64,000 bases of DNA from an uncultured Planctomycetota bacterium. Its GTDB lineage: Bacteria > Planctomycetota > Planctomycetia > Isosphaerales > Isosphaeraceae. The stretch lies in NCBI GenBank assembly GCA_963845755.1, contig CAWJTV010000001.1, forward strand, positions 96,001 to 160,000, in the 5' to 3' direction. A program made the position numbers and the translations under genes. Each line of letters opens with the position of its first letter. Within the stretch, counting starts at the first letter, position 1. Below the pieces are notes generated by a model, which did not search any database, was not told the DNA's origin, and worked only from the letters and a program-made list of their open reading frames with translations. Shown here in pieces: positions 1 to 64,000 of the stretch.

Positions 1-62
1 CCCAGGCCGCTGTCTCGTTGAAACAGCGTGGCCATGATGTCTCGGAATTGGTCGGTGCCTGA
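1..62 (+). CDS. C-terminal end of a small antitoxin-like protein (partial, cut by window start)
   Basis: Frame from nt 3 reads QAAVSLKQRGHDVSELVGA*. It resembles the C-terminus of 44401..44811 (ATLLLKYRGHSVPTIGDL). Its TGA overlaps the ATG of the HNH gene (TGATG). Confidence 0.55.
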   Translation, partial: QAAVSLKQRGHDVSELVGA

Positions 63-302
63 TGAGCGGCTCGTACATCTCCAAGACCCTGCGAGCCCAG
101 GTCAGTGCTCAAGCACGCTATCGTTGCGGTTATTGCCTGAGCCAGGAGGCTCTCGTGGGCACGCCCATGGAGCTTGATCACCTCATCCCGGAAGCTCGCG
201 GCGCCCAAACTGTGGAAGATTGCCCTCAACCTGAACCGCCTCAGTCTGGTGCGGGCACGGCAGGCTTGGGTCGTGGTCGGATGGCATCCCCCAGCGGATT
301 GA
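62..302 (+). pseudogene. HNH endonuclease remnant with an internal deletion
   Basis: RCGYC...ELDHLIPEARG N-terminus jumps, with a frame change near 219, to IALNLNRLSLVRARQAWVVVGWHPPAD*. About 60 central codons present in paralogue 43958..44398 are missing. Confidence 0.75.
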
Positions 303-2774
303 TCGACCCGGGATCTCGTCCGCCAGCCCGGTCCCCTTTCTTGTCCGATCGGGTACAGTAAAGAGGCATCGATCCCTCGACCCTGACAGGAGGCGCGGCG
401 ATGAACGCCGACCCGTCCGGTCCCAGCCTCGAATCGATTTTCGCCCAGGCCCTGGAAACGACCGATCCGGCCGAACGCAGGGCCTACCTCGATCGCGCGT
501 GCGGCACGGATGCTGATATCCGCCAGCGGGTCGAGCGGCTGCTTCAGGTCCACGACAAGGGCGGCCGCCTTCTCAAGTCGCCCGACGACATCGACCCCGA
601 TGCCACCGCTGGCACACCGATCGAACCCTCCGGTCCCACGCCCAAGGCTCGGCCCTCGAGTGAAGGTCCCGGCACTCGTAATCGGGCCGTACAAACTGCT
701 GCAGGAGATCGGCCAGGGGGGCATGGGTGTCGTCTACATGGCCGAGCAGGAGAAGCCGGTCCGGCGGCGGGTGGCGCTGAAGATCATCAAGCAGGGGATG
801 GACACCCGCCAGGTCGTCGCGCGGTTCGAGGCAGAGCGCCAGGCCCTGGCGCCTGATGGACCACCCCAACATTGCCAAGGTGCTCGATGCCGGCACCACC
901 GACTCGGGACGCCCCTACTTCGTCATGGACCTGGTCAAAGGCATCCCGATGACCCAGTATTGCGACGAGGCCAAGCTTAACACTCGCGAGCGCCTGGAGC
1001 TGTTCATCCCGGTCTGCCGGGCCATCCAGCATGCCCATCAAAAAGGGTATCATTCATCGTGACATCAAGCCGACGAACGTAATGGTCACGCTCCACGACG
1101 GCTACCCGTGCCCCGGGTGATCGACTTCGGCGTGGCCAAGGCGATCGACCAGCGGCTTCACGGAAAGGACGATGTTCACTCAGTACGGGGCCGATCGTCG
1201 GGACGCTCGAATACATGAGCCCCGAGCAGGCCGAGATGAGCGGCACTGGACGTCGACACCCGCAGCGACATCTACTCCCTCGGCGTGCTGCTCTACGAGC
1301 TCCTGACCGGCACGACGCCGCTGGAACGGGCCAAGGCTGCGCGAGGCCGGCTTATGCCGAGATCCTCCGTCGCATCAAGCGAGGAAGAGCCGCCCAGGCC
1401 CATCGACGCGGCTGAGCCACTCGGGCGACCGGCTGGCCTCGCTCTCGGCGCAACGGAGGACCGAGCCGGCCCGGCTGACGAAACTAATCCGCGGCGAGCT
1501 CGACTGGATCGTGATGAAGTCCCTGGAAAAAGACCGGACCCGCCGCTACGAGACCGCCAGCGGCCTCGCCCGCGACATCGAGCACTACCTGGCGGGCGAC
1601 CCGGTCGAGGCCGGCCCGCCGTCGGCGGCTTACCGGCTGCGGAAGCTGGCGCGAAAGTATCGGGGCGCCCTGACAACGGCGGCCGTGGTTGCCATCGTGC
1701 TGGCCTCGGCGATGGTCGTGAGCACCTGGCAGGCCATCCGCGCGACCCGGGCCGAGCGCCGCGCGGTGGACGAAGCCGGACGCGCCCTGGCGGCCGAAAC
1801 ACAGGCCCGCACCGAACGCGATCACGCCCTCAATGCCGAGGCCGAAGCCATTTCCCAGCGCAACGCGGCGGTCGAATCGAAGAAGGAAGCCGACAAGCAG
1901 GCCGCCATCGCCAGGACCGTCAACGACTTCCTCCAGAACGACCTTCTGGCCGAGGCATCTCCCGAGAAGAACGCCTGCGCCGAGAAAGTGACGGTCGAGG
2001 AGCTAGTCAAGCGAGCGGGGGCCAAGATCAGCGGGAAGTTCGAAAAGCAGCCGGAGATTGAGGCCGCGATCCGGCTGACGATTGGTGTCGCTTTGATTTC
2101 GTTGGGCCTCTATTCCGAGGCACAGCCACATCTGGAACGCGCGGTCGAGATCCGCCGCCGCGTGCTCGGATCCGAGTACCGCGACACGATCATCGCTCAG
2201 TATAGGCTGGCGGAGGCTCAGATCGAACAGAGGAAACTGGTTGAAGCCGAGAGAGTCCTCCGCCAAACTCTGGACGTCGCGCGTCGCGTGCTCGGGCGGG
2301 AGGATCGCGACACGCTTGAGGTGTGGTACCGCCTGAGCGAAGTGGCCTTCTACCAGGGCAAGTACGTCGAGTGCGAAAACCTGTCCCGGCAGTTGCTGGA
2401 TATCGCGCTTCGAGCCTATGGTCCCGATCACCCTCGGACGCTTGATTTCCAGGGGAGCCTGGCGGTCGCCATTAAAATGCAGGGGAAGTTCGCCGAAGCC
2501 GAAGCCCTCTACCACAAATCGCTGGAATCGCAACGGCGCGTTCTTGGTTCCGAGCACCCCATCACACTCACCACCCAATCCAATCTGGCCCAGTTGTGCA
2601 AGGACGAGGGGAAGCTCGCCGAGGCCGAGCTACTCCTGCCAGACGCTCGAAAGCAGAATGCGAGTGCTCGGTGCTGACCACCCGAACACCTTCGCCTCTC
2701 AGCAGAAAATGGCGTGGCTGTTCTTCCAACAGGGAAAACTAACCGAGGCCGAATCCCTCTTCCAAGAAAACCTA

Positions 2775-3685
2775 AGGCGCTCGGAAAAAATGAGTTCACT
2801 GGCCCAGGAGCCTCAAACAGATCAAGGAACATGCTAACTTGAGGAACGCGTCTTGAATCTCGGTGAGCCGATCCAAACGGCGGCGCAGCCGGCCGAAGGA
2901 GTGCAGCCACGCGATGGTCCGCTCTACGTACCAGCGGGACTTGCCCAAACCGCTGCCGTGCTCCGTATTGCGGGCCGCCAGCACCGGCGTGGTCCCCCGG
3001 CCGCGCAAACCCTGCCGCACCGGTTCCGAGTCGTAGCCCCGATCCCCCTGCAAGCGGTCGGGCTTCTGCCGCTTCGGCCCCGGCTTGCCGCCCACCGGCG
3101 GCATGTCGTCGAGCGTCGTGAAGACCTGGGTGATCTCGGGGACGTTGGCGGCGGTCACCGTCGCCGCCAGCGGCACGCCTTGGGCGTCGGTCATCACGTG
3201 GTGCTTGCTGCCGGATTTGCTCCGGTCCGTCGGATTCGGGCCGGTATCCTCGCCCCCTTCCGGGGCCTTGGCGAAGGAGGCGTCGATCAGCGCCCGCTCC
3301 CAGTCGATCGCGTCGGCGCCGTTGAGCTCGGCCAGCAAGACGGCGTGCAACTGGCGCCAGACACCGGCCTGCTGCCACGCCTGCAGGTAGGACCGGCAGG
3401 TCTTGCCGCAGCCGCAGCCGAGGTCGGCGGGCAAGTCGTCCCAGGCGATGCCGGTCTTGAGCACGAACAAGATGCCGGTGAGGATCTTGCGGTAGTCCAG
3501 GGGTTTGCGTCCCGGGAAGCGGAAGCGGCGCGGAGGCGGGGGTGGCAGCAAGGGCTCCAGGCAGCTTCCACAGCGCCATCGGAGACAAGGGGTTTCATGG
3601 TGGTCCTCCTTCGGTTCGGGAGATCACTCTCCGAAGGACTCAAGAGCAGACAGCGTGCCAGTGGATTCATTATTTCCGAGCACTT
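2775..3685 (-). mobile_element. IS5-family insertion sequence (911 bp)
   Basis: 28-bp imperfect terminal IRs AGGCGCTCGGAAAAAATGAGTTCACTGG / AAGTGCTCGGAAATAATGAATCCACTGG (23/28). TA duplicated at 2773-2774 and 3686-3687. Removing the element restores kinase frame QENLKAKRRALGSEHP. Confidence 0.9.
2796..3598 (-). CDS. IS5-family DDE transposase (frameshift near N-terminus)
   Basis: GILFVLKTGIAWDDLP, LIDAS, GDRGYDS and RWYVERTIAWL motifs. Start MKPLVSD at 3598; stop lies inside the IR. Confidence 0.9.
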
Positions 3686-4533
3686 TAAAGGCAAAGCGTC
3701 GTGCACTCGGTTCCGAACATCCCTTGACCTTCGGTACTCAGCATTATTTGGCCTTTGTGTACGTCACACAAGGAAGGCTGGCCGAGGCCGAATCGCTTTA
3801 CGAAAAAACCCTGGAGATGTCCCGACGCGTGCTAGGCGTGGAGCACCCCGACACTCTCGCTGCTCAGCACGAGTTGGCCCGGGTGTACTTCCTACAAGAA
3901 AGGTTGACCGAGGCTGAATCTCTCTTCCAATAAACCCTGGAGGCGAATCGACGGGTACACGGCCCTGAACACCTCGAATCCCTTGTGACCCAGCACATGC
4001 TGGCCACATTGTACCGTGAAGACGGCAAGCTCGCCGAGGCCGAGAAACTCTTCCGCTAGACGCTGGTCGCGCGACGCAAGGGCTTGCCAGCGGATGATAC
4101 GAATCTCGCGGCCACTCTCGCGGCTCTTGGCCTCACCTTGATCAAGCTCGACCGGCCAGCCGAGGCCGAGCCACTGGTGCGCGAAGCCTTGGAGATCGAG
4201 GGAAAGAAGGCTCCTGACAAGTGGGACACGTTCGAGACGCGCAACTGGCTCGGCGCCGCCTGCTCGGCCAGAAGAAATACGCCGAGGCCGAGCCGCTGCT
4301 CGTGCAAGGTTACGAGGGAATGAAGGCCCGCGAAGCCAAGATCCCACCGCAGTCCAAGAAACGCCTGACCGAGGCCGCCGAGCGGATCGTCCAGCTCTAC
4401 GACGCCTGGGGCAAGCCGGACCAGGCCGCCGAATGGCGGAAACGCCTCCCAGTGCATCAAACGGCCGTGCCCGCCGAGAAGCACTGACGGAGAATCCGCG
4501 AGATGATAGACTGAGCCAAGGGAGACGAATTCC

Positions 4534-4725
4534 GTGCCCTTGACGGTCCGCGAAGCGATTCGCTTCATCGAGAAAGACGGATGGGTCCTGGTCCGGCAGA
4601 GAGGAAGCCACCGCCAGTTCCACCATCCGACGAAGCCCGGGACCGTGACCATCGCGGGTAAGCCATCCCTCGAACTGGATACCAAGACCGAGAAGAGCAT
4701 CATGCGTCAAGCGGGCTTGCCCTGA
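4534..4725 (+). CDS. hicA: HicA-family mRNA interferase toxin
   Basis: 63 aa with DGWVLVRQRGSHRQFHHPTKPGTVTI motif. Confidence 0.9.
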   Translation: MPLTVREAIRFIEKDGWVLVRQRGSHRQFHHPTKPGTVTIAGKPSLELDTKTEKSIMRQAGLP

Positions 4726-4735
4726 AGGACGTCCC

Positions 4736-4970
4736 ATGCGATACGCCATTCTCCTGGAACCGACCAAGACCGGATTCAGTGCCCACGTCCCCGACCTGCC
4801 GGGTTGTGTCGCGGCCGGTGAAACCCGGGAAGAGACCGTGGAACCTCATGCGCGAGGCCATCGAGTTTCATCTCGAAGGCATGCAGCTTCACGGCGAGCC
4901 GATCCCCGAGCCAACCTCGGCTTGCGAGTACGTTGAAGTCATTCCACCTCAAGAGGTCTCGTCGAGCTGA
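4736..4970 (+). CDS. hicB: HicB-family antitoxin (one frameshift)
   Basis: MRYAILLE...FSAHVPDLPGCVAAGETREE continues as LMREAIEFHLEGM...PIPEP in another frame. Directly downstream of hicA. Confidence 0.88.
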
Positions 4971-5184
4971 TCTGCTGAACATTCGAAGCTTTCGGGAACT
5001 CGAGAACACGCGAAAGAAGCTCCAGTTTCTGGAAGATCGGCTTGCCGAGCTGAACACCGAGCCGGTCGCGAATCCGCAAACGCGGGAATTGACCCGGGGA
5101 TCGCTTAAGAAGCTCGCCAATCAGCTCAAGGAAGAGATCGCGCGGTTCGAATACTGCGCCGCGACACGCTCAGAGGGGACCTGA
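4933..5184 (+). CDS. Small helical hypothetical protein (start uncertain)
   Basis: Coding-like coiled-coil segment ELENTRKKLQFLEDRL...LKKLANQLKEEIARFE immediately after hicB. Confidence 0.5.
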   Translation: MKSFHLKRSRRADLLNIRSFRELENTRKKLQFLEDRLAELNTEPVANPQTRELTRGSLKKLANQLKEEIARFEYCAATRSEGT

Positions 5185-5309
5185 GACCATTGCCTCGCCT
5201 GGATTGTCGTGCCTCATGGAGATGGGATCTGAGGATAAAGGCAGAGTTGTCACTCTGGCGTACATTGTCACTCTTGGCGGAAACGCGTGATCGAGAGGGA
5301 GATCAGGCC

Positions 5310-5616
5310 GTGACCGAAGATCAGGCGAAGCGGATCGCCTTCGATTTTGTGGCGAGGTCGAAACTCGATCCCTGTGAATTCAACTCGATCCAGCGGTTTT
5401 CCAAGTCATCTCTGGGCGTTCCGAATTCGACAGGCGTTGAGTGGGTTGTCCGGTTTCACTTTTGGATTGCCGGAGGATGTGACCCGCTCGTCGGAGATGG
5501 CGATCGTCCTGGTCGATGACACAACCGGTGAGCCGCGGCTGCTGCGAGAACCTCTGAAACCCATCGAGCGCCGTAGCCCTGAGTTAGCCTTGTCTTTTTC
5601 CGATCGCCGGGTATAG
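5310..5616 (+). CDS. Small hypothetical protein (frameshifted, end uncertain)
   Basis: RBS plus GTG at 5310. VTEDQAKRIAFDFV...WVVRF continues as AIVLVDDTTGEPRL in another frame. Confidence 0.4.
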
Positions 5617-5700
5617 TGCTCGCTCGACCGGGTTGGATCCCACGCTCCCGGTGCGCATATCTTCGGTCCATTCGACCTCGATGCCGACGGAGTCCCGACA

Positions 5701-7327
5701 ATGAAGTCGTTCTCGGTTGCGCACGCCATGAAGGCCCAACGCCGCAGCCGTCGCGCCGGCTCGATCGCCCCGAAACGGGCGTTCTCGCCCGCGACGCGGC
5801 CGGTCGAGGACCTGGAGGCGCGTTGGGTACTCAGCGCGACCGCAACCGCGGCGCCGGCCATCCAGATGATCTCGGCGACGACCGTAGACTCCAAGAGCGT
5901 GACGATCACGTATCAGGTTAACCAGCCCATCGATGCCGCGACGCCTCTCCAGTTCGGCGTGTATCGTTCGAGCGACAATCAATTCGACTCCAGCGACGCC
6001 CTGGTCTTCACGGATAACATCATTCCGCCCGGCGCATCCTCGGGCCAGGCCGCAACGCTCGACCAGGCCGGCCAGCCAGCCACTGGCATCGGCACTCACA
6101 CGCTCACCATCCCTCTAGCCCAGGGCCTGCCACCCGATCCGTCGAAGCCCTATGTCCTGATCGTCGCCAACCCTGGCTCGGCTTCCGCGACGACTGCAAC
6201 TCAGCAGACCGCGTCGTTCCGGGTTTACACCATCGGGATCGTGACCCACGGCGGCATCCAGAACACGAGCTGGACGCACGGACCGATGTGGCAGCTTCAG
6301 ATTGCCTACATGATGAAGCAAGAGGGCTTCGACTCCGTCATTCACTATAACTGGGTGAATCAGAGCGGGACGCCTGGCGCGGCGATTCAGCAATCGCCGA
6401 GGCTGGCGCGGATGATCCTCGGCACGGCCAGCCGGTTCCCGGCGAATGCACCGGTTGACCTCGAATTCATCGGCCACAGCGAGGGGACGGTGGTCAACAC
6501 CTATGCCATCGTCAAGCTTCAGGGCGAGATGACCCCGCAGCTCACGTCCGGCTTCATCGAGGACACCCTGCTCGATCCCCACGCGGCGAACAACGGCCTC
6601 GCCACTGGGCAGCAGGTCAGCTATGCCGGCGCGCTCGCCGGGCTGGCCGAGATGATCGTCCCGCATTACCAGGCCGAGGCCAAGGACCCTCCCGCTTATT
6701 TCCCCTCGATCGTCGACGAGGCCCAGGTGTTCTTCCAGCACACCACGGCCACGGCTGGCGGGATCTATAACCTCTGGGGCCAGGTCCCCGTCCAGAGCGA
6801 CGGGCCGCTGGTCCATTACTACAACTTGACCAATATGGGCGTGACCCATTCGGGGAACACGGGCGTGCCCGAGTGGTACCGGAACTTCATCGTCCCCACC
6901 TTGGGCAACCAGGCGCCCCTAGTCCAGCAACTCCAGCTCAACGGCCAGATCGATGCCGCTCAATCACCAGCGACGCCATCGAGTGGACGGGACAGTGTGC
7001 GCCAGGCGCGCGTGGACCACGCTTACGGGCCGGAGCAGGTCGTCTCGACCAACCAGCCCGAGTTCTCCGGCACGGCCACGCCCGGTTCGGTCGTGCGGCT
7101 CTACGTCGGACCCGCGGCGAAGCCCTCCGAGATCCCGCTGGCCGGCTGGACCAAGGCTGACAGTAGCGGGAACTGGTCGCTGACCACCCGGCACGCCGCT
7201 CCACGATGGACAATACCGCACAGTCGTCACATCGTTCTCCCGCGCCCTGGCCACCCGGCCGGGATTGCGAATCGTTCCCACCCAGCCGCTGGGACGTCTC
7301 GTCGTGGAGGCACAACCGGGCTCGTGA
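5701..7327 (+). CDS. Putative secreted alpha/beta-hydrolase-like protein with C-terminal Ig-like domain
   Basis: Planctomycete-type VEDLEARWVLS motif, GHSEG nucleophile elbow, LDPH, and a QPEFSGTATPGSVVRLY Ig-like domain. Frameshift near 7190 gives a stop at 7327. Confidence 0.65.
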
Positions 7328-7416
7328 GTAGGAATACACATCGAGCGAGATCGATTAAAGGCATGTCAATCCGAAGAGAAACCGGGACCCGGGAGAAACG
7401 GATCGGGGCCGGGCCA

Positions 7417-10203
7417 CTACTCCGGCTCGGCCGCCGATTCCTTTTCGAGCGTCTTGATGAGTTCTCGAAAATCGGCTCGCTCGCGGAGCGGGTCGAGGTC
7501 GGCATCGGACTGGAGGATCTCCAGGTCGACGAATCCGCCCTTGACAGCGCGGCGCAAGAGGTCCACGGCGCGGTCGCCGTACAACTTGCGACGGAACCGG
7601 TCGGCCTTGGTCAAGGCCGCGAGATCGTTGACGCCCTTCGATCCCGGCTTGGCGCCGATCAGGGGAATGCACAGCGCGACGTGGCAAGCCAGGCTGTAGC
7701 TGTTGCGCGGATCTAATTGGGGCAGGCTCTCATACGAGTCGACGGTGCGCTGGAAAGATCGCAGGGCCTCGACCGGATCGCCCGTCTGCTGGAGACTCCG
7801 GCCGATGTTGGTTTGGGCCTTGGCAAGGTCAATGCGGGAGTCGATGTCCTCGGGGTGCTCGGCGACCACACGCTCGAGCAAAGTCCGAGCCTTCTGGGCG
7901 ATTGCCAGCGACTCCACCGGTTCGCGGCGGCGTTGGTGCAGCTCGCTCTGCATGTTATAAGTGCTGGCCAGCCCGCCCTGGTATTCGAGGACGCCGGGAT
8001 GTTGCCGATCCAGGCGCTCGAGAATCTCCACCGCCCTGTGGACGCTCTTCAGCGCGGAGTCCAGCTTGCCGGCCACCTGCTGGACGACGTTCAAATCGCC
8101 CAGGTCCATCGCCAGCCGATAGGATGGTTCGGCCAGATCGGGACGGTCGCGCACGACCGCCTCTAGGACCTCGACGGCCTTCTGACACGACTCAATCGCT
8201 GGCTGCGATCCGTCGGGCTGGTCCAACAGAACCTGACCCAGAAGGCTATGAGCCTTGGCCATGGAGATCCGCGTGTCGACCGACTCCGGGTCGTCGTCTG
8301 CCAGTTGCGACTCGATCGCCAGCGAGCGTTCGAGACTCTGGATCGCCTCCTCGGGTTCACCTTCGGTGGCTTGGATCGGGGCGATGTTCTGGAGGATCCG
8401 ACTCAGCTCGCGGCGTCGCCGGACCGACCGCGGCTCGGCAGCGATCATGGGCTCGAGCAGGTCCTTGGCACGTCGAAAGGCGGCGGAGGGCCTCGTCGCG
8501 CCGGCCTTCCTGGCGCACGAGCATCGCACCCAGACCGCTGAGGGTGCCGGCCAGTTCCTCCCGGTAGGCCAGATCGCCGGGCCGGGCCGCAACCAGGCTT
8601 TCCCAGAGCGCAGCGGCCTGCTCGAACCGGGGAATGGCCTGGACCGGCGAGCTGACCGCTCCGGTGATCCTGGCGATGCGGGAACTGCGCCGCGGCCAGC
8701 TCGGCGCGGAGCGCGGGCTCGCTGTTGTGCTCCTCGAGAAACTCCTCGTAGAACCGCTGCGCGTCCTCGAGCAGCGTCTTGCGGAGCGGATGGAACCGCG
8801 GCTCGTTCAGCACCTGGTCTTCGCTGAACCGGGTGAAGAATTGATCGACCGCCTCGCGGGCCTGTCGCGAGGACTCCGCGGCGCGATCGCGCTCGCGGCG
8901 AGCCAGGACCAGCTTCCAGGTCGTGCCGGCGATGCCCGCTGCCAGCGCGAGGATCAGGGCCAGTCCGGCGGCCACGACCGCCGCGTTCCGCCGCACGAAC
9001 CTGGCCGCGCAATAACCCAGGGAGTCGCGTCGCGCCCGCACCGTCTGGCTCCGAAGGTAGCGACTCACGTCGTCGGCAAGCTGTTCGGCCGAAGCGTATC
9101 TCGCCTCCGGCTCCTTGCGCAACGCCATCATCGCGATCGCATCGAGATCGCCTCGGAGAATCCCCCGGAGCCGGGAGGGTGTCGTGCGGCGAGCCGCGGC
9201 GATCTCCTCGGGGGTGGGAGCCGTCAAGGATGGGGGCGATGGGGCCGGCACCGGCTCAGTTGGCGTCCCGGATGTCGGCGACGCGGCAGCCGGCGGGACC
9301 GGCCGGCGGACGACCGCCGCGCCGGGCCGCTCCGGCAACTGCTCGCAGATGGCCTGCAAGACTTCCGACGTCGAGTGGTCCTCGAGTCGGTAGGGCGAAC
9401 GGCCCGACAGGAGCCGATAGAGCACCACTCCCAGCGAATAAACGTCGCTGCCCGTCGTGATCGGCTCTCCCTTTACCTGCTCAGGGCTGGCGTACTCCGG
9501 CGTCAGGACCGGCTCGGGATGGATCAGCCCGGCGATCCCGAAACCGATGAGCTTCGGCACTCCGTCGGCCGTCGATCAGGATGTGCCCCGGCTTCAGGTC
9601 GCGATGGATCATCATGTGCCGGTGAGCGAAATGGACCGCATCGCAGACCTTGCGGAAGACCCTCAACCGGCCGGGGATATCCAGTCGGCGGTCGTCGCAG
9701 AATTCATCGATCCGACGGCCGTCGACGTACTCCGTCACGACGTACGGCCGGCCGTCTTCGGTCGTACCTGCGTCGAGGAGTCCCGCGATGTGGGGATGCT
9801 TGCCGAGTGCGGCCTGGGCGCGGCCCTCGGCCTGGAACCGCCGCACGATCGTGTCGCTGTCCCTTCCGCGCCGGATCAGCGTGACGGCGACCTCCTGCCG
9901 GAAGTCCTCGACCCGGGTGGCGCGGTAGACGGTCCCCATGCTCCCGCCGCCGATCCGCGCCGTGAGTTCGTAAGGTCCGACCCGCTGCCCGATCATCGGG
10001 TCGTCCCCATCCGCTTCGGTCGGCTCGGGGTCCGAAGGGGATTGTTCCACACATCCGGCGGTCGCGGTCCGGACGTCAGCCGGGATCGGGATCGACGACG
10101 CGAGGGCTTCCATCGCCATCGACTCGACCACATCCAAGCCCGGCGCTGAGCCGGCCACCGTCGGGTCGTCGTCCAGATTGCTCCGGATCGGATCGAGATT
10201 CAT
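7417..10203 (-). CDS. Ser/Thr kinase-like (pseudokinase) with TM helix and TPR repeats (frameshifts)
   Basis: GGGSMGTVY, VAVT, HRDLKPGH, IGFG, TPEYASPEQ and SDVYSLGVVLY motifs. TM VVAAGLALILALAAGI and TPR C-terminus. Confidence 0.85.
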
Positions 10204-10427
10204 GGTTGACTCGGGCCCCCTCCGCACCGCGCCGAGATCCCGAGGAGGCGGGCCTCGATCGACCGACGGCGCCCCGCGCCTTCCCGCGTCGCGAACTCAC
10301 TGCGCGATTCCGCATTATACGGGCATCGGTCGCCAGTTACCCAGAGACCTGAGCCACGAAAGGACCGAAGTCGAGACGTGTACCCGAGGATCACATCAAT
10401 CGACGGATTCTCTTGCGGGCCTCAGCC

Positions 10428-11423
10428 TCAACTTGCGGGCGGTTTCGGCCCGCCCGCGAATTTCTCCTGAAGCTTCTTGAGGGTATAGGCGTTGCCCTTG
10501 TCGAAGAAGTTCCGGAGCTTCCGCGAGTCTTCATCGTCTCCATAGCCGACTCCCACGATGCTCACCCGGCTACGGGACGGTCCCGCGTCCTCGAAGCGGA
10601 TGACGGTCCACATCTTCTGGATCGCGTCTTTGAAGGGAAAGTTCGCCGGTGGGTTCTTCACCTGGATCGCGAGCAGCCGATTCGGCTCGAAGCAGAGGAT
10701 GGTGTTCTCGATGGTGTGGGGATCGCCGATCTTCCCCTTGGGATCATAGTGGGTTCGCATCAAGCCGCCGACCTTCAAGTCGATCTCGGCCTGGGCAACG
10801 TTCCACGACTCCTGTCCCTCGTTGGTGGTGAAGGCCGCCCATACGGCCCCGACGGGGGCCTCGATGACCCCCTCGGTGACGACCTGATCGGGCCGGACTT
10901 CCGCGTGCTTACGCTTCGACGTCTGCTTGACGATGGGGACCCACTTCGATTCTCTCTCGCCGAAGATGGTGAATTGCATCGTGTCCTTGTCGGTAAAGCT
11001 CAAGACCTCGCGCCATTTGGCCGGCGAGCCGATGATCGTCGCGAACTCGAACACGAGGTCGTCGCCATCCTGCTTGACGGTCCCCTTGAAGACCTGGTTC
11101 CCTCCATGGCAGTCCAGGTAGTACACGGTCTTGTTGACCGGATCCGAACCGATGATCGCTTCACCCTGCTGCTCGTGCGGACCGCCCTTGCCGATGACGC
11201 CGATCCCTCGGATGGCCGTCTTGCCGAAAGCCCATTCGTAGCGGAATTCGACCACGAACTTGGGGTCCACGCTTACCCAGGTGCCGCCGACCAGTTGCGA
11301 CAGCTTGGCCAGCGTCTTGTCGGCGTCGGCCTTAACGCCCGGATCCTCTTCCGCGGTCGCCGGCAATCCGACGCCGCAAGTGACCACGAACACGGCCAGA
11401 ACCATTCTTTTGAGAATTCTCAT
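10428..11423 (-). CDS. Exported SRPBCC (START/AHSA1-like) domain protein
   Basis: Signal peptide MRILKRMVLAVFVVTCGVGLPATA. C-terminal IEAPVGAVWAAFTTNEG...AEIDLKVGG domain. Start overlaps the TetR stop. Confidence 0.75.
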   Translation of the reverse strand: MRILKRMVLAVFVVTCGVGLPATAEEDPGVKADADKTLAKLSQLVGGTWVSVDPKFVVEFRYEWAFGKTAIRGIGVIGKGGPHEQQGEAIIGSDPVNKTVYYLDCHGGNQVFKGTVKQDGDDLVFEFATIIGSPAKWREVLSFTDKDTMQFTIFGERESKWVPIVKQTSKRKHAEVRPDQVVTEGVIEAPVGAVWAAFTTNEGQESWNVAQAEIDLKVGGLMRTHYDPKGKIGDPHTIENTILCFEPNRLLAIQVKNPPANFPFKDAIQKMWTVIRFEDAGPSRSRVSIVGVGYGDDEDSRKLRNFFDKGNAYTLKKLQEKFAGGPKPPAS

Positions 11424-12115
11424 GAGGACCTCTCTTCTAGCTCGATGAGCCGGGTTTGGATCGGGATCGAGATCGGGACTTGGGCTTGGGTCGGGCCTGC
11501 GCCTGGGGACCGGGGTTTGGACCAGTCGGTCCCGTCGCGGAGCAAGCGGTCGAAGTAGTCGCGAAGCTGGGTGACGGCCGCGTCGTAGGGATCGATGCTC
11601 TGATAGGAGCGGACCAGCATCACCGCGCCTTCCATCGTGGTGAGCACGAACAGCGCGAGCTGCGAGCGGTCGAGCGATTCGGGCAGTCGCCCGGCGGCCT
11701 CGGCGAGACACTGTTCCATGACTTTTCGCCAGCCGGTGAAGTTGACCGCCAGGAGCTGACGCGCCGACGGGTGGCTGTCGGCGAGCTCCAGCGCGAGATT
11801 GCCGATGGGACAGCCGTGCTGGAAGTTCGTCGCCAGGAGCCCCTGCCGATAGCCGTCGAGGACGCCGAAGATCCGCTCGATCGGATCGCTCACCCGGTCG
11901 AAGACCGGCTGGACCACCGCAGGCCAGAGATTCTCCCGGTACCATTCCAGCACGGCCAGGAGCAGGTCCTCCTTGGTCGGGAAGAAATAGTAGAGGCTGC
12001 CGCTGTTGGCGCCGGCCGCCTTGAGGATCTGGGCGATGCCCGTGCTGGCATAACCGTGCTGCCAGAAGAGCGTCCGCGCGGCTTCCACCAGCCGGTCACG
12101 AGTCGGATTCTTCAT
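11420..12115 (-). CDS. TetR/AcrR-family transcriptional regulator
   Basis: TRDRLVEAARTLFWQHGY...GSLYYFFPTKEDL HTH and GCPIGNLALEL C-domain. Confidence 0.92.
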   Translation of the reverse strand: MKNPTRDRLVEAARTLFWQHGYASTGIAQILKAAGANSGSLYYFFPTKEDLLLAVLEWYRENLWPAVVQPVFDRVSDPIERIFGVLDGYRQGLLATNFQHGCPIGNLALELADSHPSARQLLAVNFTGWRKVMEQCLAEAAGRLPESLDRSQLALFVLTTMEGAVMLVRSYQSIDPYDAAVTQLRDYFDRLLRDGTDWSKPRSPGAGPTQAQVPISIPIQTRLIELEERSS

Positions 12116-12127
12116 GACGGCCTCGTC

Positions 12128-12143
12128 TTGATTGATCGTTCAA
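12128..12143. promoter_or_regulatory. Putative TetR operator (imperfect palindrome TTGA-TT-GATC-GT-TCAA)
   Basis: Dyad 12 bp upstream of the tetR start in the divergent tetR/methyltransferase intergenic region. Confidence 0.45.
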
Positions 12144-12266
12144 CTAAGATGACACACTGGGTGTCCCCCGTCAAGTGGATTCCAGATGCATTGTCCCGTC
12201 GGCCGCGTGGGCGCCATTGGCAAACCCGGCAGGAGCTTGTACGCTCGTCGTGACAAGGAGACTCCG

Positions 12267-13007
12267 ATGGCCGCGGAATATGACGATATCGTCCGTCAGT
12301 ACCGGCGCTCCAAGGAGATGCCCTACCGCATCTTCAGCGAGATCCCCGATCATCTCGAGCTGCTGGGCGAGCTGCGCGGCCGTTCGGTCCTGGACCTGGC
12401 CTGCGGCGAAGGCTTCTACACCCGCTTGATCAAGAAAGCGGGCGCCGATCGGGTGGTCGGTGTTGACCTGTCGGGTCAGATGATCGCGATGGCGCGCGAG
12501 CAGGAAGCCGACCAACCCCTGGGGATCCTGTATCACGCCGAGCCCGCGGAAGCGATGGAACCCATGGAACCGTTCGACGTCGTCTCGGCGGCATTCTTGC
12601 TGAGCTGCGCCCCGACGCGATCGAGCCAGGGCGCCATGGCCCGCACGATCTTCGCGAACCTCGTTCCCGGCGGCCGTCTGGTCGCGACCATCAGCAATAT
12701 CTGGCGATGGCCGGGCGTGGATTACACACCCTACGCGCTCGCCTGCGACGCGACCCGGCCCCTCGACGACGGCGAGCCCTACCACGTCACCTTCTTGCTC
12801 GGCGACGACTCCTTCACGATCGAAGACTTCGCCTATTCTCATGCGACCCACGCAGCCGCGCTCGGCGCGGCCGGCCTGACGAACATCCAATGGCATCCGC
12901 CTCGGGTGACCGACGAAGGACTCGCCGCGTTCGGGCCGGAGTTCTGGCACGTCTACCTGAGCTATCCCCCGATCCTGCGACTCTCGGCCGAACGACCGGT
13001 GGGGTGA
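12267..13007 (+). CDS. Class I SAM-dependent methyltransferase
   Basis: VLDLACGEG motif I, VVGVDLS, FDVV. AGGAG RBS before ATG 12267. Confidence 0.88.
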   Translation: MAAEYDDIVRQYRRSKEMPYRIFSEIPDHLELLGELRGRSVLDLACGEGFYTRLIKKAGADRVVGVDLSGQMIAMAREQEADQPLGILYHAEPAEAMEPMEPFDVVSAAFLLSCAPTRSSQGAMARTIFANLVPGGRLVATISNIWRWPGVDYTPYALACDATRPLDDGEPYHVTFLLGDDSFTIEDFAYSHATHAAALGAAGLTNIQWHPPRVTDEGLAAFGPEFWHVYLSYPPILRLSAERPVG

Positions 13008-13173
13008 TCGACTGCGCAGCGGCTGTGCAACGCGTGGGTGTCAAACGTCTTCCCTCTGGGAGGCAAGTTCTTGCTCGATCTCGGTCTCAACCTCTTCGGA
13101 ATGGCGCACGAGGGATGGGCGGGTACAATGGTCCTGGTAGTGATGCGTGAGGGACCGTGCCCGGGAGGAAACG

Positions 13174-13497
13174 ATGATGAATACGATCCCCGACAACAAG
13201 ACGCTTACAGGAACCTGGAAGGACGGCCAGGTTATCCTTGACGGTCCGGCCGACTGGCCCGAGGGGAGCAAGCTGCAAGTGGCCGCGATCGCTCAGCCGA
13301 CGGAACTCATCGGCATTCCGGATGACCAGTGGCCCAGGGATCCCCAGGGAATCGCCGAACTCTTGGAGCGAATGGATCAAATCGAGCCGTTTGTGATGAC
13401 ACCCGAAGAAGAGGCGGACTGGCTCGCCTGGAGACAGAAGGTTAAAGAGCACGAGCTGGCCCAGTTTGACAAGCGAATCGAAGGGCTCTTCGAATGA
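13174..13497 (+). CDS. Putative VapB-like antitoxin
   Basis: Small acidic protein (GTWKDGQVILDGPADWPEG) whose stop overlaps the PIN toxin start (ATGA). Confidence 0.65.
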   Translation: MMNTIPDNKTLTGTWKDGQVILDGPADWPEGSKLQVAAIAQPTELIGIPDDQWPRDPQGIAELLERMDQIEPFVMTPEEEADWLAWRQKVKEHELAQFDKRIEGLFE

Positions 13498-13905
13498 GCC
13501 GCTATTTGTTCGACACCGGCATCGCCAGCGATTACATCAATCGCCGCAAGGGGGTCTTCGAGCGAGCACGCGAGGCGGTGGCGCGCGGCCATCAGATCGG
13601 AATCGGCACGCCCGTATTGGGTGAGTTGTGCGATGGCGTCGAAGCCAGTGCGACCCGAGAGCGAAACCGCCATTCGCTCAAACGGGCGGTGTCGACCTGG
13701 ACCATCTGGCCATTCGATCACGTGGCGGCTGAGGAGTATGGCCGCATCGCCGCCACGCTGCGCCGAATCGGTCGTCCGATGCAATCCGTTGAACATCCAG
13801 ATCGCCGCCATCGCTCTCTGTCTGGGCAACTGTACCGTGGTCAGCAAGGACGGCGACCTGTCGGCCGTGCCTGGTCTGAACGTCGAGAACTGGGCGACAC
13901 CCTGA
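13494..13905 (+). CDS. vapC: VapC-family PIN-domain toxin (one frameshift)
   Basis: YLFDTGI, VLGELCDG and AAEEYGRI, then IQIAAIAL...VVSKDGDL...PGLNVENW in a second frame. Confidence 0.85.
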
Positions 13906-13927
13906 GTCGAGGTTTCATCGACCAAGC

Positions 13928-16720
13928 CTACCGTCTTTGTGGAATCACCTTCAGATCGCCCAGGTCTTTGACTTCGCCGGGCGCGACGGTCACGCCGCGG
14001 AATAGCTCGCCCTGCTCCATCCGATTTGAGGCGGACGCCCCATACTCGAGTCCGGGCACCAGCCGCTCGACGCGGAACCGGCCGTCGCCGCCGACCCACA
14101 CGTCATCCGGCAGGATGCCCATCACGTCGCTCCCATCAATACTGTTGATTTCCAGGCCCTTGCGCGGCTGCCCCTCGTCATCGACCACGCGACCAGTGAT
14201 CGTGCCCCAGGGCTGGAGTCGGAGGGTCAAAGGTCCGGCCTCGTTTCCCTTGAGATAAACCGTGCCGATGAGCCTCCGGCCGGCGTGAGTGACGATCACG
14301 CGCCGGGGCTTCGACGGGTCGAGGGCGTGGATCGCGATCGTGGGCGATTCCTGCTCGTATTCGAGGAAATTCGAATGCAGGTCGGTGACGCCCTTCACTC
14401 TTGTGCCGCCGATCGGCCGGCCTTCGGGATCGACGACGTTGACCGTGAGCGATCGACCGGGGTCGAGCTGAAGGTCCAGCGTCGCCGACTCAGCCTTGGA
14501 ATCGATGTCGATCTCGGCCAGGACGTGGTAGTACTGCGGATCAAATCCTGGGATCTTCTCCCCTGGGATCTTCTCGCCACCGACGGCCTCCCGATAGCGG
14601 CGCATCTCGGACCGGCAGGCGATGAGGTTGCGGCCCGTCAAGCCGACGACCTCAAACCGGCCATCATCCTTGATGTAGGCTTCGGTGCCGCTGTAGCCGG
14701 GAAAATCCGCGATCGCGGGATTGTCGCGGAAGGTGAAGGCCTCGATGTAGCCCGGCGCCGGTTGACCGGTCGCCTTGTCGGTGACCCGGCCACGGATCAC
14801 AACGCCTCGCTTCAACGCAATGTCGAACGTGACCGGCTCGAGCATGGGCGAACGGGCCGGGACGCCGAAGGAAACCTTGGGGTAGAGCTTCCCCTCAGCC
14901 TGTTCGATATTCAATCGATAGGCGGAAGCCTGGGGTAGTCCGATCAGGCGATACCGGCCCTGGGCATCGGTCGTCGCCCCGATGTCCTGGAAGAGGGAGG
15001 CTCCCTCTCTCGTCGGGACCGCCGCGTGGAGTCTCAACCCGGCAATGGGCTGGCCGGTGTCCTTGTCACGGACGACCCCCTCGACGGGTTTTGTCGGCGC
15101 CGCGGAGTATTCGAAGCGACGGGAGTGGATGACCTGCGGCAATGAATTGGAATTGCCCATCGCCGGGCTGGCAATCCGGACATCAGCTCCGTCGCGGTTC
15201 ATGGCAAAGACCGCGGTCGTGGCGATCGTCGGGCCCGAGATGGAGAGCCAGGCGATCCGCTCGTGGCCGAGCCCGGTCAGTTGGAACCGGCCGTCGGGGC
15301 CGGTCTTCGTGGAAGTGGTGGCTTTTCGCTTCAAGTAGTACGCGTGGTGGAACAATAGGCTCGATCTCCCACGCTCCTTGATCTGCATGAGCCAAGCGGT
15401 CAGGTCGCTTCTTTCGGAGAAGAAGAGAGCCACGACCTTGACCTGGGCGCCCGCAACGGGTCGTCCTTCCAGGTCGACGATCCGCCCCTCGATCGGCGGG
15501 CCATCCTCAGCCAGCCGAATCGTCAGCTCGCCCGAGGTGGCGGCTTTGAAGGCATTCCGAACGAAGCCCGGTCCGAACCCCGGCGCCGTGGCGACGATCT
15601 CCACGAGCCGGTCCTCGCCGTTGAGCAGACGAGTCCAGGACCACTGGGGAATTTGCATGAGGAATCGGCCGTCCGGCCCGCTGGTTGCGACTCCATCCGG
15701 ATAGAGGTACGCCGTTCGCACGTCCGCGCCCGGGACGGGCTTACCGTCGGGTGCGACGATGCGGCCCCGCAACTCGACGATCCCAGTCCAGGCGACGGCC
15801 TTGTCGTTGGCTGCGGTCTGCGGCTGTTGAGCGGCGACCGGCGCGTTCAAGGTGAGTTCCGGTTCATCGGGTCGGCCCGCTCCGATCGCCAACACCCCGG
15901 CCGAGGCGATTCCGACCGCCGCGATCGCGGCGGTCGCGGCGATCTTCCGCTTGGTCACGAGCATGCTTCGGATGATGGCCTGAGCGAGCGCACCAGCCGC
16001 CATCGAGCTAGCTCCGTCCGTCGCCGCTGCGACCGCCACCTTCGCCCACGCCACCGGGACCGATGCCCTGACTTCGGTCGCAGCCATCGCAACGCCCAGT
16101 GCTGCACCGGTCAGGCCGCGGCGAGTCAGACGATCGCGCAGCCGCTGCCGAGCCTTCGCCAGTTGACAGCGGAGGGCCGGCACAGTCCATCGCAGCCGTC
16201 CGGCGGCCTGCTCGTAGGTCAGGCCCTCCAGGTCGCAGAGCACCACTGGCAGACGTTGACGATCCGGCAGCCGGTCGATCTCCTCGTGCACGATCGCACG
16301 GACGTCGGGTTCGAGCCCGAAGTCCATGCGGGACGGGATCGTCATCGCCATCGCCAGGGCTCCCGATTCGCGCCGGTGTCTCTGGATCGCCGTGGCGCTC
16401 GCCTCCATCGCAACACGATACGCCACCCGGTGCAGCCAACCGCCCAGGGCCTCACCGGCGCGGACCGATGTTGCTTTGCCGGCCAGGACGAGGAAGGTGG
16501 CCTGGAACGCGTCCTCGACGTCATGCTCGTGCCGCAGGATGGCCCGGCAGGTGGAAAGGACCATCGGGCCGTGCCGCGCCACCAATGCGGCGAAAGCAGG
16601 TCCGTCGTTCGAAGCCGCGTAGCGGGCCAGGAGCTGGGCATCGCTCAGGCCGACGGCAGTCCCGTCGCAGAAGAGTTCGGCGAGGTCGCGCAGGGCCGCC
16701 CCCATTGTGCCGATTGCCAT
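13928..16720 (-). CDS. ECF sigma-70 factor with TM helix and carboxypeptidase-regulatory-like repeat extension (paralogue 1)
   Basis: DVEDAFQATFLVL (region 2), LPVVLCDLEGLTYEQAA (region 4), a hydrophobic segment, then repeated GRVVDxxGxP beta-sandwich units. Intact 930 aa. Confidence 0.9.
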   Translation of the reverse strand: MAIGTMGAALRDLAELFCDGTAVGLSDAQLLARYAASNDGPAFAALVARHGPMVLSTCRAILRHEHDVEDAFQATFLVLAGKATSVRAGEALGGWLHRVAYRVAMEASATAIQRHRRESGALAMAMTIPSRMDFGLEPDVRAIVHEEIDRLPDRQRLPVVLCDLEGLTYEQAAGRLRWTVPALRCQLAKARQRLRDRLTRRGLTGAALGVAMAATEVRASVPVAWAKVAVAAATDGASSMAAGALAQAIIRSMLVTKRKIAATAAIAAVGIASAGVLAIGAGRPDEPELTLNAPVAAQQPQTAANDKAVAWTGIVELRGRIVAPDGKPVPGADVRTAYLYPDGVATSGPDGRFLMQIPQWSWTRLLNGEDRLVEIVATAPGFGPGFVRNAFKAATSGELTIRLAEDGPPIEGRIVDLEGRPVAGAQVKVVALFFSERSDLTAWLMQIKERGRSSLLFHHAYYLKRKATTSTKTGPDGRFQLTGLGHERIAWLSISGPTIATTAVFAMNRDGADVRIASPAMGNSNSLPQVIHSRRFEYSAAPTKPVEGVVRDKDTGQPIAGLRLHAAVPTREGASLFQDIGATTDAQGRYRLIGLPQASAYRLNIEQAEGKLYPKVSFGVPARSPMLEPVTFDIALKRGVVIRGRVTDKATGQPAPGYIEAFTFRDNPAIADFPGYSGTEAYIKDDGRFEVVGLTGRNLIACRSEMRRYREAVGGEKIPGEKIPGFDPQYYHVLAEIDIDSKAESATLDLQLDPGRSLTVNVVDPEGRPIGGTRVKGVTDLHSNFLEYEQESPTIAIHALDPSKPRRVIVTHAGRRLIGTVYLKGNEAGPLTLRLQPWGTITGRVVDDEGQPRKGLEINSIDGSDVMGILPDDVWVGGDGRFRVERLVPGLEYGASASNRMEQGELFRGVTVAPGEVKDLGDLKVIPQRR

Positions 16721-16763
16721 GATTCCACCGCTCCTAAGAGTACCCGGTCACAGCCTCTATAGA

Positions 16764-16793
16764 TTAAGAGGGACCGGCTTGTCGCGGTATCTC
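16764..16793 (-). promoter_or_regulatory. Putative ECF promoter GAGATAC-N16-CTCTTAA
   Basis: Same bipartite motif and 16-bp spacer upstream of all three ECF genes. Confidence 0.7.
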
Positions 16794-16852
16794 TATCTTT
16801 CTGAAGAAGCGAATGGTTCCAGGGTCAGCGGCATTGGGTGTGCGGTCGAGTC

Positions 16853-19730
16853 TTACAGCTCACCATCCCGCTTGAGCGGGATGACCTTGAGGTCGCCCAG
16901 GTCCTTCATCTCGCCAGGTGCGACGGTTACGTCCTGGAACAGCTCGCCGATCTGCGTGATGACCCCGTCCATGACGGATGCCCCATACTTGAGGCCGGGA
17001 ACCAAACCCGTGAACCGGAACCGGCCGTCCGGTCCGATCCAGTCGCCTTCACCCCGGTTTCCGCCCGGCAAGATACCGCGCTCGCGCGCACGGCTCCCGT
17101 CCATCGGCGCTCCAGAGCCCGATGCGGCTGCGCGGCCGGCCCTCGTCGTCGATGACGCGGCCGGTGATCGTGCCCCAGGGCTGGAGCCGGACGGTCAAGG
17201 GACCGGTCTCGTCCCCCTTGACGTAAACCGAGCCGACGAGCTTCCGTGCGGCATGGGTGATCGTCACGCGCCGGGGCTTCGACGGGTCGAGGGCGTGAAT
17301 CTCGATGGTAGGCGATTCCTGGGCGTACTCGGTCGCCGACAGCAACTCGGCGATACCCGCCACCGTTGTCCCGCCGATCGGCTTCCCTTCGGGGTCGACG
17401 GCGGTCAGTGTCAGCGAGCGGCCGGGGTCGACCTGAAGATCCACGGTCGCCGATTCCCTCCTGGGATCAAGGTTGACCGCGCCGAGAACGTGGTAGTTGC
17501 CGACGTGGCACGAATCTGGCCGCGTTTCGAATCGAGCGCGCTGGGGGTCGTACCCCGGAATCGTCAACGCGCCGATGCCGGTCCGATAACGAACGACGTC
17601 CGAGCGACAGGCGATGATCCCACGGCCGGGCGGAGTGACGATTTCGTATCGGCCGTCGTCGTTGAGATAGACGTAGAGTGGCGAGCTCTCCGCGTAGCCG
17701 GGAAAGTCACGGACGTGGGAATTGTCTCGGAAGGTGTAGGCATTCACGAAACCCGACACGGGCCGGCCGGTCCCCTTGTCCGTCACCCGGCCCCGGACCA
17801 CGACGCCGCGCTTCAGGGCGATATCGAAGGTCACGGGCTCCAGCCCGGGCGAACTGGCGGATGCAAGGAGGGTCGCCTTGAGGTAAGGCAGGCCCTCGCC
17901 GGGTTCGACGTACACGCGATAGGTGGAACCCTTGGTCAGGCCGGCCAATCGGTATCGGCCCTGGGTATCGGTCGTCGCCTCGACACCTCGCGCGGGGCGG
18001 TTGACTCCGCTGTCCTTGTTATAAACCGTGGCGCGGAGGTTCATACCAGCGATGGGTTGACCGGTATCCTTGTCGCGTACGACGCCCACGATGGGCTTGA
18101 CCGGCGCGGCGGCGTACTCGAACCGGTGGGCGTGGAAGACGACCGGCGTGGGCTCGGGCCAGCGATCGATGCAATTGGCTTCCGGCCCGTTCCGGCTCAT
18201 CGCATAAAGCACCGTGGTGGCGATCGCCGGCCCCGAGACGAGGAACTCGGCGACCCGCTCGCGGCCGATCCCCGTCAGATGAAACCGGCCGTCGGCATCC
18301 GTCGTGGTGGCGATCGTTGTCGGCAACCGGGTCAGGCCGTCCCAGATGCCCCGGACGGTGCCCTCCTGGTTCTTCTTGATGTGAGTGGACAGGTCGTCGC
18401 TCTCGGCAAACCAGAGACGCTCGACCTCGACCCGAGCACCGGCGACGGGCCGGCCCTCCAGGTCGATGATCCGGCCATCGATCGGCGGGCCGTCCTCCAC
18501 CAGGTGGATCGTCAGTTCGTCCGACGCGCCGGGTTTGTACGGGGCCCTGGCAAGGCCGGGTCCGAACCCCGTTGCGGAAGCCTCGACCCAGGGGGACGCC
18601 GCGCTGCTTTCGGTAAGCAAGCTGGCGAGTCTCGGACTCGGCCGCGCGATTGGCAGCAAGAACCGGCCGTCCGGCCCGCTGGTCACCTGCGATGTAGGGT
18701 GGTTGTCCCACACGGGCTGGAAAGCCCGCACGATTGCTCCCGAGACCGCCTGGCCATCAGGACCGACGACGCGACCGCGCACCTCGATGGTCCCGGCCGG
18801 CTCGGGGGCCTTATCCCTGTCTTCGACCGGCGGTTTCTGGGCCACGGCCGGCGGTTTCATCTCGGGCTTCGGGTCATCCGGCCGCGCCGCGCCGATCACG
18901 ACGACCCCGAGCGTGGTGATTCCGACCATCACCATCGCGGCGGCGGTGACCAACTTCAGCCTGGCTATGAACATTTCCCGGATGATCGCCTGGGCGAGCA
19001 CACCCACTGCCATCGAGCTGGCTCCGCCGGTCGCCGCCGCGACCACCGACTCCTCCAATGCCGTGGGAACCGCCGCGGACGCTCTCGACGACGCGATGGC
19101 AACGCCCAGCGCCGCGCCGGTCACGCCGCGACGGCTGAGGCGATGGCGCAGCCGTTGCCGCGCCCTGACCAGCCGGTGGCGCAGAGTCGGCTCGGTCCAG
19201 TGTAGCCGGCCCGCGGCCTGCTCGTAGGTGAGGCCCTCCAGGTCGCAGAGCACGACCGGCAGCCGCAGGCTCTCCGGCAGCCGGTCGACTTCCTCGTGCA
19301 CGATGGAACTCAGGTCAAGCTCGGGCCCGGGACGGACCGAGTCCGGGATGGTCATCGCCATGTCCGGCATCTCCGACTCGTACCGGCGCCTCCTCCTGGA
19401 CTCGATGTTCGCCTGCACGGCGACGCGATACGCCACCCTGTGTAGCCAGCCGCCCAGCGCATCGCCGGCGCGGATCGAAAAGGCTTTTCTTGCCAGGACG
19501 AGGAAGACGGCCTGGAACGCGTCCTCGACGTCGTGCTCGTGTCGCAGGACGGCCCGGCAGGTGGCCACGACCATCGGACCGTGCCGCGCCACCAGGGCGG
19601 CGAAGGCGGATCCGTCGTTCGAGGTCGCGTACCGGGCCAGGAGCTGGCCGTCGGTCAGGCCGACGGAGCTCCCGCTGCGAAATAGATCGCTCAGTTCCCG
19701 CACGGCCACTCCCATTGCGCCACTCGACAT
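16853..19730 (-). CDS. ECF sigma-70 factor with C-terminal extension (paralogue 2; frameshift near 17105)
   Basis: Same architecture as paralogue 1. Start MSSGAMGVAVRELSDLF. Confidence 0.88.
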
Positions 19731-19776
19731 AATTCGACAACTCCCCGGATGCGCCTGGTCGATCCTCTCTACCAGA

Positions 19777-19806
19777 TTAAGAGAGGTCCGATGGTCGGAG
19801 TATCCC
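19777..19806 (-). promoter_or_regulatory. Putative ECF promoter GGGATAC-N16-CTCTTAA
   Basis: Second copy of the bipartite motif, with an A-tract upstream. Confidence 0.7.
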
Positions 19807-19901
19807 GACTTTTTGGAAAATGTCGGCGGCGGGCGCGGATCGGCGATCGGGCTCATGGGAAGCGTGATAGAAATGCTTACCCTCCGAGAAGCTCGTATGG
19901 A

Positions 19902-22791
19902 TCACTCCTGGCCATTGGGCTTGGGCCGGACCACCTTGAGGTCGCCCAGCTCCTTCATCTCGCCGGGCGCGACGGTCACGTCGAGGAACACATCGCCTTT
20001 GAACATGATCCCTTCCGAGGCGCTCGCGCCATATTTGAGGCCCGGGACGAGGCCCTCGATGCGGAACCGGCCATCGCCGCCTATTTGCGCGTCTGGCAGA
20101 ATGCCGTTCTTGTCGAGACGAACCGGGAGGACGCTGCCGGTGCTGAAGAACCCAAGGCCGTTGAGATCCAAGGTCTTGCGCGGTTTGCCCTCATCGTCGA
20201 GGATCCGGCCGGTGATCGTCCCCCAGAGTTGGAGCCGGACGGTCAAAGGCCCGGTCTCGTCCCCTTTAAGGTAAATCGAGCCCGCGAGCTTTCGCCCGGC
20301 ATGGGTGATCGTCACACGGCGCGGTTTCGACGGATCGAGGGCATGGATTTCGATCGTGGAAGAGTCCTGAGGAGACTCATTCGAATCGAAGCCGTCGCCG
20401 ATGCCCGACGCTTTCGTGCCGTCGATCGGCTTGCCCGCGGGATCGACGACCGTCAGGGACAGCGATCGGCCGGGATCGACCTGGAGATCCAAGGTCGCCG
20501 ACTCAGCCTCGGGGTCGAGGTCGACCGCGGCCACGGCATGGCAGTTGAGGCTGGAGAAATGATGCGGCAGGGTGTCGAAGCCCATGTCGATGCGGTCGTA
20601 TCCCTTGATGCCCTCCGCACCGACACCGATCCGGTATCGGAACCTGTCGGATTGGCAGGCAATGAGGCCACGGCCCGGAAGGGCAACGATCTCATATCGG
20701 CCGTCGTCCTTGATGCGGACGTGGGGCGGGGAGCTCGAGCCATAGCCGGGGAACTCGCCGACCTGGGGATTGTCGCGGAAGGTATAGGCGTTGACGTAGC
20801 CCGGCACCGGCCGGCCCGTCGCCTTGTCGGTCACCCGGCCGCGGACCAGGATGCCCCGCTTCAGCGCGATATCGAATGGGACCGGCTCCAGGCCGGGCGA
20901 GTCGGCCGGGACGCGGAGGGTCGCGTTGAGGTAAGGCTTCCCCTCGCCCGGGCTGACGAAGATGCGGTAGGCCGGCGCCTTGGGCAGGCCGGTGAGTCGA
21001 TAGCGTCCCTGGGCGTCGGTCGTCGTTTCGACGCCAGGTGCCGGGCCGAGGCCGCGTTCGTCGAAGGCCGCAGCTTTGAGTCTCAACCCGGTGAGGGGCC
21101 GGCCCGTGTCCTGGTCGCGAACGACCCCCGCGATCGGCCGGGTCGGCTTGGTGGCGAACTCGAATCGGGGGGCGTGGACGACGAGGGGCACGAGCGTGAG
21201 CCCCCTCCGGTCGTTGAACCGGACCTCGGCCCCATCGCGGCTCATCGCATAGACCTGGGTCGTGGCGATCGTCGGAGCCGCGATGAGGATCTCGGCGACC
21301 CGCTCGCGGCCGATACCGGTCAGGCGGAACCGGCCATCGCGGTCGGTCGTAGCGGTCGAGATCATTGCTGGCAACTGACCCAGGCCATCCCAGTTATTGA
21401 GAAGGGTGCCACGATCCTGGACCGTCGCGATCCAGGCGGACAGGTCGCCGGTCTCGGCGTACGGGTCGCGATCGGTCCTGGCGTACCGGAGACGTTCGAT
21501 CTTGACCCGGGCGCCGGCAACCGGCCGACCCTCCAGATCGACGATCCGGCCCTCGATCGGCGGACCGTCCTCCACGAGCCGGATCGTGAGCTCGCCTGCT
21601 GCGCCGGCCTTGAGAGCGCTCGGAACCCAGCCAGGGCCGAACCCCGGGGCCAAGGCGACCACCCAGGGGAACGCATCGATGCGGGTGCTCCGGGGTGGTC
21701 GCGGGACCCGCATGAGGAACCGGCCGTCCGATGCACTGGTCGCCTCGGGAACGGTGGCGCTCTCCGGATCGAGGTAGGCCGTTCGCACGGCCGCGCCCGG
21801 GACGGGCTTCCCGTCTGGGCCGACGACGCGGCCTCGCACCTCGATCATCTCGCCGGGCGCGACGGCCTTGGACTTGTCCTTGTCGCCGGCTGGCGCCCCG
21901 GGAACGGCGGCCAAGGCGGGCGTCATGCGTTTCTTCGGACCATCGGACCGAGCCGCTCCGATGGCGGCGATCCCGGCCGAGGCGATTCCCACCGCCGTGA
22001 GCGCAGCTACCGCGGCGAACTTCAGCTTGGTCATGAGCATGCCCCTGAGGATCGTCTGAGAGATCGCGACCGCCGCCAACGAACTGGCCCCGCCCGTCGC
22101 TGCCACGACGGCTGACTCCGCCCACGCCGCCGGGACCGCCGCCCTGGCACTGGAAGGCGCGAAGACGACGCCCAGCGCTGCCCCGGTCACGCCGCGACGC
22201 GTCAAGCGATCCCGCAGCCGAAGCCGCGCCTTCGACAGCCGGCAGCGAAGCGCCGGCACGGTCCAATCGAGCCGTGCGGCCGCTTGATCGTAGGACAGCC
22301 CCTCCAGGTCGCAGAGGACGACCGGCAATCGGTGACGATCCGGCAGCCGGTCGATCTCTTCGTGCACGATCGAATCCAGATCGACATCAAGCCCGGGACG
22401 AGTCGTATCCGGGATCTCCATCGCCGAGACCTCCACCTCACGCCGGCGCCTCTGCCGCACCGCGATGTTCGCCTGGACCGCGACGCGATAAGCGACCCGG
22501 TGCAGCCAGCCGCCGAGAGCGTCACCAACGCGCACGGAATTGGCCCTGCGCAAGCACCAGGAAGGTGGCCTGGAAGGCGTCCTCGACGTCGTGATCGTGC
22601 CGCAAGATGGCGCGGCAGGTCGCCAGCACCATCGCGCCATGCCGCGCCACCAGCGCGGCGAAGGCCGGCCCATCTTTTGAGGCCGCATAGCGGGCCAGGA
22701 GCTGGCCGTCAGTCAGGCCGACGGCCGTTCCGCCATTGAAGAGGTCGCGCAGGTGTCGCAAGGCTGTCCCCGATGTCAAGACACTCGCCAT
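19902..22791 (-). CDS. ECF sigma-70 factor with C-terminal extension (paralogue 3; frameshift near 22550)
   Basis: Same architecture. Start [18 protein letters not shown]. Confidence 0.88.
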
Positions 22792-22863
22792 GATTCGCCA
22801 GCTCCACCGGATGGAACGCACGGATCCTTGCCGGGCCAGAGTCCCACGACTCTCCCCAACAGG

Positions 22864-22893
22864 CTATGAGAGGCCAGGCGGCTATTGCATCTC
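22864..22893 (-). promoter_or_regulatory. Putative ECF promoter GAGATGC-N16-CTCATAG
   Basis: Third, more diverged copy of the motif with identical spacing and an upstream A-tract. Confidence 0.6.
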
Positions 22894-22984
22894 GATTTTT
22901 TCAGGAATTCCCTCCTTCGCGATATCCTTGGCCAGCGCGGGTGACTGGCGGGAGGAAAACCGCGAAGTTCTCCTGGCATTGGTT

Positions 22985-23989
22985 ATGGCGAAACGGAAAC
23001 ATCAACGAAGAACGGCTGACCGTGGTCGGGCGCGACAGGGACCCGCGGCCGACTATGATAGTCGCTGGAAGGAGGCATTGGATCGATACTTCGAGCAGTG
23101 CCTGGCCTTCTACTTCCCGCAGGCTCATGTCGAGATCGACTGGGACCGCGGGTATGAGATGCTGGACAAGGAGCTGCAACCGATCGTCCCTCAGTCGAAA
23201 CAGGGCCGGCGCTACGTTGACAAGCTGGTCAAGGTCTGGCTCAAGAGCGGGGAGGAACGTTGGCTTCTGATCCACATGGAAGTGCAGACCAGGAAGGAGG
23301 GCGACTTTCCCAAGCGGATGTATGTCTACAATCACCGGATCTTCGACCGCTACGATCGCCAGGTGATCAGCCTGGCGATCCTGACCGACGACAATCCCGA
23401 CTGGCGGCCGAGCCAGTACGAGTACGGCCGCTGGGGCTTCCACACCGGCACGACGTTTCCGATGGTCAAGCTCTTGGACTACGCGACGAACGACCAGGCG
23501 CTAGAGGCCCACCCGAACGCGTTCGCCCTGGTGGTGCTGGCCCACCTGAAGACTCTGGAGACGCGGCGTTCGCCGGCCGACCGGCAGGCCTGGAAACTAC
23601 GGCTGGTCAAGAAGCTGTACGAACGCGGGATGGATCGAGGGGATGTACGTCAGTTGTTCCGGTTCATCGACTGGATCATGGAGCTGCCGGAGGAACGGGA
23701 CCGGCTTTTCTGGGAAGCGATCACCACGTACCAGCAGGAGAAGCATATGCCGTTCGTCACGATTGCAGAACGAGTCGGCATGGAGAAGGGCCTACTCAAA
23801 AGTATCGAGGTATCCCTGGAGGTGAAGTTCGGCGCCGAGGGCTTGAAGCTGATGCCGGAGCTCCGTGAGATTCAAGACCACGTCTTGCTGGATAAGGTTC
23901 TTCATGCGATTCGGACAGCGGCCAGCCCGGACGAGCTGCGTCGAGTGTGGTCTCGCAAACGCCGGTCGAAGAAAACGAAGCCAGAGTGA
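22985..23989 (+). CDS. Rpn/transposase_31-like PD-(D/E)XK nuclease
   Basis: DYDSRWKEAL, YVDKLVKV, LLIHMEVQ and FPKRMYVYNHR motifs, with a helical C-terminal tail. Confidence 0.8.
   Translation: MAKRKHQRRTADRGRARQGPAADYDSRWKEALDRYFEQCLAFYFPQAHVEIDWDRGYEMLDKELQPIVPQSKQGRRYVDKLVKVWLKSGEERWLLIHMEVQTRKEGDFPKRMYVYNHRIFDRYDRQVISLAILTDDNPDWRPSQYEYGRWGFHTGTTFPMVKLLDYATNDQALEAHPNAFALVVLAHLKTLETRRSPADRQAWKLRLVKKLYERGMDRGDVRQLFRFIDWIMELPEERDRLFWEAITTYQQEKHMPFVTIAERVGMEKGLLKSIEVSLEVKFGAEGLKLMPELREIQDHVLLDKVLHAIRTAASPDELRRVWSRKRRSKKTKPE
23747..23989 (+). CDS. Putative nested in-frame small protein (RpnS-like antitoxin), 80 aa
   Basis: Internal AGGAG at 23736-23740, 6 nt before in-frame ATG 23747 (MPFVTIAERVGMEKG). 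Confidence 0.5.
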   Translation: MPFVTIAERVGMEKGLLKSIEVSLEVKFGAEGLKLMPELREIQDHVLLDKVLHAIRTAASPDELRRVWSRKRRSKKTKPE

Positions 23990-24019
23990 TCGTCGCGAGG
24001 ACACCACAACGGTCAAGGA

Positions 24020-26437
24020 CTATTCCCGCGCCTCGCCGATCAGGTCGGCGATGGTGCTCAAGAATGTTTGGTCGTGGAAGCTACTCTTGGTCAAATACGA
24101 GTTGGCACCGGCGTCGAGTCCCTTGATTCGGTCCTCCTCGCGGTCCTTGTACGAGACGACGACGACCGGGATCGATTGAAGCCGGGCATCTTCCTTGATG
24201 TGACGGACCAGTGCGATGCCGTCCATGCGGGGCATATCGATGTCGCTGACGACCAGGTCGTAATGGGTGGAGCGCACGGCGTTCCAGCCGTCGACGCCGT
24301 TGACAGCGACATCCACGGTATAGCCCCGGCTCTCGAGCAACTGCCGCTCCAGCTCGCGGACCGTGATCGAGTCATCGACGACGAGGATCCGCTTGACGGT
24401 GCGGGCGCGGTGCTCGGCCGCCACCTCCGCGGAGAGCTTGCCGAGCCGCCGACCGGAGAGGAGGTTGTCGACCGAGCGGACCAGATCCTCGACGTCAACG
24501 ATCAGGACCGGCCAGCCGTCTTCGAGCACCGAAGAGCTGTTGATGTTTGGTACCTTGCCGAGCCGGGCGTCCAGCGGCGAGACGCGCAAGTCGCGCTCGC
24601 CCAGGAACCGGTCGACCACGACGCCGAAGCGATGGCTGCGGTCGCTGGCGACCACCACGGGCAACGAGTCGGCGGCACGGTCGCCGATATCGTCGTCGAG
24701 CTCGAGGACACGGGTCGCGTTGACCAAGCCGACGAGCTGATCGTCCAGCAGGACGTGAGGTTTTCCCTCGAGGTCTCGGACATCCGCGCGATCGACTCTG
24801 AGGATGCGGTCGATCCGGCTGAGGGGGAAGGCATAGGGCTCGCCGGCAATCTCGACCAGCAGGGCTCGGATGACCGAGAACGTGATCGGCAACTGGAGGA
24901 TGAACCGCGCCCCCTTGCCGGGCTGGATGGTCACGCGGACCGAGCCGCGTGCCGAGTGCACCATGCTCTGCACGACGTCGAGACCCACGCCGCGGCCGGA
25001 GACCTCCGTGACCTGCTCTTTCGTGGTGAAGCCCGGCAGGAAGAGGAAATCGAGCAGCTCGGCCTCGCTGAGCTGCCGGGCCATTGTGGCGCTGGTCAAC
25101 CCGCGCTCGACGACCTTGGCGCGGAGTCGTTCGAGATCGACGCCGCGCCCGTCGTCGCTGAGGACGATCTGGAGCATCCCCGCGCGGTGGCGTGCCTCCA
25201 GTCGAATTGTCGCCACCGGAGGCTTGCCGGCGGCCCGCCGGTCTTCGGGCGGTTCGACACCGTGGTCGAGCGCATTGCGGATCAAGTGGTTGAGCGGCGC
25301 CTCGAGGCGGTCGAGTACGTCGCGATCGACACCGGTGGCCTCGCCGTAGACCTCGAACCGCGCCTGCTTGCCCAGCTCCCGGGCCATGTCGCGGACCAGG
25401 CGCGGAAAGCCGCGAATTCCGTCGGCCAGCGGCCGCATCCGGCTGGCCAGCACCTCATGGTGCAGACGGCTGGAGAGATCCTCGCTGGCATGGGCGAACG
25501 CCTCGACCGCCTCGACCGTATCGCCCAAACTCTGCAAGTCCTCGGCGGCGCGAGACCGGGCCTTCGCCAGCAGCTCCTGCCCGGCGGCAGACAGCCGCGG
25601 CCGCAGATCGCCCGCTCCCATAACGGTGCCGGCGAACCGGTCCTCCAGGTTCTGCAAGGACTCCAGCAGGCCGATCTGCCGCTTCCTTAGCTGCCAGAGC
25701 GCGTCTACCAGCGGCCGGAGCCGGTGGCTCTGCACCAGGGATTCGCCCGCCAAGCCCATCAGCCGGGTCAGGCTCTCGGCGGTGACGCGCACAACGCCTC
25801 CGCTGGGGACTGGAGATTGGGGAGTAGGGGATGGGGAGTCAGGGGTGGGGGGTAAAGAGCGATCGGGCTCCTCCAGAGGCCGCGTCGCCGCGGGGGGGGG
25901 CGGCTCCGTTCGATCGGGCTCGAGGCTGTGTTCTGCGAGACCTTCGGTCGGCGGATGGGCGGCGTCGGGAGAACCGCGCCCATCACGAGTCCCCTCTCCC
26001 CGCTCCCCCCTCTGCACGCCCGAAGGTCCCCGGCCTTCCTTGACAGCGGTCAAGTCGGCCACCAAGGCGTCGATCTCGGCGGCGTGATCGGCTTGCCAGG
26101 ACTCCAGCTCCGGCTCGGCGAGCTGCGAGATCTGGACCAGCATGTCGACTCCGCGCAGCAGGATGTCAACATGTTCCGGTTCGAGGGTGAGCTGTCCTTT
26201 CTGGGCCGCGACGAACGCGTCTTCCATCGCGTGCGCGACCCGGACGGCGGCGTCGAGCCCGACGATCCGCGCCGCCCCCTTGAGCGAGTGGGCCGCGCGC
26301 ATCAAGGGTTCGATCACCTCGGGCGAGGCCGACACGCCTTCCAGCGCGACCAGTCCCGATGACAGCGTGGCCGTGTGGCTCTCCGCCTCCATGCGAAACA
26401 GTTCCAGCAGGGAGAAGCCGCTCAGGTCGTCGCTCAC
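24020..26437 (-). CDS. wspE: CheA-CheY hybrid histidine kinase (WspE-like)
   Basis: Hpt LMRAAHSLKGAAR, HLIRNALDHG, SGRGVGLDVV, CheW domain and C-terminal receiver ILVVDDS...SDIDMPRMDG. GTG start overlaps the upstream stop. Confidence 0.88.
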   Translation of the reverse strand: MSDDLSGFSLLELFRMEAESHTATLSSGLVALEGVSASPEVIEPLMRAAHSLKGAARIVGLDAAVRVAHAMEDAFVAAQKGQLTLEPEHVDILLRGVDMLVQISQLAEPELESWQADHAAEIDALVADLTAVKEGRGPSGVQRGERGEGTRDGRGSPDAAHPPTEGLAEHSLEPDRTEPPPPAATRPLEEPDRSLPPTPDSPSPTPQSPVPSGGVVRVTAESLTRLMGLAGESLVQSHRLRPLVDALWQLRKRQIGLLESLQNLEDRFAGTVMGAGDLRPRLSAAGQELLAKARSRAAEDLQSLGDTVEAVEAFAHASEDLSSRLHHEVLASRMRPLADGIRGFPRLVRDMARELGKQARFEVYGEATGVDRDVLDRLEAPLNHLIRNALDHGVEPPEDRRAAGKPPVATIRLEARHRAGMLQIVLSDDGRGVDLERLRAKVVERGLTSATMARQLSEAELLDFLFLPGFTTKEQVTEVSGRGVGLDVVQSMVHSARGSVRVTIQPGKGARFILQLPITFSVIRALLVEIAGEPYAFPLSRIDRILRVDRADVRDLEGKPHVLLDDQLVGLVNATRVLELDDDIGDRAADSLPVVVASDRSHRFGVVVDRFLGERDLRVSPLDARLGKVPNINSSSVLEDGWPVLIVDVEDLVRSVDNLLSGRRLGKLSAEVAAEHRARTVKRILVVDDSITVRELERQLLESRGYTVDVAVNGVDGWNAVRSTHYDLVVSDIDMPRMDGIALVRHIKEDARLQSIPVVVVSYKDREEDRIKGLDAGANSYLTKSSFHDQTFLSTIADLIGEARE

Positions 26438-27199
26438 GGCTGGAGGCTCCGAAAGGCGGCAAAGACCCGCTGCTCGTCGAGCAGGCCGATGCTCCGCCCG
26501 TTCCAGGACAGGACCGCCTGGCTGAACGCCACGGCCGGATTGATCAGGGTCGAAGGAACGGTGCGCCGACTGGCTGCGAGGCAAGCGATGGACGCCCAGG
26601 ACCTCGTCCGCCGCGAACGTCCAGGTCTCGGCCCGGCCACGATCCCGGAGCACGACCAGCCGCCCGGACGAAGGAGACACGGATGCGTCCACGCCCAGCA
26701 ACCCATGCAGCGAGATGCAAAGCTCGGCCCGTCCTTGCAAATTGACGAGTCCGGCGAAGGTCCGGTTCGAGCGATGGGGGACCCGGTGCACCGGCCGGGG
26801 CGTGGTCACCTCGGCGACCGTGCGGGTGCGGAAGGCCAGCCATTCGGTACCCAGCCGGAAGATCAGGATGCTGACGCCCTCTCGTTGAGCGAGGGTGCCG
26901 CCGTCCTCCGCGACCTCATCGCCATCCGCTTCCATCCCTCTGGACGGCCCCAGGCCGTCGGTGTCGGCGAGCCACCGGGTCCACTCCGCCAGGTATCCCT
27001 CGGGGGCGGGCCTGTCGAAGAAGCCGCGCGCAGCGGCCGTGAATACCGGACAGTTCCTGCAGTGGACAAATGAAGTAAGCTCCGGGCAACTCCGATCCCC
27101 AGCCACGCCGATGCGATGCCAACATCCGTCCTCGGCGACTGGCTGCCGCAGCGGACCAGCCTCCGAGGTGTGAACCGTTGTCGATGCGCCGACCGTCAT
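26434..27199 (-). CDS. wspD: CheW-like adaptor with Cys-rich N-terminus (WspD-like; one frameshift)
   Basis: CWHRIGVAGDRSCPEL...HCRNCPVF and VHRVPHR...GLVNLQG. Confidence 0.85.
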
Positions 27200-28525
27200 C
27201 GTCGTTCACCTCCTTCGGGCCTCGTGTTGGCCGACGTCCGCGAGGCACGACGGCGGAATCCGGCCGCCGCGCCACGATCGCCGCGCCGCTCTGCCAGCAG
27301 CGCCAGGGCCAGCAGCGCCTCATCATGCTTCGGGTCGAGGTAGACCGTCTTGTGAAAACACTCCTCGGCCCGACGTCGGTCGCCGGCCGACTGGCAGATC
27401 ATCCCCATCAGATAATACACCGAGGAGCCGGGGCCCTTCTGCCGAAGGTGCCTCTCACACATCGCGATCGCCTCCGAATGCCGGCCCTGGTTGGCCAGCT
27501 TCTCAGCCTGTTCCAGGATCCCGGGAGGCATCTTGGAAGGATGAAGGATGAAGGATGAAGGATGAGTCGGGGCGGATGGATTCGGGCTTGATGCCTCAGC
27601 CTTGAGCCTCTCCTGATTCGGCTGAGCCAGAGCCGGATGGAGGGCCGCTTCCGGGGAACGCTCGGCCGGCGGACGGGCGGGGTCAAGAGACCCAGACCCA
27701 ACCCCGGAAAGGCGAGTTGGCTTACTCGCAGCCTTGCGATAGACAAAGCACCCCGGCTCGCCGGCCGGTGCGAAGCGCGACGGCTCGCCGGCGAGATCGA
27801 GCCGGTCGGCGTGACCGATGAAGAGCACTCCGTCGGCCGCGAGCAGGCGGTCGAGCAGCGCCAAGACGCGGGCGCGGGCCGGGACGTCGAGATAGATCAA
27901 CAGGTTGCGGCAGAACACCACGTCATAGGGAGACGACCCTTCGAGCAGGTTCGGTTCGAGCGCGCTGGCCTGGAAGAACCGGACCGTCGATCGGATGGTG
28001 GGGTCCATCTCGTAACCCTCGGCATGGGCGCGGAAGTACTGCGCCCGGCTGCCGAGGTCGGAGCCCCGGAAAGCATTAGCCGAATAAACGCCGCGCCGGG
28101 CGACGGCCAGCCGCCGGGCGCTGACGTCCATCGCGTCGAGTTGGAACCGACGTGCCGGCAGGCCCACGTCCCTCATCGTCATCGCGATCGAGTACGGCTC
28201 CTCACCTCCGGCACAGGCCAAGCTCAGGATCCGCAGTGGCCGACGCGCTGGATCGCCCACCCACCGCTCGCGGACATAATCCGATAGCCAGCAGAACGGG
28301 CGATCGTCCCGGAAGAACCAGCTCTCCGGGACCACAACCTCCTCGATCAGCTCGTGCAGTTCCTCCTCCGATTGGACCACTCGCGACGCATAGACACTCA
28401 GGTCGCCCAGACCGAGCGCCGCCATCCGCCGCCGCGCCGCGCAGGATCAGGTGAGGACCCAGCGTGACCGGATCCAGCCCGATCCGCCGTGCCAGCAACC
28501 GCTCGATGGCCTTTTGGTCCGTCAT
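27196..28525 (-). CDS. wspC: CheR methyltransferase with TPR (WspC-like; one frameshift)
   Basis: VVPESWFFRD, LACAGGEEPYS, FCRNLLIY and TPR VYLDPKHDEAL. Start MTDQKAIERLL. Confidence 0.87.
27536..27563. repeat. Perfect heptamer tandem repeat (GAAGGAT)x4 in the CheR-TPR linker
   Basis: Read directly from the sequence; encodes HPSSFILHPS on the minus strand. Confidence 0.85.
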
Positions 28526-28787
28526 TGGTCCTTGAGTCCTTGGGTTTCTCGAGCGACGATTCCACCCGGTTCGCCGGGAATCGAGTTGCTGACCTGCTGA
28601 CCGACATCCCCGCACCGACCGCCGGGAACCGGGACTCCGACGAATGGCGGCAAAGGCCGAAGATCGAGGACCCAGGGTGCTTCACCAACGAGTTGCGCCC
28701 GCCACCGCCCCCGAGGGCCGCGAACCTGAGAACAGGTGGAAGAACAGGTGCGGCACCCGGCCCTCGATTCACCAGCTCCCCCGTAAC

Positions 28788-28808
28788 AAATAAAATATTA
28801 TTTTATTT
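28788..28808. promoter_or_regulatory. Perfect AT-only palindrome AAATAAAAT-ATT-ATTTTATTT
   Basis: 9-bp perfect inverted repeat inside an AT island in the wspB-wspC gap. Confidence 0.4.
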
Positions 28809-28820
28809 ATATAAAAATAA

Positions 28821-29360
28821 TTAATGCATCCTATCTGTTTCCGGGCCGCTCCAGAGACCTGGGGATCTCAGGCCCAAGGACAATCGGGAAACTCCGACCA
28901 ACGGCACGAACTCCCGGTCGGTCCGGGCGATCATCTCGAGGTAGGGCGCTTGGGGCAGGGACACCGGTGCGGGGACCACCTGTTCCGGCTGGACCCGAGT
29001 CAGGTCGCCGACATGCTCGGCGATCAGCCCGATGAGGCCCCGGTCCGGATTCGCGTCCCGCGGAGGCAGCCCGGGTTCCCCGGCCGGTCCGGGCCGATCG
29101 CCCTCCGATTGATTGTGATCGTACGGCTCGGCTTTGACCAGGATGATCCGGGTGCTGAGCCGATCCGGACAGGGGCTCGTGCCCAGGAGCAAGCCCAGGT
29201 CGATCACGGGCACGACCTGACCTCGATATCCCAGGAACCCGGCCAGGAAGCCCGGCGCGTGCGGGATGAGTCGGAGCTCGACCCGGGGCACCAGCTCGAC
29301 GACCTGCGCCACGTCGACCCCGTAACGATTCCCGGCGGCTGTAAAGGTCAGGATGAGCAT
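28821..29360 (-). CDS. wspB: CheW-like adaptor (WspB-like)
   Basis: IPHAPGFLAGFLGYRGQVVPVIDL...LSTRIILV. Confidence 0.85.
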   Translation of the reverse strand: MLILTFTAAGNRYGVDVAQVVELVPRVELRLIPHAPGFLAGFLGYRGQVVPVIDLGLLLGTSPCPDRLSTRIILVKAEPYDHNQSEGDRPGPAGEPGLPPRDANPDRGLIGLIAEHVGDLTRVQPEQVVPAPVSLPQAPYLEMIARTDREFVPLVGVSRLSLGLRSPGLWSGPETDRMH

Positions 29361-29368
29361 CAGTCAAA

Positions 29369-29502
29369 CTCCCTCCCCTGGTCGGGGAGGTGGCCGCAGG
29401 CCGGGGGGGTTCTCCGCACCACTCCAAACCACCCCTATCCCATCAAGGCGAGGGGAGGTTCCCGCCCCACCGTCAATCCCTCCCCCACCGGGGGGGAGGG
29501 AG
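29369..29502. repeat. GC-rich palindromic REP-like element at the MCP/CheW junction
   Basis: Hairpins CCTCCCC-TGGTC-GGGGAGG and TCCCTCCCCC-ACCGG-GGGGGAGGGA; the MCP C-terminus reads through part of it. Confidence 0.5.
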
Positions 29503-31538
29503 ATGAGGGACCAAGATTGAATCGCGAGACTTCCTCCTTGACGCTGTCGACGGCCTCGCGGAGCCGTTCGGTGGCCTTGTTGAACTCGCGGAGGGAGCCG
29601 GAGGTCTGGCTGGCGGCCTCGCTCAGGCGGGTCATGGCCTCGCGGATCTGGTCGGCCCCTTGCGACTGGACTGCGCATGCCCTCGGTGACCTGGTCGAAG
29701 CGATCGCCCAGACCCTGAACTCCGCTGATGATCTGGCCGAGCTGTCCGCCAATCTGGCCAACGTCGCCGACGACCGTGCGGACCTGCTCGCTGAACTTGT
29801 CCATCTCCATGACGCCGGCCGAGACGCTGTACTGCATCTCCTTGACCATGCGCTCGATATCGAGGGTGGCGACGGCGGTCTGGTCGGCCAGCCGGCGGAT
29901 CTCGCGGGCGACGACCAGGAAGCCCAATCCATATTCGCCGGCTTTCTCGGCCTCGATCGCCGCGTTGATCGAGAGCAGGTTGGTCTGGTCGGCGACCTTG
30001 GTGATGGTGGTCACGACGACATTGATGTTGGCGGCACGTTCGCTGATGACCGAGAGCTTCGAACCGATCGATTCGGTCGACTCGGCGAGCTGGCGCATGG
30101 TGTGGTCCATGCTGGTGAGGCCCTGCTGTCCCGTGGAGGCCATCCGGGCCGTCTGGTTGGCGACCTGGTTCACCTCGCTCATGGTCTTGAGCAGCTCCTG
30201 GCTGGTCGCCGAGATCTCGTTGACGGCGGCAGCGGCCTCGTTGGTCGAGGCGCTGTACTCGTAGATGGACTGCTCCTGCTGCCGGCTGGCGGCGGAGATC
30301 TCGGTGGCCGTCGACAACAGCGTGATGCTCGAGCGCTGGATCTTGGCGATCAACGAGCGGAGGTCCTGGACCATCTTGCGGATCGCCTGGAGGAGCGTGC
30401 CGGTCTCGCCCGGTGCCCGGCCTTCGCAGGCGGCCGTGAGGTCGCCGGAGGCGACGCGTTCGGCGGCCAGGGCGGCCTCGCGGACCGGCCTCGTGATCGT
30501 CCGCGCCAGCCAGAGGGCCACCGCCGTCACGATCAATACCGTCGTCGAGAGGAGCAAGGCGACCACCCACCGCTGCTGGTCGATCAGCGCGAACGCCTCA
30601 TCGACATCTTGTTTGACCACCATCCCCCAGCGATAGGAAGGGAGGTACGACCAGACGGCAAGGACATTCTTACCGCGGTAGTCGGTCGTCTCGCCGTAGC
30701 CGCGCTGGCCCTGGACGCCCCGCTCCATGGCGATGGCTTTCCCGCTACCGATCTGCACACGCCGGTTGACCAACGCCTTCGGTTGATCGCGCGACGGGGC
30801 GACGAACCACATCTCGGCCCCGTTGCGGCTGGCCACCACGGTCTCGCCCGTCTCGCCCAGTCCACTGTAGTCCTTGAAGACCCGGAACACTTGCTGGTTG
30901 CCCAGCTCCAGGGCCACGAAGCCGATGATCCGCCCCTGCGTGTTAAAGACCGGACTGGCAATGAACGCCGCCGGCTCGTTCCGGTTCGCGTACAACTGGT
31001 AATCCGAGACTTCGATCTGCAAGAGCGTGCGAACCCGATCGAACACCTCGGCCAGCTCGCTGTCCTTGAGCGGACCGTTCAAAAGGTTCGCGCCCAGGTC
31101 GAGATCCGCCTTGAGCCGGAACAGCACCGTCCCATCCGTGTCGAACAGGTAGGCATTGGCATAGCCGAACGCATCGACGAAATTCGACATGACCGGGCGC
31201 AACGAGCGATCCACCTCGAGATAGGCCGGTGAATCGAGAGACTCCTTCCGCAGGACCTCCTTCACCTTGGGGATCATGTTCACGAGGGCCGGGTAGCGGC
31301 TCGCCACGTTCAGGTCGCCGCGGCGCTCGCGGATGTAGGTCTCGAGCTGGGTGGTCTTGGCGTCGGAGATCGCCAGCAATCCCTGGCGCACCGTCTTCTT
31401 CAAGGACTGATTAGAGACGAACGAGGTCACGATCGTGAGCACGGCGCACGGGATCAGCGAGAACGCCAGGAACCAGGCCAGCAACCGGGTGCTGATGCTC
31501 ATCCGGGAGAATCCGAAGGAATCCCATCGCGAGGTCAT
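29435..31538 (-). CDS. wspA: Methyl-accepting chemotaxis protein with Cache sensor and HAMP domain (WspA-like; one frameshift)
   Basis: Two TM helices, GLGETGET Cache motif, and [34 protein letters not shown] signalling domain. Confidence 0.87.
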
Positions 31539-31717
31539 GGCCGGTGGCACCTGGACGAATGGAAGGCAGGATCGGGCACGTTCGATCCGACGGAAACGGA
31601 CCGAGAGCCCGCGAAAAAAACGACCCAAAATAACGCAACTATCAAACTAACCTTAAATAAATATTCTAACGTAATTGAATCTTGAATCTTGATTATTTGG
31701 ATTACTTTCCGATCCTT

Positions 31718-33079
31718 TTACGAACTCACAGCCGATCTCGCCCCGGTGGCCAGGTGGTCCGTTGCCCGCTTCCCCGCGGGTGACGAACCGGACGTGCCCT
31801 CGGCGCGGCGCGAACCCGCGGGGGGGACCGGGTTGGCCCAGCCGCCCCAGGTCCGGTACAAGTTGTCGAGGAACGACTCCCATTCCGAATGCGACCGCGA
31901 GCTGGGATACGGGATCGGCCGCACCGGCTTCTCCGAGTTCCAGACCAGGTCGAACTGGCCGTCGGCCCGAATCTTGCCGATGTACACCGGCCGCCAGGTG
32001 TGCTGGGTTTCGTAGTCGATCGACACGATACCCTCCGGCGCATTGAGGCTTTGCCGGCGGATGACCTTGATCACGTCGGCGACCTCGGCGGACTCGGCCT
32101 CGGCCACGGCTTGCGCCGACAAGTAGACGCTGTTGTACGCCGCCTCGATCACATCGCTGGTGACGCGGTCGCTGCCGTATCTCGCCTGAAACCTCCGGAC
32201 AAACTCCCGGTTCTCAGCCCTGTCGATCGACTGGAAGTAATCCCAGGCCGCGTAATCTCCCACCATGTCACGAAGCGGGAGCTGCCGCAGTTCATCTTCG
32301 GCGATGCTGAAGGACAGTACGGGGGTCCGCTGGGGGAGGATCCCGGCCGCTTTCAGTCGCTGATAGAACGGCTTGTTGCTATCCCCCACCACGGTGCTGA
32401 TGATGACGTCGGGAGCCGCCTTCGCGATCGCCTGCACGGCTGCGTCCACCTCGGCGCTGCCGAAGAAGATGTACGACTCGCCGACGCACTCGACCCCGAG
32501 GGCCTTGAGCTGATCCTTGATGATCTCGTTGACGCAGTGGGGCCACACGTAATCCGAGCCGACCAGGAAGAACTTCCGCGCCTTGAGGCTCTCGTGACAC
32601 CAGCTCACGGCGGGGATCACCTGCTGGTTGGGCGCCGCGCCGGTGTAGATGATGTTGGGCGACTGCTCCAGGCCCTCGTACGCCATGGGGTAGATCAGCA
32701 GATGCGACCTCGCCTCGACGACCGGCTTGACGCTCTTGCGACTGGCCGAGGTCCAGCAACCGAAGATCACGCTGACCTTGTCCGTCTCGATCAAGCGTTG
32801 CGCTTCCCTCGCGAACGTCGGCCAGTCCGACTGTCCGTCGGCGACCACCCACTCGACCCGTCGACCACCCAGCAGGCCACCCGCCGCGTTGATCTCCTCC
32901 AGCGCCAGGACTTCCGCATGGATCATCGATTTCTCGCTGATCTCCATCGGACCGGTCTGGGAGTGGAGGATCCCGACCCGGATCGGCGGCGCAACCTGGC
33001 CGATGAGGCGGGAGCCCCATCGCATCGCCACCGCGGCCAGCACCGCCAGTCCGATCAGAGCGGCCAGCCATCGCCTCAT
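31718..33079 (-). CDS. Urea/short-chain amide binding protein (UrtA/AmiC family)
   Basis: IRVGILHSQTGPMEISE, FGCWTSASRK, YEGLE, GAAPNQQ and VGSDYVWP motifs, with an N-terminal anchor/signal. Confidence 0.88.
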   Translation of the reverse strand: MRRWLAALIGLAVLAAVAMRWGSRLIGQVAPPIRVGILHSQTGPMEISEKSMIHAEVLALEEINAAGGLLGGRRVEWVVADGQSDWPTFAREAQRLIETDKVSVIFGCWTSASRKSVKPVVEARSHLLIYPMAYEGLEQSPNIIYTGAAPNQQVIPAVSWCHESLKARKFFLVGSDYVWPHCVNEIIKDQLKALGVECVGESYIFFGSAEVDAAVQAIAKAAPDVIISTVVGDSNKPFYQRLKAAGILPQRTPVLSFSIAEDELRQLPLRDMVGDYAAWDYFQSIDRAENREFVRRFQARYGSDRVTSDVIEAAYNSVYLSAQAVAEAESAEVADVIKVIRRQSLNAPEGIVSIDYETQHTWRPVYIGKIRADGQFDLVWNSEKPVRPIPYPSSRSHSEWESFLDNLYRTWGGWANPVPPAGSRRAEGTSGSSPAGKRATDHLATGARSAVSS

Positions 33080-33332
33080 GTCCCGCCCCTTGTTGTCAAT
33101 GCATGGATGCAACGCGCGTTCCACGACCGCCACGGGCAACGCCCACCGTGTCAAAATAGATGCTACCCGCAAAGATTATAACTGACGTCAAGCGATCGGA
33201 TTGGAAAGACTGGGAGTTGGGCGTCGATTTCTTCGGCAGGACCGATGCCTTTTGCCCGAACCATGCATTAGGATGTCGCGGTTGAGATCGGGTTCGCCGT
33301 CCGATGAACCGGGTTTGGAGGGGGTCGATGCC

Positions 33333-34434
33333 ATGCTCTCGGTATTCTGTTCACCCGGCCGGTACACGCAGGGCAGGGGGGCGACCGCCGCACTGGGCGC
33401 GAGATGGCCGCGCTGGGGCTGGAGGGTCCGGTACTGATCATCGCCGGCAAGACGGTCATCGGCCGGCTGGCGGAGACGTGGAAATCCAGCCTGGACGCGG
33501 CGAAGCTGCACCACGCGGTGCACCGGTTCGGCGGCGAGTGCTCGCTAACCGAGATCGAGCGGGTCAAGTCGTCGGCGCGGGAGGGCTCGGCCCGGACGAT
33601 CGTCGGCGCCGGCGGCGGCAAGGTACTGGACACCGCCCGGGGTGCCGCCGCCGACCTCGGCCTGCCTGTGGTCAGTTGCCCGACGGTTGCCTCGAGCGAC
33701 GCGCCGTGTAGTGCCCTGTCGGTCATCTACACCGACGAGGGGATCTTCCAGGAATACCGGTTTTACCGAAAGAACCCGGATCTGGTGCTGGTGGATACCC
33801 AGGTGATCGCGCAGGCGCCGCCGCGGCTGCTCTCCGCCGGAATGGGCGATGCGCTGGCCACCTGGTTCGAGGCCCGGACGTGCGTCGCCGGCTCGGTGAA
33901 GAACATGCGCGGTGGCGGCTCGACGGCCAGCGCGCTGGCCCTGGCCGAGCTCTGTTATCGGACATTACTCGCCGACGGCGCCGCGGCGCTTCATGCCGTG
34001 TCAACCCAGTCGGTCACCCCGGCGCTCGAGCGGCTGGTCGAGGCGAACACCTTGCTCTCGGGCCTGGGCTTCGAGTCGTCCGGCCTGGCCGCAGCCCACG
34101 CCGTGCACAACGGCCTGACCGCCGCGCCTGAAACCCACGATTACTTCCACGGCGAGAAGGTCGCCTTCGGACTGCTGGTCCAACTGATCCTCGAAGGGGC
34201 CCCGCGCGCGACCGTCGCTGAGGTGCTGGGCTTTGCCACCGAGGTGAACCTGCCGATCACCCTCGCCGACATCGGCCTGAACGACCTCGCCGCGACCGGC
34301 TCAACCCGATCGCCCGGCGAGCCACCGCGACCGGCGAGACCATCCACAATGAACCCTTCGAGGTGACTCCTGAGATGGTCGCCGACGCGATCCTGGCCGC
34401 GGATGCGCTGGGACGGTCGTGGAGGAAGCTATAG
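33333..34434 (+). CDS. gldA: Glycerol dehydrogenase (frameshifts)
   Basis: SPGRYTQG, GGGKVLD, PTVASSDAPCSALSVIY, GFESSGLAAAHAVHNG and HGEKVAFG. Confidence 0.9.
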
Positions 34435-34504
34435 ACTGAGTTCGGTCTTCCGTTGGGGCTGGGCCGATACTGGTACTCCGGCACCGGAAGCCGCCGTTCC
34501 TGCT

Positions 34505-34573
34505 GGAGTCCCGCCCTCAGGCGGTCTCTTCGCCTCGATTCTGACTTCGGAGAGCGCACCGACTCCGCCTGAA
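34505..34573. repeat. REP-like palindromic element (GGAGTCCCGCCCTCAGGCGG ... CCGCCTGAA)
   Basis: Partial inverted pair between the convergent 3' ends of gldA and the membrane-protein gene. Confidence 0.45.
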
Positions 34574-34607
34574 CTTCGTCCGGGCCGCAAGCGAATGTCC
34601 AACCTCC

Positions 34608-35390
34608 TCAAAACAAAATCTTATATATAATGATCTGAATCAGGGCGATGGCCAGCCACGCGCAGATGCCCAGCCAGTGCAACCCATCGGTCGAGGAGCG
34701 GCGACGCAGGTCCCAGATGGCAGCGGCCAGGACCGCGAGCGCACAGAGCCCGATCGCGGCACCGTAGACATGCACGGAGCGCCGGCACCACTGGCCGATG
34801 ACGCGTATGTTTCCCGTACGATGCACCTGGATGGCGGTCAGGAGATGCCCTCCCGCCAGGATCATCGCGGCTAGGAGGAAGCCCAGGAATACGGCGAGCC
34901 AGTGCCACGGTAAGCGCCGGCGCAGGTGCCAGCAAAAGGCCAGGGATGCCAGGACACCCAATCCCCAACCGGTCGCCTGATGATAGACCTCGGTCAGGTT
35001 GGGGGATTTTGCCATGTGGAACGGTGTCCAGTAGGCGATGGGCGGATTATCGTAGGGTCCCCTGACGAGGCTGTAGAGCAGGATCGCCGCGCCGTCGGCC
35101 AGCGCGGCGGCGAGTCCGAATTCCAGCAGCCAGTGACCGGGGAGCATTGGTGTTTGTGGATCGCCGCGCCAACGCCGGGCCGAAAGGATGGCACCGCCGC
35201 TGAGGATGGTGCCGAAGCTCACTCCCATCATGAGGTTGTAGGCCAGGCCCAGAGGATAGGTCCTCGGTGTGAACGCAGGCTTGATCGCCTGGTACGCCCC
35301 AAACCCCAGGGCGAAGCCCAGAATCCAGATCTGCAAGTGACCGACGCGAAAACGCGGATTCCGCGCGGCGAGAAACTCATGGTCGGGCAT
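34608..35390 (-). CDS. Polytopic membrane protein, unknown function
   Basis: 260 aa with about 7 hydrophobic segments. Overlaps the upstream thioredoxin-fold gene. Confidence 0.7.
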   Translation of the reverse strand: MPDHEFLAARNPRFRVGHLQIWILGFALGFGAYQAIKPAFTPRTYPLGLAYNLMMGVSFGTILSGGAILSARRWRGDPQTPMLPGHWLLEFGLAAALADGAAILLYSLVRGPYDNPPIAYWTPFHMAKSPNLTEVYHQATGWGLGVLASLAFCWHLRRRLPWHWLAVFLGFLLAAMILAGGHLLTAIQVHRTGNIRVIGQWCRRSVHVYGAAIGLCALAVLAAAIWDLRRRSSTDGLHWLGICAWLAIALIQIIIYKILF

Positions 35391-36560
35391 TCTTCCCAGG
35401 GGTTACTTCATCCAGCAGGCTCGCCACGGCCCGGTCCAGATCATCGCCGCGGACGTCCTTGAAGCGGATCACGCCGGCCTTGTCGAGGACGAAGATCGTC
35501 GGGAACGAACGGACGCCCCACCGCGTCGTGATCGGTCCTGTGATCCCCCCATCGTACCAGCACCGCCAGGTGATCTCGCCCGAGGCGATCGACTTCCGGA
35601 GCGTCTCCACGGTCGCGTCGGTGCTCACGCTGACCATCGCGAAGGGCTTGTCCTTCAACCTGGCGACGAGCTCGCGCTCCTGGGGGTACATCCCTACGCA
35701 GGGCCCGCACCAGTTTCCGGAAAAGGTCAACACGACGACCTTGCCCCGGTCGTCGCTCAAGGCGAACGTCTTCCCCTGATGGTCCTTCCCGAGGATCTCC
35801 GGCGAGGCCTTGCCGACGGACAGGTTTCGCATCGCGAACAACTCGCCCTCGGTGATCGTTCCGAGCGACCGGTGATCATACCCATCTTCGATATCGGCGA
35901 ACTCCGCGATGATCCGTTCGAGCATTTGCTCGGATGCGCGATCGAGCGCCTCCGGGTCCGCCTGCTTCACGAATTGCTCGGTTAACGCTTTGTGCCGCTC
36001 ATGGACATACCGATCGATTTGCGCCGGCTTCTCGCGGATCCGCCGCACCATCCTCGCCTGGTATCTCAGGTACGTCGCCAGCGTGAAACAGGCCCGGCCC
36101 CGGTCGACGCGATTGGGGTTTTTCTCCAGCACCGCACGGAGCAGGGACTCGGCAACCGGCGCATGGACGAAGTAGAAGATCTGCCCGCAGACCTCGCCCA
36201 TGCCCGGGTCGCGCACGTGGTCGCGGAGCAGAATCTCCATGGCCTGGTAGGACTCATCCCCCGGCCCGGCCCTGGCCGTCTTGATGACGAACTTCAGAGC
36301 CTCGACGTTTTGAGGGGTTTTCGGATCAGCGCGGACCACGGCCAGGACCTCGTGCGTGTTCTTCGTCACCGCGTCCATGTAATGGTCGCTGGCCAAGGTC
36401 TGCTTTTGATTCAACTCCTTGTTGTAGACTTGAAGCCCTGCTCCTGCGCCTTGACGATCTCATCAAGCCTCGTCTTGTAGGCCGACGGCGCCTGACCGAA
36501 TGCCTCCGGCGCCAGCGCGAGACCCAGGATCAGGGCTGACACAACCAGGAACCGCCGCAT
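35377..36560 (-). CDS. Exported TlpA/redoxin-family thioredoxin-fold protein (one frameshift)
   Basis: Signal peptide MRRFLVVSALILGLALAPEAFG; C-terminal GKVVVLTFSGNWCGPC and WGVRSFPTIFVLD. Confidence 0.82.
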
Positions 36561-37224
36561 CCTGTCCCTCCTCCGAGTTGTCCGGGATCGCTGCTTTGTT
36601 GCAAAGTCTCGACCCAGGATACGCGAGTCGTCCGACAAGTGTCAATGATCCGGCATCACCAGCGATTCGGGCCATTACGGCGCCTCCCGACTTCGCCGCA
36701 GCGAGCTTCCGCCAGCCGGCTTTCAATGGCCCGATGGCGCAGGATGCCGTGTCGGCGGTCAGCGCGGGTCCTCGTCCCAACGTTTCGAGAGGAGGAAGCT
36801 CGCCAGATAGAGCCGCGCGTCGTCGGTCTTCCGGATCCGCCTCCAGGCCTCGAACGCCTCGCGCAGCCAGTTGAACGTAATCCAGGACCTCATGCCGTCG
36901 GAACACGCGGGTGAGGTCATAGTCCGCCTCATGGCGGAGATCCTGAAGCTTGATGAATGTGCTCGTCACGGTCTTCAGGTCGGCGGGGGTCGTGTAGCCT
37001 CCGCGCGGCGATTGCACGGCTTTGGGAAGCCTGTCATTCCCGATCATCGTGGAGGATTTCTTCATGTCCCCGTGATTGAGCGTCCGGTTGATCCGCGCCA
37101 CCAGGCCAGGCTCGAGGGCGAACAGGGCCGACGTCTCCGATGACAGCAGGTGGAACAACGCGTAATAGGCCGACGAGACCGCCCGGCGGAGGTTCATCTG
37201 CTTGGGACGTCGCGGATCCCACTA

Positions 37225-38445
37225 GTGCTCTGTCACAGCTTAATTTTGGGGTAGATCGACTTCAATTTGGAGCGGGCATCGTCGATCTTCATCTGCCAAT
37301 CCACTCCGCGCTGGGTGCTGTTGACGTCGGTTGACCAAGCGGTGGTCTCCACTCGCAGCGCCTGGGCATCACCGAAGCGGCGGCCGGCTATACACTGCCG
37401 CGTCAACGAGCTGAGCTCGTTCTCGGCGATGTTCAGCCAACTGCCGTGCTTGGGGATGTAGCAGAACTCGATGCGGCGGACCAACTGGCGAGCACGGGGC
37501 GGTGCAAAGACTTCGTAGAAGGCACCCTTGGTGTGCGTGTTCAAGTTGTCGCATACCACGATCACTCGCTCGGCACTGGCATAACGGCCCTCCAACAGCG
37601 CGGCCATCTCGATCGCCCAGTCAACCTTGGTCTTGGTATCCCGGACGGCCACCTCGCGCCAGCCCGCCAGCGGCTCGGTGAACATAAAGATGTTCGCCGT
37701 CCCGGCACGCTCGTATTCGTAGTCAACGCGCTTGGCGTGTCGGCGCGTGGCAGGGATCGGCACGCGGGACTCCTTCAGCAATTGCACCGGCTGTTCGTCC
37801 ATGGACAGGATCGGCCGCATCGAGTCGTAAGGCTTGGCGTAGGTCTCCAGCACCTCTTCCATGTGGGCCACGAACTCACCGTCAGCCTCGGGCGGGATGA
37901 CCCAGTACTCGATCTTGCGGTTGGTCATCCCGTTTTTTTCAGAGTCCGCCGCACCGTCTCGTAACTGACGGTTTCGACGATCCCCAGTTCCACCACCTTT
38001 CGAGCTAAGAGCCGCAGCGTCCAGTTGGCATAACCCGGGGGCGGTGACCCGAGCCGTGTGGCGATGATCTTCGCCTCCTGTTCGCCGTTGAGTAGCTTCT
38101 CGACCGGCGGCATCTGGCGCCTGCTGCGGTCCAATGCCTCTCGAAAGCCGTACTCCACGAGACGCTGACGAATGTTCTCGACGGTCTGCGTTCGGCATCC
38201 GAACGCCTCGGCGATGCGACGATCGGTCCAGTTCGGACCGTCCGCATCGGCCTTGAACAGGATCTGGGCGCGTCGAACCTTCTCGCTGGTTCCCTTCAAC
38301 TTCTTGATCACGGCCGCCAACTCGTCCCGTTCCTCAGCCGTAAGCCGGACAATGTACTTCTTGTTCATGGGGGCCTCCTTGTTCCCCGTATCATCCACGG
38401 TCGCGGAGGTTTCCCCAACCCCAATTTTTAGCTGTGACAAAGCAC
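37225..38445 (-). mobile_element. IS630-family insertion sequence (1221 bp)
   Basis: Terminal IRs GTGCTCTGTCACAGCT / GTGCTTTGTCACAGCT. TA duplicated at 37223-37224 and 38446-38447. Confidence 0.92.
37233..38368 (-). CDS. IS630 transposase in two ORFs joined by a -1 frameshift at A7
   Basis: HTH ORF MNKKYIVRL...LKK and DDE ORF with MDEQP, CDNLNTH, PKHGSWLNIAENE. Slippery GAAAAAAAC at 37932-37940. Confidence 0.9.
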
Positions 38446-38490
38446 TAGGCGAGTTCTTGCGCTGGTCCAACAGGTCATCGTGGAGACTCA

Positions 38491-39122
38491 TCAAGCCTCC
38501 ACGGGTTCGGACTGCTCTCTGAGCGAGCGGAACGAAAGATAAGGAAAGCGATCGGGGGCAACCTGTCGGGCGACGTCTTCGAGGGGATTTCGGAGCCTTT
38601 GGGCCGCTTCCAGGAAGTCTTCATCCTTCTCGGAGACCTCGTCCGAGAGATACGCCCAGATCCAGAGGCCGGGGTCGCCCGTGTGGTCCAGTTTGGTACG
38701 GAACCGCAGCTCCGCAAGTTCCGCTGGCCTCCAAGGTGCAATCTCCCGTTCGATTAGCTTCCCCAACCGGAAAGCCTCGGCGTTCTCGTAGCGGTCGAAT
38801 TCGAGCAGTCGAATGATGTCCCGGAACAAGGGCAGCGCACTTTCCACGGTGTCGCCCGTTGCCGGGGCCATCGGGTTCACGGTCGAGGTCACCTGACGGA
38901 ACTCCGCCACGAGCTTCGCCAGTTGCGACCGCTCGGCATCAGACAGGAAAGCGAACTCCGACTCGTCGAATCCGGCGACAGACCGGGGCGTGACCCAATG
39001 CGTTGTCTTCCGAAGCATGGCCTCAATGGCGTCCGCATCGAGTGGAGGCACTCGGCGATGAATTCCGGAGCATAGAGGTTGGCCCCGATCCGCACCTTCG
39101 TCCAGAAGTCGTTAAACGCCAT
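38491..39122 (-). CDS. Hypothetical protein, likely partner of the HEPN-like gene (frameshifts)
   Basis: C-domain LRFRTKLDHTGDPGLWIWAYLSD...FPYLSFRS. Coupled to the HEPN-like gene by a TGATG overlap. Confidence 0.6.
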
Positions 39123-39466
39123 GATGATTCCCCGGAGAATCCGAGAGCCGGTAAGACCGTTGAACCTGATTATACCGACGAGCCAGCCGATCGATCACCC
39201 CTTCGTTTCGCACCCGCCCATGAGGAAGGATCGCTGGTATCATCGGAGAGCGACCATCTCACCGCCGATCGGACGGTGCAGCCGTCAGGCCCCTACGATA
39301 GGCCGTGTTTCCCGGCGAGCAGGCCACGGAGAGCGGAAGCCCGGCACCAAAGAATGCTCCATCCACCTGTCGATTCAGGCATACATGTGTTACGATGGCC
39401 TGACCTCGACAGGGGGAGGGGGCAACGACCGGCCGTTTGCGTTTCGCTCGGTGGAAGGAGCGGGCC

Positions 39467-42400
39467 ATGTCTCGGCTTCGCATCACCCAATCGGATGGGG
39501 CCAACGACTCATACCGCGTCGATCTGGAATTCGAGGTGGAAAAGAAGCCTCGCCAGACGGCCACGGCCACGTTCGCGTTCGGAATCTCCGAGTCGGATCA
39601 GGAGGACCTACGCTGGTACCTGGAAGACTTCCTCCAGTTCCCCCAGGATCCTGCCCCGACGATCGCGGCTCGCGTCGAGCGGCGGATGGGCGAGATCGGC
39701 AAGGACCTGTTCACCAAGGTCTTCCACTCCAGCGACGACGCGCACGACCTCTGGGCCAAGCTGCGAGAGAAGCTCGATGACACCCACGTCGAGGTCGTCA
39801 CCTCGGTCGAAGGCGCGACGGCGATTCCCTGGGATCTGATCCGCGATCCCAAGACCGACACTCCGCTGGCCCTCCGCGCCTCGGCGTTCGTCCGTGCCCA
39901 CCCTCAAGCCGCCCAGCAGCCCCAGGGCCCAAGACGAAGTCCGGGCCGATCCGCATCCTCCTGGTGATCTGCCGGCCTCGTGCCGGGGACGACGTACCGT
40001 TTCGTTCCGTAGCCAGTCGGTTGATCAAGGGGCTGAGCGAGCCGACCCAGGCGACCTACCAGCTCGACGTCCTGCGCCGCCCACCTTCGATCAACTGGGC
40101 CGCGTGCTCCGCCGGGCCAAGGCGGAGAGGAAGCCCTACCACGTCGTCCACTTCGATGGCCACGGGATCTATGCCGATTTGACCGTCGCGGGCCATGTGG
40201 CCCAGATCCTCCAGAAACTCTTCCCCGTCATCTTCTCGGCGCCGCGTACCGGCCAGCACGGCTTTCTCCTTTTCGAGAACCCCCAGATCCAGGAAAACCT
40301 TGCGCCCATCGATGGCACCAGGCTCGGAAACCTGCTGGTTGAGACCGATGTGTCTGTGCTCGTTCTCAACGCCTGCCGCAGTGCCCACGCCGAGGTCGAA
40401 GACGAGTCCGAGCCCACCAACCGGCGAGCCGCCGACGAACCTCAGCGCGGCCCAGGCGGCCGACGATCTTCATGAGCGGGTGCGGACCTTCGGCACACTG
40501 GCCCAGGAGGTCATGGAAGCCGGCGTGGCGGGCGTGGTGGCAATGCGTTACAACGTCTACGTCGTCACGGCCGCCCAGTTCGTCGCCGACCTCTACGCCG
40601 AACTCGTCCGCGGCCGGACGCTCGGCGCCGCGGTCACGATGGGCCGCAAGCAACTGCATGACAACCCCAACCGCAGCATTGCCTACGACCCACTCCCCTT
40701 GCAGGACTGGTGCGTACCGGTCGTCTACGAGTCTACGCCGATCCGGCTCTTTCCCGTCCAGAAGAAGGCCGATGGCCTGACGATCACGATCCAGGCCGGC
40801 GACACGGCCTCTCGCCGCGGTGCGCTCGACAGCGAGCTACCCCGCCCGCCCGATGCGGGCTTCTTCGGCCGCGACGAGACGCTGCTGGCCCTCGACCGGG
40901 CCTTCGACACGCAACAGGTCGTGCTCCTGCACGCCTATGCCGGCAGCGGCAAGACCACCACCGCGGCCGAGTTCGCCCGCTGGTATTCCTTGACCGGCGG
41001 CATCACCGGCCCGGTCCTCTTCACCTCGTTCGAGCAGTACAAACCGCTGCCCCGGGTGCTCGACCGGATTGGCGATGTCTTCGGTCGGATGCTCGAACAA
41101 GCGGGAGTTCACTGGCTGGCCCTCGATGAAGCCGATCGGCGTAAGGTGGCGCTGGATGTCCTGAATCGGATCTCGGTCCTCTGGATCTGGGACAACGTCG
41201 AGCCGATCGCCGGCTTTCCAAAGGGGACGCCCTCGACCTGGAGCGACCTGGAACAGAAGGAGCTGGCCGACTTCCTTCGCGATGCCCGCTCGACCCAGGC
41301 CCGGTTCCTGCTCACCAGCCGCCGCGACGAGCACGATTGGCTGGGCGACCTGCCGCGAAGAATCGCGGTCCCGGCGATGCCCATGCAGGAGCGGGTGCAA
41401 CTGGCCCGCGCCCTTGCGGAGAAGCGCGGCCGCCGGATCACCGACGTGGAAGACTGGAGGCCGCTGCTGCGATTCACCGAAGGCAACCCGCTCACCATCA
41501 CCGTGCTCGTCGGCCAGGCCTTGCGCGATGGCCTGAAGACGAAAGTGCAGATCGGGGAGTTCGTGACGGAGTTGAAGGCAGGTACCGCGAAATTCGACGA
41601 CGAGGCGAGCGAAGGCCGCACCCGATCGCTCGGCGCGTCGCTCAGCTACGGTTTCAACCACGCCTTCAGCGAAGCCGAGCGCAAGCAACTGGCCCTGTTG
41701 CACTTCTTCCAGGGCTTCGTCGACGTGGACGCGTTGAGGATGATGGGCGACCCCAAGGCCGACTGGTGCCTGCCCGAAGTGCGTGGCCTGACGCGAGAAG
41801 CCGGCATCGCCCTGCTCGATCGCGCCGCCGAAGTCGGCCTGCTCACCGCGCTCGGGGGCGGCAATTACACCATCCACCCGGCCGTGCCCTGGTTCTTCAA
41901 GACCCTGTTCGACGCCTACTATGCCGGTCCCCCGACTGATTCGGCCGACGATCGTGGCGGCGAAGAGAACTCCCAGGCCGGCCGCGCCATGCGGGCCTTC
42001 GTGCGGGCGATGGGTGAACTGGGGAATTACTACTCGGCAGGAATACGTCAGCGGCAATAGCGACGTGATCGCCGCTTTGTCCGCCGATGAGGCCAATTTA
42101 CTGTACGCTCGGCGCCTGGCCCGTCAGAACGGCTGGTCGGATCCGGTCGCCAGCACGATGCAGGGCTTGAGGCTCCTATACCAGCACAGGGGCCGCAGGG
42201 TGGAATGGAAGAGCCTGGTCGATGAGATCGTACCCGACTTTGTGGACCCGGCCACGGACGGACCACGACCAGGCCGCGAGTCCGCCTGGAGCCTCGTCAC
42301 GCAATATCGCGTGCATCTCGCTCGGGAGGCACGAGAGTGGGCGAACGCCGAGCGGCTGCAACGAGTCTGTGTGGAATGGGATCGTCAGTCTGCCGAGCAC

Positions 42401-43285
42401 TTCATCGACACGTACCAGGGTCGGACGGATCCTCCATCGTCAGCGATGAAGCCCAGCCACCCGGATCCGAACGACCACCAACAACTTCGGTCAAACGGCC
42501 GCCCTTCCGGGACCGCCTCGCGGCGGTCCTGCCAGGCCTGTCCCCTACCGACCGAAATCTCATCCGCTCCCTGGCGGTCTCGCTGCACGAACTGGGCGAA
42601 ATCCAGCGCGAACGTGGGGAACCGGCGTGTATCGCCTCTTACCAGGAATCGCTCGACCTGGCCGAGGAGATGGGTGAGCGTGCCGGTGCTGCAATTTGTG
42701 CCTTCAACCTGGGCACGGCCCACAAGGACATCCCCGCCATCCGCGACCTGGACCGGGCCGAAAATTGGTATCGGCGCAGCCTGGAACTTTATGACGAGCG
42801 TGACCGGCTCCGTCGAGGAAGATCGCAGGGTCAACTGGGTGGCGTGGCGCTCGAACGATTCTGGGAGGCCAGGAACGCTGGCGAGGCGGCGGCCACGCTG
42901 CTCGCTCACCTCAACGCCGCGCGCGGCCTATCAGCAGGCCCTCGCGTTGATCCCCGAGGATGCCGTGAATGATCGGGGGGTCGCTCACGGCCAGCTCGGC
43001 TCGATCTACGGGGGAGCCGGTGATATCGACCGCGCCCTACCGCATTACCGCGAAGCCATCCGTTACAGGGAATTGGCAGGCGACAGTTACGGCGCCGCAC
43101 AAACCATCCGCTACAACGTCGCGCTGCACCTGGCCCAATCCGGCCGCTTCGTGGACGCCCGGGAATACGCCCGCGCCGCCCTGAATGGCTTCTCCTCCTA
43201 TGGATCCGCCGCGGCAGATTGGGTTCAAAAAACGCAAGAATTGCTCAAATGGATTGACGAGGCTATTGCCAGGAAGAAGGGATAG
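39467..43285 (+). CDS. CHAT (caspase-like) protease - P-loop NTPase (STAND/NB-ARC-like) - TPR protein (frameshifts)
   Basis: LRWYLEDF, IPWDLIRDP, HVVHFDGHG, VLNACRSA, FFGRDE, Walker A AGSGKTT, Walker B WIWDNVE, LLTSRR, GNPL, then TPRs. Confidence 0.85.
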
Positions 43286-43381
43286 GTCGAATTCACCAAA
43301 GCGCCGCCGAGCCGAACAGAATGTCTGGCGACGTCATCAGAACCAGAACCGTTCACCCCCCTATCGAGAGACGAGATCCCC

Positions 43382-43777
43382 ATGAACCGCAACGAATTCG
43401 CCGCAATGATCGCCGCCGAGCCGAACCTCTCGGGACCGATCGAACGGGCCGGGCAGGCCGCGCGGCCGGGGCACTACACCGTGGTGGCCGAGGCGGCCGT
43501 CATTGCGCTGATGTTCCCGATCGTCCGGTACATCATCGTCCAGATCGGCCTGCCCTGGCTCCATGAGCTGAAGCGTTACAGCGAACTCCAGCGTCAGAAG
43601 GTCCATCAGTGGATCGACGAGCGATCGCGCGCCGAGGGCCTCGACCCCGACGCCGCCGAGGCCGCCAGCGACGCCCTCTGCCGGGAACTCGAACAGACCA
43701 CCAGCGCCTCGGCCCGCGCCTCCTGGCAGCGCCTGGCCGAGCTCTTGAAGGCCGGGAAGGACGAAGACAACGCCTGA
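43382..43777 (+). CDS. Small hypothetical protein with one hydrophobic segment, downstream of the CHAT gene
   Basis: Intact 131-aa ORF with purine-rich RBS and segment VVAEAAVIALMFPIVRYIIVQIGLPWL. Confidence 0.7.
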   Translation: MNRNEFAAMIAAEPNLSGPIERAGQAARPGHYTVVAEAAVIALMFPIVRYIIVQIGLPWLHELKRYSELQRQKVHQWIDERSRAEGLDPDAAEAASDALCRELEQTTSASARASWQRLAELLKAGKDEDNA

Positions 43778-43957
43778 ACGTCATCTCCTAGTGAACCCGC
43801 CGAACGATCGCCTTGGGTCGCAACCCATAAGAGATCGCCACTGGGTAACATCAAGGTGAGGCAACACGCCTCTAACGACTTGGCGTATAGCTGAGGTGGG
43901 TCGTGTTTCCTTTTCTCCTCGGAGCTTCGCAATCTCTCAGATCCGTCAGGAGGGATC

Positions 43958-44398
43958 TCAGCGATTGGATTCTCTCGGCGGCCACCAACCAACCTGTACC
44001 CATAGCGAGCGAGCCGCCACGAGCTCTGGCCGGTTCAGTTGAAGGGTGACGACGGTGGCGCGACCGCGCGGCGTCAAGCCGATGATCTCCGTACCGTCCT
44101 CACTCCAGGAAAAATGATCGGGCCATTTCTGTCGCCGCGGGTTCCACAACCGGACGCGCTTGCCCGTGGCGGGATCTCGCCCCTGGATGCGATCGCCCTT
44201 GAACTCGTTGCATGCATGGCAGGCCAGCCATAGGTTCTTTTCAACCGTCTGGCCGCCTCTGGCTTCGGGAATGATATGCTCGATGGTCAGGCGAAACCCC
44301 GCAATGCTCTCAGGCGTCCGGCAATAACCACAGCGATTGCCGGCGATCCTGGCCACGCGCTCGCGCAGTCGGCGCGGCACACGGGCCTTGCCGGCCAT
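43958..44398 (-). CDS. HNH endonuclease
   Basis: RCGYC, IEHIIPEARGG, NLWLACHACNEFKG and NPRRQKWPDHFSW. Confidence 0.9.
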   Translation of the reverse strand: MAGKARVPRRLRERVARIAGNRCGYCRTPESIAGFRLTIEHIIPEARGGQTVEKNLWLACHACNEFKGDRIQGRDPATGKRVRLWNPRRQKWPDHFSWSEDGTEIIGLTPRGRATVVTLQLNRPELVAARSLWVQVGWWPPRESNR

Positions 44399-44400
44399 GG

Positions 44401-44811
44401 CTAGAGATCCCCGATGGTCGGGACGCTATGCCCGCGGTACTTCAGCAACAAGGTCGCGTAGGACCGCCGGAGCATCAGACAGTCCCCATCCGCGCGCAGC
44501 TCGCCCAATGCGTGTTTCTCCCGGTCCGTCAACTCGCCTCGCTGGTTCTTATCAAGAAGGCGTTCCAAACGCTGCTGCTTGACCGGAGCGGGACGACTTC
44601 GCGCGATTTTCCACAATTCGTCATCGCCGAGATCTTCCATGGCCTCGAGTTGGGCTCGATATTCGGCCGGCACTTTCTCCAACGACGGTGTCGCGGCCCG
44701 GACGATGTTCACCAGCGCCTTCTCTACGGATTGGTTCATCCCCTTGGCGGCGCGGCGGACCCGCTCATAGACGTCGTCGGGCAACTCCAGGGTGAGCATG
44801 GGGTGGCTCAT
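44401..44811 (-). CDS. Putative antitoxin with ribbon-helix-helix-like N-terminus
   Basis: LTLELPDDVYERVRRAA N-terminus. Ends 2 nt before the HNH start. Confidence 0.65.
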   Translation of the reverse strand: MSHPMLTLELPDDVYERVRRAAKGMNQSVEKALVNIVRAATPSLEKVPAEYRAQLEAMEDLGDDELWKIARSRPAPVKQQRLERLLDKNQRGELTDREKHALGELRADGDCLMLRRSYATLLLKYRGHSVPTIGDL

Positions 44812-45259
44812 GATCGATTCCTTTCCACCGTTACGGGATGCTCAATGGGCCTACGAACCTTCGGTGCCGGTGGTTCCGCCTTTCGAGGTTATCGGGGTAG
44901 CCGGTCCTGATCAAGCCAGGTATGAGCTGCTCCCATTCGCTGGCCCAGTCATGATGGAATCCTCCCTCTACTCCGCGATCGCCTCCATTCGGTCAAGCGA
45001 AACGATCTCGCGGCCCATCACTCCGAGCAAAGCCACGATTCGTTTCGGTTCCGCAAGAGGGAGGAAGTTGAGGCCCACCGATTGTGGCTTGCCGGAAAAA
45101 ACCTGGCCATCGACCTAATCGGAAGCTAAGAAACCACTTATCGAAACCCCCGATTCCACGGAGGCCGTCTGGACACTCCATGGCAACACGTGTATACTAC
45201 CAATTCCTCCCCGTTTCGTTGGTAGCAGTTCCACAAAGGGAGATGAGGACCAACCAGGG

Positions 45260-51874
<6,615 letters not shown>

Positions 51875-51962
51875 TCGGCCGGCTGGTTCGTCTTGGAGAC
51901 CATCCGAGGACCGCGTAGGGTGGGCGAAACCCACCGAAAAGTGGCCCGATCCTGGTGGGTTT

Positions 51963-53422
51963 GGAACGCCGACGAAATAACATCCCCATTTCAGGGTGCC
52001 AAACTGCTGTTCGCCATGAGAACCTAGGTAAGATAGGAAGATCCAGGCTGTTCCTGGGGCGCGACCCGTCTGCCTCCCCGCGATGTCGGTTTTCGGAGGG
52101 CCCTTCTGGTCCCGGGGGGCGTGCGGTGGTATAGCGAGGATTGTTCCGTATCTGGGTCTTTAGCCGGAGGCCAATCATGTCGCCTTATTCCCCGGACGTC
52201 GAGCGGACCATGAGAGCATTCTACCATTCCTTGCGCGAGAATGATCGGCGACGGTATGCGGCGGTCGAGGCGGCCAAGTTGGGTCACGGCGGGGTCGAGT
52301 ACATCGCCAAGGTCTTGGGCGTCGATCCCAAGACCATTCGTCACGGCCAGCGCGACCTCGAGGATCTCCCCGCCGAACCCGCTCCGCAGGTCCGCCAGCC
52401 CGGCGGGGGGCGGAGACGGCGGCTCGATCAAGACCCCGAGATCACCAACAACTTCCACAAGGTCCTCCTCGATCGCACCGCCGGCAGCCCAACCGCGGAG
52501 TCCCTGATCTGGACCAACTTGACCAAGATCGAAATCGCAGGTGGCATGCGAGAGTGTGGAAGCTTTGTCAGTGTGCATATCGTCAGCCAACTGCTCGATC
52601 AGGAAGGTTTCCATGAACGCAAAGCCCTGCGCATGGAACCGCTGAGCCGCCACCCCGAGCGAGACCACCAATTCCAGACGATCGGCCGGCTCAAGGGGGA
52701 ATACCTCGACTCCCCCCACCCGGTCCTGAGCATGGACCTGAAATCCCGAGAACGGCTCGGCAACTTCTTCCGCGCCGGCACGCTCCAGACGCGACAGACG
52801 ATCCGGGTGTTCGACCACGACTTCGACGAGTTCGCCGAGGGATTCGTGTTGCCCCACGGGATCTACGACCTCAAGCAGAATCGCGGATACATCCACCTAG
52901 GCACGAGTCATGATACCAGCGAATTCGCATGCGACTGCGTCAAGGACTGGTGGGACCGATTCGGCAACGCGGTCTACCTGCAGGCGACGTCGCTGCTGCT
53001 GCTCTGCGATGGCGGCGGGAGCAACCCGGCGGACAACGACCGCTACCAGCAGCACTTGTTCCGGGCCGACTTGCAACGCCTGGCCAACGACCTGGAGTTG
53101 GAGATCCGGGTGGCGCACTATCCGCCGTACGCCTCGAAGTTCAACCCGATCGAACATCGCCTGTTCCCCCACCTGACGCGGGTCTGCAAGGGCGTCATCC
53201 TGCACAACATCGACTGGGTCGCCGAACTGATGAGGAAAGCCACGACGCGGACGGGCCTGACGGTTCAAGTCAACATCCTGGACAAGGTCTATCAACTCGG
53301 CCGAAAGGTCAGCGAAACCGCCAAGGATGCCGTGAAGCTGCTCCGGGACGCCATCCTGCCACGCTGGAACTACCGCATTTTACCCAATGTGTGAAGTCGG
53401 GAAGTTATTTCGTCGGTGTTCC
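51963..53422 (+). mobile_element. ISAzo13-family insertion sequence (1460 bp)
   Basis: 24-bp IRs GGAACGCCGACGAAATAACATCCC / GGAACACCGACGAAATAACTTCCC (22/24). No clean target duplication visible. Confidence 0.88.
52177..53394 (+). CDS. ISAzo13-family DDE transposase
   Basis: ENDRRRYAAVEA, SHDTSEFA, LLLLCDGGGSN, HYPPYASKFNPIEHRLF and C-terminal WNYRI. Intact ORF. Confidence 0.9.
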   Translation: MSPYSPDVERTMRAFYHSLRENDRRRYAAVEAAKLGHGGVEYIAKVLGVDPKTIRHGQRDLEDLPAEPAPQVRQPGGGRRRRLDQDPEITNNFHKVLLDRTAGSPTAESLIWTNLTKIEIAGGMRECGSFVSVHIVSQLLDQEGFHERKALRMEPLSRHPERDHQFQTIGRLKGEYLDSPHPVLSMDLKSRERLGNFFRAGTLQTRQTIRVFDHDFDEFAEGFVLPHGIYDLKQNRGYIHLGTSHDTSEFACDCVKDWWDRFGNAVYLQATSLLLLCDGGGSNPADNDRYQQHLFRADLQRLANDLELEIRVAHYPPYASKFNPIEHRLFPHLTRVCKGVILHNIDWVAELMRKATTRTGLTVQVNILDKVYQLGRKVSETAKDAVKLLRDAILPRWNYRILPNV

Positions 53423-53481
53423 TCACCCACCTACAAAGCCCGGGATGACGACCTCGCACCGCTCCTTATCTCGAATTGGCC

Positions 53482-54466
53482 TCAGGTGGCATAGGCGTTG
53501 ACTCGGAACCGGTGCAAGTTCTCGCGGACCCAGGCGATCGTCTCGTCGAGCCCGCGTTCGAGCGAAAACTGCGGCTCCCATCCCCAGAGGTCGCGTGCCT
53601 GCGCCGTGCCGGCGAGGAGCCGCTCCACCTCGCTGGCGGCCGGCCGGATGCGCTGCGATTCGGACTCGACACGGAGGGACCGTCCAAGTCGACGGCCGAT
53701 CACCTCGACCAACTCGCCGATCGCGATGTCGTCACCGCGGCCGATGTTGACCGCACGACCCAGCGCCGCATCGCACTCCGCGATCGCGACGAAGCCTGCC
53801 ACCGTGTCTTTGACATAGGTGAGATCGCGGCGGGGGTCCAGTCTGCCGAGCTTGATCACCGGCCGCGACAACGCCTGGCTGATGATCGTCGGAATGATCG
53901 CTCGGGCCGACTGCCGCGGGCCGAACGTGTTGAAGGGCCGCAAGATCGTCACGGGCAGATCGAACGCCCGGTGATAGCTCTCCCCCAGAGCATCCGCGGC
54001 GATCTTGGTCGCGGCGTATGGGGACTGGCCCTGAAGCGGGTGCCGTTCGTCGATCGGCACGGACCGCGCCGTGCCATAGACCTCGGACGTCAACGTCAGG
54101 ACCACCCGTTCCAACGTCGAGCTGCCCCGGCATGCCTCGAGCACGCTGCGCCGTGCCCAGCACATTGGTTTGGATCACGTCGTAGGGATTGTGATAGGAG
54201 TAGGGGATCGCGATCAAGGCCCCGAGGTGGAATACCCGCTCCTGTCCCTCGACGGCCTTTCGCACGGCGCTCGGATCCTTCAGGTCGCCCCGGGCGAGTT
54301 CGAGCTCGGCTTGAATCTCCGCGGGCAGTTCCGCAAGGTGCCCCCGGTCGTCGCGACCACTGTAGCGCACGAACGAGCGAACGCGATGTCCTTCCTGCAC
54401 CAAGCGTTCCACCAGATGGCTTCCGATGAACCCGCCCGCGCCCGTCACAAGGACCTTCCTGCCCAT
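53482..54466 (-). CDS. NAD-dependent sugar-nucleotide 4,6-dehydratase/epimerase (one frameshift)
   Basis: TGAGGFIGSH, HLGALIAIPYSY, STSE-like TSEVYG, SPYAATK and RPFNTFGPRQ. Confidence 0.9.
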
Positions 54467-54902
54467 CGGTGCCCGACTCCTTCCCTCTTGCGACCGGCTT
54501 CATCCTCGAATGCCGGGATTCTCCCCGGCCCGGAGATCCTAAGCCTTTCTCTCGTTCGCCGCCATCTCGAATCATCGCTCCCGAATCGCACCCAACCGGA
54601 GGGCCTGAAGGTCAAGGTTGTGGGGAGGGTTGTCGTCGTCAGTGCGCCGGGCGGCGATTCATTCCCGTTATCGACCATCGAAATGATTTTTTGTGCACTA
54701 TCCGACAAGGCCTTTTCTCATCAATCAGGATCAGTCTATCCAGATCTCCTGACCATCGGTTGCTCAAAAATTATTCAGTCTTCTTATTCTACCCCAAATC
54801 GCTAAAGCCACTATTCAGTTCGACCGATATCTTTTACTGAATTCCCGTGGTCGGTGATCCCCCGAGAAGCTCAACCGGCGATTTGGTCGCTGTTGATGAA
54901 CC

Positions 54903-55868
54903 ATGAAGACAACTGAGCGCGTACATCCTGTGACGATTCCACGACGGATTCTCGGCATCGTCGCCGCGTTGGGTTTATTCATCTCAACCTGGCCGGCAAT
55001 CGAAAATGGGTTCAAAGCGGTCCGATCGTGGATGGTCGAGAGTCTAGCCGACTGGGATACGTGGACACCCGGTGAGCGAGGCCGCATGCTGGCGACCGAG
55101 TGGCCCGATCCGCGTCGATTCGAGGTCGGTGCGGCGACCGAGCCGGCGCGGCCCTCGCGCTCGGGACCAATGACGACGCGGCACGAGATGGGCTCGAACC
55201 GTCCGGTCGAGGCCGGAGATTGGGTCGCGACAGCCGGAGATGCATCCATCGAAACGAGACTTGCGGTGGAGGTTTGCCGGATTACCGGCGACTCTGGGGC
55301 CGATCTCACGATTCCCGGGCCGACGTCTCGATCGCAACGGGAAGTCGTGGTCGTGAATTCGGTCGATGACATCTTCGAAGAGAACCCGGACGGGTATCAA
55401 CCGGACCAGGAGGACCTGGCATCCGATATCATGAGCCGGCCACTGGCGACGATGGCCGGGCCGAGGTTCGCGCCGACGGAGCCACTCGATGACCCGGTTG
55501 CTCTCGGCACCGAATGGGATCAATGGGACGACGTTCTCACCACGTCTCCGGAGTCTCCGTCGGTCGTTTGCGAGTGCTTCGAGCCGATCGCCGTGGCGGA
55601 CGACCGGGAAGAAGGGATCGCCGACGAGCGGAGTCGCGGCTTCGCCGCGATCAGGGTGGATGCCCCGCAGGCCGGGTACAACCCATCCCCGCGCTTACTT
55701 TCGAGCTTCCAGGTCGAGAATCATCCACCCTCCCCGGTTCTCGATCGATCGAGGAATCCGACCCGTCACGACGAGTTGGGGCGAGCGCTCGCCTTGACCC
55801 GCGACGCGGCTCGCGCCTGGATGGATGTATTGGCAGGACAGACCTTGGTCCGGGTGTCCTCCCGGTGA
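54903..55868 (+). CDS. Hypothetical protein with N-terminal membrane anchor
   Basis: 321-aa ORF; ILGIVAALGLFISTW anchor, acidic disordered middle, helical C-terminus. Confidence 0.55.
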   Translation: MKTTERVHPVTIPRRILGIVAALGLFISTWPAIENGFKAVRSWMVESLADWDTWTPGERGRMLATEWPDPRRFEVGAATEPARPSRSGPMTTRHEMGSNRPVEAGDWVATAGDASIETRLAVEVCRITGDSGADLTIPGPTSRSQREVVVVNSVDDIFEENPDGYQPDQEDLASDIMSRPLATMAGPRFAPTEPLDDPVALGTEWDQWDDVLTTSPESPSVVCECFEPIAVADDREEGIADERSRGFAAIRVDAPQAGYNPSPRLLSSFQVENHPPSPVLDRSRNPTRHDELGRALALTRDAARAWMDVLAGQTLVRVSSR

Positions 55869-55885
55869 TCGGACCGGCGCGACGG

Positions 55886-56314
55886 CTAATTGTCCCGGAC
55901 CGAGGCGATGATCAGAGAGGGTTCGACTCCATCGTCATCATCCGGAAGTGCGTCGAGCTCGAAGACAGCCCGGCGGTAGCCCAGTGCCACAGCGACCCGG
56001 AGGACCTCGCCATAAGACGGGAAGGCCTTTCCCGAGAGTTCCTTGAACCGCTGCATCGCGGTCATGAATTCCATCTCGTCGTCCGTGTATTGCTTCTCGA
56101 AGGTGGTCGGATCGATCCGCCGGCGGCGATCGGCCCTCTGGCGGCGCTGGGGCGTTTTCTCGGTGCCGGCTTCTCGCGGAACGTCCTGACGCGGAGCCGA
56201 GGGACCGCGACGATCGCGTCCGTGCCGGCGGTCGTGGAACACCGAGTTCCGGGGATAAGCGGAAAAATCGAATTCCGGCGTCGGGGAATTCGTCTGATCA
56301 TGGTCATCAGTCAT
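55886..56314 (-). CDS. Conserved-looking hypothetical protein with DRR repeats
   Basis: DRRHGRDRR...DRRRRIDPTTFEKQYTDDEMEFMTAMQRFK...FPSYGEVL...LGYRR. Confidence 0.7.
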   Translation of the reverse strand: MTDDHDQTNSPTPEFDFSAYPRNSVFHDRRHGRDRRGPSAPRQDVPREAGTEKTPQRRQRADRRRRIDPTTFEKQYTDDEMEFMTAMQRFKELSGKAFPSYGEVLRVAVALGYRRAVFELDALPDDDDGVEPSLIIASVRDN

Positions 56315-56908
56315 CGGAATCGGATCCCATAACGGGCCTTCCGGAGTGGTCTGTTCACGGCCTTCAGTACCCAGATAACTACTAGGATACCGAGAGTCCG
56401 CTGTCAAAGATCGTGGATGCTCGGATGGGCCTCTGAGTCGTCGGCAGTTTCGCAGATTGGCTGATCGGGCAAGCATGTGGCATAATGGATCGCGATGGGA
56501 TGGTGGCCACGGCAAGGCTCGCGCATTGGGGATGATCACTGCTCGGAAGGGGAGGAACCCGATTCCGTCGCCGAAGGTCACGTGCCGTCTCGACGCTCGC
56601 GACACGCACCGATCGCGGGACACGGCCCGGCACGTTCCCTGCCAGTTTTTCAGAGGATGTCTCCAAGGGGTCTCGGTCGCGTAGGTGCCCTTGACCTCGC
56701 CTCGGCAATACCCGCCGATCAAAGATGAAATAGATCGGTGGGTTGCACCCACTTTATTCATGGGAGATCGGGCATTCGAGACATCCTGCCGGAGAGGGCC
56801 TTGTGGGAAACTATCCTGTTCCGTAAGTTGGGTATGAGGGAACATCGAGCGCCCATGCCGGTGCTTGTGCTGGTGCCGGTCACTTCCTTCTAGCGGAGAG
56901 CATCGACC

Positions 56909-58606
56909 ATGTCCCTAATCGCACGACTCTGGAGAGGTGCCGGGTTCCTGATACTGGGTGGCGTCCTGTTACCCGGTGCTTCAACCTTCGGTGCCGACGA
57001 TTCGACCGTCGCCAAGCAATTGATCGAATTAGGCCGTCAAGCTCTCGTGCAGGGCTCAGTTCCGACGGCCCGAACGTTCTATCAGAAAGCCCTCAAGCTC
57101 GACCCGACCAACCAGGCCGCCGCCAAGGGCCTGGAAGACATCAAGCGAACTGAGGACTCGGTCGTACGCGTCGCCTTGCAGCAGGATCCGGCCACACCGC
57201 CGGCCGCACCCGCGGCCGATCAGCCGGCAGCCGCGACGCCTGCCGATGTCCAGGCGACCCTGGAACAAACCCAGGCCTCGGAAAACCTCGCCCGCCAGCA
57301 GTTAACCAACGACGTCGAACAACGGCTCCAGCGCGCCCGCGAGTTGATGGACGCCCGTCAGCCCGAGGCCGCCTTGAACCTCCTCCGTCTCACCCTCAAC
57401 GTCGTCCGCTCCGCCGCCTCGGTGCCGGAAGGGGATCGCGGGAAGCTCGAACGCCGCATCCAGGCGCAGATGATCTCCACACAGCAGGCCGAGGAGCGCG
57501 TCGTTGCCGATCGCGCCGAACAGCTCCGCCTGGAGTCCGCCGCCGAGCAACGCACCCGCGCCGTCAACCTGTTCCAGCGCAACAAGGAGACCATCGGCTC
57601 CATGATGGTCCAGTTCGACACCCTCATGAGCGAAGGCGTCTACAACGTCCTCTTCAGCGGCGGATTGGGCGACATCAGGGCCGCGAGCATGCCGTTCTAC
57701 GAGGCCAGACTGCTGGCCCAGAAGGCCTATGCCTTGCAGCGCGGGGCTCCCTTGCCCTACAGCGATAACAACCCCGCACCCGCCGCCGGCGAAGCGGTCG
57801 CCAACGCCGTGAACTTCTACAACCAGGAAATGCAATTCAAGAAGCTCAAGTACTATCGCTTCCTGATGACGACTGAGGACATCGTCCGCGCCTCGGTCCC
57901 CTTCCCCGACAATCAATTCATCGAGTACCCCGACGCCGATTGGTGGCGGTTTATCTCCGAGAAGCGGATCAAGCGCTGGGGCCGGGCGGTGGACCTCTTC
58001 GACCGTGATGCCAAGACCCGCCAGATCCTGGAGAAGCTCGACGAGCCGATCTCGATGTCCTTCGCCAATGAGACGCCGCTGGACGACGTCCTGAAGTACA
58101 TCAAGCAGGCGACGACCACGCCGACCTTCACGGGCATCCCGATCTATGTGGATCCGCTGGGCCTGCAAGAGGCGGAGCGGTCGCTCAACTCGACCGTGCA
58201 AATCGACCTGGAGGGCGTGCCGCTGAAGACCACCCTGAAACTGATCCTCAAGCAACTCGGCCTGGCGTATACCGTCAAGGATGGGTTCCTGATGATCACG
58301 TCGGAAGACTCGGAAGACAAGCAGACCGAGATCCGCGTCTATCCCGTGGCCGACCTGGCCATCATCCCCATGGCACTGATGATGGGCGGTGGTGGCGGTG
58401 GCGGTATGGGTGGCGGCATGGGTGGTATGGGTGGCGGTGGAATGGGCGGTGGAATGGGTGGTATGGGTGGCGGTGGAATGGGCGGTGGAATGGGCGGCGG
58501 TGGAATGGGCGGTGGAATGATGGGTGGTATGATGTCGATTCTACCCGTCGATCCCCAGGTGCCCGATGACGCCGACAGTGGCTTTCTGCAAAAAAAAAGC
58601 AACTGA
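56909..58606 (+). CDS. Exported protein with TPR, STN/secretin-N-like domain and Gly/Met-rich tail
   Basis: Signal peptide; LDEPISMSFANETPLDDVL...GVPLKTTLKLIL...RVYPVADL; GGM repeats. Confidence 0.75.
   Translation: MSLIARLWRGAGFLILGGVLLPGASTFGADDSTVAKQLIELGRQALVQGSVPTARTFYQKALKLDPTNQAAAKGLEDIKRTEDSVVRVALQQDPATPPAAPAADQPAAATPADVQATLEQTQASENLARQQLTNDVEQRLQRARELMDARQPEAALNLLRLTLNVVRSAASVPEGDRGKLERRIQAQMISTQQAEERVVADRAEQLRLESAAEQRTRAVNLFQRNKETIGSMMVQFDTLMSEGVYNVLFSGGLGDIRAASMPFYEARLLAQKAYALQRGAPLPYSDNNPAPAAGEAVANAVNFYNQEMQFKKLKYYRFLMTTEDIVRASVPFPDNQFIEYPDADWWRFISEKRIKRWGRAVDLFDRDAKTRQILEKLDEPISMSFANETPLDDVLKYIKQATTTPTFTGIPIYVDPLGLQEAERSLNSTVQIDLEGVPLKTTLKLILKQLGLAYTVKDGFLMITSEDSEDKQTEIRVYPVADLAIIPMALMMGGGGGGGMGGGMGGMGGGGMGGGMGGMGGGGMGGGMGGGGMGGGMMGGMMSILPVDPQVPDDADSGFLQKKSN
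58378..58533 (+). repeat. Low-complexity coding repeat (GGM)n
   Basis: Repeated GGCGGTGGAATG-type units encoding GGGM. Confidence 0.85.
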
Positions 58607-58611
58607 CCGAG

Positions 58612-59994
58612 GTGCTTCAAGGTAACCCGTCCTCCAAGCCTTCGCCAAAATCGCAGGGCCAGCGCGGCGCTTCGCCGGCTGGCCCTTCGTCGTCACTGGG
58701 CCAGTCGCACGATGGTGGCCCCCTCGTCCGGCCGGGGTCCTCGGCTGCTGGCCGCGACATGGCTCCGCTGATCCGCCCGCGTGGAGAGAAGGGTCAGGAT
58801 CTGATTCCGATCGAGAGCAGCAAGGCGATCGTGGCCAAGACCGCATCAGGTGGCCACACCGACCCGCTTGCATTCTGGATGAATTATTATCGCACCAAGG
58901 ACCAGAAGAAGATCGAGCCCGAGAGGCTACGCGAGACCGTCGAGCTCTTGAACCTCAGCGGCAAGAGACGCGACGTGGAGGCGGCCTTGCGAGCCTATCT
59001 GACCCTCCAAAACAAGCATCGCGAGACCTGGATGTATGAAGCGTTAGCCATCGCGATCGAGATGAATCACGGATCGCCGGCGGACGTCAAGACTTCCCTC
59101 TACTACGCGGCCGACGTGGCGCAGCAGTCCCACAACCCCAACTTCCTGTTGAGCGTTGCCAGCATGTTGTTCATGAGGGGGTATTTCGATCGCATCGGCG
59201 CGTTGCTGGATGAGACTGCCGACAAGGTCCCTCACCGGTCGGAACCGCTGGTCATGTCGATCAACCTGGCGCAGAAGTCCAAGGACCCGCGCCGGATGGG
59301 TGCGACGATCGATCGGCTGCTCTCGCTCGGCTGGCCCGGCCAGGACGATTATTTCCGCGTCGAGTCTCGCAATCAGGCCGAGACCCTGGCCAAGACGCTC
59401 CGCGAGGACGGACGCGCTCAGGAGGCCGACGCCCTGCTGGCCAAGCTGACCGCTTCCGAGGCGCGGGATGTGTTCATCCGCCTGAGCTGGGACGGGTCGG
59501 CCGACTATGACCTGGCGGTCAACGAACCGTTGGGCGTGACGGCCAGCTTCCAGATGCCTCGGACCGTCTTCGGCGGCTCGGTGATCAAGAACGGCTACGG
59601 CTCTCATCCCGAGGAGGTGTACGTCTGCCCGAGGGGCTTCGATGGCGACTATACCGTCCGCATCAGCATGATCTGGGCCGACCCCAGCAAACCCGTGACT
59701 GGCCTGACCCTCGTGACCATCGCGCACGAAGGGACCGCCAAGGAACAGAAGGCAGTCTACAAGATCGCACCCAACAAGCTCGACAAGCCCTTCGTCCTGC
59801 ATTTGTCCGGCGGGCGCCGCGAGAAGGTCCTCCCGTTCATCAACCCCGTAGCGATCCTGGAGGAAGCCTTCCAACTGGAAGCCAAGAAACACCCCAAGGC
59901 CAAGAAGAATGCTCGAACGGCTGCCGCGGGCCCTTCCACTGGCGATGCCAAGGCACAGCCATCGGCCAAGCAAGCGGCCAAGCCCAGGTTCTAG
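58612..59994 (+). CDS. Hypothetical helical-repeat protein with C-terminal beta domain (possibly fused to upstream ORF)
   Basis: WMYEALA, LLSLGWP, LSWDGSADYDLAVNEP and EVYVCPRGFDGDY. No clear RBS; open in the -1 frame through the upstream A9 run. Confidence 0.7.
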   Translation: MLQGNPSSKPSPKSQGQRGASPAGPSSSLGQSHDGGPLVRPGSSAAGRDMAPLIRPRGEKGQDLIPIESSKAIVAKTASGGHTDPLAFWMNYYRTKDQKKIEPERLRETVELLNLSGKRRDVEAALRAYLTLQNKHRETWMYEALAIAIEMNHGSPADVKTSLYYAADVAQQSHNPNFLLSVASMLFMRGYFDRIGALLDETADKVPHRSEPLVMSINLAQKSKDPRRMGATIDRLLSLGWPGQDDYFRVESRNQAETLAKTLREDGRAQEADALLAKLTASEARDVFIRLSWDGSADYDLAVNEPLGVTASFQMPRTVFGGSVIKNGYGSHPEEVYVCPRGFDGDYTVRISMIWADPSKPVTGLTLVTIAHEGTAKEQKAVYKIAPNKLDKPFVLHLSGGRREKVLPFINPVAILEEAFQLEAKKHPKAKKNARTAAAGPSTGDAKAQPSAKQAAKPRF

Positions 59995-60201
59995 CTCAGG
60001 ATTTGGTCGGAGCGCCCTGGCACCTTCGGTGAGTTCCGATTGCGAGGGCGCGTGGGCTCGGGTTATATTCATCCAAGGAGTCGTTACCCTGAAGCGCCGC
60101 GGCCGGATCAAACCGGATGCCCCAGAACGCGGCGATCCACCCGGCACACGGAAGGCGACAACCGCGAGACAGCGGATTGACCTCTGGATGGAGCATTTCC
60201 C

Positions 60202-61510
60202 GTGAGCGACAACCGCCGAGCAGCTCGCAGGTGGGTCGCGGTCGTCCTGGGATTGGGAGGCATGGGGCTGACGGACGCCGCCGGCCTGGCGCAGGACCCC
60301 GCGGTCTCGCTGTTCGACCGGGTTCCGGAAGGCGGCCGGGCGCGTGCGGCCGGCCCTCGTCGCGATCCGGCCGCTGGATGGCGAACGGCCAATCCCGTTT
60401 GGCCCGGGCCAATTCGGCCCGGGCATCGTACTGCCGCCAAGGGCCGGACTGCTCGGAGACGACGACCGCCGACCGGGGTGTTCGGGGATCATCGTCAACG
60501 CCGACCAAGGCCGGATCCTCACGATCGACCATGCGCTCCGGGGAGCGTCCCAGGTCCTTGTCATCTTTTCTGACGGCCGGCAGCGCGCCACCAGCGAGAT
60601 CCGGCGCGACCCTCGGAGCGATCTGGCCCTCCTGGTCGTGGATCCCCAGGGCTTGGGCCTGACTCAGGTCTCCTGGGGCGATGCCAACACCCTCGAGCCG
60701 GCGGATTGGGTGCTTGCCTTGGGCCAGCCGGGCGGCTCCGCGCCGATGATGTCCGCGGGGATCGTCAGCGCGCGGCGACGGATCGGCGGTGAGTCGATGA
60801 TCGAGACCGACGCCGTGATGACTCCGGTCAACTCGGGAGGACCGCTCGTCAATCTGAATGGGGACGTGGTCGGGATCAACCAGGTGGGGGGGAGACGACG
60901 TGATGGCCTGGAAGGGATGGGGTACGCGATCTCCGGCGATCGTGCGCGGAGGATTGCCGCAGATCTCGCCCGGTTCGGTCGGGTGCGGCGGGCGTACATC
61001 GGAGTCCAGATCAAGCCGGTTGACCCGTCGACGACGACCGGCCGAGATTTGCCCGTCGGCGTGGTGATTGGCGGCGTCGAGGCGGGTGGTCCGGCGGCCG
61101 AGGCCGGCCTTCGCGCGGGAGACGTCCTCATCCAGGTCCGTGGCCGGCCGATCGATGGGATCGCCACCCTTCAGGACCTGATCGAGTTCGTGCCCATCGG
61201 TGAGGAGCTGACCCTGACCATCGAGAGGCTGGGCCGGCGGTCGGACGTGAAAGTCCGGCCGCGAGCGATGCCAGACCCGGCGGGACTGTTGGGATCGATC
61301 CGACGGCGCGGTCCGCTGCTGGAAACCCGGCGTGATCTCCCACGGGGACGGTTCCCGGTCCGCGAGCGGATGGTCCCGCGCCGAACGATCCCGGCCCGCC
61401 CCGTTGCACCGGAATCCGCCTCCCCGACGAACGCATCCGACCGCCCGGATGGTTCGACGACCCCACGGCCGGAATCGCCCGACGGGCAGACCGAGTCCCC
61501 GCTGCGATGA
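60202..61510 (+). CDS. HtrA/DegP-like trypsin serine protease with PDZ domain (one frameshift)
   Basis: Signal peptide; triad TIDHA, SDLA, NSGGPL; PDZ GPAAEAGLRAGDVL. Confidence 0.85.
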
Positions 61511-61616
61511 GCCGGCGTTCGCTCCGGCCCGGTCCTTGACGCCCGCGCCCGAGGACGAGCTTCGGAAGTCCTGTTTCTCTCGTTTGATGCTCTCGGAACA
61601 AGGATGGTTGAACCGC

Positions 61617-63083
61617 ATGAAACGCCGCATCCTCGTCGTCAACGACATGGAGTTGAATCGCAATCACCTTCGCAAAGTCCTCGAAATCGACGGCTTCGAA
61701 GTGGAGACGGTCTCCGACGGCCGCGCGGCCTGGGATGAGCTCCAGGTCAACAAGTATCATCTCGTGATCACCGACATGCGGATGCCCGAGCTGAACGGGC
61801 TGGACCTGCTAACCCGCGTGCGCGAGGGACGGCTCCCTGTCGGGATGATCGTGTTGACGGCGTTCGGCGAGCCGACCGAGGCGCTGTGGGCCATGAAAGC
61901 CGGGGCCGACGATTTCATCACCAAGCCCTACGATCCCGAACAGCTCCGGTTCCTCGTCAAGCGAATCCTGGATCGTCGCGAGCTGATCGACGAGCTGGAG
62001 CAGCTCCGCAAGCAACCGGGCGAGAGCTACCAATTCCACAAGATGGTGTCCAAGAGTCCGAAGCTTCGTAAGGTCTTCGAACTGATCGAGCAGGTTGGGC
62101 CGCTGGGCTCGACGGTCTTGATCCAGGGGGAGACGGGAACGGGCAAGGAGTTGGTGGCCCGCGCCATCCATGCCGCCGATTCGCGCCGAGCCGGCCCATT
62201 CGTCGCGCTGAACTGTGCCGTCTTGAACGATGCCTTGCTCGAAAGCGAATTGTTCGGACACGAGCGGGGAGCCTTCACGGGAGCCGAGCGGCGGAAGATC
62301 GGCCGGTTCGAGGTCGCCAACGGTGGAGCGCTCCTGCTCGACGAGGCCGGCGACATTCCACCCGCGCTCCAGGCGAAGCTGTTGCGCGTGCTCCAGACCG
62401 GCCGGTTCGAGCGCGTCGGTGGGACCGAGACGATCCAGGTCCAGGTCCGCATCATCGCGGCCAGCCACAAGATCCTGGAGGAGGAGGTCCGCAAGGGCCG
62501 GTTCCGGGCCGATCTCTTCTACCGGCTCAACGTGATCCGAATCGACCTGCCGCCGCTTCGAGAGCGGACCGAGGACATCCCGCTCCTGGCCATGCACTTC
62601 CTGCAACAACATCGATCGCCCAACGGAACGGCGGTGACCGAGATCGCCTCGGACGCGATGCAGGCCCTGTTGCGGCACAACTGGCCGGGGAACATCCGCG
62701 AGCTGGAAAACGCCATCAAGGCGGCGGTGGCCCTGGCCGACGGCTCGATGGTCCGCCGCGACGACCTGCCCGAGTCGGTCGCCCCGCGCCTGTCCGCCCC
62801 CGCCCGCGGCAGCTCTCTGATCGATGTCGATCGCGCGCTGCCCGACTTAACCTGCGAGCTCATTGGACAGGTCGAGCGCGAATACTTCGTACGGCTCCTC
62901 TCCCAGTACAAGGGGAACGTCGCGCGTTGCGCGCGGCATAGCGGCCTGTCCCGACGCAGCGTGACCCAGAAGCTTCAGAAGTACGGACTCGAACGCACCC
63001 GGTTCAAGAGCCCGCGCCCGGAAACCAGCCGGCCCACGGGGTCCAACGCGGCCGGCCTGGCGACCCTCGAGCCATCTTCCTGA
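61617..63083 (+). CDS. Sigma54-dependent response regulator (NtrC/AtoC family)
   Basis: Receiver ITDMRMP, GETGTGKE, ESELFGHERGAFTGA, WPGNIREL and Fis-type HTH. Confidence 0.93.
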   Translation: MKRRILVVNDMELNRNHLRKVLEIDGFEVETVSDGRAAWDELQVNKYHLVITDMRMPELNGLDLLTRVREGRLPVGMIVLTAFGEPTEALWAMKAGADDFITKPYDPEQLRFLVKRILDRRELIDELEQLRKQPGESYQFHKMVSKSPKLRKVFELIEQVGPLGSTVLIQGETGTGKELVARAIHAADSRRAGPFVALNCAVLNDALLESELFGHERGAFTGAERRKIGRFEVANGGALLLDEAGDIPPALQAKLLRVLQTGRFERVGGTETIQVQVRIIAASHKILEEEVRKGRFRADLFYRLNVIRIDLPPLRERTEDIPLLAMHFLQQHRSPNGTAVTEIASDAMQALLRHNWPGNIRELENAIKAAVALADGSMVRRDDLPESVAPRLSAPARGSSLIDVDRALPDLTCELIGQVEREYFVRLLSQYKGNVARCARHSGLSRRSVTQKLQKYGLERTRFKSPRPETSRPTGSNAAGLATLEPSS

Positions 63084-63200
63084 AGAGCATCTCTGAAGCG
63101 CTGAAGGCGCGGTTTTCCCGGGCTGGGCGCGGCATCGTCCGAGCCGCGGTCGCCCTTGCCTCGATCCCGGCACCAGCCTAGGATGAACGAGGAGGTGAAA

Positions 63201-63719
63201 ATGGCTGACCCTGGATGCGAGAAGACGAGCAAGGCCGAAGCGGACGAGATGAAGGTACCGTCCGAGGAGTTCCGGGCCGTGCACGGCAAGCCGGACGAGG
63301 CCGGCGCGGCTGCGCCGATGATGTCTTGCCCTGATGGTGAGTCGCCCATGAACGATCCGGCCGTGAGCGGGAGTTCCGAGGGCCAGACGGACGGCCCCCG
63401 GCTGATCTATCGCGACGGCGTGGCCTACGTGGAAGGGTGCGACGTCCCGGTCTGGCGGCTGGAAATGGGCCGACGCGCCGGATCCAGTCCCACCGCGACG
63501 ATCGGGGCATTCCCCAGTTTGACCCCTCAGGGGCTCGAACTGGCGTTCGCCTACGCCCGAGAGCATCGTGCGGAGTTCGACCCGCTGATTCAGTATCATA
63601 GCGGCGCCGATGTCCCTCTCGAGGAACAGGAGGATGATGAGGACGAGGCGACCTTTGAGGCGGAACTCGACGCTCTGCTCGAGAGGGACGCCGAGCTACT
63701 GCGCCGTCTCGCACGATGA
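63201..63719 (+). CDS. DUF433-like antitoxin with acidic/amphipathic C-terminal helix (start uncertain)
   Basis: GVAYVEGCDVPVWRL...FPSLTPQGLELAFAYAREHRAE and tail FEAELDALLERDAELLRRLAR. ATGA overlap with doc. Confidence 0.7.
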   Translation: MADPGCEKTSKAEADEMKVPSEEFRAVHGKPDEAGAAAPMMSCPDGESPMNDPAVSGSSEGQTDGPRLIYRDGVAYVEGCDVPVWRLEMGRRAGSSPTATIGAFPSLTPQGLELAFAYAREHRAEFDPLIQYHSGADVPLEEQEDDEDEATFEAELDALLERDAELLRRLAR

Positions 63720-64000
63720 AGTACCTCAAGGTCAAGCATGTGCTCCGGATCCATGGCCGTGTGATCGAGCAGTCCGGTGGTGATACGGGCGTGCGGGATT
63801 TGGGCCTACTCGATTCTGCGGTCGCCCAGCCGCGCGCCGGCTTTGGTGGCACAGATCTGTACCCGGAGCTGGCCGACAAGGCGGCGGCGCTGGCATTCTC
63901 CCTGGTAATGAACCATCCCTTCGCGGACGGCAACAAGCGCACGGGCTACGTGTCCATGATGATGTTCCTCAGCCGCAATGGCCATACGATCAAGGCCACG
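63716..64000 (+). CDS. doc: Death-on-curing (Fic/Doc) toxin, partial
   Basis: Own translation: MKYLKVKHVLRIHGRVIEQSGG...GVRDLGLLDSA...NHPFADGNKRTG. Runs off the window end. Confidence 0.9.
   Translation, partial: MKYLKVKHVLRIHGRVIEQSGGDTGVRDLGLLDSAVAQPRAGFGGTDLYPELADKAAALAFSLVMNHPFADGNKRTGYVSMMMFLSRNGHTIKAT

Follow-up and report, generated by a model that had tools for sequence, protein, structure and literature searches.

The stretch of DNA analysed here (the window, 64,000 nucleotides from an uncultured Planctomycetota bacterium) carries a gene for a protease-NTPase-TPR protein, apparently broken by frameshifts, followed by a small gene of 131 codons. The locus raises the question of whether the two genes form a functional unit and what the small protein does for the large one. 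A preliminary description of the sequence had suggested an immune or cell-death system, in which the small protein is a cleavage substrate or a membrane-acting effector. Both genes of the pair are real. The features discussed below are listed in Table 1.

Table 1. Positions in the window of the two genes and their domains, motifs and frame breaks.
Feature	Position	Strand	Remarks
CHAT-STAND-TPR gene, ~1270 codons	39467..43285	+	seven frame pieces, six frameshifts
Frame pieces	39467-39925, 39931-40095, 40077-40400, 40453-42036, 42041-42436, 42415-42924, 42920-43285	+	tblastn
Frame breaks	near 39926, 40073-40095, 40400-40453, 42033-42041, 42415-42484, 42920-42925
CHAT caspase-fold cysteine protease domain (predicted)	39812..40674	+	coordinates transferred from L007 residues 116-405
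Catalytic His motif, HFDGHG	40149-40166
Catalytic Cys motif, LNACRS	40365-40382		Cys codon 40374-40376
P-loop NTPase, STAND type	40861..41493	+
Walker A, AGSGKTT	40939-40959
Walker-B-like motif, WIWDNVE	41182-41202
GNPL motif	41482-41493
C-terminal helical/TPR sensor region	42041..43282	+	variable part of the family
Pro/Ser-rich insertion, ~38 residues	near 42385-42540		typical of the partner-bearing clade
Inter-gene spacer, 96 nt	43286..43381	+
Partner gene, 131 aa, predicted all-helical	43382..43777	+	ORF intact
Hydrophobic stretch, residues 34-55	43481-43546	+
Most conserved stretch, residues 56-79	43547-43618	+	G-L-P-W-L-x-E-L-K-R-Y-S-E-L-Q-R-x-K-V-H-x-W-I-D

A caspase-fold protease gene split over several frames

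The gene of about 1270 codons that the preliminary description had rebuilt across frameshifts was borne out by tblastn searches with intact relatives (P0114 and P0117) and by DNA alignment to the orthologous locus L007. An independently built codon-usage Viterbi model placed the same six frame switches. Read through, the gene aligns with P0117 over 1268 of 1270 residues (86% identity), with the His/Cys dyad, the P-loop and the TPRs intact. The N-terminal two thirds of the protein are unusually conserved, with 56-60% identity across relatives whose sources, by name, include Planctomycetota, Chloroflexi/Anaerolineae and Competibacteraceae MAGs.

All the motifs named beforehand (HFDGHG, LNACRS, AGSGKTT, WIWDNVE and GNPL) were found, with conservation of 95% or more across 117 homologues that also share the patterns AG(S)GKT and LWIWDNVEP. 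Residues H229, H233 and C304 are invariant among seven divergent sequences. Matches to the Pfam CHAT, AAA_16 and TPR families were obtained both with the window pieces and with intact orthologues. The pieces reached CHAT (PF12770) scores of 24.4 and 26.7 bits, above the cut-off of 24, and the orthologues 44.1-74.3 bits. An AF2 model of residues 1-460 of an orthologue (pLDDT 62.7) gave 25 PDB matches at E<=0.001 in Foldseek; the best were SAVED-CHAT, DdvA, Csx29 and separase, with a lowest E of 5.5e-7 and TM-scores of only 0.3-0.44. As modelled, the N-terminal domain has the caspase/CHAT fold and is a predicted protease.

AAA_16 scored 29.1-31.7 bits, just below its cut-off of 32.6, and the STAND profiles scored weakly (nSTAND3 18.9, cut-off 27.2; nSTAND_NTPase5 16.8, cut-off 34; NB-ARC 15.8, cut-off 23.5). 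The proposed TPR sensor was recovered on the window pieces by TPR_12 (30.8 bits, cut-off 30.1), TPR_2 (29.6 bits, cut-off 27) and TPR_1, and a PDB profile search of the C-terminal region returned TPR proteins only, including those of LGN/Pins and OGT. Few conserved columns occur past residue 970. The architecture is that of a STAND/NLR-like caspase-fold protease, as had been proposed. The Pro/Ser-rich insertion, which is probably disordered, brings this segment to 61-70 residues versus a median of 31.

The frame breaks could reflect either assembly errors or decay. Over 1.16 Mb of the assembly, each kb of coding sequence contains 0.37-0.43 frameshift-like junctions. The rpoB gene lies in two frames, every copy of uvrA is split, and so is GDP-mannose dehydratase. 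Since the assembly carries such breaks generally, even in rpoB, most of those in the CHAT gene are probably artefacts, and we favour, with reasonable though not high confidence, the view that all six are assembly indel errors. The competing view, in which the large gene is a true pseudogene in a decaying locus and the small gene a survivor, is the weaker candidate and draws on the local density of breaks. Breaks in the CHAT gene number 1.62 per kb, compared with 0.40 for the remainder of the window and 0.52 for the 10 kb to either side, a three- to fourfold excess over the local background, and only 2.2% of 3.8-kb coding windows reach six breaks, the CHAT gene's own windows counted in. The alignment to L007 shows, moreover, a 2-nt deletion at one break and a complex change at another. 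Signs of decay are also found in relatives, including an in-frame stop at codon 45 in L014, a recombinase-bearing insertion between the two genes in L006 and, in the same-genus genome G001, a small gene reduced to a 229-nt remnant. Against decay, breaks affect essential genes too and are clustered elsewhere in the assembly (the end of contig C5, for instance, has 27 within 21 kb), the frame pieces are free of stops, and the read-through protein keeps 141 of the 143 family-invariant residues. The orthologue is split over at least two frames in L006, L011 and L012, and lies in a single frame in L007, L009, L014, L042 and L043.

The small partner protein

The small gene, co-oriented and exactly 96 nt downstream as described, founds an unannotated family. 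Its homologues form 113 clusters, with 100 cluster representatives at E<=0.001 among 1.84 billion, and P46, P58, W59 and R71 are invariant. The protein has no match in Pfam, NCBIfam, PADLOC or the PDB. Sub-threshold matches to the C-terminal part of Pfam HTH_67 were seen in 13 of 89 members (best E 1.1e-4). AF2 models the protein as a compact bundle of seven helices (pLDDT 81.9, pTM 0.78), and structure searches with this model produced no clear match (Foldseek best E 0.95; VIA best Z 5.7). Neither profile nor structure searches revealed a likeness in sequence or fold to a known protease substrate, pore-former or adaptor.

The layout given in the preliminary description, with a variable stretch (low-confidence in the model, about residues 28-36), a hydrophobic stretch and a helical tail, holds. 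The reading of the hydrophobic stretch as a membrane segment is weakened. A small protein inserted in the membrane by a single transmembrane helix, as effector or anchor, would be consistent with the hydropathy of residues 34-52 (family mean Kyte-Doolittle 1.92, with a 19-residue window of at least 1.6 in 86 of 89 members) and with the cross-match between the profile of this stretch and the single-span helices repeated in a PsbY polyprotein (P0307). Among the Atlas clusters that bear a Pfam family, the nearest is EACC1, likewise a one-helix membrane protein, with a score of only 0.76. However, in the compact AF2 bundle the stretch is divided into short helices (34-43 and 45-55), broken at a conserved Phe-Pro; polar residues are conserved within it at positions 37, 49 and 54; and several Arg, Lys or Glu residues occupy the equivalent stretch of divergent or fused members (P0291, P0264 and P0297). 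It is improbable that the small protein is a membrane protein, and the stretch is probably part of the core of the bundle rather than a span.

Fusions of the small domain bear on the same point. The domain is joined to Peptidase_S8 in two proteins (P0255 and P0272) and to a DUF900 alpha/beta hydrolase in a third (P0291), and it occurs both C-terminal to an S8 protease and N-terminal to the DUF900 hydrolase. These fusions make it a portable module, found in the company of hydrolase effectors. Because the N-termini of the fused enzymes, judged by eye, have no hydrophobic signal-peptide-like stretch, a true span would place the enzymes on opposite sides of the membrane.

Linkage and distribution of the two genes

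Among 20 fetched loci, derived from two collection scans, homologues of the small gene lie beside CHAT-NTPase-TPR genes in 14, in both gene orders, so the linkage that the preliminary description proposed as a test is present. The neighbour is a close CHAT-STAND-TPR homologue in 13 (L006, L007, L009, L011-L014, L016, L017 and L019-L022) and a distant one in L018 (25% identity, Pfam CHAT 67.4 bits). The CHAT gene comes first in the Planctomycetota-type loci, and the small gene comes first in L012 (titled Gammaproteobacteria MAG), L013 (titled Beggiatoa) and L018. In L009, L016, L019, L020 and L021 the genes overlap by the 4 nt ATGA, the ATG of the small gene lying on the TGA stop of the CHAT gene. 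Close relatives (L007 and L014) have spacers of 93-96 nt, the spacer alignment has a mean column identity of 80%, and no consensus promoter or terminator was found in the 96-nt spacer. CHAT and the small gene are the only gene families common to the loci. The small gene occurs once in each of five genomes examined. Among 401 Planctomycetota genomes it is present in one (G000), and the CHAT family in five; with both genes so rare, chance adjacency is negligible. The pair is a conserved two-gene operon, present in scattered bacteria.

Within a much larger CHAT family, the small gene is the mark of a single sub-clade. In a tree of 117 rows, all 12 contig-linked CHAT proteins fall in one branch of 31 rows and none in the sister group of 75; linkage requires four changes on this tree versus 11.0 in shuffles, and none of 500 shuffles was as low. 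Most CHAT-STAND-TPR relatives have no small gene, so the partner is dispensable for the core function. For instance, genome G397 has an intact 61%-identical CHAT orthologue with no partner within 17 kb, and of 36 relatives on long contigs outside the clade, 34 show no small gene as judged by the contig-length proxy. Conversely, the small gene occurs without a CHAT gene in the available sequence of L010, where a sulfatase gene lies upstream, and of L015.

The neighbours are outside the two-gene unit. Of the gene pairs said to flank it, the supposed HEPN-type pair did not stand up: the genes at 36463-37197 (-) and 38491-39051 (-), which have an IS630 transposase gene between them, match no Pfam or NCBIfam family. 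Of the HNH pair, the HNH gene at 43958-44398 (-) was recognised (HNH_5, E 1.4e-11), and its supposed partner, an upstream gene of 136 aa, gave only sub-threshold ribbon-helix-helix matches. Neither pair is conserved beside the cassette in other loci. The surroundings, composed of a chemotaxis cluster, uvrA and two IS elements, are no clear defence island. PADLOC-DB 2.0 did not recognise the system, having no model for either gene; matches were marginal for the large protein (TPR 6.4e-5, SAVED_CHAT 5e-5 to 8e-4, mad8 1.5e-3) and absent for the small one.

Possible function and comparison with known systems

The reading we put forward, which we judge about evenly poised between right and wrong, is an NLR/apoptosome-like protease switch with a dedicated soluble helical partner. 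The variable TPR region would sense a trigger, the STAND-type P-loop NTPase would oligomerise upon nucleotide binding, and the N-terminal CHAT protease would be activated once molecules are brought together. The co-translated 131-aa soluble helical domain would be dedicated to this protease, most likely as its cognate substrate or effector, to be cut or set free once the protease is active, and less likely as a bound regulator or adaptor. Growth arrest or cell death would follow, as in a conflict or abortive-infection module. We infer all of these steps, from sensing and oligomerisation through activation of the protease to cleavage of the partner, as well as any immune role of the pair. The patchy and rare distribution of the pair, its frequent loss, the mobile elements nearby and the variable sensor end form the pattern of a conflict system.

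A constant regulator or adaptor, which binds the CHAT-STAND-TPR protein and keeps it inactive, determines its location or links it to a signal, is a possible but less favoured role for the small protein. Translational coupling, which implies roughly equal production of the two proteins, is consistent with it, as are the conservation of the small protein beside a variable TPR end and the adaptor-like attachment of the domain to unrelated enzymes (S8, DUF900). The extra insertion of the large protein, present in 8 of 12 linked versus 2 of 36 unlinked long-contig rows, points the same way, but this correlation concerns a single clade and hence one evolutionary event, and only eight scattered positions were found rather than a specificity-determining cluster. 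EAD- or Death-like homotypic pairing was considered and rejected: in hhalign the small and CHAT families align with a probability of 0.3%. The large protein contains no homologue of the small domain, so the two do not pair as homotypic adaptors.

It is rather unlikely that the module, instead of serving immunity or suicide, is a signalling device that works by regulated proteolysis and, for example, frees a regulator under stress or during development, like the CHAT-bearing anti-sigma factor DdvA or Csx29-Csx30. DdvA and Csx29 are among the structural neighbours of the CHAT domain, and the strong conservation of the N-terminal two thirds, the sub-threshold HTH_67 matches and the absence of a defence-island context around the pair would suit such a role. 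Against it, the neighbourhood has no conserved third gene, for a sigma factor or otherwise, and the distribution is that expected of the conflict module preferred here.

Caspase-fold proteases joined to NLR-like switches are seen as the bacterial origin of the logic behind apoptosomes and inflammasomes, and to our knowledge very few such proteases have a known target. The pair is compact and testable, with one protease switch and one dedicated small partner made together, and the occurrence of the partner domain with two other hydrolase types suggests a reusable bacterial death or immune part that databases have not named. As a substrate or executioner, the partner would represent a new class of effector; as a regulator, it would show how such switches stay off. 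A bolder version, to which we give little weight, is that the domain is a new protease-released cell-death executioner, triggered in trans by an NLR-like CHAT protease where the genes are separate and in cis in the subtilase fusions, and a functional counterpart of gasdermin or HeLo.

Gasdermin operons of bacteria and fungi encode a caspase-like or S8 protease, in many cases with NLR-like repeats, beside a small executioner that it cleaves. Similarly, the small domain described here lies beside a CHAT protease and is fused to S8 proteases. It differs in having no gasdermin match in Pfam and in its predicted all-helical structure, which we take to be unlike the gasdermin fold.

Craspase (Cas7-11 with the TPR-CHAT protein Csx29 and the substrate Csx30) and SAVED-CHAT share the protease fold (Foldseek E 5.5e-7 to 1e-3), and a sensor-activated CHAT protease that cuts a co-encoded protein, as proposed here, would be a further likeness to Craspase. 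In contrast, the predicted sensor of the present system is a STAND NTPase with TPRs, while theirs involves CRISPR RNA or a cyclic nucleotide. The surroundings of the pair contain no cas, SAVED or sigma-factor gene, and the partner is unrelated to Csx30. Antiviral STAND (Avs) and other bacterial NLR-like proteins, as well as the Apaf-1 apoptosome, have the same tripartite layout of effector, NTPase and repeats with a variable sensor end. The large protein, however, matches no PADLOC Avs or NACHT model, carries TPRs in place of WD40 repeats and has a dedicated small partner gene.

The closest analogue, judging from predicted architectures, is the family of EACC1-caspase systems, although the small protein does not appear to be an EACC1 member. 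The Pfam EACC1 profile (PF19953) gave no small-gene match at E<=1 in its own genome and none in the homologue-bearing genome G453, and when 89 members were searched at E<=10, EACC1 was absent from the 25 families listed out of 42 with any match. Kaur, Burroughs, Iyer and Aravind (2020, eLife; PMC7159879) predicted EACC1-caspase to be a two-gene conflict system; in that paper, EACC1 is described as a single conserved transmembrane helix with a small-residue patch and alpha+beta extensions, and a regulator or adaptor role is proposed for it, a precedent for the regulatory role weighed above. On that account EACC1 differs from the small protein, which is predicted to be all-helical and probably soluble; the gene order is reversed in the clade of the window; and the EACC1 systems are found mainly in actinobacteria, whereas the present module is found in Planctomycetota-type loci and a few other MAGs. 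Both are two-gene units predicted from sequence, both combine a small, conserved stand-alone protein bearing a hydrophobic helical stretch with a protein that begins with a caspase-superfamily peptidase and may carry a STAND NTPase and repeats after it, and in L012, L013 and L018 the small gene is placed 5', as in the EACC1 systems described there.

Organization and distribution of the two-gene cassette

The small gene is an intact ORF of 131 codons with an ATG start. As the preliminary description had stated, it lies downstream of the large gene, which encodes a CHAT protease, a STAND-type NTPase and TPRs (CHAT-STAND-TPR), and the spacer past the TAG stop of the CHAT gene is exactly 96 bases. 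Two collection scans with the small-protein alignment yielded 8 and 12 loci. A close CHAT-STAND-TPR homologue adjoins the small gene in 13 loci (L006, L007, L009, L011, L012, L013, L014, L016, L017, L019, L020, L021 and L022), and in L018 the small gene is directly followed by a gene for a 1230-aa CHAT-STAND-TPR protein that is only 25% identical but scores 67.4 bits against Pfam CHAT. The proposed linkage of small-gene homologues to CHAT-NTPase-TPR genes is thus borne out, with close homologues in the former loci and a distant one in the latter. The L008 sequence stops 22 nt short of the small gene, and an intact CHAT orthologue is found at the end of another contig of the same genome (G019). 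No CHAT gene is present within the sequences of L010 (which features a sulfatase upstream), L015 and the partial matches L023-L025.

The CHAT gene precedes the small gene in most loci, and the order is reversed in L012, L013 and L018. The small-gene ATG overlaps the CHAT TGA (ATGA) in L009, L016, L019, L020 and L021, and the two genes are separated by 93-96 nt in the window, L007 and L014. In L006, they are parted by a 3.6-kb insertion (L006:4356-7998) encoding a serine recombinase (Pfam Recombinase and Zn_ribbon_recom). In an all-against-all ORF comparison of 14 loci, CHAT and small were the only gene families in common, which makes this a two-gene cassette with unrelated flanks. A scan of 38900-44100 for consensus promoters and terminators gave none of either, a result that carries no information in an organism of this type. 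Pairwise identities of the small protein and of the NTPase core at 10 loci correlate with a Pearson coefficient of 0.62 and a Spearman coefficient of 0.25; since the pairs are not independent, this is not counted as evidence.

Both genes are uncommon. The small gene was found in one of 401 sampled Planctomycetota genomes (the genome under study) and in 4 of 61 relatives, one of these being a remnant and one a doubtful match; the CHAT family is present in 5 of the 401 genomes. In a genome of the same genus (L003/L005, G001:C10:164578-167815), the small gene is reduced to a 229-nt remnant, 87% identical to window positions 43536-43764, and the genome has no close CHAT orthologue.

An intact CHAT orthologue, 61% identical, occurs in G397 with no small gene within 17 kb. 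This partner-less locus (L042, G397:C1:531000-548000), in a genome of 48% GC, lies close to a masked stretch and is surrounded by IS66-like ORFs, a resolvase-like ORF and a gene for a 504-aa AAA ATPase. Linkage among full-length CHAT relatives was scored by proxy, equal "longest contig" values of small-gene and CHAT clusters being taken as a shared contig. This proxy gives 12 linked relatives out of 117, and 36 that lack a small gene on contigs longer than 20 kb. In a FastTree phylogeny built on the conserved 870 residues, all 12 linked rows fall within one 31-row branch (support 90), 10 of them in a 23-row clade (support 99), and none in the 75-row sister group. Linkage requires four changes on the tree versus 11.0 in shuffles, and none of 500 shuffles was as low. 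As judged from the tree, the small partner belongs to one CHAT sub-clade. A Pro/Ser/Glu-rich insertion of ~38 residues before the TPR array (~976-1025 in the L007 protein) is almost confined to this sub-clade, being present in 8/12 linked, 2/36 unlinked and 12/69 unclassified rows. Because it lies in one clade, the insertion counts as one event, and its correlation with the partner is only a lead. Residues of the large protein specific to the clade occupy 8 scattered positions and form no patch.

Upstream of the cassette are a chemotaxis cluster and genes for a binding protein, an alcohol dehydrogenase, a thioredoxin-like protein, a 244-aa ORF, an IS630 transposase and a 186-aa ORF. Downstream are an HNH endonuclease gene, itself preceded by a small gene, then a long uvrA-like gene and a transposase gene of ISAZ013 type. 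The surroundings form no recognisable defence island, though mobile elements lie on both sides of the cassette. The label of a HEPN-type flanking pair, assigned earlier, was not reproduced, the upstream 244-aa and 186-aa ORFs having no assignment.

The HNH endonuclease (146 aa) gives weak PtuB-like and IscB-HNH matches, and the 136-aa gene upstream of it gives sub-threshold ribbon-helix-helix matches; the two may constitute a toxin-antitoxin-like pair. Six further HNH matches occur elsewhere in the genome. The uvrA-like gene contains two complete UvrA modules in tandem and ~five frame breaks. One open frame links the end of the first module, by way of a basic linker, to the start of the second, and the gene looks like a fused double UvrA.

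Coordinates of features in the window
Feature	Position	Strand	Remark
IS630-family transposase	37233-38494	-	two overlapping frames
CHAT gene	39467-43285	+	~1270 codons
CHAT gene piece 1	39467-39925	+	tblastn, intact relatives
CHAT gene piece 2	39931-40095	+	tblastn, intact relatives
CHAT gene piece 3	40077-40400	+	tblastn, intact relatives
CHAT gene piece 4	40453-42036	+	tblastn, intact relatives
CHAT gene piece 5	42041-42436	+	tblastn, intact relatives
CHAT gene piece 6	42415-42924	+	tblastn, intact relatives
CHAT gene piece 7	42920-43285	+	tblastn, intact relatives
HFDGHG motif	40149-40166	+	CHAT gene
LNACRS motif	40365-40382	+	CHAT gene
AGSGKTT motif	40939-40959	+	CHAT gene
WIWDNVE motif	41182-41202	+	CHAT gene
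GNPL motif	41482-41493	+	CHAT gene
Pro/Ser/Glu-rich insertion	~42385-42540		CHAT gene
Small gene	43382-43777		
HNH endonuclease and 136-aa upstream gene	43958-44811	-	
uvrA-like gene	~45258-51871	+	
Open frame in uvrA-like gene	46065-49631		
ISAZ013-type DDE transposase	52255-53376	+	
GDP-mannose dehydratase	53485-54457		split

Reading frame and domains of the large gene

No single reading frame covers the whole CHAT gene. The seven pieces identified by tblastn imply six frameshifts, and the six frame switches were recovered without homologues by a codon-usage Viterbi model trained on long ORFs of the same genome. DNA alignment to the L007 orthologue revealed that most of the breaks are gaps of a single base; one is a 2-nt gap and one is complex. 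Read through these breaks, the gene covers 1268 of the 1270 residues of P0117, an intact metagenomic protein, at 86% identity. The pieces have no internal stops and retain 141 of the 143 residues that are invariant in 75 homologues. All five motifs named in the preliminary description are present. Pfam CHAT matches the pieces at 24.4 and 26.7 bits (cut-off 24), AAA_16 at 29.1 bits, slightly below its cut-off of 32.6, and TPR families are matched as well.

Frame breaks are common in this assembly (14.27 Mb, 49 contigs, 87.9% complete). For instance, rpoB (G000:C34:79366-83015) is spread over two frames, all copies of uvrA are fragmented into several pieces, and the GDP-mannose dehydratase gene in the window is split. 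Across 1.16 Mb from contigs C1 and C5, the codon-usage model placed 0.37-0.43 frameshift-like junctions in each kb of coding DNA. With ~0.4 breaks per kb, essential genes included, a gene in this genome should be called a pseudogene only after confirmation from reads. The density in the CHAT gene is 1.62 per kb, compared with 0.40 in the rest of the window, 0.52 in the 10-kb flanks on each side and 0.76 in the neighbouring uvrA, and at least 6 breaks occur in just 2.2% of 3.8-kb coding windows, the gene's own windows included. Other dense clusters exist, such as that at the end of C5, where 21 kb contain 27 junctions. Among nine loci spanning the whole gene, the orthologue is in one frame in L007, L009, L014, L042 and L043, and in multiple frames in the window, L006, L011 and L012. 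On this sequence evidence, the six breaks are probably for the most part assembly artefacts; a real pseudogene in this organism, which would match the excess of breaks in this gene, is the less credible reading, and the window's copy may be damaged.

The intact orthologues of L007 (1274 aa) and L009 (1311 aa) feature CHAT at residues 116-405 (E 1.5e-15 to 1.4e-20) and AAA_16 at residues 468-602, followed by C-terminal TPRs. The orthologous gene of L014 (L014:460-4131) has an in-frame stop at codon 45, and its truncated product of 1150 aa, P0159, is recorded from 4 contigs and three sources. An AlphaFold2 model of orthologue residues 1-460, of modest quality (7 sequences, pLDDT 62.7), had 25 PDB matches at E<=0.001 (best 5.5e-7), with TM-scores no higher than 0.3-0.44; the best were SAVED-CHAT, the anti-sigma factor DdvA, Csx29 and separase. 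A PDB profile search returned only TPR proteins as sequence relatives of the large protein, and PADLOC has no model for it. The CHAT-STAND-TPR family is large: of 8000 candidates scored, 2052 reach E<=1e-10. The top 120 of the 2052 are each at least 56% identical to the L007 protein, and the source-named entries among these 120 are MAGs labelled Planctomycetota, Chloroflexi/Anaerolineae, Phycisphaerae or Competibacteraceae. Conservation is high over the first ~870 residues and drops to a variable TPR end, as would be expected of a sensor.

Family and predicted fold of the small protein

A word-seeded search returned 113 homologous clusters of the small protein. A full HMM scan of 1.84 billion representatives gave 100 matches at E<=0.001, of which 79 reach E<=1e-10 and 22 reach E<=1e-30; the family is small but real. 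Residues P46, P58, W59 and R71 are invariant, and the motif G-L-P-W-L-x-E-L-K-R-Y-S-E-L-Q-R-x-K-V-H-x-W-I-D is nearly so. No significant match was obtained in Pfam, NCBIfam, PADLOC or PDB; 13 of 89 family members aligned below threshold with the C-terminal region of HTH_67 (best E 1.1e-4). Viral contigs yielded 59 pattern matches and no relatives, and a tblastn search of plasmids yielded no match.

AlphaFold2 (89 sequences) confidently predicted a compact seven-helix bundle (pLDDT 81.9, pTM 0.78). The model has no clear neighbour in PDB by Foldseek (best E 0.95), and the VIA wide search gave a best Z of 5.7, under the helical-bundle noise level. The best E in the viral BFVD was 0.88, a PDB profile search gave a single match at E 1, and the best ESM Atlas scores (0.88) were to unnamed clusters, EACC1, a small one-hydrophobic-helix partner of caspases (Pfam PF19953), reaching just 0.76.

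Three HMM matches are fusions. In the Peptidase_S8 proteins P0255 and P0272 the small domain is C-terminal, and in P0291 it is N-terminal and followed by a DUF900 alpha/beta hydrolase; the domain is thus a portable module found with hydrolases. A word-seeded search aimed at longer (fused) forms yielded none, a weak piece of evidence.

The preliminary description had assigned the protein a membrane segment, and its hydrophobicity is confirmed: residues 34-52 have a family mean Kyte-Doolittle value of 1.92, enough for a span by plain hydropathy, and a 19-residue window reaching at least 1.6 is found in 86 of 89 members. A membrane span is nevertheless unlikely. In the model, the stretch is split into two short helices at a conserved Phe-Pro; polar residues are conserved at positions 37, 49 and 54, several charges occur within the stretch in divergent members, and in the fusions it is flanked on one side or the other by enzymes of cytoplasmic type. 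On these features, the stretch is probably the core of a soluble domain. Amyloid-signalling (BASS/Bell-type) coupling was rejected, as the tail is helical and has no motif in common with the N-terminus of the large protein.

Proposed mechanism and comparison with known systems

STAND/NLR proteins and other CHAT systems suggest, by analogy, the following mechanism, which combines established knowledge with inference: the variable TPR end would bind a trigger, the NTPase would drive oligomerisation, proximity would activate the CHAT domains, and the protease would then act on its targets. The co-translated small protein would be a dedicated partner of the protease. CHAT and S8 are the two protease types known to cleave the adjacent executioners of gasdermin systems. 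The small domain occurs with both, CHAT in trans and S8 in cis, and most of the family functions without the partner, a situation that suits an add-on output more than an indispensable brake. On these grounds we tentatively favour a substrate or effector of the CHAT protease over a regulator or adaptor, itself a possible role, the two being close. Complex prediction for the L007 pair (NTD-CHAT 1-440, TPR 870-1274 and the small protein, with the NTPase domain omitted) gave an ipSAE of 0.00 in both runs, which is no evidence either way.

The closest described system is the predicted two-gene EACC1-caspase system of Kaur et al. 2020 (PMC7159879), in which EACC1, a small constant protein with a conserved hydrophobic helix, accompanies a caspase-led protein; the latter can extend into STAND and repeats. 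The small protein falls outside the Pfam EACC1 model, however, and its predicted structure differs from that of EACC1 as described there. EACC1 members were not detected in 301 genomes of the phylum of G453, where controls had no match either. Kaur et al. 2021 (PMC8195603) describe fusions of Death-like adaptor domains to caspases, trypsins and alpha/beta hydrolases. The fusions of the small domain follow a similar logic, but the homotypic pairing test failed: the CHAT protein has no region homologous to the small domain, and the arrangement is therefore not one of the same adaptor on both partners. Beyond the EACC1 systems, full-text literature searches, supplements aside, turned up no description of the small family or of a CHAT-STAND-TPR operon with a small partner; the supplementary tables of Kaur et al. 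2020 might list such neighbourhoods. The CHAT and small genes offer a simple, testable protease-partner pair, and, as its sequence and model suggest, the small protein is best regarded as representing another "constant small partner" family of caspase-STAND proteins, independent of EACC1.
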